Assembly: GCF_009914755.1 (NCBI RefSeq)
Contig: NC_060929.1
Direction: 5' to 3' (one strand)
Length of the DNA stretch: 64,000 bases
Source of the DNA: the human T2T-CHM13v2.0 reference genome, Homo sapiens
Position numbers and translations under genes: made by a program. Of this stretch, positions 1-64,000 are shown piece by piece. Under the pieces are notes generated by a model. It had not been told where the DNA came from, did no database searches, and saw only the letters and a program-made list of their open reading frames with translations. Position 1 is the first letter of the stretch; every line of letters starts with the position of its first letter.

Positions 1-1679
1 CCTCTAATCTGAACGTAGACACTATTTGAAATTAATGGTAGATAAAAATTAATAGAGAGTTTTAATATTAAGGAAAATTTTCAGGATCTACAATGAAATT
101 AAAAGAACACACAAACACAAACAATGAACAAAAAGCTTTACAAAAGGCAGTCTTGCCTTAACAAGAAAGGATCCTTTCCCCCCACTGAAATTATACTTTT
201 GGGCTTAGAAGTGACTTCTGAGAAGGCTTAACCATGGGGCAGGAGGGTCATATTTTCTATTATCATGAGTTTTGTAATAACCAAATGAATTAGAAAATCT
301 AGGTTTATGGATTCAAGAGAAGTAATAGTATCATTGAAAATATTGATTCTCTTCTCACTGAATAACTTTGGATATTTGCTGTTATAGGAGAGATGACTTT
401 TGATTCATTATTTATCACCTGGATAAATTCAGTATTCCCCTGCACAAATTCTATCTTATGAGTAGTAACTCCAGATACTCTGGTCAAAAATACATATTTG
501 GAATCATATTAACCACATTTCAGATCATGCAAACCACCTTCATATGTTAAGCATAATTATTTCTAAGATTTGGAGACTCAAGACAAATTAATTATTGTTT
601 GGCTTCTCAACATGACTGTATTGTGCAATAAAAATATAGATGATAGAATAATCACAGCAGTATTGCAACTAAAAAATAGATATCAGGCATAAAATCAGAA
701 AGTAAACATAATATTTTAAGAATATTTTATAAAGATAAACAACAGTTGCACAAGAAAAAAAGTAGCCCATCTGATAGGACAAACCTAATATTTTGTAACC
801 TACCGGAATTTTTATACACCTCAACCTAATATCTCATGCAAAAGAAAGTACAACATACCACTTTATTTTAAAAGTACTCCTAGCGATATTGAAAACTTAA
901 GAGTATAGAAAAAACAATCTAAATCACTGCTAAACAAAACATTTGTTATACCAAAATGTATCATAAATCAATAATCAATAATCATAATAACTGAGTATTG
1001 TTATAAATAGCTCTTGAGTAGAATTTCTATTATACTCTTAAAATTAGGGAATACATACTGTTTAAACTGAGAAGGTGTCAGTTCTCTTAAAATTAATGCA
1101 CAAATATTTGTACTACAAGGTTTAATGACTTTGATCTCTTTATCTTTATAAGATTTTATCTATCAAATTTGTCTGAGACACCACTGACTATTAAGTTGAG
1201 AAGTAATAAAAAATAACCAAAACCTCCAACATATTACACTAGTCAAGATTGGTCCTGAACATACAGTTTCTTACCCCTAACTTGGAATGTTTTAAAATTG
1301 CAATTATATTAATTCATTTTCTTCTGGAATGTTTAACAGATATATTTGTTATCAATAATATGTAATTAATATCATGATACAGAAAAAAGATATTAGACAT
1401 TTTAACTATAATTATGTTGCAGTAAGTTGGTATTAAATAGTCTCAATAAAAAAGCTGTAATAATGTAAGTCATATGCTGTTTACTGTGTGTGCTCGTGTT
1501 AATGTCTTTTGTTTCCATAGAAGTGATTTGGTAATTATAATTTTGTAATATTTTGCACTATGTAATGAATGCAGAAATGGATTAAAGGAAATAAACCTTA
1601 TTTCTCTTTTTGGTCCCCTACCACATAACATTACACATAGCATTGTATAGCACCCTGCTGAGTTTTCAAATATTCATAT

Positions 1680-1951
1680 GAAGGAAAAAGAAAGAAGCAG
1701 AAGCAGAAGAAGCAGAGGCAGAGGTAGAAGCAGAAGCAGAGGTAGAAGCAGGAGGAGAGGAAGAAGAAGAAGAAGGAGAAAGAGAAGAAGAAGGAGAAGA
1801 AGAAGAAGGAGGAGGAGGAGGAGAAGGAGAAGGAGGAGGAGGAGAAGGAGAAGGAGGAGGAGGAGGAGGAGAGGGAGGAGGAGGAGGGAGGAAAGAGGAG
1901 GGAGGGGGAGGAGGAAGGAGGGAGGGGGAGGGGGAGCGCGAGGAGGAGGAA
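1680..1951 (+). repeat. Polypurine low-complexity tract (AGAAGC/GAA/GGA repeats)
   Basis: About 270 bp of almost only A/G, grading from (AGAAGC)n through (GAA)n to (GGA)n; explains the Arg-rich ORF 1678..1992. Confidence 0.95.
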
Positions 1952-3267
1952 GTATTTTAGGCTATGAGTTACTGAATGCTAGTTTCTACTGAAATTAATT
2001 ATCCCTTACTGGTTTACAAAAATGTTAAATCTATACTGAATGAGTATAAAGATTTAGTAGTAATTGTGAAAAAATATATATTTATATAATTTTTTCTTTA
2101 AATTTGAATTTCGAGATCAATTTTCTCCTAGGTTACTGATCATTTTATGATTTATCTAATAATAAAAATTCCACTATTTGTTTACATGTATAATTTGCAA
2201 GTGAATCAAGTTCAAGTTAGATAAGTTGATAAAGAATTTATTGGAACTTTCTTTTTCTTCACTTGTAAAGGCTTTGTCATTATGAAGTCTGACTTGGACT
2301 CTTCAAAACTTAGTGACTCACCCCAAATCAGTTTTGTTAGTGTTGTATATTTTAATGTAGGCCACCTAATAATTCATCTACATGCTTTCTTTCTCCCTTT
2401 CCCTCATCACAAAAGAAAGCACTTTTCATATCGAAGCACATTTTGTAGATAGTCCATTTTTGCCAGAGCATATAGGAGTGTTATCAGTACATAGCATAGA
2501 CCTTCAATAAATTCTTATTTAATTTCTTTGATGTTACATGGTTTGGGGCCCAAAATTTAGTCATGTGGGAAACATAAATATTATAAATTTTAAAAACAGC
2601 AGTGAGACAAATAAGCTTAAATGACTCAAGGGCTAAATACAATCACATGAGAAATAAGAAACTCCAACTGCAATAACTATATACATAATTTAAAACTAAA
2701 GCATGGCCCATATCTGCTCTTTGCTAATCGTGTTGATAATGTTTGTTTATATCACAAATGTACATTACATAGCCTTACTGAAAACCTGCTTTTTCTGTTT
2801 TTGTTCTCAAATAAAATGAAAACCTAGCCTGTGGTGGACTATTGTATGCAATGAATTTGCCAGGAAAAATGTTAATGGTCTTTAAAATAAAGCAGCCTAT
2901 AGTTCAGTATGCAAAGCTGCTCCTATTCAATCTAGAAATAAGAGAAACATATAGTGAAAAATCATCAAGGAACTGGAAATCTGAGCATCAATGTAAGCTT
3001 TTTAGTTACTCCATTTGAATCTATTTCCCCAACCTCATTGCGGTACTGTCCTCTTGTGTGTCAGGATGATTACACATGAGCACAAAATGGCAAATGCTAA
3101 ATTCAAGTGGATAATACTGCTAGGTCCAGGGCAATCAGGCAATCAGGGAGATTAACTAAGGCATCTCCTCTTATTCTAATGTCTGCTAAAATCTTCCTCT
3201 TTACATATTTCACATATCAATTTTGGACTATTCTTTGAAAAGATTTTGGGTATTCTCTACATTTCTA

Positions 3268-3296
3268 ATACTTTTATTTTTTGTGAGTACATAGTA

Positions 3297-3356
<60 letters not shown>

Positions 3357-4668
3357 ACACGAGATATTTTGATACAGGCATGTAATGTGTAATAAACACA
3401 TCAGGGTAAATGGGGTATCCATCACCTTAAGCATCTGTCTTTTGTGTTACAAACAATTAAATTATACTCCTAGTTATTTTTAAATGTACAATTACTTTTT
3501 TTTTTACTATTGTCACCCTTTGATACTAGCAAATACTGGGTCTTATTCATTCTTTCTAATTATTTTTTGTACCCATTAACCATCCACCCCACACCCCACT
3601 ACTCTTCCCAGCCTCTGGTAACCATCCTTCTGCTCTCTATCTTGATGAATTCAATTATTTTCATTTTTAGCTCCCTCAAATAAATGAGAACATGTGAAGT
3701 TTGTTTTTCTGTGCCTGGCTTGTTTCACTTAACATGATGACCTCCAATTCCATCCATGTTGTTGCAAATGACTGAATCTCATTATTTTTTATGACTGAGT
3801 AGTACTCCACTGTGTATATGTACCACATTTTCTTTACCTATTCATGTGTTGAAGGACACTTAGGTTGCTTCCAAACTTGGCCACTGTGAACAGTGCCATA
3901 ACAAACATGAGAGTGCAGATATCTCCCCAATATTCTGGTTTTCTTTCTTTTAGATATACACCCAGCAGTGGGATGGCTGTATCATATGATACCTCTATTT
4001 TTAGATTTTAGAGAATTCTTCTTCAACTCTTCTCCAACTCCAAACTGTTCTTCTAGTGATTGCACTAATTTACATTTGCACCACCAGAGTATGAAGATAC
4101 CCTTTTTCCACATCCTCACCAATATTTGCTATTTCCCAACTTTTGGGTCAAAGCCATTTTAACTGGGGTGAGATTATATCTCATTGTAGTTTTGATTTGC
4201 ATTTCACTGATTATCAGTGAGGCTGGGCACCTTTTCATATAACTGTTTGCCATTTGTGTGTCTTCCTTTGAGAAATGTCAGTTCAAATCTTTTGTCCATT
4301 TTTAATTGGATTATCAGACTATTTCCTATAGAGTTGTTTGAGCTCCTTATATGTTCTGGTTATTAATTCCTTGTCAGATGAGTAGTTTGTAAATATTTTC
4401 TCCCATTCTGTGGGTTGTCTCTTCACTTTGCTGACAGTTTCCTTTGTTGTACAGAAAAGTTTTTAACTTGATATGATCCCATTTGTCCACTTTTGCTTTG
4501 GTTATCTGTGCTGGTGGGGTATTACTCCAGAAATCTTTGCACACACAAATGTTGTGGAGAGTTTCTCTAATGTTTTTTGTTAGTAGTTTTATAGTTTGGA
4601 GTCTTAGATATAAGTTTTAATCCATTTTGATTTGATTTTCGTATATGGAAAGAAATAGGGATCCATTT
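3268..4668 (-). mobile_element. L1 (L1MA-type) 3' UTR and end of ORF2
   Basis: T-rich tail followed by antisense L1 3' motifs (GGGGTATCCATCACC, TTCCATCCATGTTGTTGCAAATGAC, GTTTTGATTTGCATTTC). Confidence 0.9.
3300..3353. repeat. (TA)n microsatellite
   Basis: About 27 uninterrupted TA units inside the L1 3' UTR. Confidence 0.98.
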
Positions 4669-4674
4669 TATTAA

Positions 4675-5045
4675 ACAGTCCCTCCATGGGTTGACATCAG
4701 CTGAGTTTAGCCTGGGTTTGCTTTCTGCTGTGACTGGATAGCACTGAGTTCAATGTAATGTCTCACAATTGCTGCACTCTCCTTCCCCATGCACACAGAT
4801 GCTCTTTCTCCATCATGCAGCCACTGCCATGGGATTGGGGAAGGGTGATGTTGTCGACTCAAAAATATCTTTCCTACCCTCTCCAGTGCTTCTTTTAGAG
4901 ACATGAAATTAAAACCTGGTACTGTGAGTGCTTAGCTAATTTTTGATTCCTATGAAGGTGCACTTTTGTGCAGATAGTTGGTTAAATTAGTGTCCGTGTT
5001 GGGGGAATGACTGGTGGAGCCTTCTATTCAACCTCTTGCTCCACT
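4675..5045 (-). mobile_element. L1M/L1MA extreme 5' UTR fragment
   Basis: Antisense L1M 5'-end motifs (TTAAAACCTGGTACTGTGAGTGCT, GGTGGAGCCTTCTATTC) abutting the 3' fragment in the same orientation. Confidence 0.7.
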
Positions 5046-5339
5046 TCTCTCCCCATTAGTTTGTATTTGTTTTAAGTGGTTACCACCAGAGCTCTAAATA
5101 TTCTGTTTATACCTGTGAGTGATGTTGACAATATTCAACAACTTGTACTTCATAGGTACTCAACAATTAGAATGCCTGTGCTGCCACTGTGTTCTGGATG
5201 AACATTATTCTAATGTTTATAAATATTATATATAATATATACATTATATTACATATATTTTATATATGTCTGTATATGTATGTGTGTATGTATATGTATA
5301 TGTATATAAACGTGAAAAATACTAAATAAACAGATGTTG

Positions 5340-6320
5340 TCAAGCTGGTGAAATAGGGGATTTCTACCATCAATCCTCTTGCAAATGCATCAATTTTGAC
5401 AGTTACCCATGGATGAAAGTACCCTTGTGAGTGTCCAGGAATCCAGCAGAAAAATTTCAGCACACTATTGGAGCAAAAAATCTGAGAATCAATGTTAAAG
5501 AACAGTTTCATTGTACGTGTCACCCTTCCCTCAAGGCATTACAACTTAGTGCTAAGACAGATTCCATACATTTACAATTTCTCTCATAAAGGAAAGTGAG
5601 AAATTAGTGGGTAAGCACCCAGCTTCCCCAGTTATGTGGGATGCTCCCCAAGAAGTCCACTTCATTCTTGCCACACCCATAATACTTAGGTAATTAGCAC
5701 AGTTAGCTGGTTTGGAGATGCTGGGAATAGGGAAGAGGGTCCATGTACCCTGTTAACAACCCCATGGCCTACAAGAACCCTGTTCATAGACTGCTTGAGC
5801 CACCTCACCTACGTACCTCCCATAACTGGCCATTGGGCACTCCATACACTCAGTGTGCCTCACCAGCACCCAACCAGGCTTGCTCTCCCAGTATGCTTAC
5901 ACAAATAGAAAGTGTAAGCATCTCCTCCTATGGAGAACTGATATAATTCTATGGGAATAAAAAAAGTCAGAAACTGGAGCATTTCAGGGCACCGCCCTAT
6001 TGAAAACAAATGGGAGGCTCTCAGCATAGGCTTTGGCTGATGGAGAAAAGACATAATATCTTAAGTATTCTCCCAGGAAATGAAAAAAGATATGAAGGAA
6101 AAAAAAAAAACAGAAAACAAAAGAAAAGGTCTCAGAGAGTCTCAAAATCCTTTGCCTAACTGGTGAAGGCACTTTCCTCTTGAAGTTAGAAAAGATAGGA
6201 GAAGATGATGACTGCTTCTTCAAATATGAAGATAGAAACACAAGACTTCAAGGAGCACACACGAAAAAACAAAACAAGGAAACATGGCACCACCAAAGGA
6301 ACACAAAAATACTTCAGTAA
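5340..6320 (+). mobile_element. Old L1M 5' UTR and ORF1 start
   Basis: L1M 5' motifs ending in AAGGAAACATGGCACCACCAAAGGAACAC. Confidence 0.65.
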
Positions 6321-7422
6321 ACAAGGGAATCTTTATACATTGTTGGTGGGATGTAAATTGGTATAGCTATTACAAAAAAAAAAAAACAGTATGGATGATC
6401 CTCAAAAATGTTAAAAATAGAACTACCATATGATTCAGCAATCTCACTCCTGGGTATATATATCCAGAACCATTTTGTTAGAAAGAATATCTTTTCTCCA
6501 TTCGATGTCTTGGCACTCTTTTCAAAAATTATTTGAACAGATATGTATATGAGGGTTGATTTGTGTGCTGTACATTCTATTCTGTTGGTGTATGTCTGTC
6601 TCTATACTAGTAATATCCTAATTTGATTACTTTTGCTTTTTAGTATATTTTGAAATAAGGAAGTATGAAACATCTAGTTTAGTTTTTTTTTTTTTTTTCA
6701 AAATTGTTTTAACTATTAAAGGTACCTGGAGATTCCGTCTGAATTTTAGGATGGGTTTTTTTCTATTTCTGCAAAATAATTCACTGGGATTTAGATAGGG
6801 ATTGGGTTGACCTGTAGATTGCCTTGAGCAGAGTGGATATTTTAACAATATCATGTCTTCCAATCCATGAATGTGGGATAGGTTACTATTTGTTTTCAAT
6901 TTTTTTAGCAATGTTTTAGAGTTTACATGGTACAAATTCTTTACTTCCATGGTTAATTTCTAATTATTTTATTATATTTATACTATTACATGTGGAATTG
7001 TTTTAATAATTTTCTTTTCAGATTATTTTATTATTTGTATATAGAAATGCAACTAATTTTTGCACATTGATTTTGTATTCTAATATTTTGCTGAGTTTAT
7101 TTATTAGTTCTAGCAGGGGTTTTTTGTGGAATCCTTAGGGTTTTCTACATATACAATTATGTCGTCTTCAAGCAGACAAAATCTTACTTCTTCCTTTCCA
7201 ATTTGAATTCTTTTTATTTATTTTTCTTGCCTTATTGCTCTAGCTAGGACATTCAGTACAGGCATAACTCAGTGATACAGTGGGCCTGGTTACAGACAAC
7301 CACAATTAAGTAAATATCTTAATAAAGCAAGTCAAAAGTTTTTTTCGATCCCTAGTGCATATAAAAGTTATGTTTGCACTATACTGTACTCCTTTAGGTA
7401 TGTAATATCATTATGTCTTAAA

Positions 7423-7425
<3 letters not shown>

Positions 7426-7475
<50 letters not shown>

Positions 7476-7510
7476 TATACACATATATATAAACACATAT
7501 ACATATATAT
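7426..7510. repeat. (TA)n/(CA)n compound microsatellite
   Basis: Seen directly, inside Tigger1. Confidence 0.95.
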
Positions 7511-8197
7511 GTCTTAAGAAATACTTTATTGCTAAAAATTGCTAACAATCATCGAACCTTAAATGAGTTGTAATTTCCTTGCCTGTGAAGAGTCTTACTG
7601 CTGACTGATGAGAATAGTGGTACCTGAAGGTTGGGGAGGGTGTGAAACACTCTTTTAAAAAGACAAAAATGAAGTTTGCAATATTAAATTGATACTTTCT
7701 TTAAAGAAATATTTCTTTTTAACATGCTGTTTGATAGCATTTTACCCACACTAGAACTTCTTTCAAAATTGGAGACAATATTCTCAAACTCTCCTGCAGC
7801 TTTATCTACTAATTTTATGTAATATTCTAAATCATTTTGTTGACATTTCAACAATGTTCACAGCATCTTCACCAGGAGTAGATTCTATCTCAAAAAAACA
7901 CTTTCTTTGTTCATCTATAAGAAGCAACTCTTCATTTGTTAAAGTTAACATGATATTGCAGCTTCTTCTAATTCTGGTTCTCTTTTTATTCTGCCTCCAC
8001 TTCTAATTCTTGTTCTCTTGTTATTCCCAACACATCTTCAGTTACTTCCTCCTATGCGGTCTTGAATCCTTCAAAGTCATCCATAAGGTTTGGAATTAAC
8101 TTCTTCCAAACTCTTGCTAGTGGTGATATTTTGAGCTCCTCTTGTGAGGCATGAATGTTTTTAATGGCATCTAGAATGGCGAATTGTTTCCAGAAGG

Positions 8198-8512
8198 TTT
8201 TTTATTTTATTATTTATTTTTTTATTTTTTGAGATGGACTCGCATTCTGTCACTCAGGCTGGAGTGCAGTGGTGTGATCTCGGCTCACTGTAACCTCCAT
8301 CTCCCGGGTTGAAGCGATTGTCCTGCCTCAGCCACCCCAGTAGCTAGGATTATGAGCGTGCACTATCATGCCCAGTTAGTTTTGGTATTTTTAGTAGAGT
8401 TGGGTCTTCACCATGTTGCCATGGCTGGTCCTGAACTCCTGGCCTCAAGTGATTCAACCACCTTGGCCTCCAAAAGTGCTGGGATTACAGGCATGAGCCA
8501 CTACCCCTGGCC
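8198..8512 (-). mobile_element. Alu (old J/S type) inserted in Tigger1
   Basis: Full antisense dimer; approximate TSD CAGAAGGTTTT / CAGAAAGTTTT. Confidence 0.95.
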
Positions 8513-11500
8513 ACAGAAAGTTTTAAATAAAATTTGCCCAGATACATCACAGGAAACACTATCTATGGGAGCTATCACCTTAGAAAATGCGTATCTCAAT
8601 AGTACAACTTAAAAGTGGAAATTACCCTCTGATCCATGGGCTACAGAATACGTTTGTGATAGGAGGCATAAAAAGAACATTAATCTTCTTATAAATCTTC
8701 CAGAGCTCTTGGGTGACCAGGTGCATTGTCAATGAGCAGTAATCTTTTTTCTGAGCAGTGAGTTTCAACAGTGGGCTTAAAATATTCAATAAACCATGGT
8801 GTAAACAGATGTGCTGTCATTCAGGTTTTGTTATTGTATCTATAGAACACAGGCAAAGTCAATATGGTGTAATTCTTAAGGGCCCTAAGATTTGGGAATA
8901 GTACAAGAGCATTGGCTTCACTTAATGTCACCAGCTACATTAGCCTTGAACATGAGAACCACACTGTCTTTTGAAGTTTTGAATCCAGGCATTGACTTCT
9001 CTGTGGCTATGAAGGCCTTAGATGGTATCTTCTTCTAATAGAAGACCGTTTCATCTGCATCGAAAATCTGTTTAGTGTAGCCACCTTCGTCAGTGATTTT
9101 AGCAAGATTTTCTGGATAGCTTGCTGTCACTTCTACATCAGCACTTGCTGCTTTGCCTTGCACTTTTATATTATGAAGATGGCTACTTTCCTTAAACTTA
9201 ATGAATCAAGCTCTGATAGCTTTACACTTTTCTCCTGCAGGTCACTCACCTCCTATGAGCCTTCATTGAATTGAAGATAGTTAGGACCTTGCTCTAGATT
9301 AGGATTTGGCTTAAATAAATTTTGTGGCAAATTTCTATCTAGACCCCTAGATCTTTTTCCCTATTAACAATAAGGCTCTTTTGCTGCCTTTATATTTGTG
9401 TGTTCAGTGGGGTGGCACATTTAATTTTCTTTAAAAACTTTTCCCTTGCATGTCCAATTTGGCAACTGTTTGGCAGATGAAGTTAAGGTTTTTGCTCTGT
9501 CTTAGTTTTTGACATGTCTTTCTCACAAACCTTAATCATTTTTAGCTTTTGATTTAAAAGTGAGAGAGATACTACTCTTTCTTTCACTTGAACACTTAGA
9601 GGTCATTGTAGAGTTATTAATTGGCCTAATTTCAATATTGCTGTGTCTAAGGTTATAGAAAAACCTGAAAAAAGGGGGAGATATGGGTGAAAAGCCAGTC
9701 TGTGGAGCAGTCAGAACACACACATTTATTGACTAAGTTTGTCATCTTATATGGGTACAGTTTGTGGCACCTCAAAACAATAGTAACATCAAAGATCACA
9801 GATCACAAACTACATTAACAAATGTAATAACAATGAAAAAGTACAAAATAGTGTGAGAATTAGCAAAATGTGGCAGAGAGACACAAAGCAAATGCTGTTG
9901 GAAAAATTGCACTGATAGACTTCCTCAAGGCATGATTGCCACAAATCTTTACTTTAAAAAAATTGCAATATAGTAAAGCATAATAAATAATACAATGAGG
10001 TACACCCGTACTATATTAAATAGAAGTGGTAAAAGTGACATATTTGTCTTGTTCATGATCTTAGAGGAAAAGTTTTCAGTGTTTTATCATTAAATATGAT
10101 ATTCACACTGGATTTTTCATATATGATTTTACTATGTGGAGGTAGTTTCCTTTTATTCAAAGTTTATTGAGTATTTTTATCATGAGAGGGTGTTGAATTT
10201 TGTCAAATGCTTTGTCTTCATGAGTTCAGATGATTTTTGTAAAAATTCTGTAACGTGGTATATTATACTGATCAATTTTCATATGTTGAACAATCCTTGC
10301 AATCAGATATAAATCCCATTTGCTCATGATGTAGAATCATTTTAACATCCTGCTGAATTCAGTTTGCTAGAATTTTGATGAGAATTTTTGCATTAGTGTT
10401 CAAAAGCTATATTGACATATAGTGTTTGTTTTTTCTAGTGATGTTTCTGGCTGAATTTTGTAGAACGGTAATGCTGGCCTCATGGAATTATTTCAGAAGG
10501 ATTACCTCCTATTCAATTTTTTGCATAAGTTTGAAAATAATTGGTATTAGTTTTTTAAATGTTTGGTAGAATTCATCAGTGAAGTTGTCGGGTCCAGAGC
10601 TTTTCTTTTTAGAGACACTTTTCTTCATTAAATTCAATCATTTTACTGTTTATCTTGGTTATCCAATTTATTTTTGGACAATTATTTACAGTACTCTCTT
10701 AAAATATTTTTTATTTCTAGCTAAAGACTAGACTAATTAAACTAGAATAGTCTAGTCTAGCTATAATTTTCTCAATTCTATTAAACTTTTGAGGAACAAA
10801 TTCAGTTTTAGTGATTCTATTCTTTCTCTAACTCTTCACTAATCTTTATTGTTCTTTTCCTTCTGTTAGCTTTGGGTTAGATTGTTCTTTTTTTTTTTTT
10901 TCTAGCCCCTTAAGTTGTCCAATTAGGTTGTTGATTTCAGATTTTTCTAGTTTATTAAAGTAAGCTTTTATAGCTATCAATTTCCCACTTAGTATGCACC
11001 CTGTAAATTTTGGTATGTTGTATTTTTGTTTTCATTCCTCTTTATGTATTTTCTAAATTTCTTTATTTTTCTTTGATATACTGATAGTTTAGGAGTGTAT
11101 TTTTTCATTTCTATAAATTTGTGTATTTTCCAGTTTTACTTCTGCTATTGATTTCTAACTTTATTCTGTTGTGGTCAGAAAAGATACTTTGTGCGATATC
11201 TCTCATTCTAAATTTATTGAGACTTAATTTGTGACCAAATATATGTTCTATCCTAGAAAATGACCCATGTGCAGTTAAAAAGAATGTGTATGTTGTTCTT
11301 TTGGAGTAGGGTGTTCTATATATACTCGTTAGACATAGTTGGTTCAATGTGTTAAGTCCTCTATTTCTTCATTTATCTTCTGTCTGGATATTTTATCCAC
11401 TCTTGAGTGGAGACTTGGAGTCTCCAACTATCATTGTAAAACTCTCTTTTCCCTTTAATTCCATGACTTTTTTTGACCATATATCTTGATGACCTGTCCT

Positions 11501-12899
11501 TAAGTATGTAAACTTTTATAAATGTTTTATCTTCTTCCTATATTGAACCCTGTGTAATGTCCTTCTTTTTCTCTTATAAAATTTTTTTATATACTTTGTT
11601 TGGTTTTAATATAGCCATTTCTGATTTCTTTTGGTTACTATTTGCATGAAATAATCTTTTTCTATCTTTTCACTTTCAATCTGCTTGTTTCTTTGGATTT
11701 AAAGTAGTTTCTTTCTTTCTTTTTTTTTTTTTTAAAGTGAGTTTCTTGGAGACAGTGTATCTCTCTTCTTATCCATGGTGCCAATCTCTGTCTTTTAATT
11801 GGAGGGTTAAATTTATTTTCATGGAAGTAATTACAGATAAGGAGGGACTTCTGTTATTTCACTACTTGTTTTTATAGGCTTTACTCCTTTTTTGTTTCTC
11901 ATTTCCTGCATTATTTTCTTATTTTGTGTTTAGTTGATTTTTTGAATTGAAGTGTTTAAATGTTTCCTCCTTTTTCTTTGTGCATATACTACAGCTATAT
12001 TTTTATGGTTACTATGGGAGTTACATTTGACATTCTAAAATTATCACACTCTAATTTGAATTTATATAGCTTAACTTCAATAACACAAAACTCTGCCTCT
12101 TTACAGCTTCATTGCCAACACATTCAGTTGTTTGGTATTCTTATGAAATACATATAGCATGTACAAGGTTTTCTGATATCTCATCCTCCTTTCTCAACTA
12201 CCATCAGCAATATTGATAGAAGAATTATGCTTTACTGCATCAGTCTTTCCTCAGGGAGTCTTAGACCCACTTAACTTAGTGCGGTCTTCTTTCAGGGCTC
12301 ATTCTACAGCTTCAAATGGGAGGTAAATACCTCATGTATAAATGTAATATGGGGAAGAAGGGGAAGTATGCAAACCTGAACCACAGTTTTGCCAAGAATA
12401 TTTTAATCCACCATCTAAATTTTAGGTATTTTCCTCCCTTCTGCTTATGAAACCTGAGGATTTCCAGGGTTTCTGCATTGCTTTCTACTACAAGACTTTT
12501 TTTTTTTTTGCTTATAAAGTGAGATGTGATCCCTTCTCTTCTAATACTCTAAATATCAAAGCTCAGTTTACATTCAAGGTGATGAATAAAAAGAACAACT
12601 TTCCTCTCAAAAGTATAAAATCAAATGTCAGTTACTTTAGGGAAAAGGGAAGCCCATGCAGAATAATAACCCAGTTCAAATCCAGTAAGTAAGCCAGAAA
12701 ATTTCAAGTCTTAGACTTGACTTCAATTGGTCCCTAATTGGCAGAGGCACCAGATACCACACAAGAGACAAATGCAAATCCTCTTTTAATAGAAATAATC
12801 TTATTCTATTCTTCAAAGTAGCCCTATAAATATAGTATTTTGCAAAAGTTATATTTAGCACACAGCCAAAGGCAATAAGCACTGGAGGAAACTACACTC

Positions 12900-13617
<718 letters not shown>

Positions 13618-13759
13618 TTTTGTTGTTGTTGTTGTTGTTATATTTTGTTGTTTGTTTGTTTTTACAGATCTAGATGAGGAAATTTCAGATTTGAACTCTG
13701 ATAAAGCTGCATTAGGAATTTACAGGAAGTGTATGTTTTTTTTAAAAAAATTGTGAAAT

Positions 13760-14290
13760 AGAATCCACTACACATGAATGTGAGTGGTGATAAAGAAGGA
13801 CAGATTGAGCATCGCTTTAAGATTTCCAGCTTAAAAGATTGGATGGGCTCCAAAGGAGGGAAAGTGTTCATTTTTTCTTTATACTGTTGAGTGCCTGAAT
13901 GGAGATTTTGAACATTAAAAAAATATGAGTCTGGAATGAAATGCAGATATGAGTGTTTCTTGTATAGATTTTTGTTGAAGTTATGAGAGCAATTAAAATG
14001 ATTAAGAAGAAAAGGATAACATCACACAGAATTAACAGTTAATGGTTGTGAAAATGACTGAGAAGGAAAATCAGAGAGTTAAGGGGAGAACCAAGAACAT
14101 GCTGTCTCAAAATTCAAAGCAGGGAAAAATTTAAAAAGGAACAAATGATTAAGTATAAAATATTTCATTTCTGAGTAGGTAAGAAAAAATACATTGAAGC
14201 TGGTCTGTATTTTAAAGGAATTATAGAAGAGTTATAAAGTTCTATTGAAGACATTGAGTATAGGCAATGTCTGTAAAGAAAGAGAAAGAG
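13760..14290 (-). mobile_element. L2 fragment
   Basis: Purine-rich L2 motif GACTGAGAAGGAAAATCAGAGAG...GGAGAACCAAGAACATGCTGTCTCAAAA. Confidence 0.6.
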
Positions 14291-14518
14291 GCACAAGGCA
14301 AAATGAATAGAGTTTGAATGCACACATACACACAAACAAAAGAAGATTAAAGGGAAAATATAAAAACAGGGTGCTCCTGAATATTCCAGTAACATTTACT
14401 TTTCCTTACATATCATAGGCATGATGAAAACATCTCTTACAGTTTTTTCCAAATAAAAATAACAAAACTAGCATTTTTCTATGTAAAATATTAAAAAATT
14501 ATTTTATTAACTTGCTTT

Positions 14519-14719
14519 CAGTTAATTTCTTTGATTCTAAGATGTTCATTTTTCTACATTTGATTATATCTGAAATGAGAATTTACCATACCACTGATGT
14601 GGTAGAAAACCAACAAGTCATAGTTTGATTCACAGGTTTGCTCTTTCTCTTTCTTGGTGTCGTATAAAATAATGATGTGACTTACAACAGATGTAAACCT
14701 TAGATTTGATGAAATATAG
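14519..14719. mobile_element. TcMar-Tc2 MITE (MER104/Kanga-like)
   Basis: Imperfect terminal inverted repeats ATTTCTTTGATTCTAAG ... CTTAGATTTGATGAAAT. Confidence 0.55.
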
Positions 14720-15773
14720 TATAGCAAAGATAACTGACCACTGATCTTTACAGTCAGCTATGCTTTGCTAAGATCAAATATGCCACATTAATAATGATGC
14801 AAACATATTGCTCATATTTATTGATATAGATTCAGAGTTTCTGATTAAGAAAATATTTCTATTTTTGTTGATTTCAAATTAGAAAATTGTCAGTGCATAG
14901 CCTATAAATGATTAATTAACTAACATTACAAAGCATTTTACTTTAAAAATACATTGTAGTTTAAAATTCAAAAAAGCCTTTAATTTTATTTAATTATTAT
15001 GCAATAGTAAAGAGAAATATAAAAATTGTAAATTTATTAATGATGCCATATGCCATGAAAATGTTTTCTATATAGATACAAATTCGAATATATGCCTCAT
15101 TTTGTCCCCGTTGTTCTGAAAATACATAGGCAGAAATCAATACTATTATAAAATGTGGTTTCTTGATCTCCCATTTAATTAGTGTGAGTTAAACCTCAAT
15201 AATCACTGGTAATTCTGTTTTTACATTTCTTTGTTACATATCAGAAGTTTACAGCTTATTATGAAATCTTAAGCTAACATTTTTGGTAAAAACATTGGAT
15301 TTGATGTTATATGTGTTATTATCAGATGTGCTTTTTACTAATATCAGTTGGCTGAAACAAAAGCCCAAAATCTATGATTTGGTCAGGATTTGTTTGATTA
15401 CATAAACTACTTTGATGACTCTAAGTAGAATTCACATGTGAAGGGACATTGCACTCTCAATAAGAACCAGAAAATGATTTTATAGTTGAGCACATGTAGT
15501 ATCACTAGCACCAAATAACTACTGCAAACCTGAAAATGAACATCCTTCAGTATCACTAAAACAAAGGGTTTAAAATTTGGGGAATCTAAAACATAATTTC
15601 ATGAAGTGCCTGATGTTTTATTATTTAAAATAGAGACTTAATCAAATATATTTATGCCTTTTAGTACTTACCCAAATGACCCAAATGACTCTTTATATTA
15701 CAGGTTTATACATGCTAAATTTAACATTTCAAATAAAAAGATTTTAAGTAAATTCCAGAAAGCGTAATTCAGC

Positions 15774-16137
15774 TATATTAGCCCATTTTCATGCTGCTGA
15801 TAAAGACATAGAGACTGGGCAATTTACAAAAGAAAGAGGTTTACCAGACTCACAGTTCCACGTGTCTGGGAAGGCCTCACAGTCATGGCAGAAGGTGAAA
15901 GGCACATCTCACATGATAGAAGACAAGAGAAGAGAGAGAGCTTGTGCAGGGAAACTCCCATTTTTAAAATCATCACATCTCATGAGACCTATTCACTATC
16001 ACAAGAACAGCATGGGAAAGACCCATCCCCATGATTCAATTACCTCCCACTCACTGAGTTCCTCCCAGGGCACATGGGAATTGTGGGAGTTAAAATTCAA
16101 GATGAGATTTGGGAAGGGACAGAGCCAAACCATATCA
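15774..16137 (-). mobile_element. THE1 (THE1B-like) MaLR solo LTR
   Basis: Ends in ...AGCCAAACCATATCA; perfect 5-bp TSD TCAGC at 15769-15773 and 16138-16142. Confidence 0.93.
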
Positions 16138-16463
16138 TCAGCTGATACCAAAGGTCTGAAAAAACTTAAAATATATACTAAAGTTGACTACTTTAAATTT
16201 AGAAAACGAATGGTGATTTTAGTTATTTTGAGGCTTAATATAGTTAACACATGTATTTCTTCAATATAATTTCAAAAACTATTTTTAACAAACTAACATA
16301 TAACGGAATCAACATATTTCACTAGTATATTTATCTTTACATAAAAAAAGAGAAATATTTTTATAGATCTACTTTGAAGTGAAAAGTAAAACATGTTGAT
16401 GTCAGTGAGTTATCTATTTCGCATATAACAAGCAAAACCAGCATTTAAGATAAAATGATACAA

Positions 16464-16822
16464 TTAACAGTTCATTGGTTATAAACATGCTTAAAAGAAA
16501 AATTCCTCTATCATGGCAAACTTTGTGTTGAAAAAGAAAAGTGTCATTAGCCACCACAGAGTACCTAAGATAAAATCAAATATTGATTTTATTTAAGAGA
16601 CTACTCTTTAAGAGTTTTCTAACCACAGCTTAGTTAATCCTTATAAAAACAAAAGAAGAAAAATAAGTCCTACCAAGATATTTTTAATATCTTTCTAAAA
16701 ATTCAGTTACACTTATATGACACACCTTAAAGAGACTACAGAAACCCCAACTTCAGAAAGAATGGAAAAACATTGTAATTATGTAGTATAATTATGAGTT
16801 TGTTCCTTCTGGTATGATAAAA
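16464..16822 (+). repeat. Left arm of 359-bp perfect inverted repeat
   Basis: Reverse complement matches 18668-19026 with no mismatch found by eye. Confidence 0.97.
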
Positions 16823-17368
16823 TGTTCTGAGCTATGCTATATAGGCTGTGCACTTAGGAACATCAATACTTATATTGTGTAAAATGAACAGCCACTGAGC
16901 TCCAATGGGCTTCATTTTGTGTTTTAAGATTCCTGAGAATGACTTCGAGATCATTAGCTCTATAAGCACTAATGCATGCTGTTGCTCCTAAAGGAGCATA
17001 ATGAAGTAAAAACATGAGAGTAGCTAATCTTAACATTGTGTTAATTCTAAAAAGAAGAGATGTGTATACGTATTTTTTTGCCATCAAATGGAGGAATAAA
17101 TTTTTTAAAAATGTGAAATGTTATCTCTTTTTTATATTTAAAAACATCATTTAAAAAGAATAAGAATGCTTAACAAGTAGAATTTTCCTGGCTAAGTTAA
17201 AGGCAATTCTCCCTGAGGCTTTTTCACCTGAAGATCTATATTTGGACCACAAGGTAAGTCATCAATTCAAGATCAGGTGACCATCATCTCTTGTGGCTGG
17301 ACAATAGTTTGTTAATCCTTTCTATACATCAATTTATACATACTTTTGGCCCCTAAAAAATAGTCTGG

Positions 17369-17700
17369 GGCCGGGCATTGTGGCTCACATCTGTAATCCC
17401 AGCACTTTGGGAGGCCGAGGTGGGCGGATCACTTGAGGTCAGAAAAGTTCAAGACCAGCCTGGCCAACGTGGTGAAAGCCCATTTATATTATAAACACAA
17501 AAATTAGCCAGGCATGGCGGCACACACCTGTGATTCCAGCTACTCGGGAGGCTGAGGTATGAGAATTGCTTGACCTGGCAGGCTGAGATGGCAGTGAGCC
17601 GAGATCGTGCCACTGCAATCCAGCATGGGTGACAAAGCAAGACCCTGCCTCAAAAACAAAATCAAAAACCAAACAAACAGACAAACAAAAAACAAATAAT
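17369..17700 (+). mobile_element. AluS in the inverted-repeat spacer
   Basis: GGCCGGGC start, dimer structure, A/C-rich tail. Confidence 0.95.
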
Positions 17701-18667
17701 AATGTTTGGGAAAACTCACACTTGCTAGTAGACCACATATTATTTTGATAAATAAAGTGCCCTCACTCCTTCCTTAGCAAGACATCAATCTTAGTGTGTG
17801 GCCTTGAAAGTCTGGTTATTTAAATATTCATATCATACCTAAAGCAAGGAAAATATAATTATCTACTACATAACATATATAATAATTCCATTCTGTAAGG
17901 CTTTCCAAACAGTAGGTATTTCAATTAAAAAAAAGTTTCTTGATCATGAACTCCAGATGATGAGCTGACCATGTTTCTATGGATTATAACACATAGCCTT
18001 GGAATTGCTGCCTATAATGAAAATAACCCATGAAAGCTATAAACGTTACAGCCCTGATTTAAGTGATGTTGTGTTTTATCGAATAACATGCCTATATTAA
18101 AATTGTGAATTATTTTGTGTTAACTTAGTTTTATGTAATTGATTCAAATTCCAGCAAATATGATTCCTATTAATGAAATAAATGAGTATACAATTTCCAA
18201 ATATTTCTGACAATGAAGAACAGTACAAAATTACGATACTACTGATACAAAAGCAAAACTTGTCTTCAAATTTAAATGTCTTTTTCGCACCAAGACTTTA
18301 ATGAGAGTTTTTATTTTTAAGTTTAAATTTCTAATCTTGTGGGCAAATATACTGCAGGTACATTTGTAGTATTATAAAAGAAATACAGTAGTGGATAATA
18401 TCACAATCAAATGTTTCTAAGTTGTATTAAAATATTCAATCTATTTAAGTTAAAAATATATGAATGTTTCATTTTTGTACCTTCCATCCAGATTAGTACC
18501 AGTTTATAGAATCTAGTCCCCCTCCTCTTCCTCACCAAAGCAAATAATCCCTCTTACAATGACAAATGGTTAAAATAATAGAATGTGTGATTTAGTACTA
18601 AAAACTAGAGGAAATTATTATGAATATATAACAAATCTGACCATATTTCCCCTAGATAAATTAAATG

Positions 18668-19026
18668 TTTTATCATACCAGAAGGAACAAACTCATAATT
18701 ATACTACATAATTACAATGTTTTTCCATTCTTTCTGAAGTTGGGGTTTCTGTAGTCTCTTTAAGGTGTGTCATATAAGTGTAACTGAATTTTTAGAAAGA
18801 TATTAAAAATATCTTGGTAGGACTTATTTTTCTTCTTTTGTTTTTATAAGGATTAACTAAGCTGTGGTTAGAAAACTCTTAAAGAGTAGTCTCTTAAATA
18901 AAATCAATATTTGATTTTATCTTAGGTACTCTGTGGTGGCTAATGACACTTTTCTTTTTCAACACAAAGTTTGCCATGATAGAGGAATTTTTCTTTTAAG
19001 CATGTTTATAACCAATGAACTGTTAA
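18668..19026 (-). repeat. Right arm of 359-bp perfect inverted repeat
   Basis: Reverse complement of 16464-16822. Confidence 0.97.
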
Positions 19027-19789
19027 CTAATAAAACTGCTTTTATTAGTTAAATATTAGATATATTTCCATTAAGACAGAACTAAATCACACATTTTGTC
19101 TTTGAAAGAAATTATTGGAATAAAGTAAGAGAGATATTATTGGAATCTTCCTTCTAGATGCTCTAATTGGAAAAGATGATAATTAGGAATCAGTCTAGGT
19201 CATGAGACATAGTCTACTATAATATTTTGGTCGCACAATTCAAAACTAGCTCAAGTGAAAAGTTTCAGAACCAATGTGCCCCACCAAACCGAAAGCAATC
19301 AGGGCCCCAAATCATTCCATTCCCCGTGTGGTTTCATACTGATGCAGTAGGCAATTTCTTCCATCATAGGGAATCACATCAGCGAGGCAGTTGAAAACAC
19401 CAAAAGGGAAACCTAGAGCAAAGGCTGAGCTATATAAAAATATTAGATATGGAGAGCTTGCTCCTAGAATCACCTTGTTCCTGAAGGTCAAAGGGTAATA
19501 TATTTGAAAAGAAGATTTTTGTTGCTGTTATTCTTTTCTTTTTTTCTTTCCTTTTTTTTTTTTTTTTTCCCCTAGGAGTACTCTACTACACTAGGGCCTG
19601 TGTTCTCAGATCCACCTTCTACCCAACTGTTGACTCACTGAACTGGTTACACAGAACTATATTATTTAGATCTTCATTTTTAGCATACTAATAAACAGTG
19701 AAGAGACAAAAGAAAAATTAAACTAAAACAAGTATTAATACGTATCAAACTAACTTCTTCACATTCAAAGATGTATAAACTGATCAGAA

Positions 19790-20260
19790 AATCAACAAAG
19801 AGTTCTTAAAAATATGAGAGAAGTGATGGAAAAGTCAAGAAAATACTGAAAATAAAGAAAATATTATGACAACTCTCAGATATTAAAATAGACTATAAAA
19901 CTATGATGATCAAAATAGTGTGGTCATAGCCAAAGGCTAAATATCAATAGGACAGAAAACTCAGAAATAGAAGTTTAAAATGTATATGAATATGTGCATA
20001 TCCTTTCATGTAGGTAGTTTTTCATATCAGTTGTGAAAAGATGGTTACTGCAAAGATGCTGAATCTATGCATTAGCTATTTAGTGACAAAACTGTTTAGC
20101 TAATTAGCTATATATAAAAATTAATTATTCATAAAGATGTTAATAAAAATTGATACCATAGAATAGTAATACATGTTGATTGGAAATTCCTTATAAGCAG
20201 TATCATCATTTCCAATAATCATAAAACTAAAGAGAAATATTATCTATAAAGGGAAATACA
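19790..20260 (+). mobile_element. Ancient L1M ORF2 fragment
   Basis: ACTATAAAACTATGATGATCAAAATAGTGTGGT...ATCAATAGGACAGAA L1 ORF2 motif. Confidence 0.55.
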
Positions 20261-20362
20261 GATAGAACCACCATCAAATAAAAGCAAATCTGGACTTAAG
20301 AGGCAATCTTATTTTAAAAGACTTGCAATAAGAAGAATTTTCCAATCCTAAGATTTATAAAC

Positions 20363-21748
20363 ATGTGGTGCTCTTTCCCTTACCCTAGGGATGGGGCTTC
20401 CTGAGAGCCAAACTGCAGAGATTGTTATTGCTCTTCTGGATTTAGCCACCCAGAGAGGCTACTGGGCTCTAGGCTGGTACTGAGGAGTGTCTGCAAAAAG
20501 TCCTGGGATATGATTCATGTTCAGATCTTTCAGACCTAGATTCCAGCACCTGCTCCATTGATGGTAGCAGGGGAGTAAAGTGGACTCTGTGAGGGTCCTT
20601 GGTTGTAGTTTTGTTTAGTGTGCTGGTTTTGTGTTGGTTGGCTTCCAGCCAGGAGGTGGGGCTTTCATAACTGCATCAGCTGTGGTAGTATAGGGAGGAT
20701 ACAAGCTTACCCTAGGGTCACCTGGATAAGTATTCAGGTTTCTCAGGCAATGGGCAAGGCCATAGAATGCCCAAGAGATTATGCCCTTTGTCTTTGGCTA
20801 TGACGGCAGGTAGAGAAATGCCATCAGGTTGGAGGCAGGATTAGGCATGTCTGAGCTCAGATGCTCCTTGGGCATGGCTTGCTGCAGCTGCTGTGGGGAT
20901 GGGGTGTGGTTCTCAGGCTGGAAGATGGAGTCACGTTCCCAGGGGGATTATGGCTGCCTGTCCTGTGTCATACAGGTCGCCAGGGAAGTGGGGGAAAGTT
21001 GGCAGTGATGTGCCTCACCCTTCTCCCATGCAGCTTGCAAGGCCAATCTCACTCCCACCATGCCCCCACAACAGCAGCAAGTTTATGTCCAAGCAGCTGG
21101 TGAGCAGGGCTGGGAACTTGCCCCAGGCTACAATCCTCCCAGCTGAGAAAGCAAGCAGGGCATTAGGCTTTGTACCTCCCCACCAGCCACAGTTTCTGTG
21201 CTCTTATCTGCACTTCCCATTCGCACCCTCCCCTGGATTCTGTCCAGCAAATTTTGCATTTGGTCAAAACTATTACAAAGTTCAGCTGGAAGTTTCCTTC
21301 TCCCTATGGTCATTCCCCAATTCCACTGGCAGCCCTCCCCAAATACCCCTGCAAGACGAAGTCAGGAATGGCTTCCCTGGAGACCTAGAGTGTCCACAGG
21401 GCTCTTCCTACTGCTTCCTCTACCCCTATACTTTGTTCAGCTCTCTAAATTCATCTCAGCTCCAGGTAAGGGCAAATCCTTCTCCCATTACCTGGACCTT
21501 CATGTTCCCCAGTGAGGATGTGTGTTCAGGGGGGGACATTTCCCTTCTAACACTTTGGGCACTCGCAATTTTTTGGCTGTCTCATGGAGCCTGTACTGGC
21601 AAGCCACTTCCTTCAAAGGGTCTATGGATTCTCTCAGTTTTCCTGGTATGTTCCTGCAGTAGTTCGTGGATCAAAAGTTCACGATATGAGTCTCCACATG
21701 CTCCTCTATCTGTCCTAGTGGGAGACACAAGTTAGTCCTGCCTCCCGT
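20363..21748 (-). mobile_element. L1PB-type 5' UTR fragment (a few more bases at about 22535-22550)
   Basis: GC-rich antisense L1PB 5' motifs (GATGGGGCTTCCTGAGAGCCAAACTGCAG, CAAGTTAGTCCTGCCTCC). Confidence 0.75.
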
Positions 21749-22534
21749 TGAAATGGGAAAAGTTCCCTTATCCCCCTTGCAGGATGCATGATGGGGTTGT
21801 GGCTGGCTTCTTCGGTGGCCCACTGCTCAAACTTCTAGGGGGAGCAGTCAGATGGGCAGGTTTTAGGGCTCCGACCCCAAAGCAGGGTCTAGGGGTGAAT
21901 GTTTACAGCTGAAGTCCTAGTGGGCATGTGTAGCAGTGTGTTCTTTCAGTTTAGCAGTCTGTAAGCAGCTTGTGTTGTCAGCTTAGTTAGACCCCCTGCC
22001 TTATTGTAAGGACAGAGGGCTTTCTGTATCCGGGCTTCTAGCCTTGGTGTACCACAAGAATCGGATCACACACGGGCTTGAGAATGAATGTAAGGTTGTA
22101 CTGAGTGGAAGTAGCTCTCAGCAGATGGGGGAGCCAGAAGACAGATGGAGTGGATAAGTGGTTTTCCCCTTGAGTTGGGCTGCTCAGCAGCTGAGCTCCC
22201 CTCCGACTGCCCAGCCAAACTCCATGTCGTTCCGCTGGTCAATGGCCTGCCGGCATGCCAGTGTCTACCAGAGTGCTCTTATGCTGGTGCATTCCTTTAT
22301 ACATCCCCCTACTTGTGTGTGTGTCAAGGTTTTTATAGGAACAGGAGCAGAGTGGGGGCCGGGGGGATGGTCGGGGCATGGCAGGCCAGGGTGGTCTTGG
22401 GAAACGTAACATTTGGGCAGGAAAACAGAAATGCCTGTCCTCACCTACGTCAGTGGGAACAGACCCAGGGGTGGAGCCCTAGCCAAGGACCCGCCCTTCT
22501 CTACCCAGCACTTCCGTGTCCCCCTCCCATATCA
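21749..22534 (-). mobile_element. ERV1 solo LTR (LTR1/LTR28/MER61 group)
   Basis: TG...CA termini, about 785 bp; TGAAATGGGAAAAGTTCCCTT at one end and CTACCCAGCACTTCC...ATATCA at the other. Confidence 0.8.
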
Positions 22535-22996
22535 CTATTTGCCACTTATTCTACTTTTTCAAAAGGACATTTCTTTTAGAGCAAAGAGTAAACAACCTAA
22601 AAAGTACTGATGGTTGAAAAATGGGCTGAGCATATGGCATGACGAGCAAACTGTTTAGGCAGGTCTTTCTCTGAGGCCTGCTAATTCTTGAAGGGGCTAT
22701 AAAGGGGTGATTTTTCCATGTCTCAGTGCCTTTTTAAGCTCAAAGATGGGTCAAGGTTCAGGCGCTTACAGGAAGGGGATAAGCTTGACTAAAGTTTGGC
22801 CAAGTCATATCAGCAAGTATTTTGTTCAAATTGGTCACTCCACGAAAAAAAGTGAAAGTTCTACAAAATCGTAAATAGCAAAGAGCCAGCTGGGCAAACA
22901 TTTGCATCTATTCTTGAAGGAACTTTTATTAACCATTAGTACAAATAATCCATCAGAAAGTATGTAAACACATTTTAAAAGAATCCTACTCTAAAA

Positions 22997-23257
22997 TCTC
23001 ACTCATAGGTGGGAATTGAACAATGAGAACACATGGACACAGGAAGGGGAACATCACACTCTGGGGCCTGTTGTGGGGTGGGGGGAGGGGGGAGGGATAG
23101 CATTGGGAGATATACCTAATGCTAGATGACGAGTTAGTGGGTGCAGTGCACCAGCATGGCACATGTATACATATGTAACTAACCTGCACATTGTGCACAT
23201 GTATCCTAAAACTTAAAGTATAACAATAAAAAAAATAAAAAATAAAAAAATAAAAAA
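22997..23257 (+). mobile_element. Young 5'-truncated L1PA (L1PA2/3-like) 3' end
   Basis: Near-consensus 3' UTR with G-tract, GATGACGAGTTAGTG (GAG, not the L1HS ACA/ACG), A-rich tail and short AAAATC TSD. Confidence 0.92.
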
Positions 23258-24489
23258 ATCTATGATTTCAGTGATATTACAAATGAATCTCTATTTTCTA
23301 TTTAAAACTGTTTTGTACATGTCAATTTCCTTTAAAAAAAAAAAGCCTTTAAATAGCACTCCAATATTCTGAATAGAAAGTTCACAACATTGGTATCCAG
23401 AATGCTATATAATCGAATTCAATTTTACTTTCATTGAACACTGTTACAAAAGGCACATTCTATAGGAAGCAACTGTAACTTATAATACTCTATATTTAGG
23501 AATGCCATCCACCTCTAAGAGGGGAAGTCTTTAATCTTTTGAGTTCATATGCCTTTTTTCAGAATCTCATGAAATTTATAGTTATCTTTTCAGCAAAAAT
23601 GTACATGAACACAAGACTCAATTTCAGTTTTTACACATATCTCCTAAACCTATCAATGCTTTCCTAGGCTGTATGTTAAACTGCTATGTATTAAAAGCAC
23701 CACTGTATCATCCTTAAACATATTCTCCAATGGAACTGAATTTTTCCAGAGTCTGGTTCAGGAAAGTAAAGAGAGAGTTCAGAACTGCCATGTGAATCAT
23801 CACTTTCTCACTGAAAGCCATTTTTAATATTCATACAAACTCTCTAGCTAAACTCCAGCTGATCTGAAAGAACTCTCAATTATAGTCAAATAGGACAAAC
23901 TATTTTTTTTTCTTAAAAAGGATACAGTTTAATTTATCTATATTTACTGACAACCATTTCCACAGCCTGGGAGTTACTTTCTTTCATTCTCTGCTGTTCT
24001 CAAATTGGCACTTTCTTTAAAGCTCAGGACCAATTGTATCTTACCTGTGAAGCATTTTTAGTTTTCTACTTTCTTCCCATTTAAAAATTCTTGGATGAAT
24101 ACTCAATGATTTTGGACGAAATACAAATGTTACAATATTTTACATGGCATGGAAAATTTTTCAGCTTCTACCATTCTGGCTACCTGAAGTTTCCTAGCTT
24201 AGGGTTTTCTATGCTGTTTGCTTTTATATATCTGTACTTTTGGTAATACTTTAGTTTTTACCTACAAGATAGTATTCCAGTCTCACTTAGAAATCTTTCC
24301 TAACCAATCCCAGGATCGGATTTAGGTGTCTCTATTATGCACTCTACCAATAACAGCAAATCTCCACTATAGCATGTTTTTCTGTGTTGAAATCACTTAC
24401 CCTCTTCTGTGTGTCTTTCTTTAGCTGTTGAGCTACTTAAGAGATTATATTATATATGTATTTTTATTCAATAGAGCACTGTAATTTTT

Positions 24490-24900
24490 AGACTTACATT
24501 ATTTGCAAACTTAACAACTATATATTTGCCTTCCCTATCTAGGTCATTTATAATGACTATGTCCAGAAAAATACAAAAAAATTAAAACACCAACTCTAAA
24601 ACTTTTCCTTAAACTGGCACTGAGCCATTCATCAGCAGCGTTTAAATAAGTCTTTTAAATCATTATTAACAGGATCAATTTTACCAGCATCTAGTTCATA
24701 TAGAGCTTTTTAATCTCAACAATAACAAAGACACAAACAAAAACTCGTCAAATTTCTCAAAAATGTTACACCTAACATTTTTAATATTTCTAAATCCACT
24801 AATTTAGAAACTCTCTAAAATTGAAACAATGTTGAACTAACATGATTTCTTTTTTAATGAAACCAATAATGTGCCTAGTCATTTAGCTAAATGTCAAAAG
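24490..24900 (-). mobile_element. L3/CR1 fragment
   Basis: CR1 RT-region antisense motifs (CTAGGTCATTTATAA, GAGCCATTCATCAGCA, AACTAACATGATTTCTTTTTAATGAAACCA). Confidence 0.5.
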
Positions 24901-25276
24901 TATATTTTTAACCCTATTTTTTGGAAGAAATGCCTAACAGCACTCTTTCAAATTCACTTAAAAATTCCTATTACTATTTACAAATCTTCATTCACGTTTG
25001 TTTTTAAAGAGACATTATTTTGGGTGCCTCTGATTGCTTCTATGACAATGAATTGATTGATCTTGTTTGTCTTCAAATTTTAAGGGTTTTAAAATTATAA
25101 CAACACTTTTTCTTAACTCTAATTTTATTTATTTCTCTTCACAAATGTAAGGAGTTCTTTTTTAGACATTTATATAAAACAGTAACAATTATTATCAACC
25201 GATTGTTTCCCATACCAATATAATTATTAACTACTCTGGGGAAAAAAATTAAAACCTCCAGACTATCAAAATTTTA

Positions 25277-25460
25277 ATGAGAGGTTTTCAATCTGACATG
25301 CATATTAGACTCACCTAGAATATCTTAAAAAGAATATGATGACTAGGCCCCACAAACAGGGGATCTGATATAATTTTCTTGAGATGGGTCAGACCATGGG
25401 TATTTTTTTAAACCTCCCCTCTGATTTTAAATTTCAGGCAGGGTTTTAAGCCAGTGCTCT
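25277..25460. mobile_element. MER5-type hAT-Charlie MITE
   Basis: CATATTAGACTCACCT...GGCCCCAC...CAGGGTTTTAAGCCAGTGCTCT. Confidence 0.65.
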
Positions 25461-27019
25461 GAAGAAAGCAATCTGTTTTTCTTTCTTTCCAGGCTGTTAC
25501 AAAGATACATTGCCATAATTTGCTCCTGGATCATGATCCTGTGACTCTTTGGGGTTCTCATCTTTTAATGTAATAAATATAATTTTTAAAAAATAAACAT
25601 TTTAATTTACTGTAGTAAACTATAATTTTAGCAAAGGAAAATACATGAATAAATTTATTTTTAGAGTGAGACGATTTAATAGGTAAAACTAATCTTACAT
25701 ACAACATCAGTATTCTGTGAGTCTTCCAAATGGCCTTGCCAACTTCTTTACATACATTTATTCTCTAGTTACTTAGCGTGTGTCTCCATCTTCTACATCT
25801 TCTAGATTAAGTATTATCAACTGATTTACCCTACATAGAAGCAACCAAAAGAGTACTCATTCCCTTTAAAAATAAAAAACAATAATAATAATAATGATAA
25901 TCACAATAAAAGTGAGGAATTACTTGGAAATAATTTAAAAACTAACAAAAAATTATTGAATAATTCTCTCCCAAAAAATGAGAAGAAATAGAAAATGATT
26001 TCTTGGGGTTCTTGCAAAAATTAGAAGAAATACATGTAATCAACTATCATGAAAGTGCCTAAAATTGCCCCTTATACATATTATTATTCTTTACTGATTA
26101 AAAATGGCCCTGCATTTAGAGATTTAGAGTAATTTTGTAGTTTTAGTATCAGAAGAAAGTGTAAGTGAATTTTAAATAATGTCCTTAAATAATGCAACAT
26201 TTCATGTAAACACTATTATATAATATAGATTCTGAGATACCAAGATTTTTAGGCCTGACCTTACCGTATTCTCCATATAGTACTAACATCTAAATGAGAA
26301 AAGTTTTCATAAAAACTTCTATTTATAAAATCACAATGTGAGTTTTTCCATTTTTTTGTCTGAGTAGCTTAAAAAGACAGGAAACATTGTTATACATCAC
26401 TTATGTTAATATTTTTCCATAACTATTATCCAACATGCAACTAAAGATTAATCAAAATAATAATACGTACATGAATAAATAGGTCAGTATTTAAAACTAT
26501 GTCATTAGGTTAACTTTCCCTTTACAAAGATTAACTTTTGGCACTGAGTTCCCCCAAACAAAAAAGAATTATAGAAATAATCTATGAACTCTCAGGTGGC
26601 AATCTATATATAAGCATTTTCAATTTATTTAGCTTTCAAGGACTCTTAACATAAATGTGTCTATGTTACTTTCAATATGCCTACAAAGAGGTTTAAAAAG
26701 TACCAATCTTTTTTCTCTGCAAAGAGCATTATTTTCTTTTAGCTGTGCACACCCAGTATTAGACAGGACTAAAACAAAGGAGCATCTTGACTCCTTGGGC
26801 TGTCATAGAATTCAGCACAAGCTCTGTGGAAATTTTACACCTGTTAGTGTCTTGCCATCTCTTCTATGATCAGTTAAGGTCTCATTACCATCATCTCTTG
26901 TATGTGGCTCCCACTTTAACATCAATGCCATTCAGCGTATCATTCACAGAATAAGCAATTCACATTTTAATTACCTTTCACCCAGCTGCTTAATTTTTTC
27001 CCTTTCTTTCATTTATTCA

Positions 27020-28260
27020 TTTAGTTGCATTTTACTGAAGTGTAACACATACAAAAATTGCATAAATTATGACTTCTCCCACCTTTTTACAATTAATTTC
27101 CAGGCGTACTATCTATGCATAACAAGTATCTAAATATTATAAACATGTTATTTTCCATTGGTAGCAATCCATTTTACTTTTTCCTAATACTTTGAAATAG
27201 GGTCTTGCTATGTCACCCAGGCTGATCTCAAACTCCTGGATTACAGGCACAGGCCACCATGCTTGGCTTTCCGTTTTCTTTCTTAATAGTGTCTTCATGA
27301 AGGAAAGTTCTACTTTTAATTTATTCTTGCATATTAATCTTTATATTTAATGCTCTTTCATGACTGCTTAACAAATTATATTTATATCCCAAATTGATTA
27401 ATATTTTTCCTACATAATAATGCTTCAGAAAGCATTATTACTTTTATTTTTACCATTATTTCAAAATTCATTTAGAATTAATCTTGTATGTTATATGATA
27501 TAGAGGTCACGTTTCATATTTTTCGTGTAGATTAAGCACCTTTTCTTGAAAAAACCATCTTACCTCTACTGCACTGAAATATCACCTTGGCTTTAATTCA
27601 ATTTAATTCAAGTGAATGTATATGTGGGTATGAATCTGTTTCTAGACCCTCTCTTCTGCTTCATTGGCATATTGGTTGTTATGCCAGTACCATACCACCT
27701 GTCTCAATTACAGATGGATTATAATTAACATTTTTTTAAATGGTTAAATAAAATGATCAAATCTAGAAACCTTTATTCCAAGATTTTTTGTGGAGTCTTT
27801 TAATATTACATTATATTATGTAGATAACATATGACTGTATTTTCTATTTCTCCTTTAGTAAATTTTGATACGGTTGGTGTTTTTCAGCAAGAAAATAAAA
27901 ATGGTACTCAATAATAATTGGATTTGCCTCAAATCTATAGATCGTATTATAACAATTGACATATTCATAATATAGAATGTTATTTAAGAAAAAAGGTATA
28001 ATATTTTATATAGTTACATCTTAAAAATTATTTCAATATTATCTTGTAGTTTGGAAGAGATGTCTTACATGTCATTTGATAGCTTTCTTTCTAGGTGTCA
28101 AAAAATTTTGATGATATTTTAGAAGGCATTATTTCTTAAACATAGTACAGTAATTTGTTGCTGGGATAAAAAGAACACGATTATATTCTTTATGCTGACC
28201 TTGTAAACAAGTGATTTTGCTAATATCCTTATTAATTTGAAGGAGGATAATATATTTTTA
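27020..28260 (-). mobile_element. Ancient L1M fragment with a short Alu remnant at about 27180-27268
   Basis: Antisense ORF2 motifs; GGGTCTTGCTATGTCACCCAGGCTG Alu remnant. Confidence 0.6.
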
Positions 28261-28289
28261 AAAATACATATTATAATATCTAAATGTTT

Positions 28290-29660
28290 TGTCTTCAATA
28301 ACAACAAAAAATTATAAGGTATTCAAAGAAGTAGGAGACTAGGACTCATTAAAAGAAACAGTATAAATGGAGAGAAATCATCCCTGAGGAGGATTAGACA
28401 TTAGAATTACTGACATAGACTTTACATAAATTTTCTTAAATGTGCTTAAAAAGCTAAAGGAAACCATGGATAAAGAACCAAGGAAAGCAGGACAATTGCA
28501 CAAAATATACAAAATAAGAATATTGATATAGATAAAAAAATTATTTAAAGGAAACAAACAGAAATTCTGGAGCTGAAAAGTAAAATAACTGAAATTAAAA
28601 TATTATTTGGGGTTCAACAGAAGATTTGAGCAGGGAAGACGAAGAATCTGAATTTGAATATACAGCAATTGTAATTATCAAGTCTGAGCATAAAGCAAAA
28701 AATGAAAAAAAGTGAACAGAAAAAAAGAGCCTATAGAATTTGTGGGACATAATTAACTAAGACAATATGCACATTTGAGAGTGCTAGAAAGCAAGGGGAG
28801 AAAAAAAGAATATTTTCAAGAATAATGACTGAAAATGTTTCAAATTTGATAGAAGACATTAATCTACACATTCAAAAAGCTCAAAAACTTTAAGTAGAAT
28901 AAGCTCAAAGAGATCTACACTAAGACACATTATAACAAAACTTTTGAAAGACAAAGACAAAGAGAATCTTAATAGCAGCAAGAAAGAAATGACTCATTAC
29001 CTACTAGGCATCCTCAATAAAAGTAAGAGATTATTTCTAATAAGAATCCATGGAGACCTGAAGTGAGTGAGATGGCATATTTAATGCACTGAATGAGGCC
29101 ATTCACAGTGGTTCATACCTGTAACCTCAGCTACTCAAGAGGCTGAGGTTATAGAATCACTTGAGGCCAGGAGTTCAAGAATATTCCGTGTAACACAGCA
29201 AGACCTCATCTCTAAAAAAAAAATTTTTTAAGTGGTCAATGAAAAGAAAACTGTCAACCAAGAATTCTCTATTCAGCAAAACTATACTTTAAAATGAAGG
29301 ATAAATTAAAATAGTCTCAGATAAACATAATCTGAGATTTGTTACTATTAAAATTGCCCTTCAAAAAATGCTGAAGGTAGTCTTTTGGGTTGAAATGAAA
29401 GGACACTAGACAGAAACTCAAGTCTATATAAAAAAATAAAAATTATAGGTATAGATAATTGCATGAGAAAATATAAAAGCAAGTATAATTGTACTTTTTG
29501 GTTTTTTAACACCACTTCATGTTTTGACAATACTTAAAAGAAAAAATGTAAAAATAATTTTAAAAATATGTTATTGGACACATAAAGAATAAAGAGGTAA
29601 TTTTGATAGCGACAATATAAAAGATTTGGTGAAATCAAAAAAGCAGAGTTTTGTATGGTA
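28290..29660 (+). mobile_element. Old L1M ORF1 region
   Basis: GAAATTCTGGAGCTGAAAAGTAAAATAACTGAAAT and CTGTCAACCAAGAATTCT ORF1 motifs. Confidence 0.75.
29097..29222 (+). mobile_element. FLAM / Alu monomer
   Basis: Single about 125-bp Alu monomer with A tail. Confidence 0.8.
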
Positions 29661-29689
29661 TTGAATCTCTAAGCTGGCTTCACTAATTC

Positions 29690-30350
29690 TGGTAATTTGT
29701 TGTCTCTCCACCCATCATTAATTCTGTTTTTATATTAGTCTCTCTAAAAATCAAATTTACCTTGTTAATTTGTCTCTGTTCATTTGTTTCCTGATTCACT
29801 AATATCTTACCTGTTCTTATCTTCATGTTTCCATTTCATCTACCATTGTAGATTTAGTATGCACTTCTTTTTCTAATTTCTTAAATGGCATAATCAGAAT
29901 ATCATGTCTCCTTTTTTATATATGTATTTGAGAGTACAACTGTGATTATATCAAGTTGAATCTTATTAATTTTTATGATACTTATTAACATCTCTTCCAT
30001 TCAAAATATTTCCTAATTTACATTGTATTTCGCCCATATAATGGATTTATCTTTTAGTAATTATCAAGTCTGAGATTTCAATGTTTTTAGAGATTCCAAT
30101 GTTTCTAACCATATTCTACTGTAGTCAGACAACATCATGTTTTATTATTTGAAATGTATTAGAGAAATTAACTTGACAGTTTTGGAAGACGTCCCATTTG
30201 CATGTGGTAAAACGGAAATTTTTCAATATTGAGATAATTTTTACATTTATAAATAAGTTTACATTGGTAAATTTTATTATATGCATCTTCTATATCTTTC
30301 ATAATTTGCATTTATTTGCTTATCTTATTAAGGATGATCTTGTTATTGTC
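29690..30350 (-). mobile_element. Ancient L1M fragment
   Basis: T-rich antisense ORF2 endonuclease-region motifs. Confidence 0.45.
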
Positions 30351-30519
30351 TTTTTTATTCTCCTCTTCAATCATTTCTTCCTTCTCCTTTTACTTATCCT
30401 CCTCTTCCTCTTCCTCATCCTCTCCTTCTATCTCTAATCCTCATAAATCTCAATGTCATGCACAAATTTGAATAGTAGAATTTCTATATATAAAGAGAGA
30501 CAGTGGGAAGGCTTATGCA

Positions 30520-30830
30520 AATCTGTCCCTAAAGTTCAGAATTTCAGAGAACCTGAGAAGCTGAAGAAAGAGGCTGACAAATTCAGTTTCTTAAAAAGAA
30601 ACATTTGGTAGGGACTAACAAACAGAAACCATGTCTATATCTCAGGTGACTGTGAGACAAGATAGGGGATCCCTGTGCCATTAGTCCCTAGACCCTGGGC
30701 TTATATATCATAGGTAAGGTGTCTGCAGGAAAAGCAAGAATACTATATGAATCTACCTAAAGACAGGATTTATGGTCAAGGTTGTTTTGGCCTAAAGATT
30801 TGTAGTAAGAATATGCCCTTATACAAGGAA
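30520..30830 (-). mobile_element. ERV1-class LTR fragment (MER93-like)
   Basis: GAGAAGCTGAAGAAAGAGGCTGACAAATTCAGTTTC...GGGCTTATATA motif recalled from ERV1 LTRs. Confidence 0.5.
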
Positions 30831-30989
30831 CAATACTATTTGCATGGATATTTTTGTTCATTTAAATTTGATAAAATTACTAATGCAGTGGGCTTAATAA
30901 TCTATAATAAAACTATTCATTTTTCTAATATAAACTTATTAGTTTGTTCTCTCATTTTAGTTCTTCTTGTGGATTGATCACATATAAAG

Positions 30990-31740
30990 GCGTACATTTG
31001 ACAGGAAGAAAAGTTTCACAATATTAATCTAAGATCCCACATCAAAAGCCTAGAAAGCAAAGAGCAAAATAAGCATAAGACAAAGGGAAGACCAGAAATA
31101 AGAATTATAGAAGAAAAAAATATAATTAAAAGCAAAACAATGATCAAGAAAATTAATGAAACAAAAATGTGGTTGTTTAAATAAGGACAATAAAATTGAT
31201 AAAGTTCTAGCACGATGAAGTAAAAAGAGATCAGAGACAAATTATCAATATCAGGACTGAGAAAGGAAAATTACTATACAAGCCACAGACATCAGCAGGA
31301 CAATTAAAAAAAACACAATTAGAAATTCTACACACCTAAATTTGAGAATTTAGATGAAATGAATCAATCCATTAGACAACAAAACTACCACTACATATCT
31401 AATACAAAAGAGATAATTTTATTAGCTCTATAACTCTAAGAGATTTAAATTTATATTTTAAAAATTCCCCAAAAGAAACCCCAGCTTACATAATTTTAAT
31501 TAAAAATTCTACCAAACATTTAGGGAAGAATTAACATCAATCATATCTCAAGAAATAGAAGAAGAGGAAACATTTTCTATTCATTTTAAGAAGCTATGAA
31601 TTTCCTGATATCAAACCAAAGATAGTATAAAATGGAAGAATACTGAACAATACCCATAATAATTACAAAGACAAAAATTATCAATAAAAATTATATAGAA
31701 TTCAGAAACATACATAAAGATTAAAACACACAAAGAATTG
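30990..31740 (+). mobile_element. Old L1M ORF2 (appears to continue at about 39000)
   Basis: ORF2 motifs (AAATTTGAGAATTTAGATGAAATG, ATTCTACCAAACATTTAGGGAAGAA). Confidence 0.75.
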
Positions 31741-31742
31741 TT

Positions 31743-32115
31743 TGATATAGTTTGGATATTTGTTCCTACCTAAGTCTCATGTTGAAATGTAATCTGCAGT
31801 GTCGGAGGTGGGGCCTGGAGCTGTTTGCATCATGGGAGTGGGTCCCTCATGAATGGCTTGGCCATCCCCTTGGTGATAAATGAGCTCTCACTCTGAGTTC
31901 ACATAAGATCTGGTTATTAAAAAGTGTATGTCACCTCCTGCACTATCTTGCTTGCTCCCATTCTCGCCATGTAACATGTCTGCTCTCCCTTCACCTTCCA
32001 CCATGATTGAAAGTTTCCTGAGACCTGCCTAGAAGTTAAGTAGTTTCCAGTACCATGCTTCCTGTAAAGCCTGCAGAACCATGCACCAATTAAACCTCTT
32101 TTGTTTTTATAAATT
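31743..32115 (+). mobile_element. MST-type MaLR LTR, 3'-truncated
   Basis: TGATATAGTTTGGATATTTG start; CCAATTAAACCTCTT near the end. Confidence 0.85.
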
Positions 32116-32117
32116 TG

Positions 32118-32356
32118 GAGACCATATATCTGACAAGGGGTTAATATCCAAAACATATAAGGAACTCATATAAGGGTTAATATCCAAAACATATAAAGAA
32201 CAATTGAATAGCAAATTAACAAATTACCCCAATATATAATGGACAAAGCAGCTGAATAGGTATTTCTCCAAAGAAGATATACAAATGGCCAAAAAATATA
32301 TAAAAATGTGTTCAACATCTCTAGTCATCAAGGAAATGCAAATCAAGACCCCAATA
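32118..32356 (+). mobile_element. Older L1MA 3' fragment, left part (continues 38077-38985)
   Basis: ...AAATGCAAATCAAGACCCCAA resumes as TGAAATATCTCCTCACACCT after the inserted L1. Confidence 0.75.
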
Positions 32357-35300
32357 ATGTAGCCCCCAAAACAAATCCCACTGCTATTGCTGCTATAATT
32401 TGCTGTGAGACCGAGGTGTGAGCTAGTCACACACCCCACCGCTTCCTACCTATGCTGTTCTCACTAGTGTGGTCTCATCCTCCCCAGTGGCAGGCCCACA
32501 GTGCAACCACCACCGCCCCCACCTGAACATTTTGCCATAACCTAGGGACCATGCTGCCCCTGCCTATCACAGCTAGTGCCTGAACACATTACCAGGGGCC
32601 TGAAGAGAAGCCACTGGCCTGGTTCTGTTTCTCCAGTACCAAGCACACCATCAAGAGGCTTGAGGGCTGTCCATTCCAATTTGCAGCTGTGGGCACCTGA
32701 ACACCACTCCTATGGTCTGAGATCAGGCTGACCCAACCTGCCAATTCCACCACAGCTGGCATCCACCCACATGTGCAACCTGTGGGCCAAGAAACTAGCC
32801 CATCCAACCCACCACAACCACCATTAACACCATTTCAGACCACTGGATTCCAGGGGGTTGCTCCACCACTGCTACTGCCATCATAAACATCATACCCACT
32901 ACCCAGGACCTAAGAACGTGCTCATATTTCCACCTCTCTGCTGCCACTGCTAGCATCCAAGAAATCCACCTGGAGGCCCAAAAATTGGCCTAGACCCACT
33001 AACACTGGAGCCACCAGACTCTGCTCTCAGGCTCAAGGACAGGCACACTCCACCTATCATTGCCACCACTGAGGCCCAAAGACTGGTCCCATTGGCATCT
33101 CAGCCCCTGGCAAAACTGCACCACAGCCTCCATAATAACATACCCTAAGAGAATGAGGAAATCAAGATATCACTGTCACAACTTACAGCCAAGGAAAACA
33201 TACAGAGACTACACTGTTACATGCACCTGTAATCAAAACTAAAATGCTCTATCCAACCAACACAACAGATACATATTTATGAAAAAGTTGTTCCACATGA
33301 AAGCAAATTCATAAAATTGGAAGAAGTATCTGTGACACCAGATGCACCAATATAAATTTAAGGACACAAGAACACTCAAAAAACAAGAAAATGTGACACT
33401 TTCAAAGGAACACAATAAATCTCCATTATTAGAGCCCAAGCTAAAGGAAATTCATTACATCCCAGACACATAATTCAAAATATTGATTCTAAATAAGCTC
33501 AGGATTCTGAAAAACAATACAAAGAATTCAGAAAAACAACTTAGGATATGAACAAAAAATAGATATTTTATATAAAAAAAATTCTGGAACTGAAGAATTC
33601 ACTGAATTAAATACAAAATACATTTGAAAACTTCAACAGTACACTAAATCAAGCAGAAGAAAGAATATTAGAACTTGAAGACAGGTCATGTGAAAGACAA
33701 AATAAAGAAAAAAAGGAACAAAAAAGAACAAGTCAAATCTTCGTGATATTTGTGAAAATATAAATCAAACAAACATTTGAATTCTGGGTGTCTCAGCGGG
33801 TGAAGAAATAACAATCACATTGGAAAACCTATTTAACAAAACAGTAAGATGAAAACTTCTCAAGTCCAGCAAGAGATGTAGACATCCAGATAGAGAAGGC
33901 AAAGAGAGCCCCAAACAGATATAACAGAAAAAGATTCTTCCCATGGTACATTATAGTGAAATTGCCTAAAGTCAAGGAAGAAAATAGGATTATAAAATAA
34001 AAAATAAAAACAAAAACAGAAAGGCATCTAGTCACCTATAAAGAAATTCCCATCAGAGTAACAGCAGATTTATCAACAGAAAACTTACAGGCCAGGAGAG
34101 GATTAGATGACATATTTAAAGTGCTGAAAGAAAACAATTGCCATTTGAGGATTATGTTTAACTATATATATATATAATATCCATCAGGACATAAAATATT
34201 CTCCAAGAAAGGCCATATGTTAGACTACAAAACAGGCCTTAATAGATTTTTAAAAATCAAAATGATATCAAATATCTCAGAACACAGCAGAATTAAACTA
34301 GAAATAAATACCAGAAATAAACTAGAAATTATACAAATGCATGGAAATGTAACAACATGTTCTTAAACAACCACTGGATGAATGAAGAAATTAAGAAGAA
34401 AATCAAAACATTTATTGAAACAAATTAAAATTAAAACACAAAATACCTAAATCTATGGATTACAGCAAAAACCATGCTTAGATGGAAATTTGAAACAATT
34501 AACACCTACATCAAATAAGTAGAAGGATTTCATGTAAACAACCTAGGAATGCACCTCAAGGATCTAGAAAAGCAAAAACAAATCTAACCTGAAATTTACA
34601 GAAGGAAAGAAATAATAAAAAGTGCAGAGCAGAACTAAACAAAAATAGAGGCTAAAAAAGCAATACAAAGTATCAACAAAACAAAAAGTTCTTCAAAAAA
34701 ATGAACAAAACTGATAAACCACTAGGTAGACTAACTCAGAAGAGAGAAGATCCAAATGGTCGAAATTAGAAATGAAAATGGAGACATTACAACTGATACC
34801 AAAGAAATACAAAAGATTATCAGAGACTATTATAAGCAACTATATGCTGACATCTTGGAAAACCTAGAGGAAATGGATAAAATTGTCTAAATAGACAACC
34901 TACTAAGACTGAATCAGGAAGAAACAGAAACCTTAAATAAACCAATAATGCTTAGTGAGGCTGAGTCAGTAATAAAATGTCTCCAAACAAAGAAAGCCCA
35001 GAACCACATGGATTTGCAGCTGAATTCTATTGAACATATAAAAAAGAACTTGTAGCATTCCTCCTAATACCATTTTTTAAAAATTGGAGAGAAGGGAACT
35101 CTCTCTAATTCACTGTAAAAGGTCACCATTACTCTGATATCAAAACCAGGCAAGGACACAACAACAACAAAAACTAAAACTGAACAGTATGCCTGATGAA
35201 TACAGATGCAAAAATCATCAACAAAATACTGGGAAACAAAATTAAACAGCACGTATAAAAGATAACACACCCTGGCCAAGTGATATTTTTACCCAGGAAT

Positions 35301-36885
35301 GTAAGGATGGTTCAATATATACAAATCAATAAATGTGATACAGCACATCAACAAAATGAAAGACAAGAAACATATGATCATCTCAATTGATGCAGAGGAA
35401 TGTATTTCCCAAAATTTAGTGTCATTTCACGATTAAAAATCTGAATAACCTAGGCACAGAAGGAACAAAAGTCAAAATAATAAAGGTGATAATTGACAAA
35501 CCCAAAGCTAATATCATATTAAGTGAGAAAAAGTTGACAATCTTTACTCTAAGGTATAAAATGAGTCTAGTATGATCACTTTCACCACTCCTATTCAATA
35601 GAGTAATTAAAGTCCTAGCCAGAGCAATCAGGCAATAAAAAGAAATAAAAGAGGAAATCAAATTGTTCCTTTTTATGGCTAACCTAATCTTTTATATAGC
35701 AAAACCAAAATATTCCACCAGAAATCTCTTAGAACTGATAAACAAATTCAATAAAGTTGCCGGATACAAAATTAACATACAAAAATCAGTAGAATTTCTA
35801 TACACCAATAAAGTAAACAAGGCAATCTCATTTACAATAGTTACCAAAAAAAATACATAGGAATAAATATAACTAAGGGGGTGAAAGATCTCTGCCAGTT
35901 AAACTGCGAAACACTGATGAAAGAAATTGAAGAAGATACAAATGGAAAGAGATTCTATGCTCATGGATCAAAAGAATAAATATTATAATGGTCATACTGC
36001 CCCAAACAATATATAGATTCAATGCAATCTCTATCAAAATACCAACATTATTTTTCACAGAATTAGAAAATACAATTCTTAAATTTGTAGAGAACAAAAA
36101 AGGATCCCAGGTAGCAAAAGCAATCCTGAGCTAAAAGAACAAAGCTTGAGAATGACACTACCTGACTTCAAATTATATTACAAGACTAGAGTAAGCAAAA
36201 CAGCATGTCACTGATATAAAAACAGACACATGGACCAATGGGAAGAATAGAGTCCAGAAATAAATTCATATATTTACAGCCAACTAGTTTTCAATAAATG
36301 CACAAAAAACATACAGAAGAATGGGCACCTTTGTCAATAAATGGTTCTGGGAAAATGGTAGATTCATAGGCAGAAGAATGAGAGTATTCTTATCATTTAC
36401 CATATATAAAAATCAGCAAAAGATTGAATCAATACTTAAACATAAGACCCAAAACTATAAAATTACTAGAAAAAAATATAGGGAAAACCACTTCAAGGCA
36501 TGAGTATAAGCAAAGATTTCATGGCTGGGACATCAAAAGCATAGAAAACAATAAAAATATTAGACAATGGAACTATGTTAAATTAAATAACTCTGAACAG
36601 CAAATGAAAACAATCATTAGAGTAAAAAGATAACCTATTGAATGCGAAAATATATTTTCTAACTGTATGACAACAGACTAATATCCAGAATATACAAGGA
36701 ACTCAAACAATTCAATAATAAAAAACTAATAATCCAATTGAAAAGTGGGCAAAAGACATGAATACATGAATAGGCATTTCTCAAAAGAAGACACACAAAT
36801 GGCTCATAGATATATAAAAATTCTCAATTTTCCTAATCATCAGAGAAATATAACCAAAACAACAGGATATATCAACTTACCTTGG

Positions 36886-37465
<580 letters not shown>

Positions 37466-38076
37466 CTATTCACAATAGCAAAGATAAGGAATCAACTTAA
37501 GTGTCCATTGATGGATGAATACATAAGAAAAAAAAATACATATATATATACATACATACATATGGAATACTATTTGGCCATAAAAAATAATGAAATCATG
37601 TTATTTGCAGCAAAATGAATGGAACTGAAGGTCATCATGTTAGGTGAAATAAGTCAGGCACAGAAGAACAGATACGTATTGCATGTTCCCACTCATATGG
37701 GGGAGCTAAAAGAAAAGTTAATCTTATGAAGACAGAAAATAGAATAATAGATTCCAGAGAGTGGAAAGGGTGTGTGGGTGGGAGGGGGATACAGAAAGGC
37801 TGGTTAATGAGTACAAAATTCAGTTAGATTGATTAAATAAGCCTGCATTTGGGATAGCAGAGTAGGGTGACTATAATTAGCCACAGTGTATTGTATATTT
37901 AAAAGTTGCTAGAAGACAGGATTTGAAATGTTGCCAACACATGGAAATGAAAGATATTCAAGGTTATGGGTACTCCAAATACCCTGACAATCATTACACA
38001 TTCTGTGAATGTAACAAATACTCACATGCACCTCATAAATATGTAAAATGTTTGTTTTCAGTTAAAAAAAAAAAAA

Positions 38077-38985
38077 ACCTGATGAAATATCTCCTCACAC
38101 CTACTAGCATGGCTATTATCAGAAAAAGAATAAGTGTTGGTGAGTATATGGAGAAAAAGGAACCCCTGCACATTGGTGGTGGGAATGTAAATTGGTGCAG
38201 CATCTATAAAAATTATATGGAGGTTTCCCAAAAAATCACAAATAGAATTATAATTTGATTCAATAATCCCACAATGGATGTACATCCAAAGAAATGAAAA
38301 CATGGATATCAAACAGAGGTCTGCACTGTGCTGTTCATTGCAGATTTATTTACAATACTGAGCTACAGAAACAACATAAGTGTCCATTGATGCACTAACA
38401 GATAAACAAATTGTGGTACATACACACACTGGAATATTACTCAGCCTTAACAAAAAAGCAAATTTTGCCATTTGTGACAACGTGGATAGACCTGAAAGAC
38501 ATTATGCTAAGTGAAAAAAGTCAAACACAGAAGGACAAATACTACATGATATCATTTATATATAGAATCTAAAATAGTCAAACACATAGAAACAGAAAAT
38601 AGAATGTAATTGACAGGAGCTGGAAAGAAAGGGAAATGGGGAGACGTTGGTCTACTGGTACAGTTTCAGTTATGTGAAATAAATAAGACCTGGAGATTTA
38701 CTATACAACTTAGAACCTATGGTTAATATCATATTACTGTATGCTTAAAATATTGCTAAAAGGTAGATCTTATTTTAACTGCTCTTAATGCAAGAGGAAA
38801 AGAGAAACACAAAGGTGGTAGGAAGAATGTTTCGGAAGTTATGGATAAGTTTATGGCATTGATAGTGATGATGACTTAATGGTTTTACGGATGTATACTT
38901 ATCTCCAAATACATCAAATTGTATATATTAAACATGTAAAGCTTTTATATGTAATCATATATCAACAAATCAGTTAAAATTAAAT
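38077..38985 (+). mobile_element. Older L1MA 3' end, right part
   Basis: Complete L1M 3' UTR motifs ending in an A-rich tail. Confidence 0.8.
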
Positions 38986-40376
38986 AAATTACATAACTAC
39001 ACAATTTTTAAAAAATCAATTATTTACCATGACCAAATGAATGCAAGACTAATGTAATGTTTTAATACCAATCAGTGTAATCCAACATGTTAACAGTCTG
39101 AAGAAGAAAAATCAAAAGATTTTATCAATCATTGAGAAAATCATTTAACAAATATCAGCACTGATGATAAACATAAAAAACTCTCAGGAAAACAAAAATA
39201 GCTGGGATTTGCTCAACAAGGTAAAGAATATCTACCAAATTTATTTTGTTCATTTTACTCCATGGTGAAATACTGAATGTTTCTTTTCTAATATTAGGGA
39301 CAAGTCAAAGATGTTCACTGTCAGCACTGTTCAACATAATGCTAGAAATTTTAGCCAGCAGAATAAAACGAGAAAATAAGAGGAATATAGATTGGAAAGG
39401 ATGAAATAAACCTGTTTCTCTTTGCTGTTAACATGGTTATCTACATAGAAATCTGAAGAAGTCTAAATGAATTTTTATTATATATATATGCATATATATG
39501 TGTACATATACACATAGATAATTAGCACTCAGTAAGGTTGCAGGACACAAAACTTGTATCTTATACTGTAGCAATAACTACATAAACACAGAAATTAAGT
39601 ATACAATACAATTTACTGTCACTCAAGGAAAGGAAATACTTTGGTATATATATAACAAAACATGTCCAGGAAGTGCATGTTGATAAAACACAATACCGAT
39701 AACAGCATCCAAATATCTAAATAAATGAAGAGGTGCACTCTGCTAATGGATGGGGAAAAGTGATATATTAAAGGCTCCAATTCTCCCAAAATTGAAATAA
39801 AGGTTTAATGCAATTCATATTAAAATCACAAGTACCTTGTAGACATAGACAAGATTACTGTAAAATTGTAAGGAAAGACAAAAGGAATTAGAATAGCTCA
39901 TACATGTCTATCCAAATTCAAGACCTATTATAAGGATACAGAAATCATTATTGGTTGAGATATTGACATATAAATCAATGGAACAAAAGAAGGAACCTAG
40001 AAATACACCCCCAAAATATATCCAACCAAGTTTTGACTAAAGTAATTCAATAAAGGAAAGACAGCCTTTTCAAGAGATGGTACTAGAAAAATTAGAGCTG
40101 CAAAGGGTAAATTTAAAAAAAAAAAAAAAAAAAAAACCTTGCCTAGGTCTCATGCTTTCTAAAAATTACTTAAAATCAATAATGTACTTAATGCAAAACA
40201 TAAAACTATAAAACTTTCAGGAAAAAAGTAGGAAGATATATTTGAAATCTAGAAGCAAATAAATGTTTTTAAACTTGATACCAAGGCATGATACATAAAA
40301 GAAAAAAATTATAAATTGGACTTCAAAAATTTAACTTTTGTTTCATAAAAGCCCCTGTTAAGAAGACGAAAAAGGC

Positions 40377-40422
40377 GGGCCAGTGGCGCAATGGATAACG
40401 CGTCTGACTACGGATCAGAAGA
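40377..40422 (+). pseudogene. tRNA-Arg(ACG) 5' fragment, tailless retropseudogene
   Basis: GGGCCAGTGGCGCAATGGATAACGCGTCTGACTACGGATCAGAAGA matches the first 46 nt of human tRNA-Arg-ACG as recalled; no T arm or 3' acceptor strand; flanked by direct repeats. Confidence 0.92.
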
Positions 40423-41110
40423 CGACGAAAAAGATTAAGCTACAAAGTGAAATAAAATATTTTCAAATCACATATTTAACAAACACCATGTAGAATACAT
40501 AACAAATTCCCAAAACTCAATATAAAACAGCCAAAGGGTCCAATTAGAAAATGAGCAAAATAAATGAGACTTTTTTCAAACATAATATACAGAAGACAAG
40601 TACATGAAAATATGTTCAACATCATAGCTATTTGGAAAATGAAAATTAATATCACAATCACATATTAATACACATGTAGCTAAATAGTGAAAATTAAAAT
40701 TAACTAATTAACTAAAAATATAGCGATAGCACCATATTCTGGCAAAGATGTGGAAAAAACTGGATCACTCTATATCACTGGTTGGAAGGTAAATAGTAGA
40801 AGCACCTTGGAAAAAGAGACTGACCATTTGTTAAAACAGTAGTTAAACCTTTAACTACAAGATAACCAATAATTGCACTATTGGATATCTAACCCAAATA
40901 ATGAGGAATTATTTCCTGTATCCAATCATTGTCTGTACTCAATTACTGACATATTTAATTATTGAAGAATTATATTATTTACCTAGGAATTATTAACGCA
41001 TATTAAAATATTTTAGTGGTCTTATTAATAATATGCAAAAGCTAGAAACAACACAGATGCCCTCCAATGGATGAATGCTTAAACAAAGTTTGGTATATTT
41101 AAACCATAAA

Positions 41111-41525
41111 TTTTTTTTTATTATTATTATACTTTAAGTTTTAGGGTACATGTGCACAACATGCAGGTTTGTTACATATTTATACATGTGCCATGTTGGT
41201 GTGCTGCACCCATTAACTCGTCATTTAACATTAGGTATATCTCCTAATGCTATCCCTCCCCGCTCCCCACACTCCACAGCAGGCCCCTGTGTGTGACATT
41301 CCCCTTCCTGTGTCCATGTGTTCTCGTTGTTCAATTCCCACCTATGAGTGAGAACATGCGGTGTTTGGTTTTTTGTCCTTAGCAAAGACTTGGAACCAAC
41401 CCAAATGTCCAATAATGATAGACTGGATTAAGAAAATGTGGCACATATATACCATGGAATACTATGCAGCCATAAAAAATGATGAGTTCACGTCCTTTGT
41501 AGGGACATGGATGAAGCTGGAAACC
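41111..41525 (-). mobile_element. 5'-inverted (twin-primed) L1PA
   Basis: Antisense 3' UTR with poly(T) at 41111-41380 joined to a sense upstream segment at 41381-41525; TSD ACCATAAA at 41103-41110 and 41526-41533. Confidence 0.92.
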
Positions 41526-43139
41526 ACCATAAAATATTTTTAAGCAATAAAAAATAATGGACTACTGAGACATGCAACAGTCTGGATGAATCTTCAGAGA
41601 ATTATGCTGACTGAAGGGAAAAAATGTCAATCCCAAAAGGTTACAATGTATGTGAATCCATTGATACAGCATCCTTGAAATGACAGAATTATAGAGATGG
41701 AGACTAGACTAGTGGTTTCCTGGGTGTGGCTAGTAAAGAGTAACATGAAGGAACCTTTATGTAATGCAAATATTTTGTATTTTGAATGCCTTAGTGTCAA
41801 TATCTTGATTATAATATTACATTATAGTTTTGCTGTTACCTGTTTTAAGAAACTGAGTAAAGAACGTGTGCTGTCTCTACACTGTCTTACAACTGCATGT
41901 GAATATACAATTATCTCAAAATTTTAAGGGTGTTTAATTAAAAGAAAATCAATTATTTTTCACTCATTGATTTAGACACTAATTGGATACTGGGTTCAAA
42001 CAATATATTGGACTGAGAAGTGTTAAATCTAGTGTTTCTTGTTTACAGTATTGCTAGTTCCTATTATCAGTAATTGAATTTTCAGTTGCCTCTGTCTGCT
42101 TCCCCATCTAGACTATAGAAGTCTTGTTCTATTCTGTGTTTATCATTTTTAATTTCTGTTTCCTTTAGGCCATCACATAAATTGTATTTTAGAGCTCTGC
42201 TAACTTTTTTATTTGTATTTATAAAAAATTAGTATCTATCTGTCTACATCTATTTATGTATTTATCACCATCTGTTATCTAAATAGATTTATTCAAAGAA
42301 GAGTAGGTGCTTTAATGTGTTGACTTACTAGGTCATTTTGATGAAAAGAACCGGAATAAAATAAAAATATTTACAAAATCCACTGGCCCAGCAACTTTGT
42401 CTAAAAGGGATTATAGATAGGCTACTAATCTTCAGGAAAAATAAAAGCATTTAGTACCTAGAGTTTAACAGCTTACAATTTAGTTGCTTGAAATACATTG
42501 TGGCTATTTGAAATACTGAAATTTTTTACATGCTGTTTTCAATGTTTGTTCAGTGTGTTGAGAAATGGATGAAGAAATGTCCTCCCAGAAGGATTATAAC
42601 AGACCAAGAAGGGAACTAGATGAGCATAAATTCAGGAAAGCACAGACCAGTTGCACTTGAAACGTTGTGGAGGCTCAGCATATGTCAACCAAACAGCTGA
42701 GAAAACTCTCAGTGATGGATACAATATGGATCATCTCTGCTAGCACAGAAGAAAAACCCCACTCTTTCGGTTCTGATCAAATTCAGTATTGTCAAAGTGA
42801 AGGCAAAGTATACCAATAGAGTGATATTGAACTTGTTACCCATTGGTGGTATTCATTCAGTAGTTGAAATGTATTTACTCAAAAATACTGATAAGGCAGC
42901 TACTTGATATTAGGTATTATTCCAGATGAGATACCATAACAAACAATTAGACTAATTATTTTTTTTTTTTTTTTACCAGCATTGAGTTCTGTTAAAGAGG
43001 CCAAAAATAATCAGGTAAAGAAAGATGGCAAAGAAATAGTGGGAAAGTTATAGGAATGTTTAAAGACTTAAAAGACAATAATGTGATATAGAATGCCTTA
43101 TGCTGGAGAGGAAGAAGGTGGTATATATCTTAGATTGTT

Positions 43140-44785
43140 CTTTTTTGTCCAGATTTATTGAAGTATAAGTGACAAAATGGTATGTATTCAAGTCATTTTT
43201 ATATATATATATATTTTAGCTATAGAGTGTATATGTATTACATATACATATACATTGTAATTGTATTATATGTGTATATGTATTACATATATACATATAT
43301 TATACATGCGTTATATATATTTATATATGTATTACATGTAACATACATATACATATATGTAATTGTATTATATGTATATATAGTGAAATAATTGCCACAA
43401 TCAAGCTAATTAACATATCCATAACCCAACATCCCTACTTTTTTTTGGTTTGGTGAGAAAACTTAAGATGTACTCTCTTAGTACATTTCAAGTATAAAAT
43501 ACAGTCATGTGTACATGACATTTCAGTCAATGGCAGACGGCATATATGACAGTGGTCCCATAAAATTGTATCGGAACTGAAAAATTGCCATCACCTAGTG
43601 ACTTCCTAGGGTATTACCCTTTCTATGTCTAGATGTACAAACACTCAACATTGTGTTACAATTGCCTACAATATTCAGTACAGTAACATACTGTACAGGT
43701 TTGTACCACAGGAGCAATAGACTGTACTACATAGCCTCGAGGTGTAGTACGCTATTCCATCCAGGTTTGTGTAAGCCCACTCTACGATTCACACAGTGAT
43801 GAAATCACCTCACGACATATATCTCAAAATATATCCCATCATTAAGTGACACATGACTATACATGTGTACATGTATGGAGTCATTAACTGTAGCCACCAT
43901 GTTGTACATTAATTCTTCAGAACGTATTCACCTTATAACTGCAAGTTTGTACCTTCTGACCAACAGCTCTTCATTTCCTCCAACCTCTAAACACTGGCAA
44001 CCACCATTCTACTCTGTTTCTATGTAATTTTTTTTAGATTCCTTATATAAGTGATATTGCAGTATTTGTCTTCTTCTTTCTCACTTATTTCATGTAGCAT
44101 GTTTTCCAGGTCCATCCCTGTTATTACGAATGCCAGAATTTCCTTTGATTTTAAGGTTGAATTACATTGTATATAAATATATACCAGAATTTTTTAATCC
44201 ATCTGTGAACACAGGTTGTTTCCATATTTTTGTTAATTGTGAACAAAGTTGCAATGAACACTAGAATGAATATATATCTGAAGTAGTGATTTCTATTTCC
44301 TTTGGGTATTGCTGAAGAGGGATTGCTGATTATACAGTGATTCTATTTTTAATATTTTCAGGAACCTTCATACTGTTTTTCATATTGGCTGTACCAATTT
44401 ACATTACCATCAACAGTGCATTAGGCTTCTATTTTCTTTGCACCTTCACCAATCCTTGTCTTTTGGTAACAGTCATCCTAACAGATGTGACGTAATAATC
44501 TCATTGTGGTTTTGATTTGTATTTCCCTAATGATTAGTGATGTTGGACACCATTTCATGTATCTGTTGGCCATTTCTTTATTCTTCTTTGGAAAAATGTC
44601 TATTTGGTTGCTTTCCCCATTTTTTGATCAAGATACTTGTTTATTTGCTACTGAATTGTACGGGTTCCTTATATACCTTGTATAGTAACCCCTTATTAAA
44701 TGCTTGGTTTTAACAGCAATGAACACAATCAACAAAATGAAAGGGCAAGCATAGATTGGTAAAAAGTATTTGCAAACTATATCTT
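43140..44785 (-). mobile_element. L1MA/MB 3' end with short inverted 5' segment and a TA-rich tract at about 43195-43380
   Basis: Antisense 3' UTR and ORF2 motifs to about 44700, then a sense segment at about 44712-44783. Confidence 0.8.
43502..43859. mobile_element. Tigger3a-like MITE
   Basis: TIRs CAGTCATGTGT...ACACATGACTA flanked by TA; about 350 bp. Confidence 0.85.
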
Positions 44786-45317
44786 CTTTTTGTACTAGTT
44801 CCTCAGATATAATTTTAGATGCGAGAATACCTAATTTTACCTGAGAAAGGTGGAAAGTTGCACTATGTTGAACTGTCATTTCACAATGTATAAATGCACA
44901 TTAGGCTGCTATCTTTATTTCTGCTAACCTTGTGTCCTAAATGCCAGAAACAACTTGGCAAAAGGTGTGAAGAATTTGAGGGCTACATCATGTCTGAAAA
45001 TGAATTTTTTTACTGTATATTCTAAAAGATTTTAACTCCTACCAACATTTCTTGTTGAAATGCAGGGCTGAATAATGGACATAGCTCCATTTTTTGGTGA
45101 TTTTTAGGAAGCAAGAATATTAGTTATTTCATCAATGAGCTAAGTAATGACATGGATATCTTCCATAGGGCCAATGTGTCAAGCACATTTTTATAAGTTA
45201 ATAGCTTACTGCAGTAGGTATTTTCTACCCTATTTTGAAAATATAGCTCATATCTTGGAATCAGTTGACATTATGAATATGTCAGATGGGTAAAAATGGA
45301 GAATTGGGCTTTCTGAA

Positions 45318-48300
45318 ATAACATTGAATCTGTAGATGCTTTGGGCCATATGACCATTTTAATAATATTGATTCTTCTGACCTATGAACATGGGATGGTG
45401 TTCCATTTGTTTGTAAGATAACTTCTTTCATCAGTGTTTTGTAATTTCCTTGTAGATATTTTTCACCTTCTTGGTTAGATGTTATTTCTAGGTATTTTAA
45501 TTTTTTGTGGCTATTGTACATAAGATTACATTCTTGATTTGCCTCTCAATTTTAAAGTTATTGGTATATAGAAATACTACTTATTTTTGTGCATCGATTT
45601 TGTATCCTGAGATTTTACTGAAGTCGTTTATCAGGCCTAGGAACCTTTTGGCAGTCTTTAGGCAAAGAAGGCTAATTTGACTTATTTTCCTATACGGATG
45701 TCTTTTATTTTTTTCTCCTGCCTGATTGTTCTGGCTAGGACTTCCAGTACTATTTTGAATAGGAGTGGTGAGAGTGGGCGTCCTTATCTTGTTCCACTTC
45801 TTAAATGGAATGCTTCCAGCTTGTGCCCATTCAGTGTAATTGTAGGTTTGTCTTGGATGACTGCTATTATTTTGAGGTATGTTCTTTTGAAATCTAGTTT
45901 GCTGAGAGTTTTTATAAAGAAGGGATATTGGATTTTTTTCAAAATCTTTTTCTGTGACTATGAGATGATAATATGGATTTTTTAAAAATTCTGTTTATGC
46001 TGTGAATTACATTTATTGTTGTGCATATGTTAAACCAGCCCTGTATGACAGGAATAAAACCTACTTTATTATAATTAATTAACTTTTTGATTTACTGCTG
46101 GATTTGATTTGCTAGTGTTTTGTTCAGGATTTTTACATCTATGTTCATCAGGGATTTGGGTCTCTTGTTTTCTTTTTTCATTGTGTCATTGTCAGATTTT
46201 GGTATTAGAGTGATGCTGGCTTCACAGAATGAGTTAGAGAAGAGTCCCTCCTTCTCCATTTTTTTTTTTTTTTTTTGAAATGGTTTTAGTAGGACTGGTA
46301 TCTACTCTTTGTACATCTGGTAGAATTTGCCTGAGAACCCACCTGGTCCAGGGCTCTTTTGGGTTAGGATTACTGATTCAATTTTAGAACTCATTATTGG
46401 TTAGTTTATAGTTTCAATTTCTTCCTCATTCAGTCTTGAGAGCCTGTAATTTTCCAGGAATTTATCTATTTCCTCTAGACTTTCTAGTTTTTATGCACAG
46501 CTGTGTTCATAGTAGTCTCTGAGGACATTTCATATTCTGTAGGATAGGTTGTAATGTCATCTTTGCTGTTTCTGATTGTGCTTATTTGGGATTTCTCTTT
46601 TTTTTTCTTTGTTAAGCTAGCTGTTGGTCTATTGATCTTGTTAATCCTTTTGAAGAACCAGCTTTTGGTTTCATTGATCCTTTGTATGGATGGTGGGGTC
46701 TCAATTCCATTCAGTTTTGCTCTAATTTTAGTTATGACTTTTCTTCTGCTAGCTTTGAGGTTTGTTTGTTCTTTGCTTTTCTAATTCCTCCAGACATGAT
46801 GTTACATAATTAATTTAAGATTTTTCTAACTTCTTGATGTAGGCTTTTAGTGCTCTAAACTTTCCTCCTAACACTGCTTTTGCTGCATTGTAGAGACTAG
46901 TATGTTGTGTCTCTGTTTTCATTTTTTTAAAGAGTTTTTAAATTTCTGACTTAATTTCATTGTTTACCCAGAAGTGATTCAGGAGAAAGTTGTTTAATTG
47001 TCATGTATTTGTGTGATTTTTGAGAGAACTTCTTGGTATTGATTTGTATTCCACTGTGGTCTAAAAGTATGCTTGGTATGATTTTTATTTTTCTGACTTT
47101 ATTGAGAATTGCTTTACGGCCGAGCATGTGATTGATCTTAGACTATGTTCCATGTGCAGATGAAAAGAATATATATTCAGTGGTTAATGGGGTGCAGTGT
47201 TCTATGTCTATTAGATTCAATTGATCAAATGTCAAATTTATGTCCAAAATTTGTTAGTTTTCTGGCTCAATTATATGTCTAGCCTTGTCAGTGGGGCATT
47301 ACATTCCCCCACTACTATTGTGTGAATGTCTAAGTCTTTTTGTAGATATAGAAGTATTTGTTTTATGAATCTGGATGCTCCAATGTTGGGTGCCTTATAT
47401 TTAAGATAGTTAAGTCATCTTGTTGGATTGAAGCCTTTATTATTATGTAGTTAAAACCTTATTATTATGTAGTGCCCATCTTTGTTCTTTTCTATTTTTG
47501 TTGGTTTAAAGTCTATTTTCTATTTGCATGATAGATCTTCCTCCAATCCTTTACCTTGAGTGCAGGAGTGTTGTTACATGAAAGATGGGTCTCTTGAAGA
47601 CAGCAGACATATAAGTCTTATTTTCTTATCCAACTCAATACTTTGTGCCTTTTAAGTTGGGCATTTACATTCAAGGTTAATACTAATGTGTGAGGTTTTG
47701 ATCCTAGTGTGAAATTGTTACCTGATTGTTTTGTAGTTTCTATTATGCCATGTCTTTAATGGGTCTGTGGCCAATGTACTTAGGTATGGTTTTGTAGTAG
47801 CAGATATCATTCTTTCATCTCCATGCCTAGAAATCCCTTAAAAATCTCTTGTAAGGCTGGTCTAGTGATAATGAGTTCTCTTAGCAATCACTTATCTGAA
47901 AAAGATTTTATTTCTCCTTTGCTTATGAAGTTTAGTTGGGCAGGGAATGAAATTCTTCGCTGGAGTTTCTTCTATTTGACAATGCTGAAAATTGGCCCCT
48001 AGTCTCTTCTGGCTTGTAGGGCTTCTGCTGAGAAGTCTGCTGCTAACCTGAAGGGGTTATATTTGTACATGATCGACCTTCTTCTCTAGCTGCCTTTAAG
48101 ATTTTTTTCTTTAGCATTGACCTTAGATGTCTGGTGACTATATGCCATGGTGATGCTTGTTTTGTATAGCATCACTTAGGTATTCTCTGTATGTCTTATA
48201 TCTGGATGTCTAATTCTAGCAAGATTAGGGAAATTTTCTTGAATTATTCCCTCAAATATGTTTTCCATGTTGACTGCATTTTATCCTTATCCCCCAGAAA

Positions 48301-49760
48301 TGCCATTAATTTAGAGGTTTCGTAGCTTTACGCAATCTCATATTCCTCAAAGACTTAGTTGATTTAAAACAAAGCTCCTCTTCCTTTATTTTTATCTGAC
48401 TCAGTTAGCTTGAAAGACCAATCTTCATGCTCTGAAATTCTTTTTTCTGTTTGGTCTAGTCTATGGATACAAGTTTCTGTTGCATTTGAAATTCATTACG
48501 TGAGTTTTTCAGTTGCAGTAGCTCTGATTAGGTTCTTTTTAAGATGTTTACTTCTTCCTTTTTTCCTGCATTGTTTTAGGTGTTTCTTTGTGTTGATTTT
48601 CAATCTCATCTTGGATCTCATTGAGTTTTCCTGGAATACATAATTTGAAGTCTTTATCTTTCATCTCTCTGCTCTATTTTGGCCAGGGACAACTGCTGGA
48701 GAGCTAAGGCAAGCCTTTGGTGGTGTCACATTTTATTTTTCATGGTGGCAGAAATCTTATGCTCGTTTCTTCTCATCTGGAGATGGTTGTGTTTGATAGG
48801 GTCTTTTAACTTTGCTTCTATAGTGTCACACACTTCTGTCAGCAGGTTTTGTATTTGGCTGTAGGTTTGACCCAAGGGCCAGTGGATGGCATTGGCAGGT
48901 AGGAGACAGCTGCCACACAAGCAAGTGTATGGACCTGATCTTTGTTTACTATAAAGTGCCCTCTGTTGTTTCAGTTGTAGGGCTGAACAGTGGAGTGCCC
49001 AGTGCCCTGAACTTCCTATTCCCTGTGGGTGCTGGAACACATCTGTGCAGATGGAGCCGGTGACTTTCCCATGGATATCCCAATGGTGGGCACAGTCACC
49101 AGCCCTAACCAGGGTGTCTGGAGGGAGCTCATGGTGAAGTGCACTGAGGTCTCTGCCGGGGTTGTGAGAGGGTTGCATTGGCTCCCCATCCTAGATAGAC
49201 ATGAATGCAATCTGTTTCCCTATCACATTCCTGTTCTACCACTTGTGACTCCTAGTTCACATGCATAGTGTTGTCTATCTCTAGACTGTAATGTGGTTGG
49301 AAGCCACAGGGAATGCCTGTTTTGCTAGTCTTTGTGGGAGTGGTTTCAGGGCATAACCTCATCATACAACTTGATACAGAAAGCTTTAAGGCTTGACTGC
49401 TCTCCAATGTGGCAGCACTGCTCTTCTAAAGAGAGGGCTCTACCTTTGGGCCTGTGTGAGTGGATGTTAGTTGTGGTAGTGTTGGCTGCTTTGGTCAGCC
49501 TGACCTCTAGCCATGGGGGAGGTGATTAGGTTCCAGCAGAATTAGAATGTGGGGTTGGTTGCTCCTCCAGTTCCAAGGCCCCTAGATGGCCTTCTGGACA
49601 GTGTGTATGAAGGGACTGGACTAGAGTCACCCTAGCCCAGAGTCAGATGCTGGCTGTGATGAGGAGAGCAGGCTGGTCTGCAAGTTGCTGGCCAAACTCT
49701 CAGGCAGGGGCAGGCAAAATGCTTAGGTGGTGGGAGCCTGAGGGAACACCTTACATGGTC
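45318..49760 (-). mobile_element. L1PB/L1MA-type element: ORF2, ORF1 and 5' UTR, lacking the 3' end
   Basis: Continuous antisense L1 motifs; GC-richer 5' UTR from about 48800. Confidence 0.85.
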
Positions 49761-49789
49761 TCTTAGATGATACACTTGAAGAACTGGTA

Positions 49790-50479
49790 TTTATTCACCA
49801 CTTTATTTCCTCTCCATTAGAATGGCATATAGTAGCTTCTTCTAATCAGTCATCTTGAACATAACCCTCAGTGATTAAGTTTGAAAGTATGCATTTGGGG
49901 GGTACACAGTCAGAACATAACAGTCTTCAGGACTACTTTATATTTGAATTGCTTTCAGAAGAGTTGGTTAAAAGTCCCCCTTACAAAAGTGAGATGACAG
50001 AACCAGTGGCCCATCAGTGATACTTACTGTTCACAACACTATGTAGTAGAGCCTATGGGACAATGTGGCTCTTTCCTCTAAAGAGGAAGACAGTTAACTT
50101 GAAAATATATCAATATTGTACCACTTAAAGAAAAGCATGTGGTAAAATTAGTCACTGGATTAGCCCTCTGAAAATCACTGTCCGATCATAAAGGCTATTT
50201 GATGTGGCTATAACTCTTTAATACATATTTGCCCCAACTCTACTGGGAAAAATGGAAGCCCAGATTTCATAAAGTGTGGGTTTTAGTGGCTTACAACGAG
50301 TAAAATAAGCTGGCCATGATTTCCAGTTGATGCTCCAGACATTGTAGAGCTGAAAAAAAAAACATCTCTGTGTACTATATACAAACTCCTGACTTAAAAA
50401 TGCCATGAGTGTAGTAATAAAACATTTTATAATGCCAAGTTTTTGAATAAGTTGTTACTTAGCAATAGCATATGGAACA
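49790..50479. mobile_element. Old MLT1 MaLR fragments
   Basis: MLT terminal motifs GGGGGGTACACAGTCAGAACATAACA and TTGTTACTTAGCAATAG...GGAACA. Confidence 0.5.
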
Positions 50480-50825
50480 CAAATATTGCAAGAATGAGGG
50501 AAAAAGCAAGGGATAAATTGATAGCTGCATTGAGAAAACCAGGCGCAAACAGGAGGCAGGATTTAATTAACTGCCTGTCTCACATGTCTTCACACTGGCT
50601 GACAGATTAAAATGACTGTGATATTATGCATTGTTAGAAATTAGTGTTACAAACAGCCACTAGAGCCCTTGAATATTTTTAGCATTTCTCTTCTTTCAAT
50701 GTAGTCTTATCCAAGCAATTAGACACACATATCCTAGAATAAAACTTAGAGAAAAGTATGCATTTCTGACTCCTCTTATGGGTATTGAGACAAGACGGTT
50801 GACTTCAATTGGACTTTTTCATCAG

Positions 50826-51203
50826 TAATATGGTTCGTCTGTGTCCTTACCCAAATCTCATCTTGAATTATAATCCCCATAATCCCCACGTGTCAAGGGT
50901 GGGACCAGGTGGAGGTAACTGGATCATGGGAGTGGTTTCCCCTATGCTGTTCTTTTGCTAGTGAGTGAGTCTCATGAAATCTGATGGTTTCATAAGCATC
51001 AGGCATCTCTCCTGCTGGCAGTCACTCCATCCTGCCACCCTGTGAAGAAAGTGCCTGCTCCTCCCATTTGCCTTCTGCCATGATTTTAAGTTTCCTGAGG
51101 CCTTCTCAGCAATGCAGAACCATGAGTCAATTAAACCTCTTTCCTTTATTTATTACCAAGTCTCAGGTATTTCTTCATAGCAGTGTAGGAATGGACTAAT
51201 ACA
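50826..51203 (+). mobile_element. THE1C/D-like solo LTR
   Basis: Full LTR ending GGACTAATACA; perfect TSD ATCAG at 50821-50825 and 51204-51208. Confidence 0.92.
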
Positions 51204-51561
51204 ATCAGTATTCCCAACCAAGAAAGGAGAACCAGTAAGGAGTTCCTTTTTAATGCTTTAGTAACAGTTGACCAGGTAATTCAGACCAATTCTTCCACTA
51301 AAGACAATTAGAAAAGTTAGGGCGCTGCCACTTAAAGCAGTCAGAAAACTAACAATACTGTGAAGAATGGCCAGGCCAGGATCAGGGAGAAGAGATAAAT
51401 CTGGGATATTGATCCCATCTTCTGTGGCCATTTGTGCTTTGTAGGCTTTTGCAAACTCCGTAAGAACAAAGTAAGCATGAGCAGCACACATAAAAACTAC
51501 ATAATAAACATAATTTTATGTGTAGAAATTTTTGAGATTTATAAAGGACCATATACAAAAT

Positions 51562-51921
51562 TGTGTTAGCCCATTCTCACGCTGCTATGAAGAAATACCT
51601 GAGACTGGGTAATTTATAAAGGAAAGAGGAATTGACTCACAGTTCCACATGGCTGGGAAGTCCTCAGGAAACTTACAATCATGGTGGAAGGCACCTCTTC
51701 ACAGGGTGGCAGAAGAGAGAATGAATGACAGCAGGGGAAAGGTCAGACACTTAGATAACCATCGGATCTCCTGAGAATTCACTCACTATCAGGAGAGCAG
51801 CATGGGGGAAACCACCCAAATGATTCCATTACCTCCCACTGGGTCTCTCCAAAATACATAAGGATTATGGGGATTACAATTCAAGATGGGATATGGTTGG
51901 GGACATAGCCAAACCATATCA
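51562..51921 (-). mobile_element. THE1C/D-like solo LTR
   Basis: TGTGTTAGCCCATT...CCAAACCATATCA; near-TSD AAAAT/AAAGT. Confidence 0.92.
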
Positions 51922-52032
51922 AAAGTCATGAGGCAATTTCTGGCAAATTTCAAAAATTGATATACAGATTATATGAATTAAGCTGGTATTTAGTTATATC
52001 AAAATGTTAACTAGAAAAATTGCATATGTTTG

Positions 52033-52412
52033 TGCTACAGCCTGAATTGCTCCCCACCCCACATATTCACATGTTAAAGCCATAACACCCAATTTGACTG
52101 TATTTGAAGATACAACTTTTAAGGAGGTTATTAAGGTTACATGAAGTTAGAAAGCTAGGGCCCTAATTCTATAACATCGGCGTTCTTATAAGAAGACACG
52201 CCAGGAGTGTGTGCACATAAAGAAAAGGTCATGAGGGACATGGTGAGAAGGCAACTGTTTTCAAGCTAAGGAGAGAGGCCTCACCAGACATGAACAATTG
52301 CTACATCTTCATCTTGGACCTCCAGGCTCCAGAGCTGTGATAAAACAAAAGTCTGGTGTTCAAGCCACCAAGTCTGTGATACATTTTTATGGCATCCCAA
52401 GAAGACTAAATC
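52033..52412 (+). mobile_element. MLT1-type LTR
   Basis: GGGCCCTAATTC...CTTATAAGAAGA, TCTTGGACCTCCAGGCTCCAGAGCTGTGA. Confidence 0.8.
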
Positions 52413-54119
52413 CAGTTTAGAAAATAAGGAATGCATTTTTAAATAACCCATGAGATTTACATTTTCAGTCATGAAAAAACAAAATGATCGAAAATTATCC
52501 TCTCACCATAAACAAATAGAAACTGGAGAAATTGTAAGAAACAATTTTCAGTCATAGGCAATAGACAATGAAATACTGTCATCTCTGAGAAACAGGAAAC
52601 AAATTCTGTGAGTCCTACCATTATGTAGACTTTTGGAAGATGATATAATTCTCAATGTCACATGAGGGAAAAACTAAAATCAATACAGAAATCTCTCTTG
52701 AAAGAGAACACAGATAATAGAGTTCAAGGAATATGAGATAGCTAGAATTTGTAGGGCAGATAAGTCAAATTGAGGGAGCTACACAGAAAGGAAGATTTTT
52801 AGAAATCTGCATAGGAATCCCAATAAGTTTTGGCTGAATACCAATCTGTGCACGCATAGGGGGAAATCAACCAAGGGTAGAAAGCAGAAAGGGTAGCGAA
52901 GGAAACAATTACTTAATAGTCATAAGAATAAAAATTCCCAGAACTCACTTAGGGCTAATGATAGTTTCAGCTTTTATCAGTCAGAATGGAGAGATATTAA
53001 TGAATAATGATGACATGTAACAGAAAACTCAAAGCTTTCTACCTTTAAAGTAGAACTCAATTAGCCCTAAGATAAAGGCAACTATAAGCCTCCACAAAAA
53101 GAGCTTAGAAACAAACCTTGACATGATCAAACTGGTTATCAAGCAAACTGACTTCAAGAAGTTGAACACTGCTTAATGATATAAAACAGATAGTACTCAA
53201 TGTTTAAAATGCATTAATAATCACCACGTGTATAAAGAAAGAGTGAACAAAATATAGGAGGAAAATGTCAATAAAACAAAAACAAATGGGAGAGGTAATA
53301 AATTCGGAAAAAAATAAAAGCAATTGTAGATATGTTCCTATGTGAAAAGATGAAAAAATATATAAATATGATGAAAAGAAAAACACTAAGCTAAATACAA
53401 GATGGAAATTAAACTTCTAACAATGCAAAACAAAGAGCAAAAAAGGCTGGATGGAATTACAGCAGATGAGACCTGAAAGAAGAAATGATTAGTGAACTTT
53501 GGTATAATAGCAATAAAAATCCAAAATAAAATATAGGGAAAAAAGAAACCTAAAAAGTAAATGAATACAGCATCAGCAGCCTGAGAGAAAATATCAAGAA
53601 ATTAAGCAGTATAATATGTATTTGATTAGAGTCTCCAATGGGTAAGACAAGTGAGAGTGATGGGGGTCATATACAAAAACACTACTTGAAGAAATAGTAC
53701 CAGAAATGTTATAAAAACTATAAAAGCACATATTCTAGAAATAAAATTTTAAGCAGAATCAAATGTTAAATAAAATAATAAGAAAAGACATACTAAAGCA
53801 AACAATAAATGAATTGCTGAGAAGCACTGAAAAAGAAAAAAATCTTAATTGTAGGCAGAAAAAAAGAAACTGCACACAGAATATAAATCGTAATTATAAG
53901 AAATTTGTTATCAAAAGCTATGCAATCTAGAAGATAATTAAAAGTCAGCCTTAAAATACTAAAAAAAAAAGAAAAACTATCAACCCAGAGTTTTGGCAAA
54001 GTGAAAATATCTCATAAATTGAATGTGAAATAAAGTCTTTTCCATTCATGCAAAAGATGAGAAAATCACTGGCAACAGAGATGAACTGTTGGTCTTTTAT
54101 GCAAAAAGGAAATGATACT

Positions 54120-54943
<824 letters not shown>

Positions 54944-57900
54944 TAGCTCATTTAAAAGTCTCTACCTACAAAAATAAATGAACAGTACTGGTAAAAATAA
55001 ATGTGTGAGTAAACACAGAACATTTCAAATTTATAAGATCTCATTTAAACATCACTGAGTATAAAACTAAGGCTACAATTAAGACTGTAATGATAAACTG
55101 TGGTGTAACGTGTAAGTAAAAACATAATTGCAAAAAATATGAAGAAATTAATTTATAAATTACATATTTGTAAGATACTAAAGTGTATATTAAGTGATAC
55201 AACATTACTTTAAGGTAATATTTGGTTGGTTAAAAATGCATGATGAAAACCCTAGGGCAACCACGCATGCATGCACACGGATACACATGAAAAAGTATAT
55301 TTCATAATCCGTTAGGGATGATAAGAATAAATTATAAAATAATTGATATGAGAAAAAAGGAAACCAAAACCAAACGGGACAAACAGAAAACAAATAGCTC
55401 ATGATATGGTTAACCATAATCACCTTAACAATTGCATGAAAACTAAATGGCTTGATTATTTCCTTTAAAGTTAAGAGCACTTAAACCTGAATGCAAAGTG
55501 TTACCTAATACTTGCTGCATATAATAAAGTCACATTAACTATAAATGCATAGATATTTGAAAAGTAACAGAACAAATAAAGCATATACCATGCCACCATT
55601 AATCAAAAGAAAGTGAGTAGCTATGTTAATATTGCATAATTTAGACTTCAGAATAAATATTACAGTGATAAAGAGCAAATTTTATATGATAAACTGGTAA
55701 AATAATTAAGAATCTGTAACAAGCTCAAATATGTATGCAAAGAACACCACATTTTATAGGTAACATCTATTATGACTCATTAGATCAATAGAAATATCTA
55801 TAAATATATTTATGATTTCAAAAAAACTCTCTAAAATATAATGTGAACCAAAATATTTGTAAATATATACAAATCTTGCTTGACATTATCAATTAAGACT
55901 CTATCAGACCTTTGTAGAATGCTTTCCTCAATAACATTATCATGTGTATCATCACAAGTGCAAAAGAAACATTCACTGATATAATTTTCTGGATCTTCTT
56001 TTTTGTTAGTTTTTTTTTTTTTAAAGGATTAATAAATTCAAAACAATTCAATTTATGCAAAGTAAATTTTCTGATCACGGCTAAATTCCCAAATACTAGA
56101 ATATTCAATAGTACATCACTAAATAAATACCCATTGATCAAAGGATAAATCACAAGGAAAATAAGAAAAAAAAATTGAAATGAATGAAGATGAAAGGAGT
56201 ATATCAAGATTTGTGGCACACAGTTAATGCAGCACTTTGCAGGGATAGGCATAGTAGTAAAAGCTTATATTAAAAGGCGTAAGTCAGAAAAAATTTTTAA
56301 AAATATCTAAATGTATACCTCATTAGAGAGAGAGAGAAATTAAGCAGAATTAAAAACATAAAAATCAATGAAATAGAATATGGTTAAAGAATAGCAACAA
56401 TCAAATAAAAGTTGGCCCTTTAAAAATATAATTAAGATTGATAAGCTATTAAAATAAAAGATTAAGATAAAATAATTTATTATAAATTATCAACATTAAT
56501 AATAAAGGACTAAAGTCCACGTCTTAATATTTAAATGCTATTTTTCCTACTGTTGAATATTAGGAACAGAGCAAAGTTTTTAGCTCTAATAATTTATATT
56601 CAATATCTTTTTAAAGAATTCAAGAAAGAAAAACTTAAAAAAGAGAAGAAAGAAGAAAGAGAGGAAGGAAAAAAGAGAGATCAAAAGGAAATAAATTTGA
56701 GAATAGTTAAATTCAGTCAGGTTTTTGTTCAGACAACATGATAGGCTATGTATAAAATTGTAATAAATTTTTTAAAAAGGAATCAGTACCTATGAGTTTA
56801 GCAAAGTATTTATGATACAATGTTAGTATAAAATTTACATGTATTACCATATACTAGTAATATCCCATTGAAAACTGAAATTTTAAAAACATCATGTACA
56901 GTAGCATCAAAAATATAAAATACTTGGGACCAACAATAAAATATGTACAAGATTGCATAGCGAAAAGAGCAAAATATTATTCAGATGAATCTTAGAAGAC
57001 CTGAATAAATTCATTTATTTCATTTAATTCCCAAGATAAATCCCAGTAGGCTTTCTGTTGAAATTGAAAAACGAGTTTTAAAGTCTATATGGAAATAAAA
57101 AGAACTTAAAAGAACCAAAACGGTTTTGTAAAAAGGAACAACAAAGTTTAAGGACTAACCATCCTGATTTCAGGATTTATGCTAATGCTTCAGTAATCAA
57201 GACAGTGATTGAGGCATTGGTTTAGGGATAGACATGTAAATTAATGGAACAGAATAACAAGGCCAGAAGTAGACTTACACATATGTATATGTGTACTTAT
57301 ACATTTGACTTTTGACAAAGGCACAAAGATAATTACTGAGGAAAGAATAATTTCTTCAAAAAGTTGTGTTTCAGCAGTCAGAAAGTACTAAAAAAATGAA
57401 ATAAATTTGAACTATTACCTGATATTGTAGGTAAACGCTAATTCAAAACGAATCTCAGACTTAAATGTAAAAGTAAATTATATTTTCACTCATTCGAGGA
57501 CAGAAAAAAATACATATAAAAGAAAAAAATAAAAACTGGGACTCTAAGCAAAACCAAAATTTTATTTGAAAATTTACTATCAAGAAAATGAAATGGAAAA
57601 CCACAAACTTGTGGAAATTATGTACATATCACATATTTGATCAAGGACTTATATCGACTACATATGAATAATTCTTATGGTTCAATAATGAAAAGACAAA
57701 TTATCCCAGAAAAAATAGGCAAATATTAGAACAAACACTTCACCAAAGAAGATATATGGATGCAAATAAACACATAAAATGTGCAATTTTATTTGATTAT
57801 TTAAAAATGCAAATTAAAACCACACAGCATCATTACTACACATGCAGTAAAATGAATAATTAAAACACTGACAATACCAGGTCTTGGAGAGAATGTAGAA

Positions 57901-59029
57901 AACTGGAACTTACATATATTGCTGTGTGAAATAGAAAAGATATAGCTATGTTGAAAAGAGTATTGTATTTTTTTGTAAAATTAAACATATACTTGCCATA
58001 CAATAAAGTACTGCACTCCTGGGACTTGAACCAAAAAAATTCAAAATCTTGAATATTCATAGCTACTTTATTTGTAATAGCTAAAATGCAGAGAAAGCCC
58101 AAATGTCCATGAACTGCTGATTGAATAAACCAGTTGTGGTGTAGCCACACAAAGGAATACTAGTCAACTAATTAAAATAAATTATTAATACATGAAACAC
58201 TATGGATGAATTTCAAAAGCATTACACTAATTGAAAAAGTAAAAGATTATTTTATATAAAGTTTTGATAAAGGGAATGACTTTTGTGACAGAAACATCAA
58301 TTACTGACAGAATCTTGGTGTAGGGGGAGGGCTTTCAGTGCAAAGGGGCAGAGTGGAACATACTGGAATGATGGAAATGTTCTATACCTTGATTGTGATT
58401 GTTGGTTACACACTGTATTTATTTCTTAAATAATCAATCCCTATAGTTATATAGTTATGATGAAAAAAATTTAAAAAATTGATATCCTTCTCTACATTTT
58501 TCTTATGGAGACAAGCGAAACAAATTTTGTTTCTTTGAATAACTTCTGAAAAATTTGTTAAATCAATGTAATCAGAAAAAAAGTTTTAAAAAAATTTTCT
58601 ATTCCTTCTATTTAATACTCTTCTGGAGGTCCTAACCAGTACAGTAAGGTGAGAAATAAAAACAAAATATAATGATGAGAAATAAATAAATATTCATGAC
58701 TGATGTGATGTTATATGTAAAACAATATAAAATAACTCACAGATCATGCATTCAAATTAGTAAGAGTATAGTCATGTTTACAAGAAAGGTATAGTAACCC
58801 CGAAAGTTTGCAACCTATTGCCTGTGCTCATGGTGCAGAGACTATGCTTCCAGTAAATAAGGAAGATAACCCAGTCAAATATCCTTGTAAAAATATTGAC
58901 AGACCTCCTGGCAATCAAACAAATAGTGTTTTCTTAGAGCAGAACGACTGTGGCAGTATAAACCTAGCCTGTCCACAGATACTTATAAAATCTATAGGTG
59001 ACATAGATTTTATAGACAGTCACATAAAT

Positions 59030-59226
59030 CAGGACTCAGCGAGCTTTTTTCTGTAAGGTAGCTACATAGTAAACAGCTCAGGCTTGCAGGTCACATGAAA
59101 TCTCTTTTACATATTTTTTTTTCTCTCTTCTTTTTGACAATAATTTTAAAAGCCATTCTTAGCTTACCAGCTATACAAAATCATGGTAAGCTGAATTTGA
59201 CCATTGGTCATAACCTGTCAATCCTT
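59030..59226. mobile_element. MER58-type hAT MITE
   Basis: CTTTTTCTGTAAGG...ATAGTAAA...CCATTCTTAGCT...TGAATTTGACC. Confidence 0.65.
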
Positions 59227-59559
59227 ATACAGATTATTAGAAAAAAAATTGAAGATGTGTCATGTCCAAAATGACTCTTCTATGAAAATTATGCATCTGT
59301 ATATATTACATAGAAACTCCATGTTAACCTGGGCAAGAATACCTGTTACTGCAGCCCAAAATGAAACTTTAAGCTGTGTTGGTGAACCCAGACCTCCTCT
59401 ACTGTGCATTGTAATCAATTAAATCCTGGCAACAATTAGGAAGGCTTGATACAGGGGAAGCTCTCTGGTTTGTGTGCATCTGATTGACAATTTGAATGTT
59501 TGGAATATCATATAGGCAAAATATAATAAATAATTATATTCTTCTCATGAGGAGTAAAA

Positions 59560-62095
59560 TAGCAGAAAACAGAATTAGTTTCACACCTTAAACAAACAAA
59601 AACTCAGACAAATTATATTTTTAAAAAATGGCTCTCAGACGTTGGTTGGCAGGAAGCATGAGGGAGGACTCCATCAGCAAAAGGGAACAATGAGTAGAGC
59701 CCAATGATTAGGTCAGCACCTTGCCTGGAGAGTGTTTCAGGCTAGAGTAGAGTGCATGAGAACTCAATAGAGCCTGGTTGTCTCCCTGATTCCAGGAGAT
59801 GAAGTTAGGGAGCCCAGGGTGTCTAGAATTCCTGAAAAAGTTAAGTCTACAAGAAAGACACCTTAAATACATGAACTCAAGATAAATATAAGAGAATACA
59901 AAAACTATGCCATGTTAACACTACTCAAGAAAAATCTGAAATCATATAATAAAACAAAACAAAATAAATTTGAGAGAATAAATGTTACCAGAGATAAAGC
60001 AGGTCATTTCAAATAATACAGGAGTCCACTAAAACTAAATATGTAAATGCAAATGAACCTATCATAAAACTAAATATGTAAATGCAAATGAACCTATCAT
60101 GAAGCATTATAAAACAAAAATGATACAAATAAAGTAGAAATAGACACATTTACAATGACAGTTGAAGATTCCAATACCACTTTTTGATAACTGATAGAAT
60201 AAGGCAGAAAACCCGTAAAAATCTGGAAGATGAGTAACATCATCAACCACTGACCTAATGGTAATTATGGAACACTCTATCCTACACCAAAACAAAGGGT
60301 ACTAATGTTCCAAGTGCACCTGGAACATTTTCCAAGGTAGACCACATCTAGTCCCACAAAATAAGTCATAGTGAATTTGCAATTAGTAAAATAACACAGA
60401 GCTTGTCCACTGATAACAAAAATAAATTAATAATTAGTAAAAGAAATATATCAAAAGTACCAAAATATTTTAAAATTAAAAAACACTTTTCTGAATCAAC
60501 TATGGACCAAAGAAGAAATCACAAGAAACATTTTAAAATATTTTGAAAAAAACTGCAATTACGATGTGTTCAAAATTGTGGGTTGCAGCTAGGAAAAAAA
60601 GAGCATTTCCCAATTTATGAACTAAGTTTCCCACAGTAATAAGCTAAAAAAATAAAGAAATTTTACACTAGCAGAAGAAAGAAAATAATTTTTAAAATGC
60701 AAAAATTAATAAAATAGAAAAAGAATCACAATAGGATTAATAAAACCAAAAGGTCATTGTTTGAAAAGATCAATATATTTGATAAATTTCCTACCTGAAT
60801 TATCAGGAAAAGAAAAACAGAGAAATAACAAGGTAATATTATCAAGAATGATAAAGGAAGATATTACTAGAGATCCTAAGAGCATTTAAAGTATAATAAG
60901 GAAATATTATAAAGAATTCTTTGGTAATATATATCACAATTTAACGAAATGAACACATTTTTTGAAAGCACAGACTACTGAAGTTTGCTGAACAAGAGAT
61001 AACTTGAACAGTCATAAATCTATAACAAGTTGAATTCATAGTGAAAAAATTTCCATAAAAGATACCCAAGGCCCAGATGGTTTAACGGGGAAATTTTCTG
61101 AAACATTTAATGAGAAATGATACCAATTCAAAACAAGCTCTTTTAGAAAATAGAGAAGAAGCAAACACAATGGGTGAGGCTAGAATTACTGTGATACCAA
61201 AACTAGACAAAGTTATTACAAGTAAAACAAAACAGAACAAACGAAAAAACTGCAGACCAACATCTTTCATGAATATATGCAAAAATTTCAAGCAAAATGT
61301 TTGTAAGTCAAATCTGAAAATACATAAATATATACTATATTGTCACGCAATGGATTTTATCCTGGAAATACGAATTTGATACAACATTTTGATATCAATT
61401 AATTTAATTCACCATATTAACAAATTAAAAATAAAGGAAAGAAGCATTTGATCGCCTCTATAGATGTAGACATTTTTTTGGCACAATTCAACTCTAATAA
61501 TAATAAAAAGAGTTGCGTAAAACAGGAATAAAGATAATTTCTTCAACCTAACAAAAGACATTGATGAAAATTCTACAGCTGATGTCAAAACAATGGTAAA
61601 ACTGTGATTATTCTCATCCTAAAATCAATAAGAAGGCAAAGCTGTTGACTCTTATACTGTCTTCTCAACATTTAACCAAAAGCCTTAGTTAGTGCAGTAA
61701 GATGAGAAAAATAAGTACAAACTGATACTCTTTATTTTCAGAAAACACATAATTGTCCATGTAGATAATTCTAATGCAACTCTAAAAGCGAACAAAACAA
61801 AACAAAAACTATTAAAACCAACAATTGAGTTTAGCAATGTTAGAGGATAAAGTCAATAGAGAAAAATTAGTTCTATTTTAAATATGCAGAAATTGAAAAT
61901 TTTAAAAATTATAGAATTTTAAATACCATCAGTAGACATTAGGAATTTAAAAGTAAATTTGAGTGACACTATGAATGACCTATCCCCTGAAATCTACAGA
62001 ACATTTCTAAGAGAATTTAAAGACAAAAATCAATGCAGAGATATACCATGTTCTTTGATTGGAAAAATCAATAGGTGTAATATGTCAATTTTATA
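59560..62095 (+). mobile_element. Old L1M 5' region and ORF2
   Basis: ORF2 motifs (CAAGTGCACCTGGAACATTTTCCAAG, CAAGGCCCAGATGGTTT). Confidence 0.75.
60030..60100 (+). repeat. Perfect 35-bp tandem duplication
   Basis: TAAAACTAAATATGTAAATGCAAATGAACCTATCA x2. Confidence 0.95.
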
Positions 62096-62199
62096 TAATA
62101 TTTTGATTGTGATTACATGCATTTGATGTATATACACCCGTGAATCCAACACCATAATCAGAATTAACCTGTCAACACCAAAAGCTTCCTACTTCTTAT

Positions 62200-63453
62200 T
62201 GTCACAGGATCTTTCACATGTCACTTCACCAGCTGGAAACCTCTGTGGCTGGCAGTGCCTCTGCTTAAGTTTACTTGCACCCGCTGGGCTCGTTCCGCCC
62301 ACTTGGCCCACCAGGTTGCCTCAGTTTGTACTACTGGCCCGGATCCCTTGCCCTTCAAAGGCGTACCAGGCATGGAGCAGCAAGGGGTGTATGAGCGAAC
62401 AAAGCGGTGTATGAGCGAGTGAGTGCGCTGTTTGGCCAGAGCTCACAGCCAGGCATGTTGGCAGCTGTGGAGGGCCAGACACCTCCAGGTGCCAGCACAG
62501 GTGCCGGCCCTGTGCGAGACTGTGGCTGGACTAGGCATACCCCAAGTAGATTCTGCTGCGGGTGCCAGCATCTAGACAGAGGGAATGCGGTGGTGTTTAA
62601 AAACTCAGTGACACCAGCAACCGTGAAGCCCCCAGGGCTGGAGAGGGCATACTACAGCTCTCATTCCTGCCGCCCATATATCACCGAATGGTGGGGGTAG
62701 GGGAGATGTATTTTCAGCTTGTTGAGCCCTGCAGCCTCGCTCCAGCCGAGGGCTCCCAGGCTGGCCTGGTCCCGCCAGTACTTCCTGTCGTGTGGAGCAG
62801 CTACCTGACATTGGCGGAGGGTAGGAGGGCTATATATAGTATTACAATTCTGGCTCGGGGATTCCCGAGGTCTGGGCCCCTAGAAGGATTGCTGCTCTTT
62901 ACTCCTCCAGTTTGGCAAATGCGAGCAGGTCACTACCTACAGCTCAGCGCGCTCGTCAGGAACATGTTATAGCTCCTTTAGCTCCTACCTGCAGCTTGGC
63001 GATCCGGCCAGGAAAGCGTTACAGCCCTTTTTGCACCCGCTGTTCTGTGGGTCCCGGGTTTATGTCCAGGAAGAATGAAGTTGCACGGTCAACTGAAGGG
63101 TGAGCACGGTGGAGAAGAGTTTTACTGAGTAACAAAACAGCTCTCAGCAGCGAGAAAAAGCTGAAGACGGTAGCTCCTAACGCAGCCTGGTAGTCGACAG
63201 CTGTGGCCGAGTCCAGGGGTTTTTATATGCTCAGAATGAAGGACGTGCATGCTGATTGGTCCATGGGTGGGCTCTGAAAGAAGAACCATTTGATTGGCTG
63301 AAAGGCATCAGGAAGTTCTCACTTCCGGTTGTGGATTCTACCTGGAACTGGCAGCCCGGTTTTCAGGCTTTTCAGGCTTTGGCTTGAAAGTTGGATTTCA
63401 CCAGGGACCCACCCTGATCTGCCTAGGAATTTGTCTGCCTCCTGCCACTATCA
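62200..63453 (-). mobile_element. MER52-type ERV1 solo LTR
   Basis: TGTCACAGGATC...CTGCCTCCTGCCACTATCA termini, about 1.25 kb, GC-rich; near-TSD TTAT/CTAT. Confidence 0.8.
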
Positions 63454-63457
63454 CTAT

Positions 63458-64000
63458 TATAAAACATCCCTTCCTCCAATTACATATGCAGGGAACCACC
63501 GATTACTTTGTCAATATTATGTATTTTCTAGAATTGTGATAAAGCTAATTATACAGTATGTGATCATTTTATCTGGCTTTTTTATTCAACATACTTATTT
63601 CAACATTCAGCCACATTGATATATGTATCAAAAACATGTTTTTTGTATTTATTGCTGAATAGCAGTCCACTCTATGGGCATATCATGATTTTATCCATTT
63701 TGTTGTTAATGAGTTGTTGATTTGCTGCTGATTTTTGGCTCTCACAAAGTTGCTACCAACATTCATGTACAGATTACTGTGTGGACATATGATTTTGTTT
63801 CCTAGCATAGACACCAGCTAATGAAATGGAGTGGTTCTATGGAAGAGAAAATTTAAATATTCAAGAAATTCCAAACATTTTTTCCCAAGAGAATTTACCA
63901 GTATTCATTCCCACCAGAAATATGGTGGAATTGCTCCCCACGCCCACAACACTTGGTCTGGAGATTCTTTTTATTACCGCCATTCCACAGTGTATGAAAT
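63458..64000 (-). mobile_element. L1ME-type 3' region (left part at about 62105-62199)
   Basis: Antisense L1M 3' UTR motifs continuing across MER52. Confidence 0.7.

What the first reader, a model, noticed from the sequence alone, without database searches (positions are those of the whole stretch)
16464..19026. Perfect 359-bp inverted duplication of non-repeat DNA bracketing a 1845-bp, potentially invertible segment
Seen: 16464-16822 is the exact reverse complement of 18668-19026; I found no mismatch in 359 bp and both edges are sharp. The arms resemble no transposon I recognise and show no TSD, and the spacer has no transposase (only unique DNA and one AluS). Surrounding repeats are heavily diverged, so perfect identity implies a very recent origin or ongoing gene conversion (inference). 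Established: inverted repeats like this can mediate recurrent NAHR inversion of the spacer, and if co-transcribed would fold into a 359-bp perfect dsRNA stem, a potential ADAR, Dicer or MDA5 substrate. The spacer and arms also hold exon-like segments, so inversion could alter splicing (speculative).
Basis: partly seen in the sequence, partly recalled or inferred. Interest (0 to 1): 0.82.

Follow-up and report, generated by a model that had tools for sequence, protein, structure and literature searches.

The report
Small local inverted duplication in human DNA
A 359-base piece of unique human DNA was copied once, upside down, about 1.8 kb from its source, which is the commonest kind of small "inversion-type" structural change in human genomes and has no sign of a function here.

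Summary
16464-16822 is the exact reverse complement of 18668-19026: 359 nt, 100% match, 1845 nt between the arms. Both edges are sharp. Identity falls to 19/60 and 17/60 just outside, and the flanks show no residual homology.

The arm has exactly two copies in the whole T2T-CHM13 assembly, and the neighbouring DNA is otherwise unique. There is no TSD, no protein domain and no Rfam hit. It is therefore not a transposon.

The structure fits the "inverted duplication" class of Sudmant et al. 2015: stretches under 1 kb inserted within 5 kb of the alternate copy, 54% of their validated "inversions".

The 9 nt left of the left arm match the last 9 nt of that arm at 8 of 9 positions. The null is 3.35e-4 per pair, about 0.005 over 15 pairs. 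This points to the left arm as the new copy, made by a microhomology-guided template switch.

Perfect identity only limits the age to under about 4-8 Myr. Inversion switching and dsRNA formation are physically possible but could not be tested, because no other human or ape sequence was available. This is an ordinary new member of a known kind, of low interest.

The parts
16464..16822 (+). Left arm of the inverted duplication (359 nt). Inferred to be the derived, inserted copy.
   Evidence: exact reverse complement of 18668-19026; only 2 copies in the genome; junction microhomology implicates this arm as the new one.
18668..19026 (-). Right arm (359 nt). Inferred to be the source copy, in its original context with the right flank.
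16823..18667 (.). 1845-nt spacer of unique DNA plus one old interspersed repeat. Its orientation relative to the ancestral state is unknown.
   Evidence: no other genomic copy outside the interspersed repeat; no coding domain.
17367..17707 (+). High-copy interspersed repeat inside the spacer (Alu-like by recall). It is old compared with the arms.
   Evidence: 9698 first-look candidates; the other scored copies are 80-87% identical. The hub's NCBI mask lists 17367-17707.
16455..16463 (+). 9 nt immediately left of the left arm (ATGATACAA). They match the arm's last 9 nt at 8 of 9 positions.
   Evidence: 3'-anchored match of 9 with one mismatch. Null 3.35e-4 per pair; 15 pairs tested.
16814..16822 (+). 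Last 9 nt of the left arm (ATGATAAAA), the partner of the junction microhomology.

Best explanation
This is the scar of one small structural mutation, a local inverted duplication. A 359-bp stretch of unique DNA (now 18668-19026) was copied once and the copy was placed in reverse orientation at 16464-16822. A growing DNA end most likely left its template at 16463, copied the opposite strand of the source about 2 kb away, and returned. The return was guided by the 8-of-9 match between the newly made end (ATGATAAAA) and the departure site (ATGATACAA). This is a replication or repair template switch of the FoSTeS/MMBIR type. The event happened on the human lineage within the last few million years and is probably neutral. 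It lies in an intron of a predicted lncRNA in a gene desert. As by-products, the two arms could now support NAHR flipping of the spacer and would pair into a 359-bp duplex in any transcript that spans both. Shown: the anatomy, the two-copy uniqueness, the sharp edges, the junction microhomology and the fit to the published class. Inferred: the direction of copying, the mechanism, the age and neutrality.
For: The IR is perfect over 359 nt with a 1845-nt spacer. There are exactly 2 genomic copies, and the flanks 16145-17360 and 17712-20350 are otherwise unique, apart from low-complexity hits around 19495-19568. There is no homology beyond the edges, so this is one discrete copied block and not the converted core of an older repeat. 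Of 15 pairwise comparisons of breakpoint ends, only 'left flank end vs left arm end' shows a 9-nt match with one mismatch; all others reach 4 or less. The null from 200,000 random pairs in the window is 3.35e-4, about 0.005 after 15 tests. [quoted passage not shown] Collins 2017, passages read, attributes duplication-flanked inversions to MMBIR/FoSTeS or to repair of simultaneous breaks.
Against: No ancestral or second-haplotype sequence could be examined, so derived status, direction and polymorphism are inferred from a single assembly. The other novel junction (16463|16464) has no microhomology, which fits blunt end-joining as well as template switching. The microhomology test was designed after looking at the junctions, and 8 of 9 in AT-rich DNA is suggestive, not proof. 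The HGSVC3 supplement held no variant ID beginning chr5-10585 or chr5-10532 to chr5-10536. My GRCh38 coordinates were guessed, so this says little.
Confidence: 0.6

Rival explanations
1. Inversion with a flanking inverted duplication (dupINV/INVdup, or the one-sided staggered-break model). The spacer was inverted in the same event that duplicated the arm, so the IR is the footprint of an inversion and not a plain insertion.
For: This layout has the same two novel adjacencies as the plain inverted duplication. The two are alternative paths through one breakpoint graph and differ by a single flip between the arms (my reasoning from the layout). The junction microhomology fits this model equally well. 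The class is catalogued in Collins 2017. The staggered-break model appeared only as a search listing, Ranz 2007 PMC1885836, and was not read.
Against: Nothing in the window separates it from the plain duplication. Plain inverted duplications were the majority class in Sudmant 2015, 54% against 20% simple inversions and 5% more complex sites.
Confidence: 0.2
2. Active inversion switch. Whatever its origin, the IR pair now mediates recurrent NAHR, so both spacer orientations segregate in humans. This does not exclude the best explanation.
For: In the Porubsky preprint, 132 of 183 sequence-resolved balanced inversions have flanking IRs of at least 200 bp (passages read). The arms are 359 bp, 100% identical and only 1.8 kb apart. 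Giner-Delgado 2019 (passages read) finds that the IR-to-inversion length ratio correlates with inversion frequency.
Against: In the same preprint IR length is the main driver of recurrence, and 23 of 32 recurrent autosomal and X inversions have IRs of at least 10 kbp. 359 bp lies at the low end. No population data could be examined.
Confidence: 0.12
3. An older inverted repeat kept identical by gene conversion.
For: Perfect identity on its own allows it.
Against: Homology stops abruptly at all four edges with no degraded extension. Zero differences in 359 CpG-free bases is unremarkable for a duplicate under a few Myr old.
Confidence: 0.03
4. An assembly artefact in T2T-CHM13.
For: None found here. 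Only one assembly could be seen.
Against: The whole 2.6-kb structure is far shorter than the long reads used for this assembly (general knowledge, not tested here). The sequence around it is clean and unique.
Confidence: 0.02
5. A DNA transposon with 359-bp terminal inverted repeats, or an L1 twin-priming inversion.
For: The arms begin and end with TTAA, a piggyBac-type target (recalled). TTAA is its own reverse complement, so this symmetry is automatic.
Against: There are only 2 copies of the arm in the genome. There is no TSD and no transposase or other Pfam domain. The arms are not L1 or any other detectable repeat.
Confidence: 0.01

Closest known systems
'Inverted Dup' (inv-dup) class of the 1000 Genomes phase 3 SV map (Sudmant et al. 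2015, PMC4617611)
   Same: A duplicated stretch under 1 kb (359 bp), inverted, within 5 kb of the alternate copy (1845 bp), with no retrotransposition hallmarks.
   Different: That class is defined as a polymorphism relative to hg19. Here only one haplotype was seen, so polymorphism and ancestral state are unknown.
dupINV / INVdup complex SVs (Collins et al. 2017, PMC5338099)
   Same: An inverted duplicate on one side of a segment. The breakpoint adjacencies are identical.
   Different: Membership requires the middle segment to be inverted relative to the ancestor, which could not be tested. Those calls were mostly much larger events seen at jumping-library resolution.
IR-mediated (NAHR) polymorphic inversions (Aguado 2014; Giner-Delgado 2019; Porubsky preprint 2021)
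   Same: Highly identical inverted repeats bracket a short segment, and the IR exceeds the 200-bp criterion.
   Different: Those IRs are usually SDs or L1/Alu pairs of kilobases. The arms here are a 359-bp unique-sequence duplicate. No second orientation is documented here.
Staggered-break inversions with inverted duplications at the breakpoints (Drosophila; Ranz et al. 2007, search listing only)
   Same: An inverted duplication of unique sequence flanks a segment, and the duplication is a product of the rearrangement, not its cause.
   Different: That model gives duplications at inversion ends and needs an inverted middle. Here the middle orientation is unknown and only one block is duplicated.

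Membership tests
Local inverted duplication (Sudmant 2015 'Inverted Dup') | Duplicated stretch shorter than 1 kb | tested here: met
   359 nt
Local inverted duplication (Sudmant 2015 'Inverted Dup') | Copy in inverted orientation within 5 kb of the alternate copy | tested here: met
   100% reverse complement, 1845 nt apart. Criterion quoted.
Local inverted duplication (Sudmant 2015 'Inverted Dup') | Not a retrotransposition or mobile-element product | tested here: met
   2 genomic copies only. No TSD and no poly-A tail beyond 4 A's that belong to the source.
Local inverted duplication (Sudmant 2015 'Inverted Dup') | One arm absent in the ancestral or alternative allele | not testable with these tools
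   No other human or ape sequence is held.
dupINV / INVdup complex SV | Middle segment inverted relative to the ancestor | not testable with these tools
   No outgroup. No ancient repeat crosses a junction that could act as an internal marker.
Recurrent NAHR inversion polymorphism | [quoted passage not shown] | tested here: met
   359 bp, 100%. Criterion.
Recurrent NAHR inversion polymorphism | Both orientations observed among haplotypes | not testable with these tools
   Only one assembly is available.
Recurrent NAHR inversion polymorphism | Long IRs (at least 10 kb in 23 of 32 recurrent cases) | tested here: not met
   359 bp against at least 10 kbp.
DNA transposon with terminal inverted repeats | Target-site duplication, multiple genomic copies, transposase or a known non-autonomous family | tested here: not met
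   No TSD. 2 arm copies, both at this locus. 0 of 5 frames hit Pfam.
L1 twin-priming inversion | The inverted segments are L1 sequence within an L1 insertion | tested here: not met
   The arms and the adjoining spacer have no other genomic copy.

The most novel reading that the evidence does not exclude
The 359-bp unique-sequence arms act as a working flip-flop. Both spacer orientations would segregate or toggle in humans through NAHR between very short, perfectly identical, recently made repeats. The same arms would form a 359-bp perfect intronic dsRNA in the LOC105379110 precursor that is heavily A-to-I edited. That would give a dated, human-lineage example of how a template-switch duplication creates a new invertible and dsRNA-forming locus.
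Probability: 0.12. Interest if true: 0.45.

Novelty: new member of a known kind. Interest (0 to 1): 0.2.

Why it matters
It matters little by itself, because small local inverted duplications are the most frequent "inversion-like" variant in human genomes. The locus is a clean textbook example: unique sequence, perfect arms, sharp edges and one junction with readable microhomology. It also shows why an inverted dispersed duplication and a dupINV cannot be told apart from breakpoint junctions alone, since they are the two flip states of one structure. If long-read panels showed both spacer orientations, the locus would help define the lower limit of repeat length for NAHR inversion in humans.

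Tried and rejected
- **Ancient repeats as orientation markers.** I looked for repeats crossing any of the four junctions to orient the spacer. Whole-genome searches with 16145-17360 and 17712-20350 found nothing except the two arms and low-complexity hits. Wider queries were swamped by flanking repeats at 15773-16138 and from 20363.
- **A second human haplotype.** I looked for one as contamination in the prokaryote and viral collections, using a 36-nt stretch of the spacer. Both gave 0 hits.
- **Catalogue look-ups.** The HGSVC3 supplement (PMC12350169) had 0 occurrences of IDs starting chr5-10585 or chr5-10532 to chr5-10536. My GRCh38 coordinates were guesses, so this is weak. The Cell version of Porubsky 2022 is not held. 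The only paper naming LOC105379110 gives no coordinates and calls its GWAS signal probably spurious. The 2026 inversion benchmark paper has none of my search terms. Aguado 2014 lists no inversion near this place; 'staggered' there refers to restriction enzymes.
- **Other searches.** Rfam gave 0 hits in 15500-20000. Tandem repeats appear only at 19531-19570.
- **Rejected explanations.** Rejected on the evidence: a TIR transposon, L1 twin priming, and the gene-converted core of a larger old repeat.
- I did not search with a hypothetical ancestral junction, because that would have meant typing a joined sequence.

Full report
**Observation.** The repeat finder on 14000-21500 gives one inverted pair, 16464-16822 and 18668-19026: 359 nt, 100% complementary, 1845 nt between the arms. 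I read the sequence, and a script confirmed exact reverse-complement identity. In the whole window, with arms of at least 80 nt and at most 10 kb apart, 4 inverted pairs exist. The other three are 86-141 nt at 74-80%.

The edges are sharp. Walking outward without gaps, 19 of 60 positions match at the outer edges and 17 of 60 at the inner edges. Local alignments of the 300-nt flanks score 12, against shuffle means of 12.2 and 12.0; 188 of 300 and 167 of 300 shuffles reach the observed score.

**What the DNA is.** The arm has exactly two matches in the 3.1-Gb assembly, both at this locus. Queries 16145-17360 and 17712-20350 find only themselves, the partner arm and some T/C-rich low-complexity hits near 19495-19568. 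The arms, the spacer and the near flanks are therefore unique DNA. The one exception is 17367-17707, a high-copy interspersed repeat with 9698 first-look candidates, whose other scored copies are 80-87% identical. I recognise it as Alu-like from recall.

There is no Rfam family and no tandem repeat in the structure. No stop-to-stop frame exceeds 92 aa, and 0 of the 5 longest frames hit Pfam. There is no target-site duplication: the left flank ends ...GATACAA and the right flank starts CTAATAA.... The TTAA at the arm tips is its own reverse complement, so its symmetry carries no information. A transposon with TIRs and an L1 twin-priming inversion are both excluded.

**Origin.** The four boundaries define six distinct "ends", and I compared all 15 pairs. 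One pair stands out. The 9 nt just left of the left arm (16455-16463, ATGATACAA) match the last 9 nt of that arm (16814-16822, ATGATAAAA) at 8 of 9 positions, anchored at the 3' end. Every other pair reaches 4 or less. Among 200,000 random pairs from the window, a match this good occurs at 3.35e-4, or about 0.005 over 15 tests.

This homology is relevant only if the left arm is the new copy. A growing 3' end that had just copied the source to its end (…ATGATAAAA) could re-anneal at the site it had left (…ATGATACAA) and carry on. The other new junction (16463|16464) is blunt. I designed this test after seeing the junctions, so I treat it as good but not conclusive evidence for direction and for a template-switch (FoSTeS/MMBIR-type) mechanism.

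**One structural ambiguity remains.** "Source plus inverted copy with the spacer unchanged" and "spacer inverted plus inverted copy" (dupINV/INVdup) share the same two novel adjacencies. They differ by one flip between the arms. Nothing in a single haplotype separates them, and no ancient repeat crosses a junction to serve as a marker.

**Age.** The arms are 28.1% GC and contain no CpG. With assumed rates of 1e-9 and 0.5e-9 per bp per year (general knowledge), the chance of zero differences is 0.5 at 0.97-1.93 Myr and 0.05 at 4.17-8.34 Myr. Perfect identity therefore shows an origin on the human lineage or close to it, not necessarily a "very recent" one. Gene conversion need not be invoked, and the abrupt edges argue against an older, larger repeat with a converted core.

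**Comparison with what is known.** Sudmant et al. 2015 (PMC4617611; passages read) verified 229 "inversion" sites. [quoted passage not shown] These were not typically linked to retrotransposition and were attributed to a mutational process possibly involving replication errors. This locus meets every structural criterion: 359 bp, inverted, 1845 bp away, no mobile-element hallmarks. Collins et al. 2017 (PMC5338099; passages) name the related dupINV/INVdup classes and give MMBIR/FoSTeS or synchronous break repair as mechanisms. The feature is a new member of a known and common kind.

**Possible consequences.**
[quoted passage not shown] Recurrence there is driven by repeat length, and 23 of 32 recurrent autosomal and X cases have repeats of at least 10 kbp. 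Giner-Delgado et al. 2019 (passages) find that the repeat-to-inversion length ratio correlates with frequency. A 359-bp perfect pair 1.8 kb apart is a possible but weak substrate.
- *dsRNA.* Both arms lie in intron 1 of the predicted minus-strand lncRNA LOC105379110 (hub annotation). Folding the 2563-nt stretch gives MFEs of -985.6 kcal/mol (plus strand) and -1023.7 kcal/mol (minus strand), with 358 and 357 of the 359 arm pairs formed. The stem alone is worth -589.1 kcal/mol. Any transcript spanning both arms would form the duplex. Whether such a transcript exists or is edited could not be tested. As an intronic structure it is an unlikely cytoplasmic MDA5 or Dicer substrate (inference).
- *Exons.* RefSeq lists no exon here, so the "exon-like segments" idea has no support.

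**What could not be done.** No other human or ape sequence is held. The published Porubsky paper is not held. Polymorphism, ancestral state, spacer orientation and expression therefore remain open.

**Verdict.** The feature is an ordinary local inverted duplication, probably neutral, with the left arm as the likely derived copy. Interest 0.2.

Noticed in passing
window 15773-16138: A roughly 365-bp interspersed repeat just left of the feature, 83-87% identical to copies on many chromosomes (8684 first-look candidates). NCBI masks 15774-16053. The family was not identified.
   Followed up: partly
window 20363-20500 and beyond: Another interspersed repeat, 86-90% identical to many loci over the last 138 nt of my query. 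Its full extent was not determined.
   Followed up: no
window 50828-50968 and 51779-51919: A 141-nt inverted pair at 76% complementarity, 810 nt apart. It is probably two old repeat copies in opposite orientation.
   Followed up: no
window 19531-19570: A short T/C-rich tandem or low-complexity tract (period 13-19, about 2-3 copies). It accounts for the only extra genomic hits of the right flank.
   Followed up: partly
LOC105379110 (window -86664..63769, minus strand): The only paper naming this lncRNA reports a GWAS signal (venous thromboembolism after mRNA vaccination) that its authors consider probably spurious (PMC13519795; passages read).
   Followed up: partly
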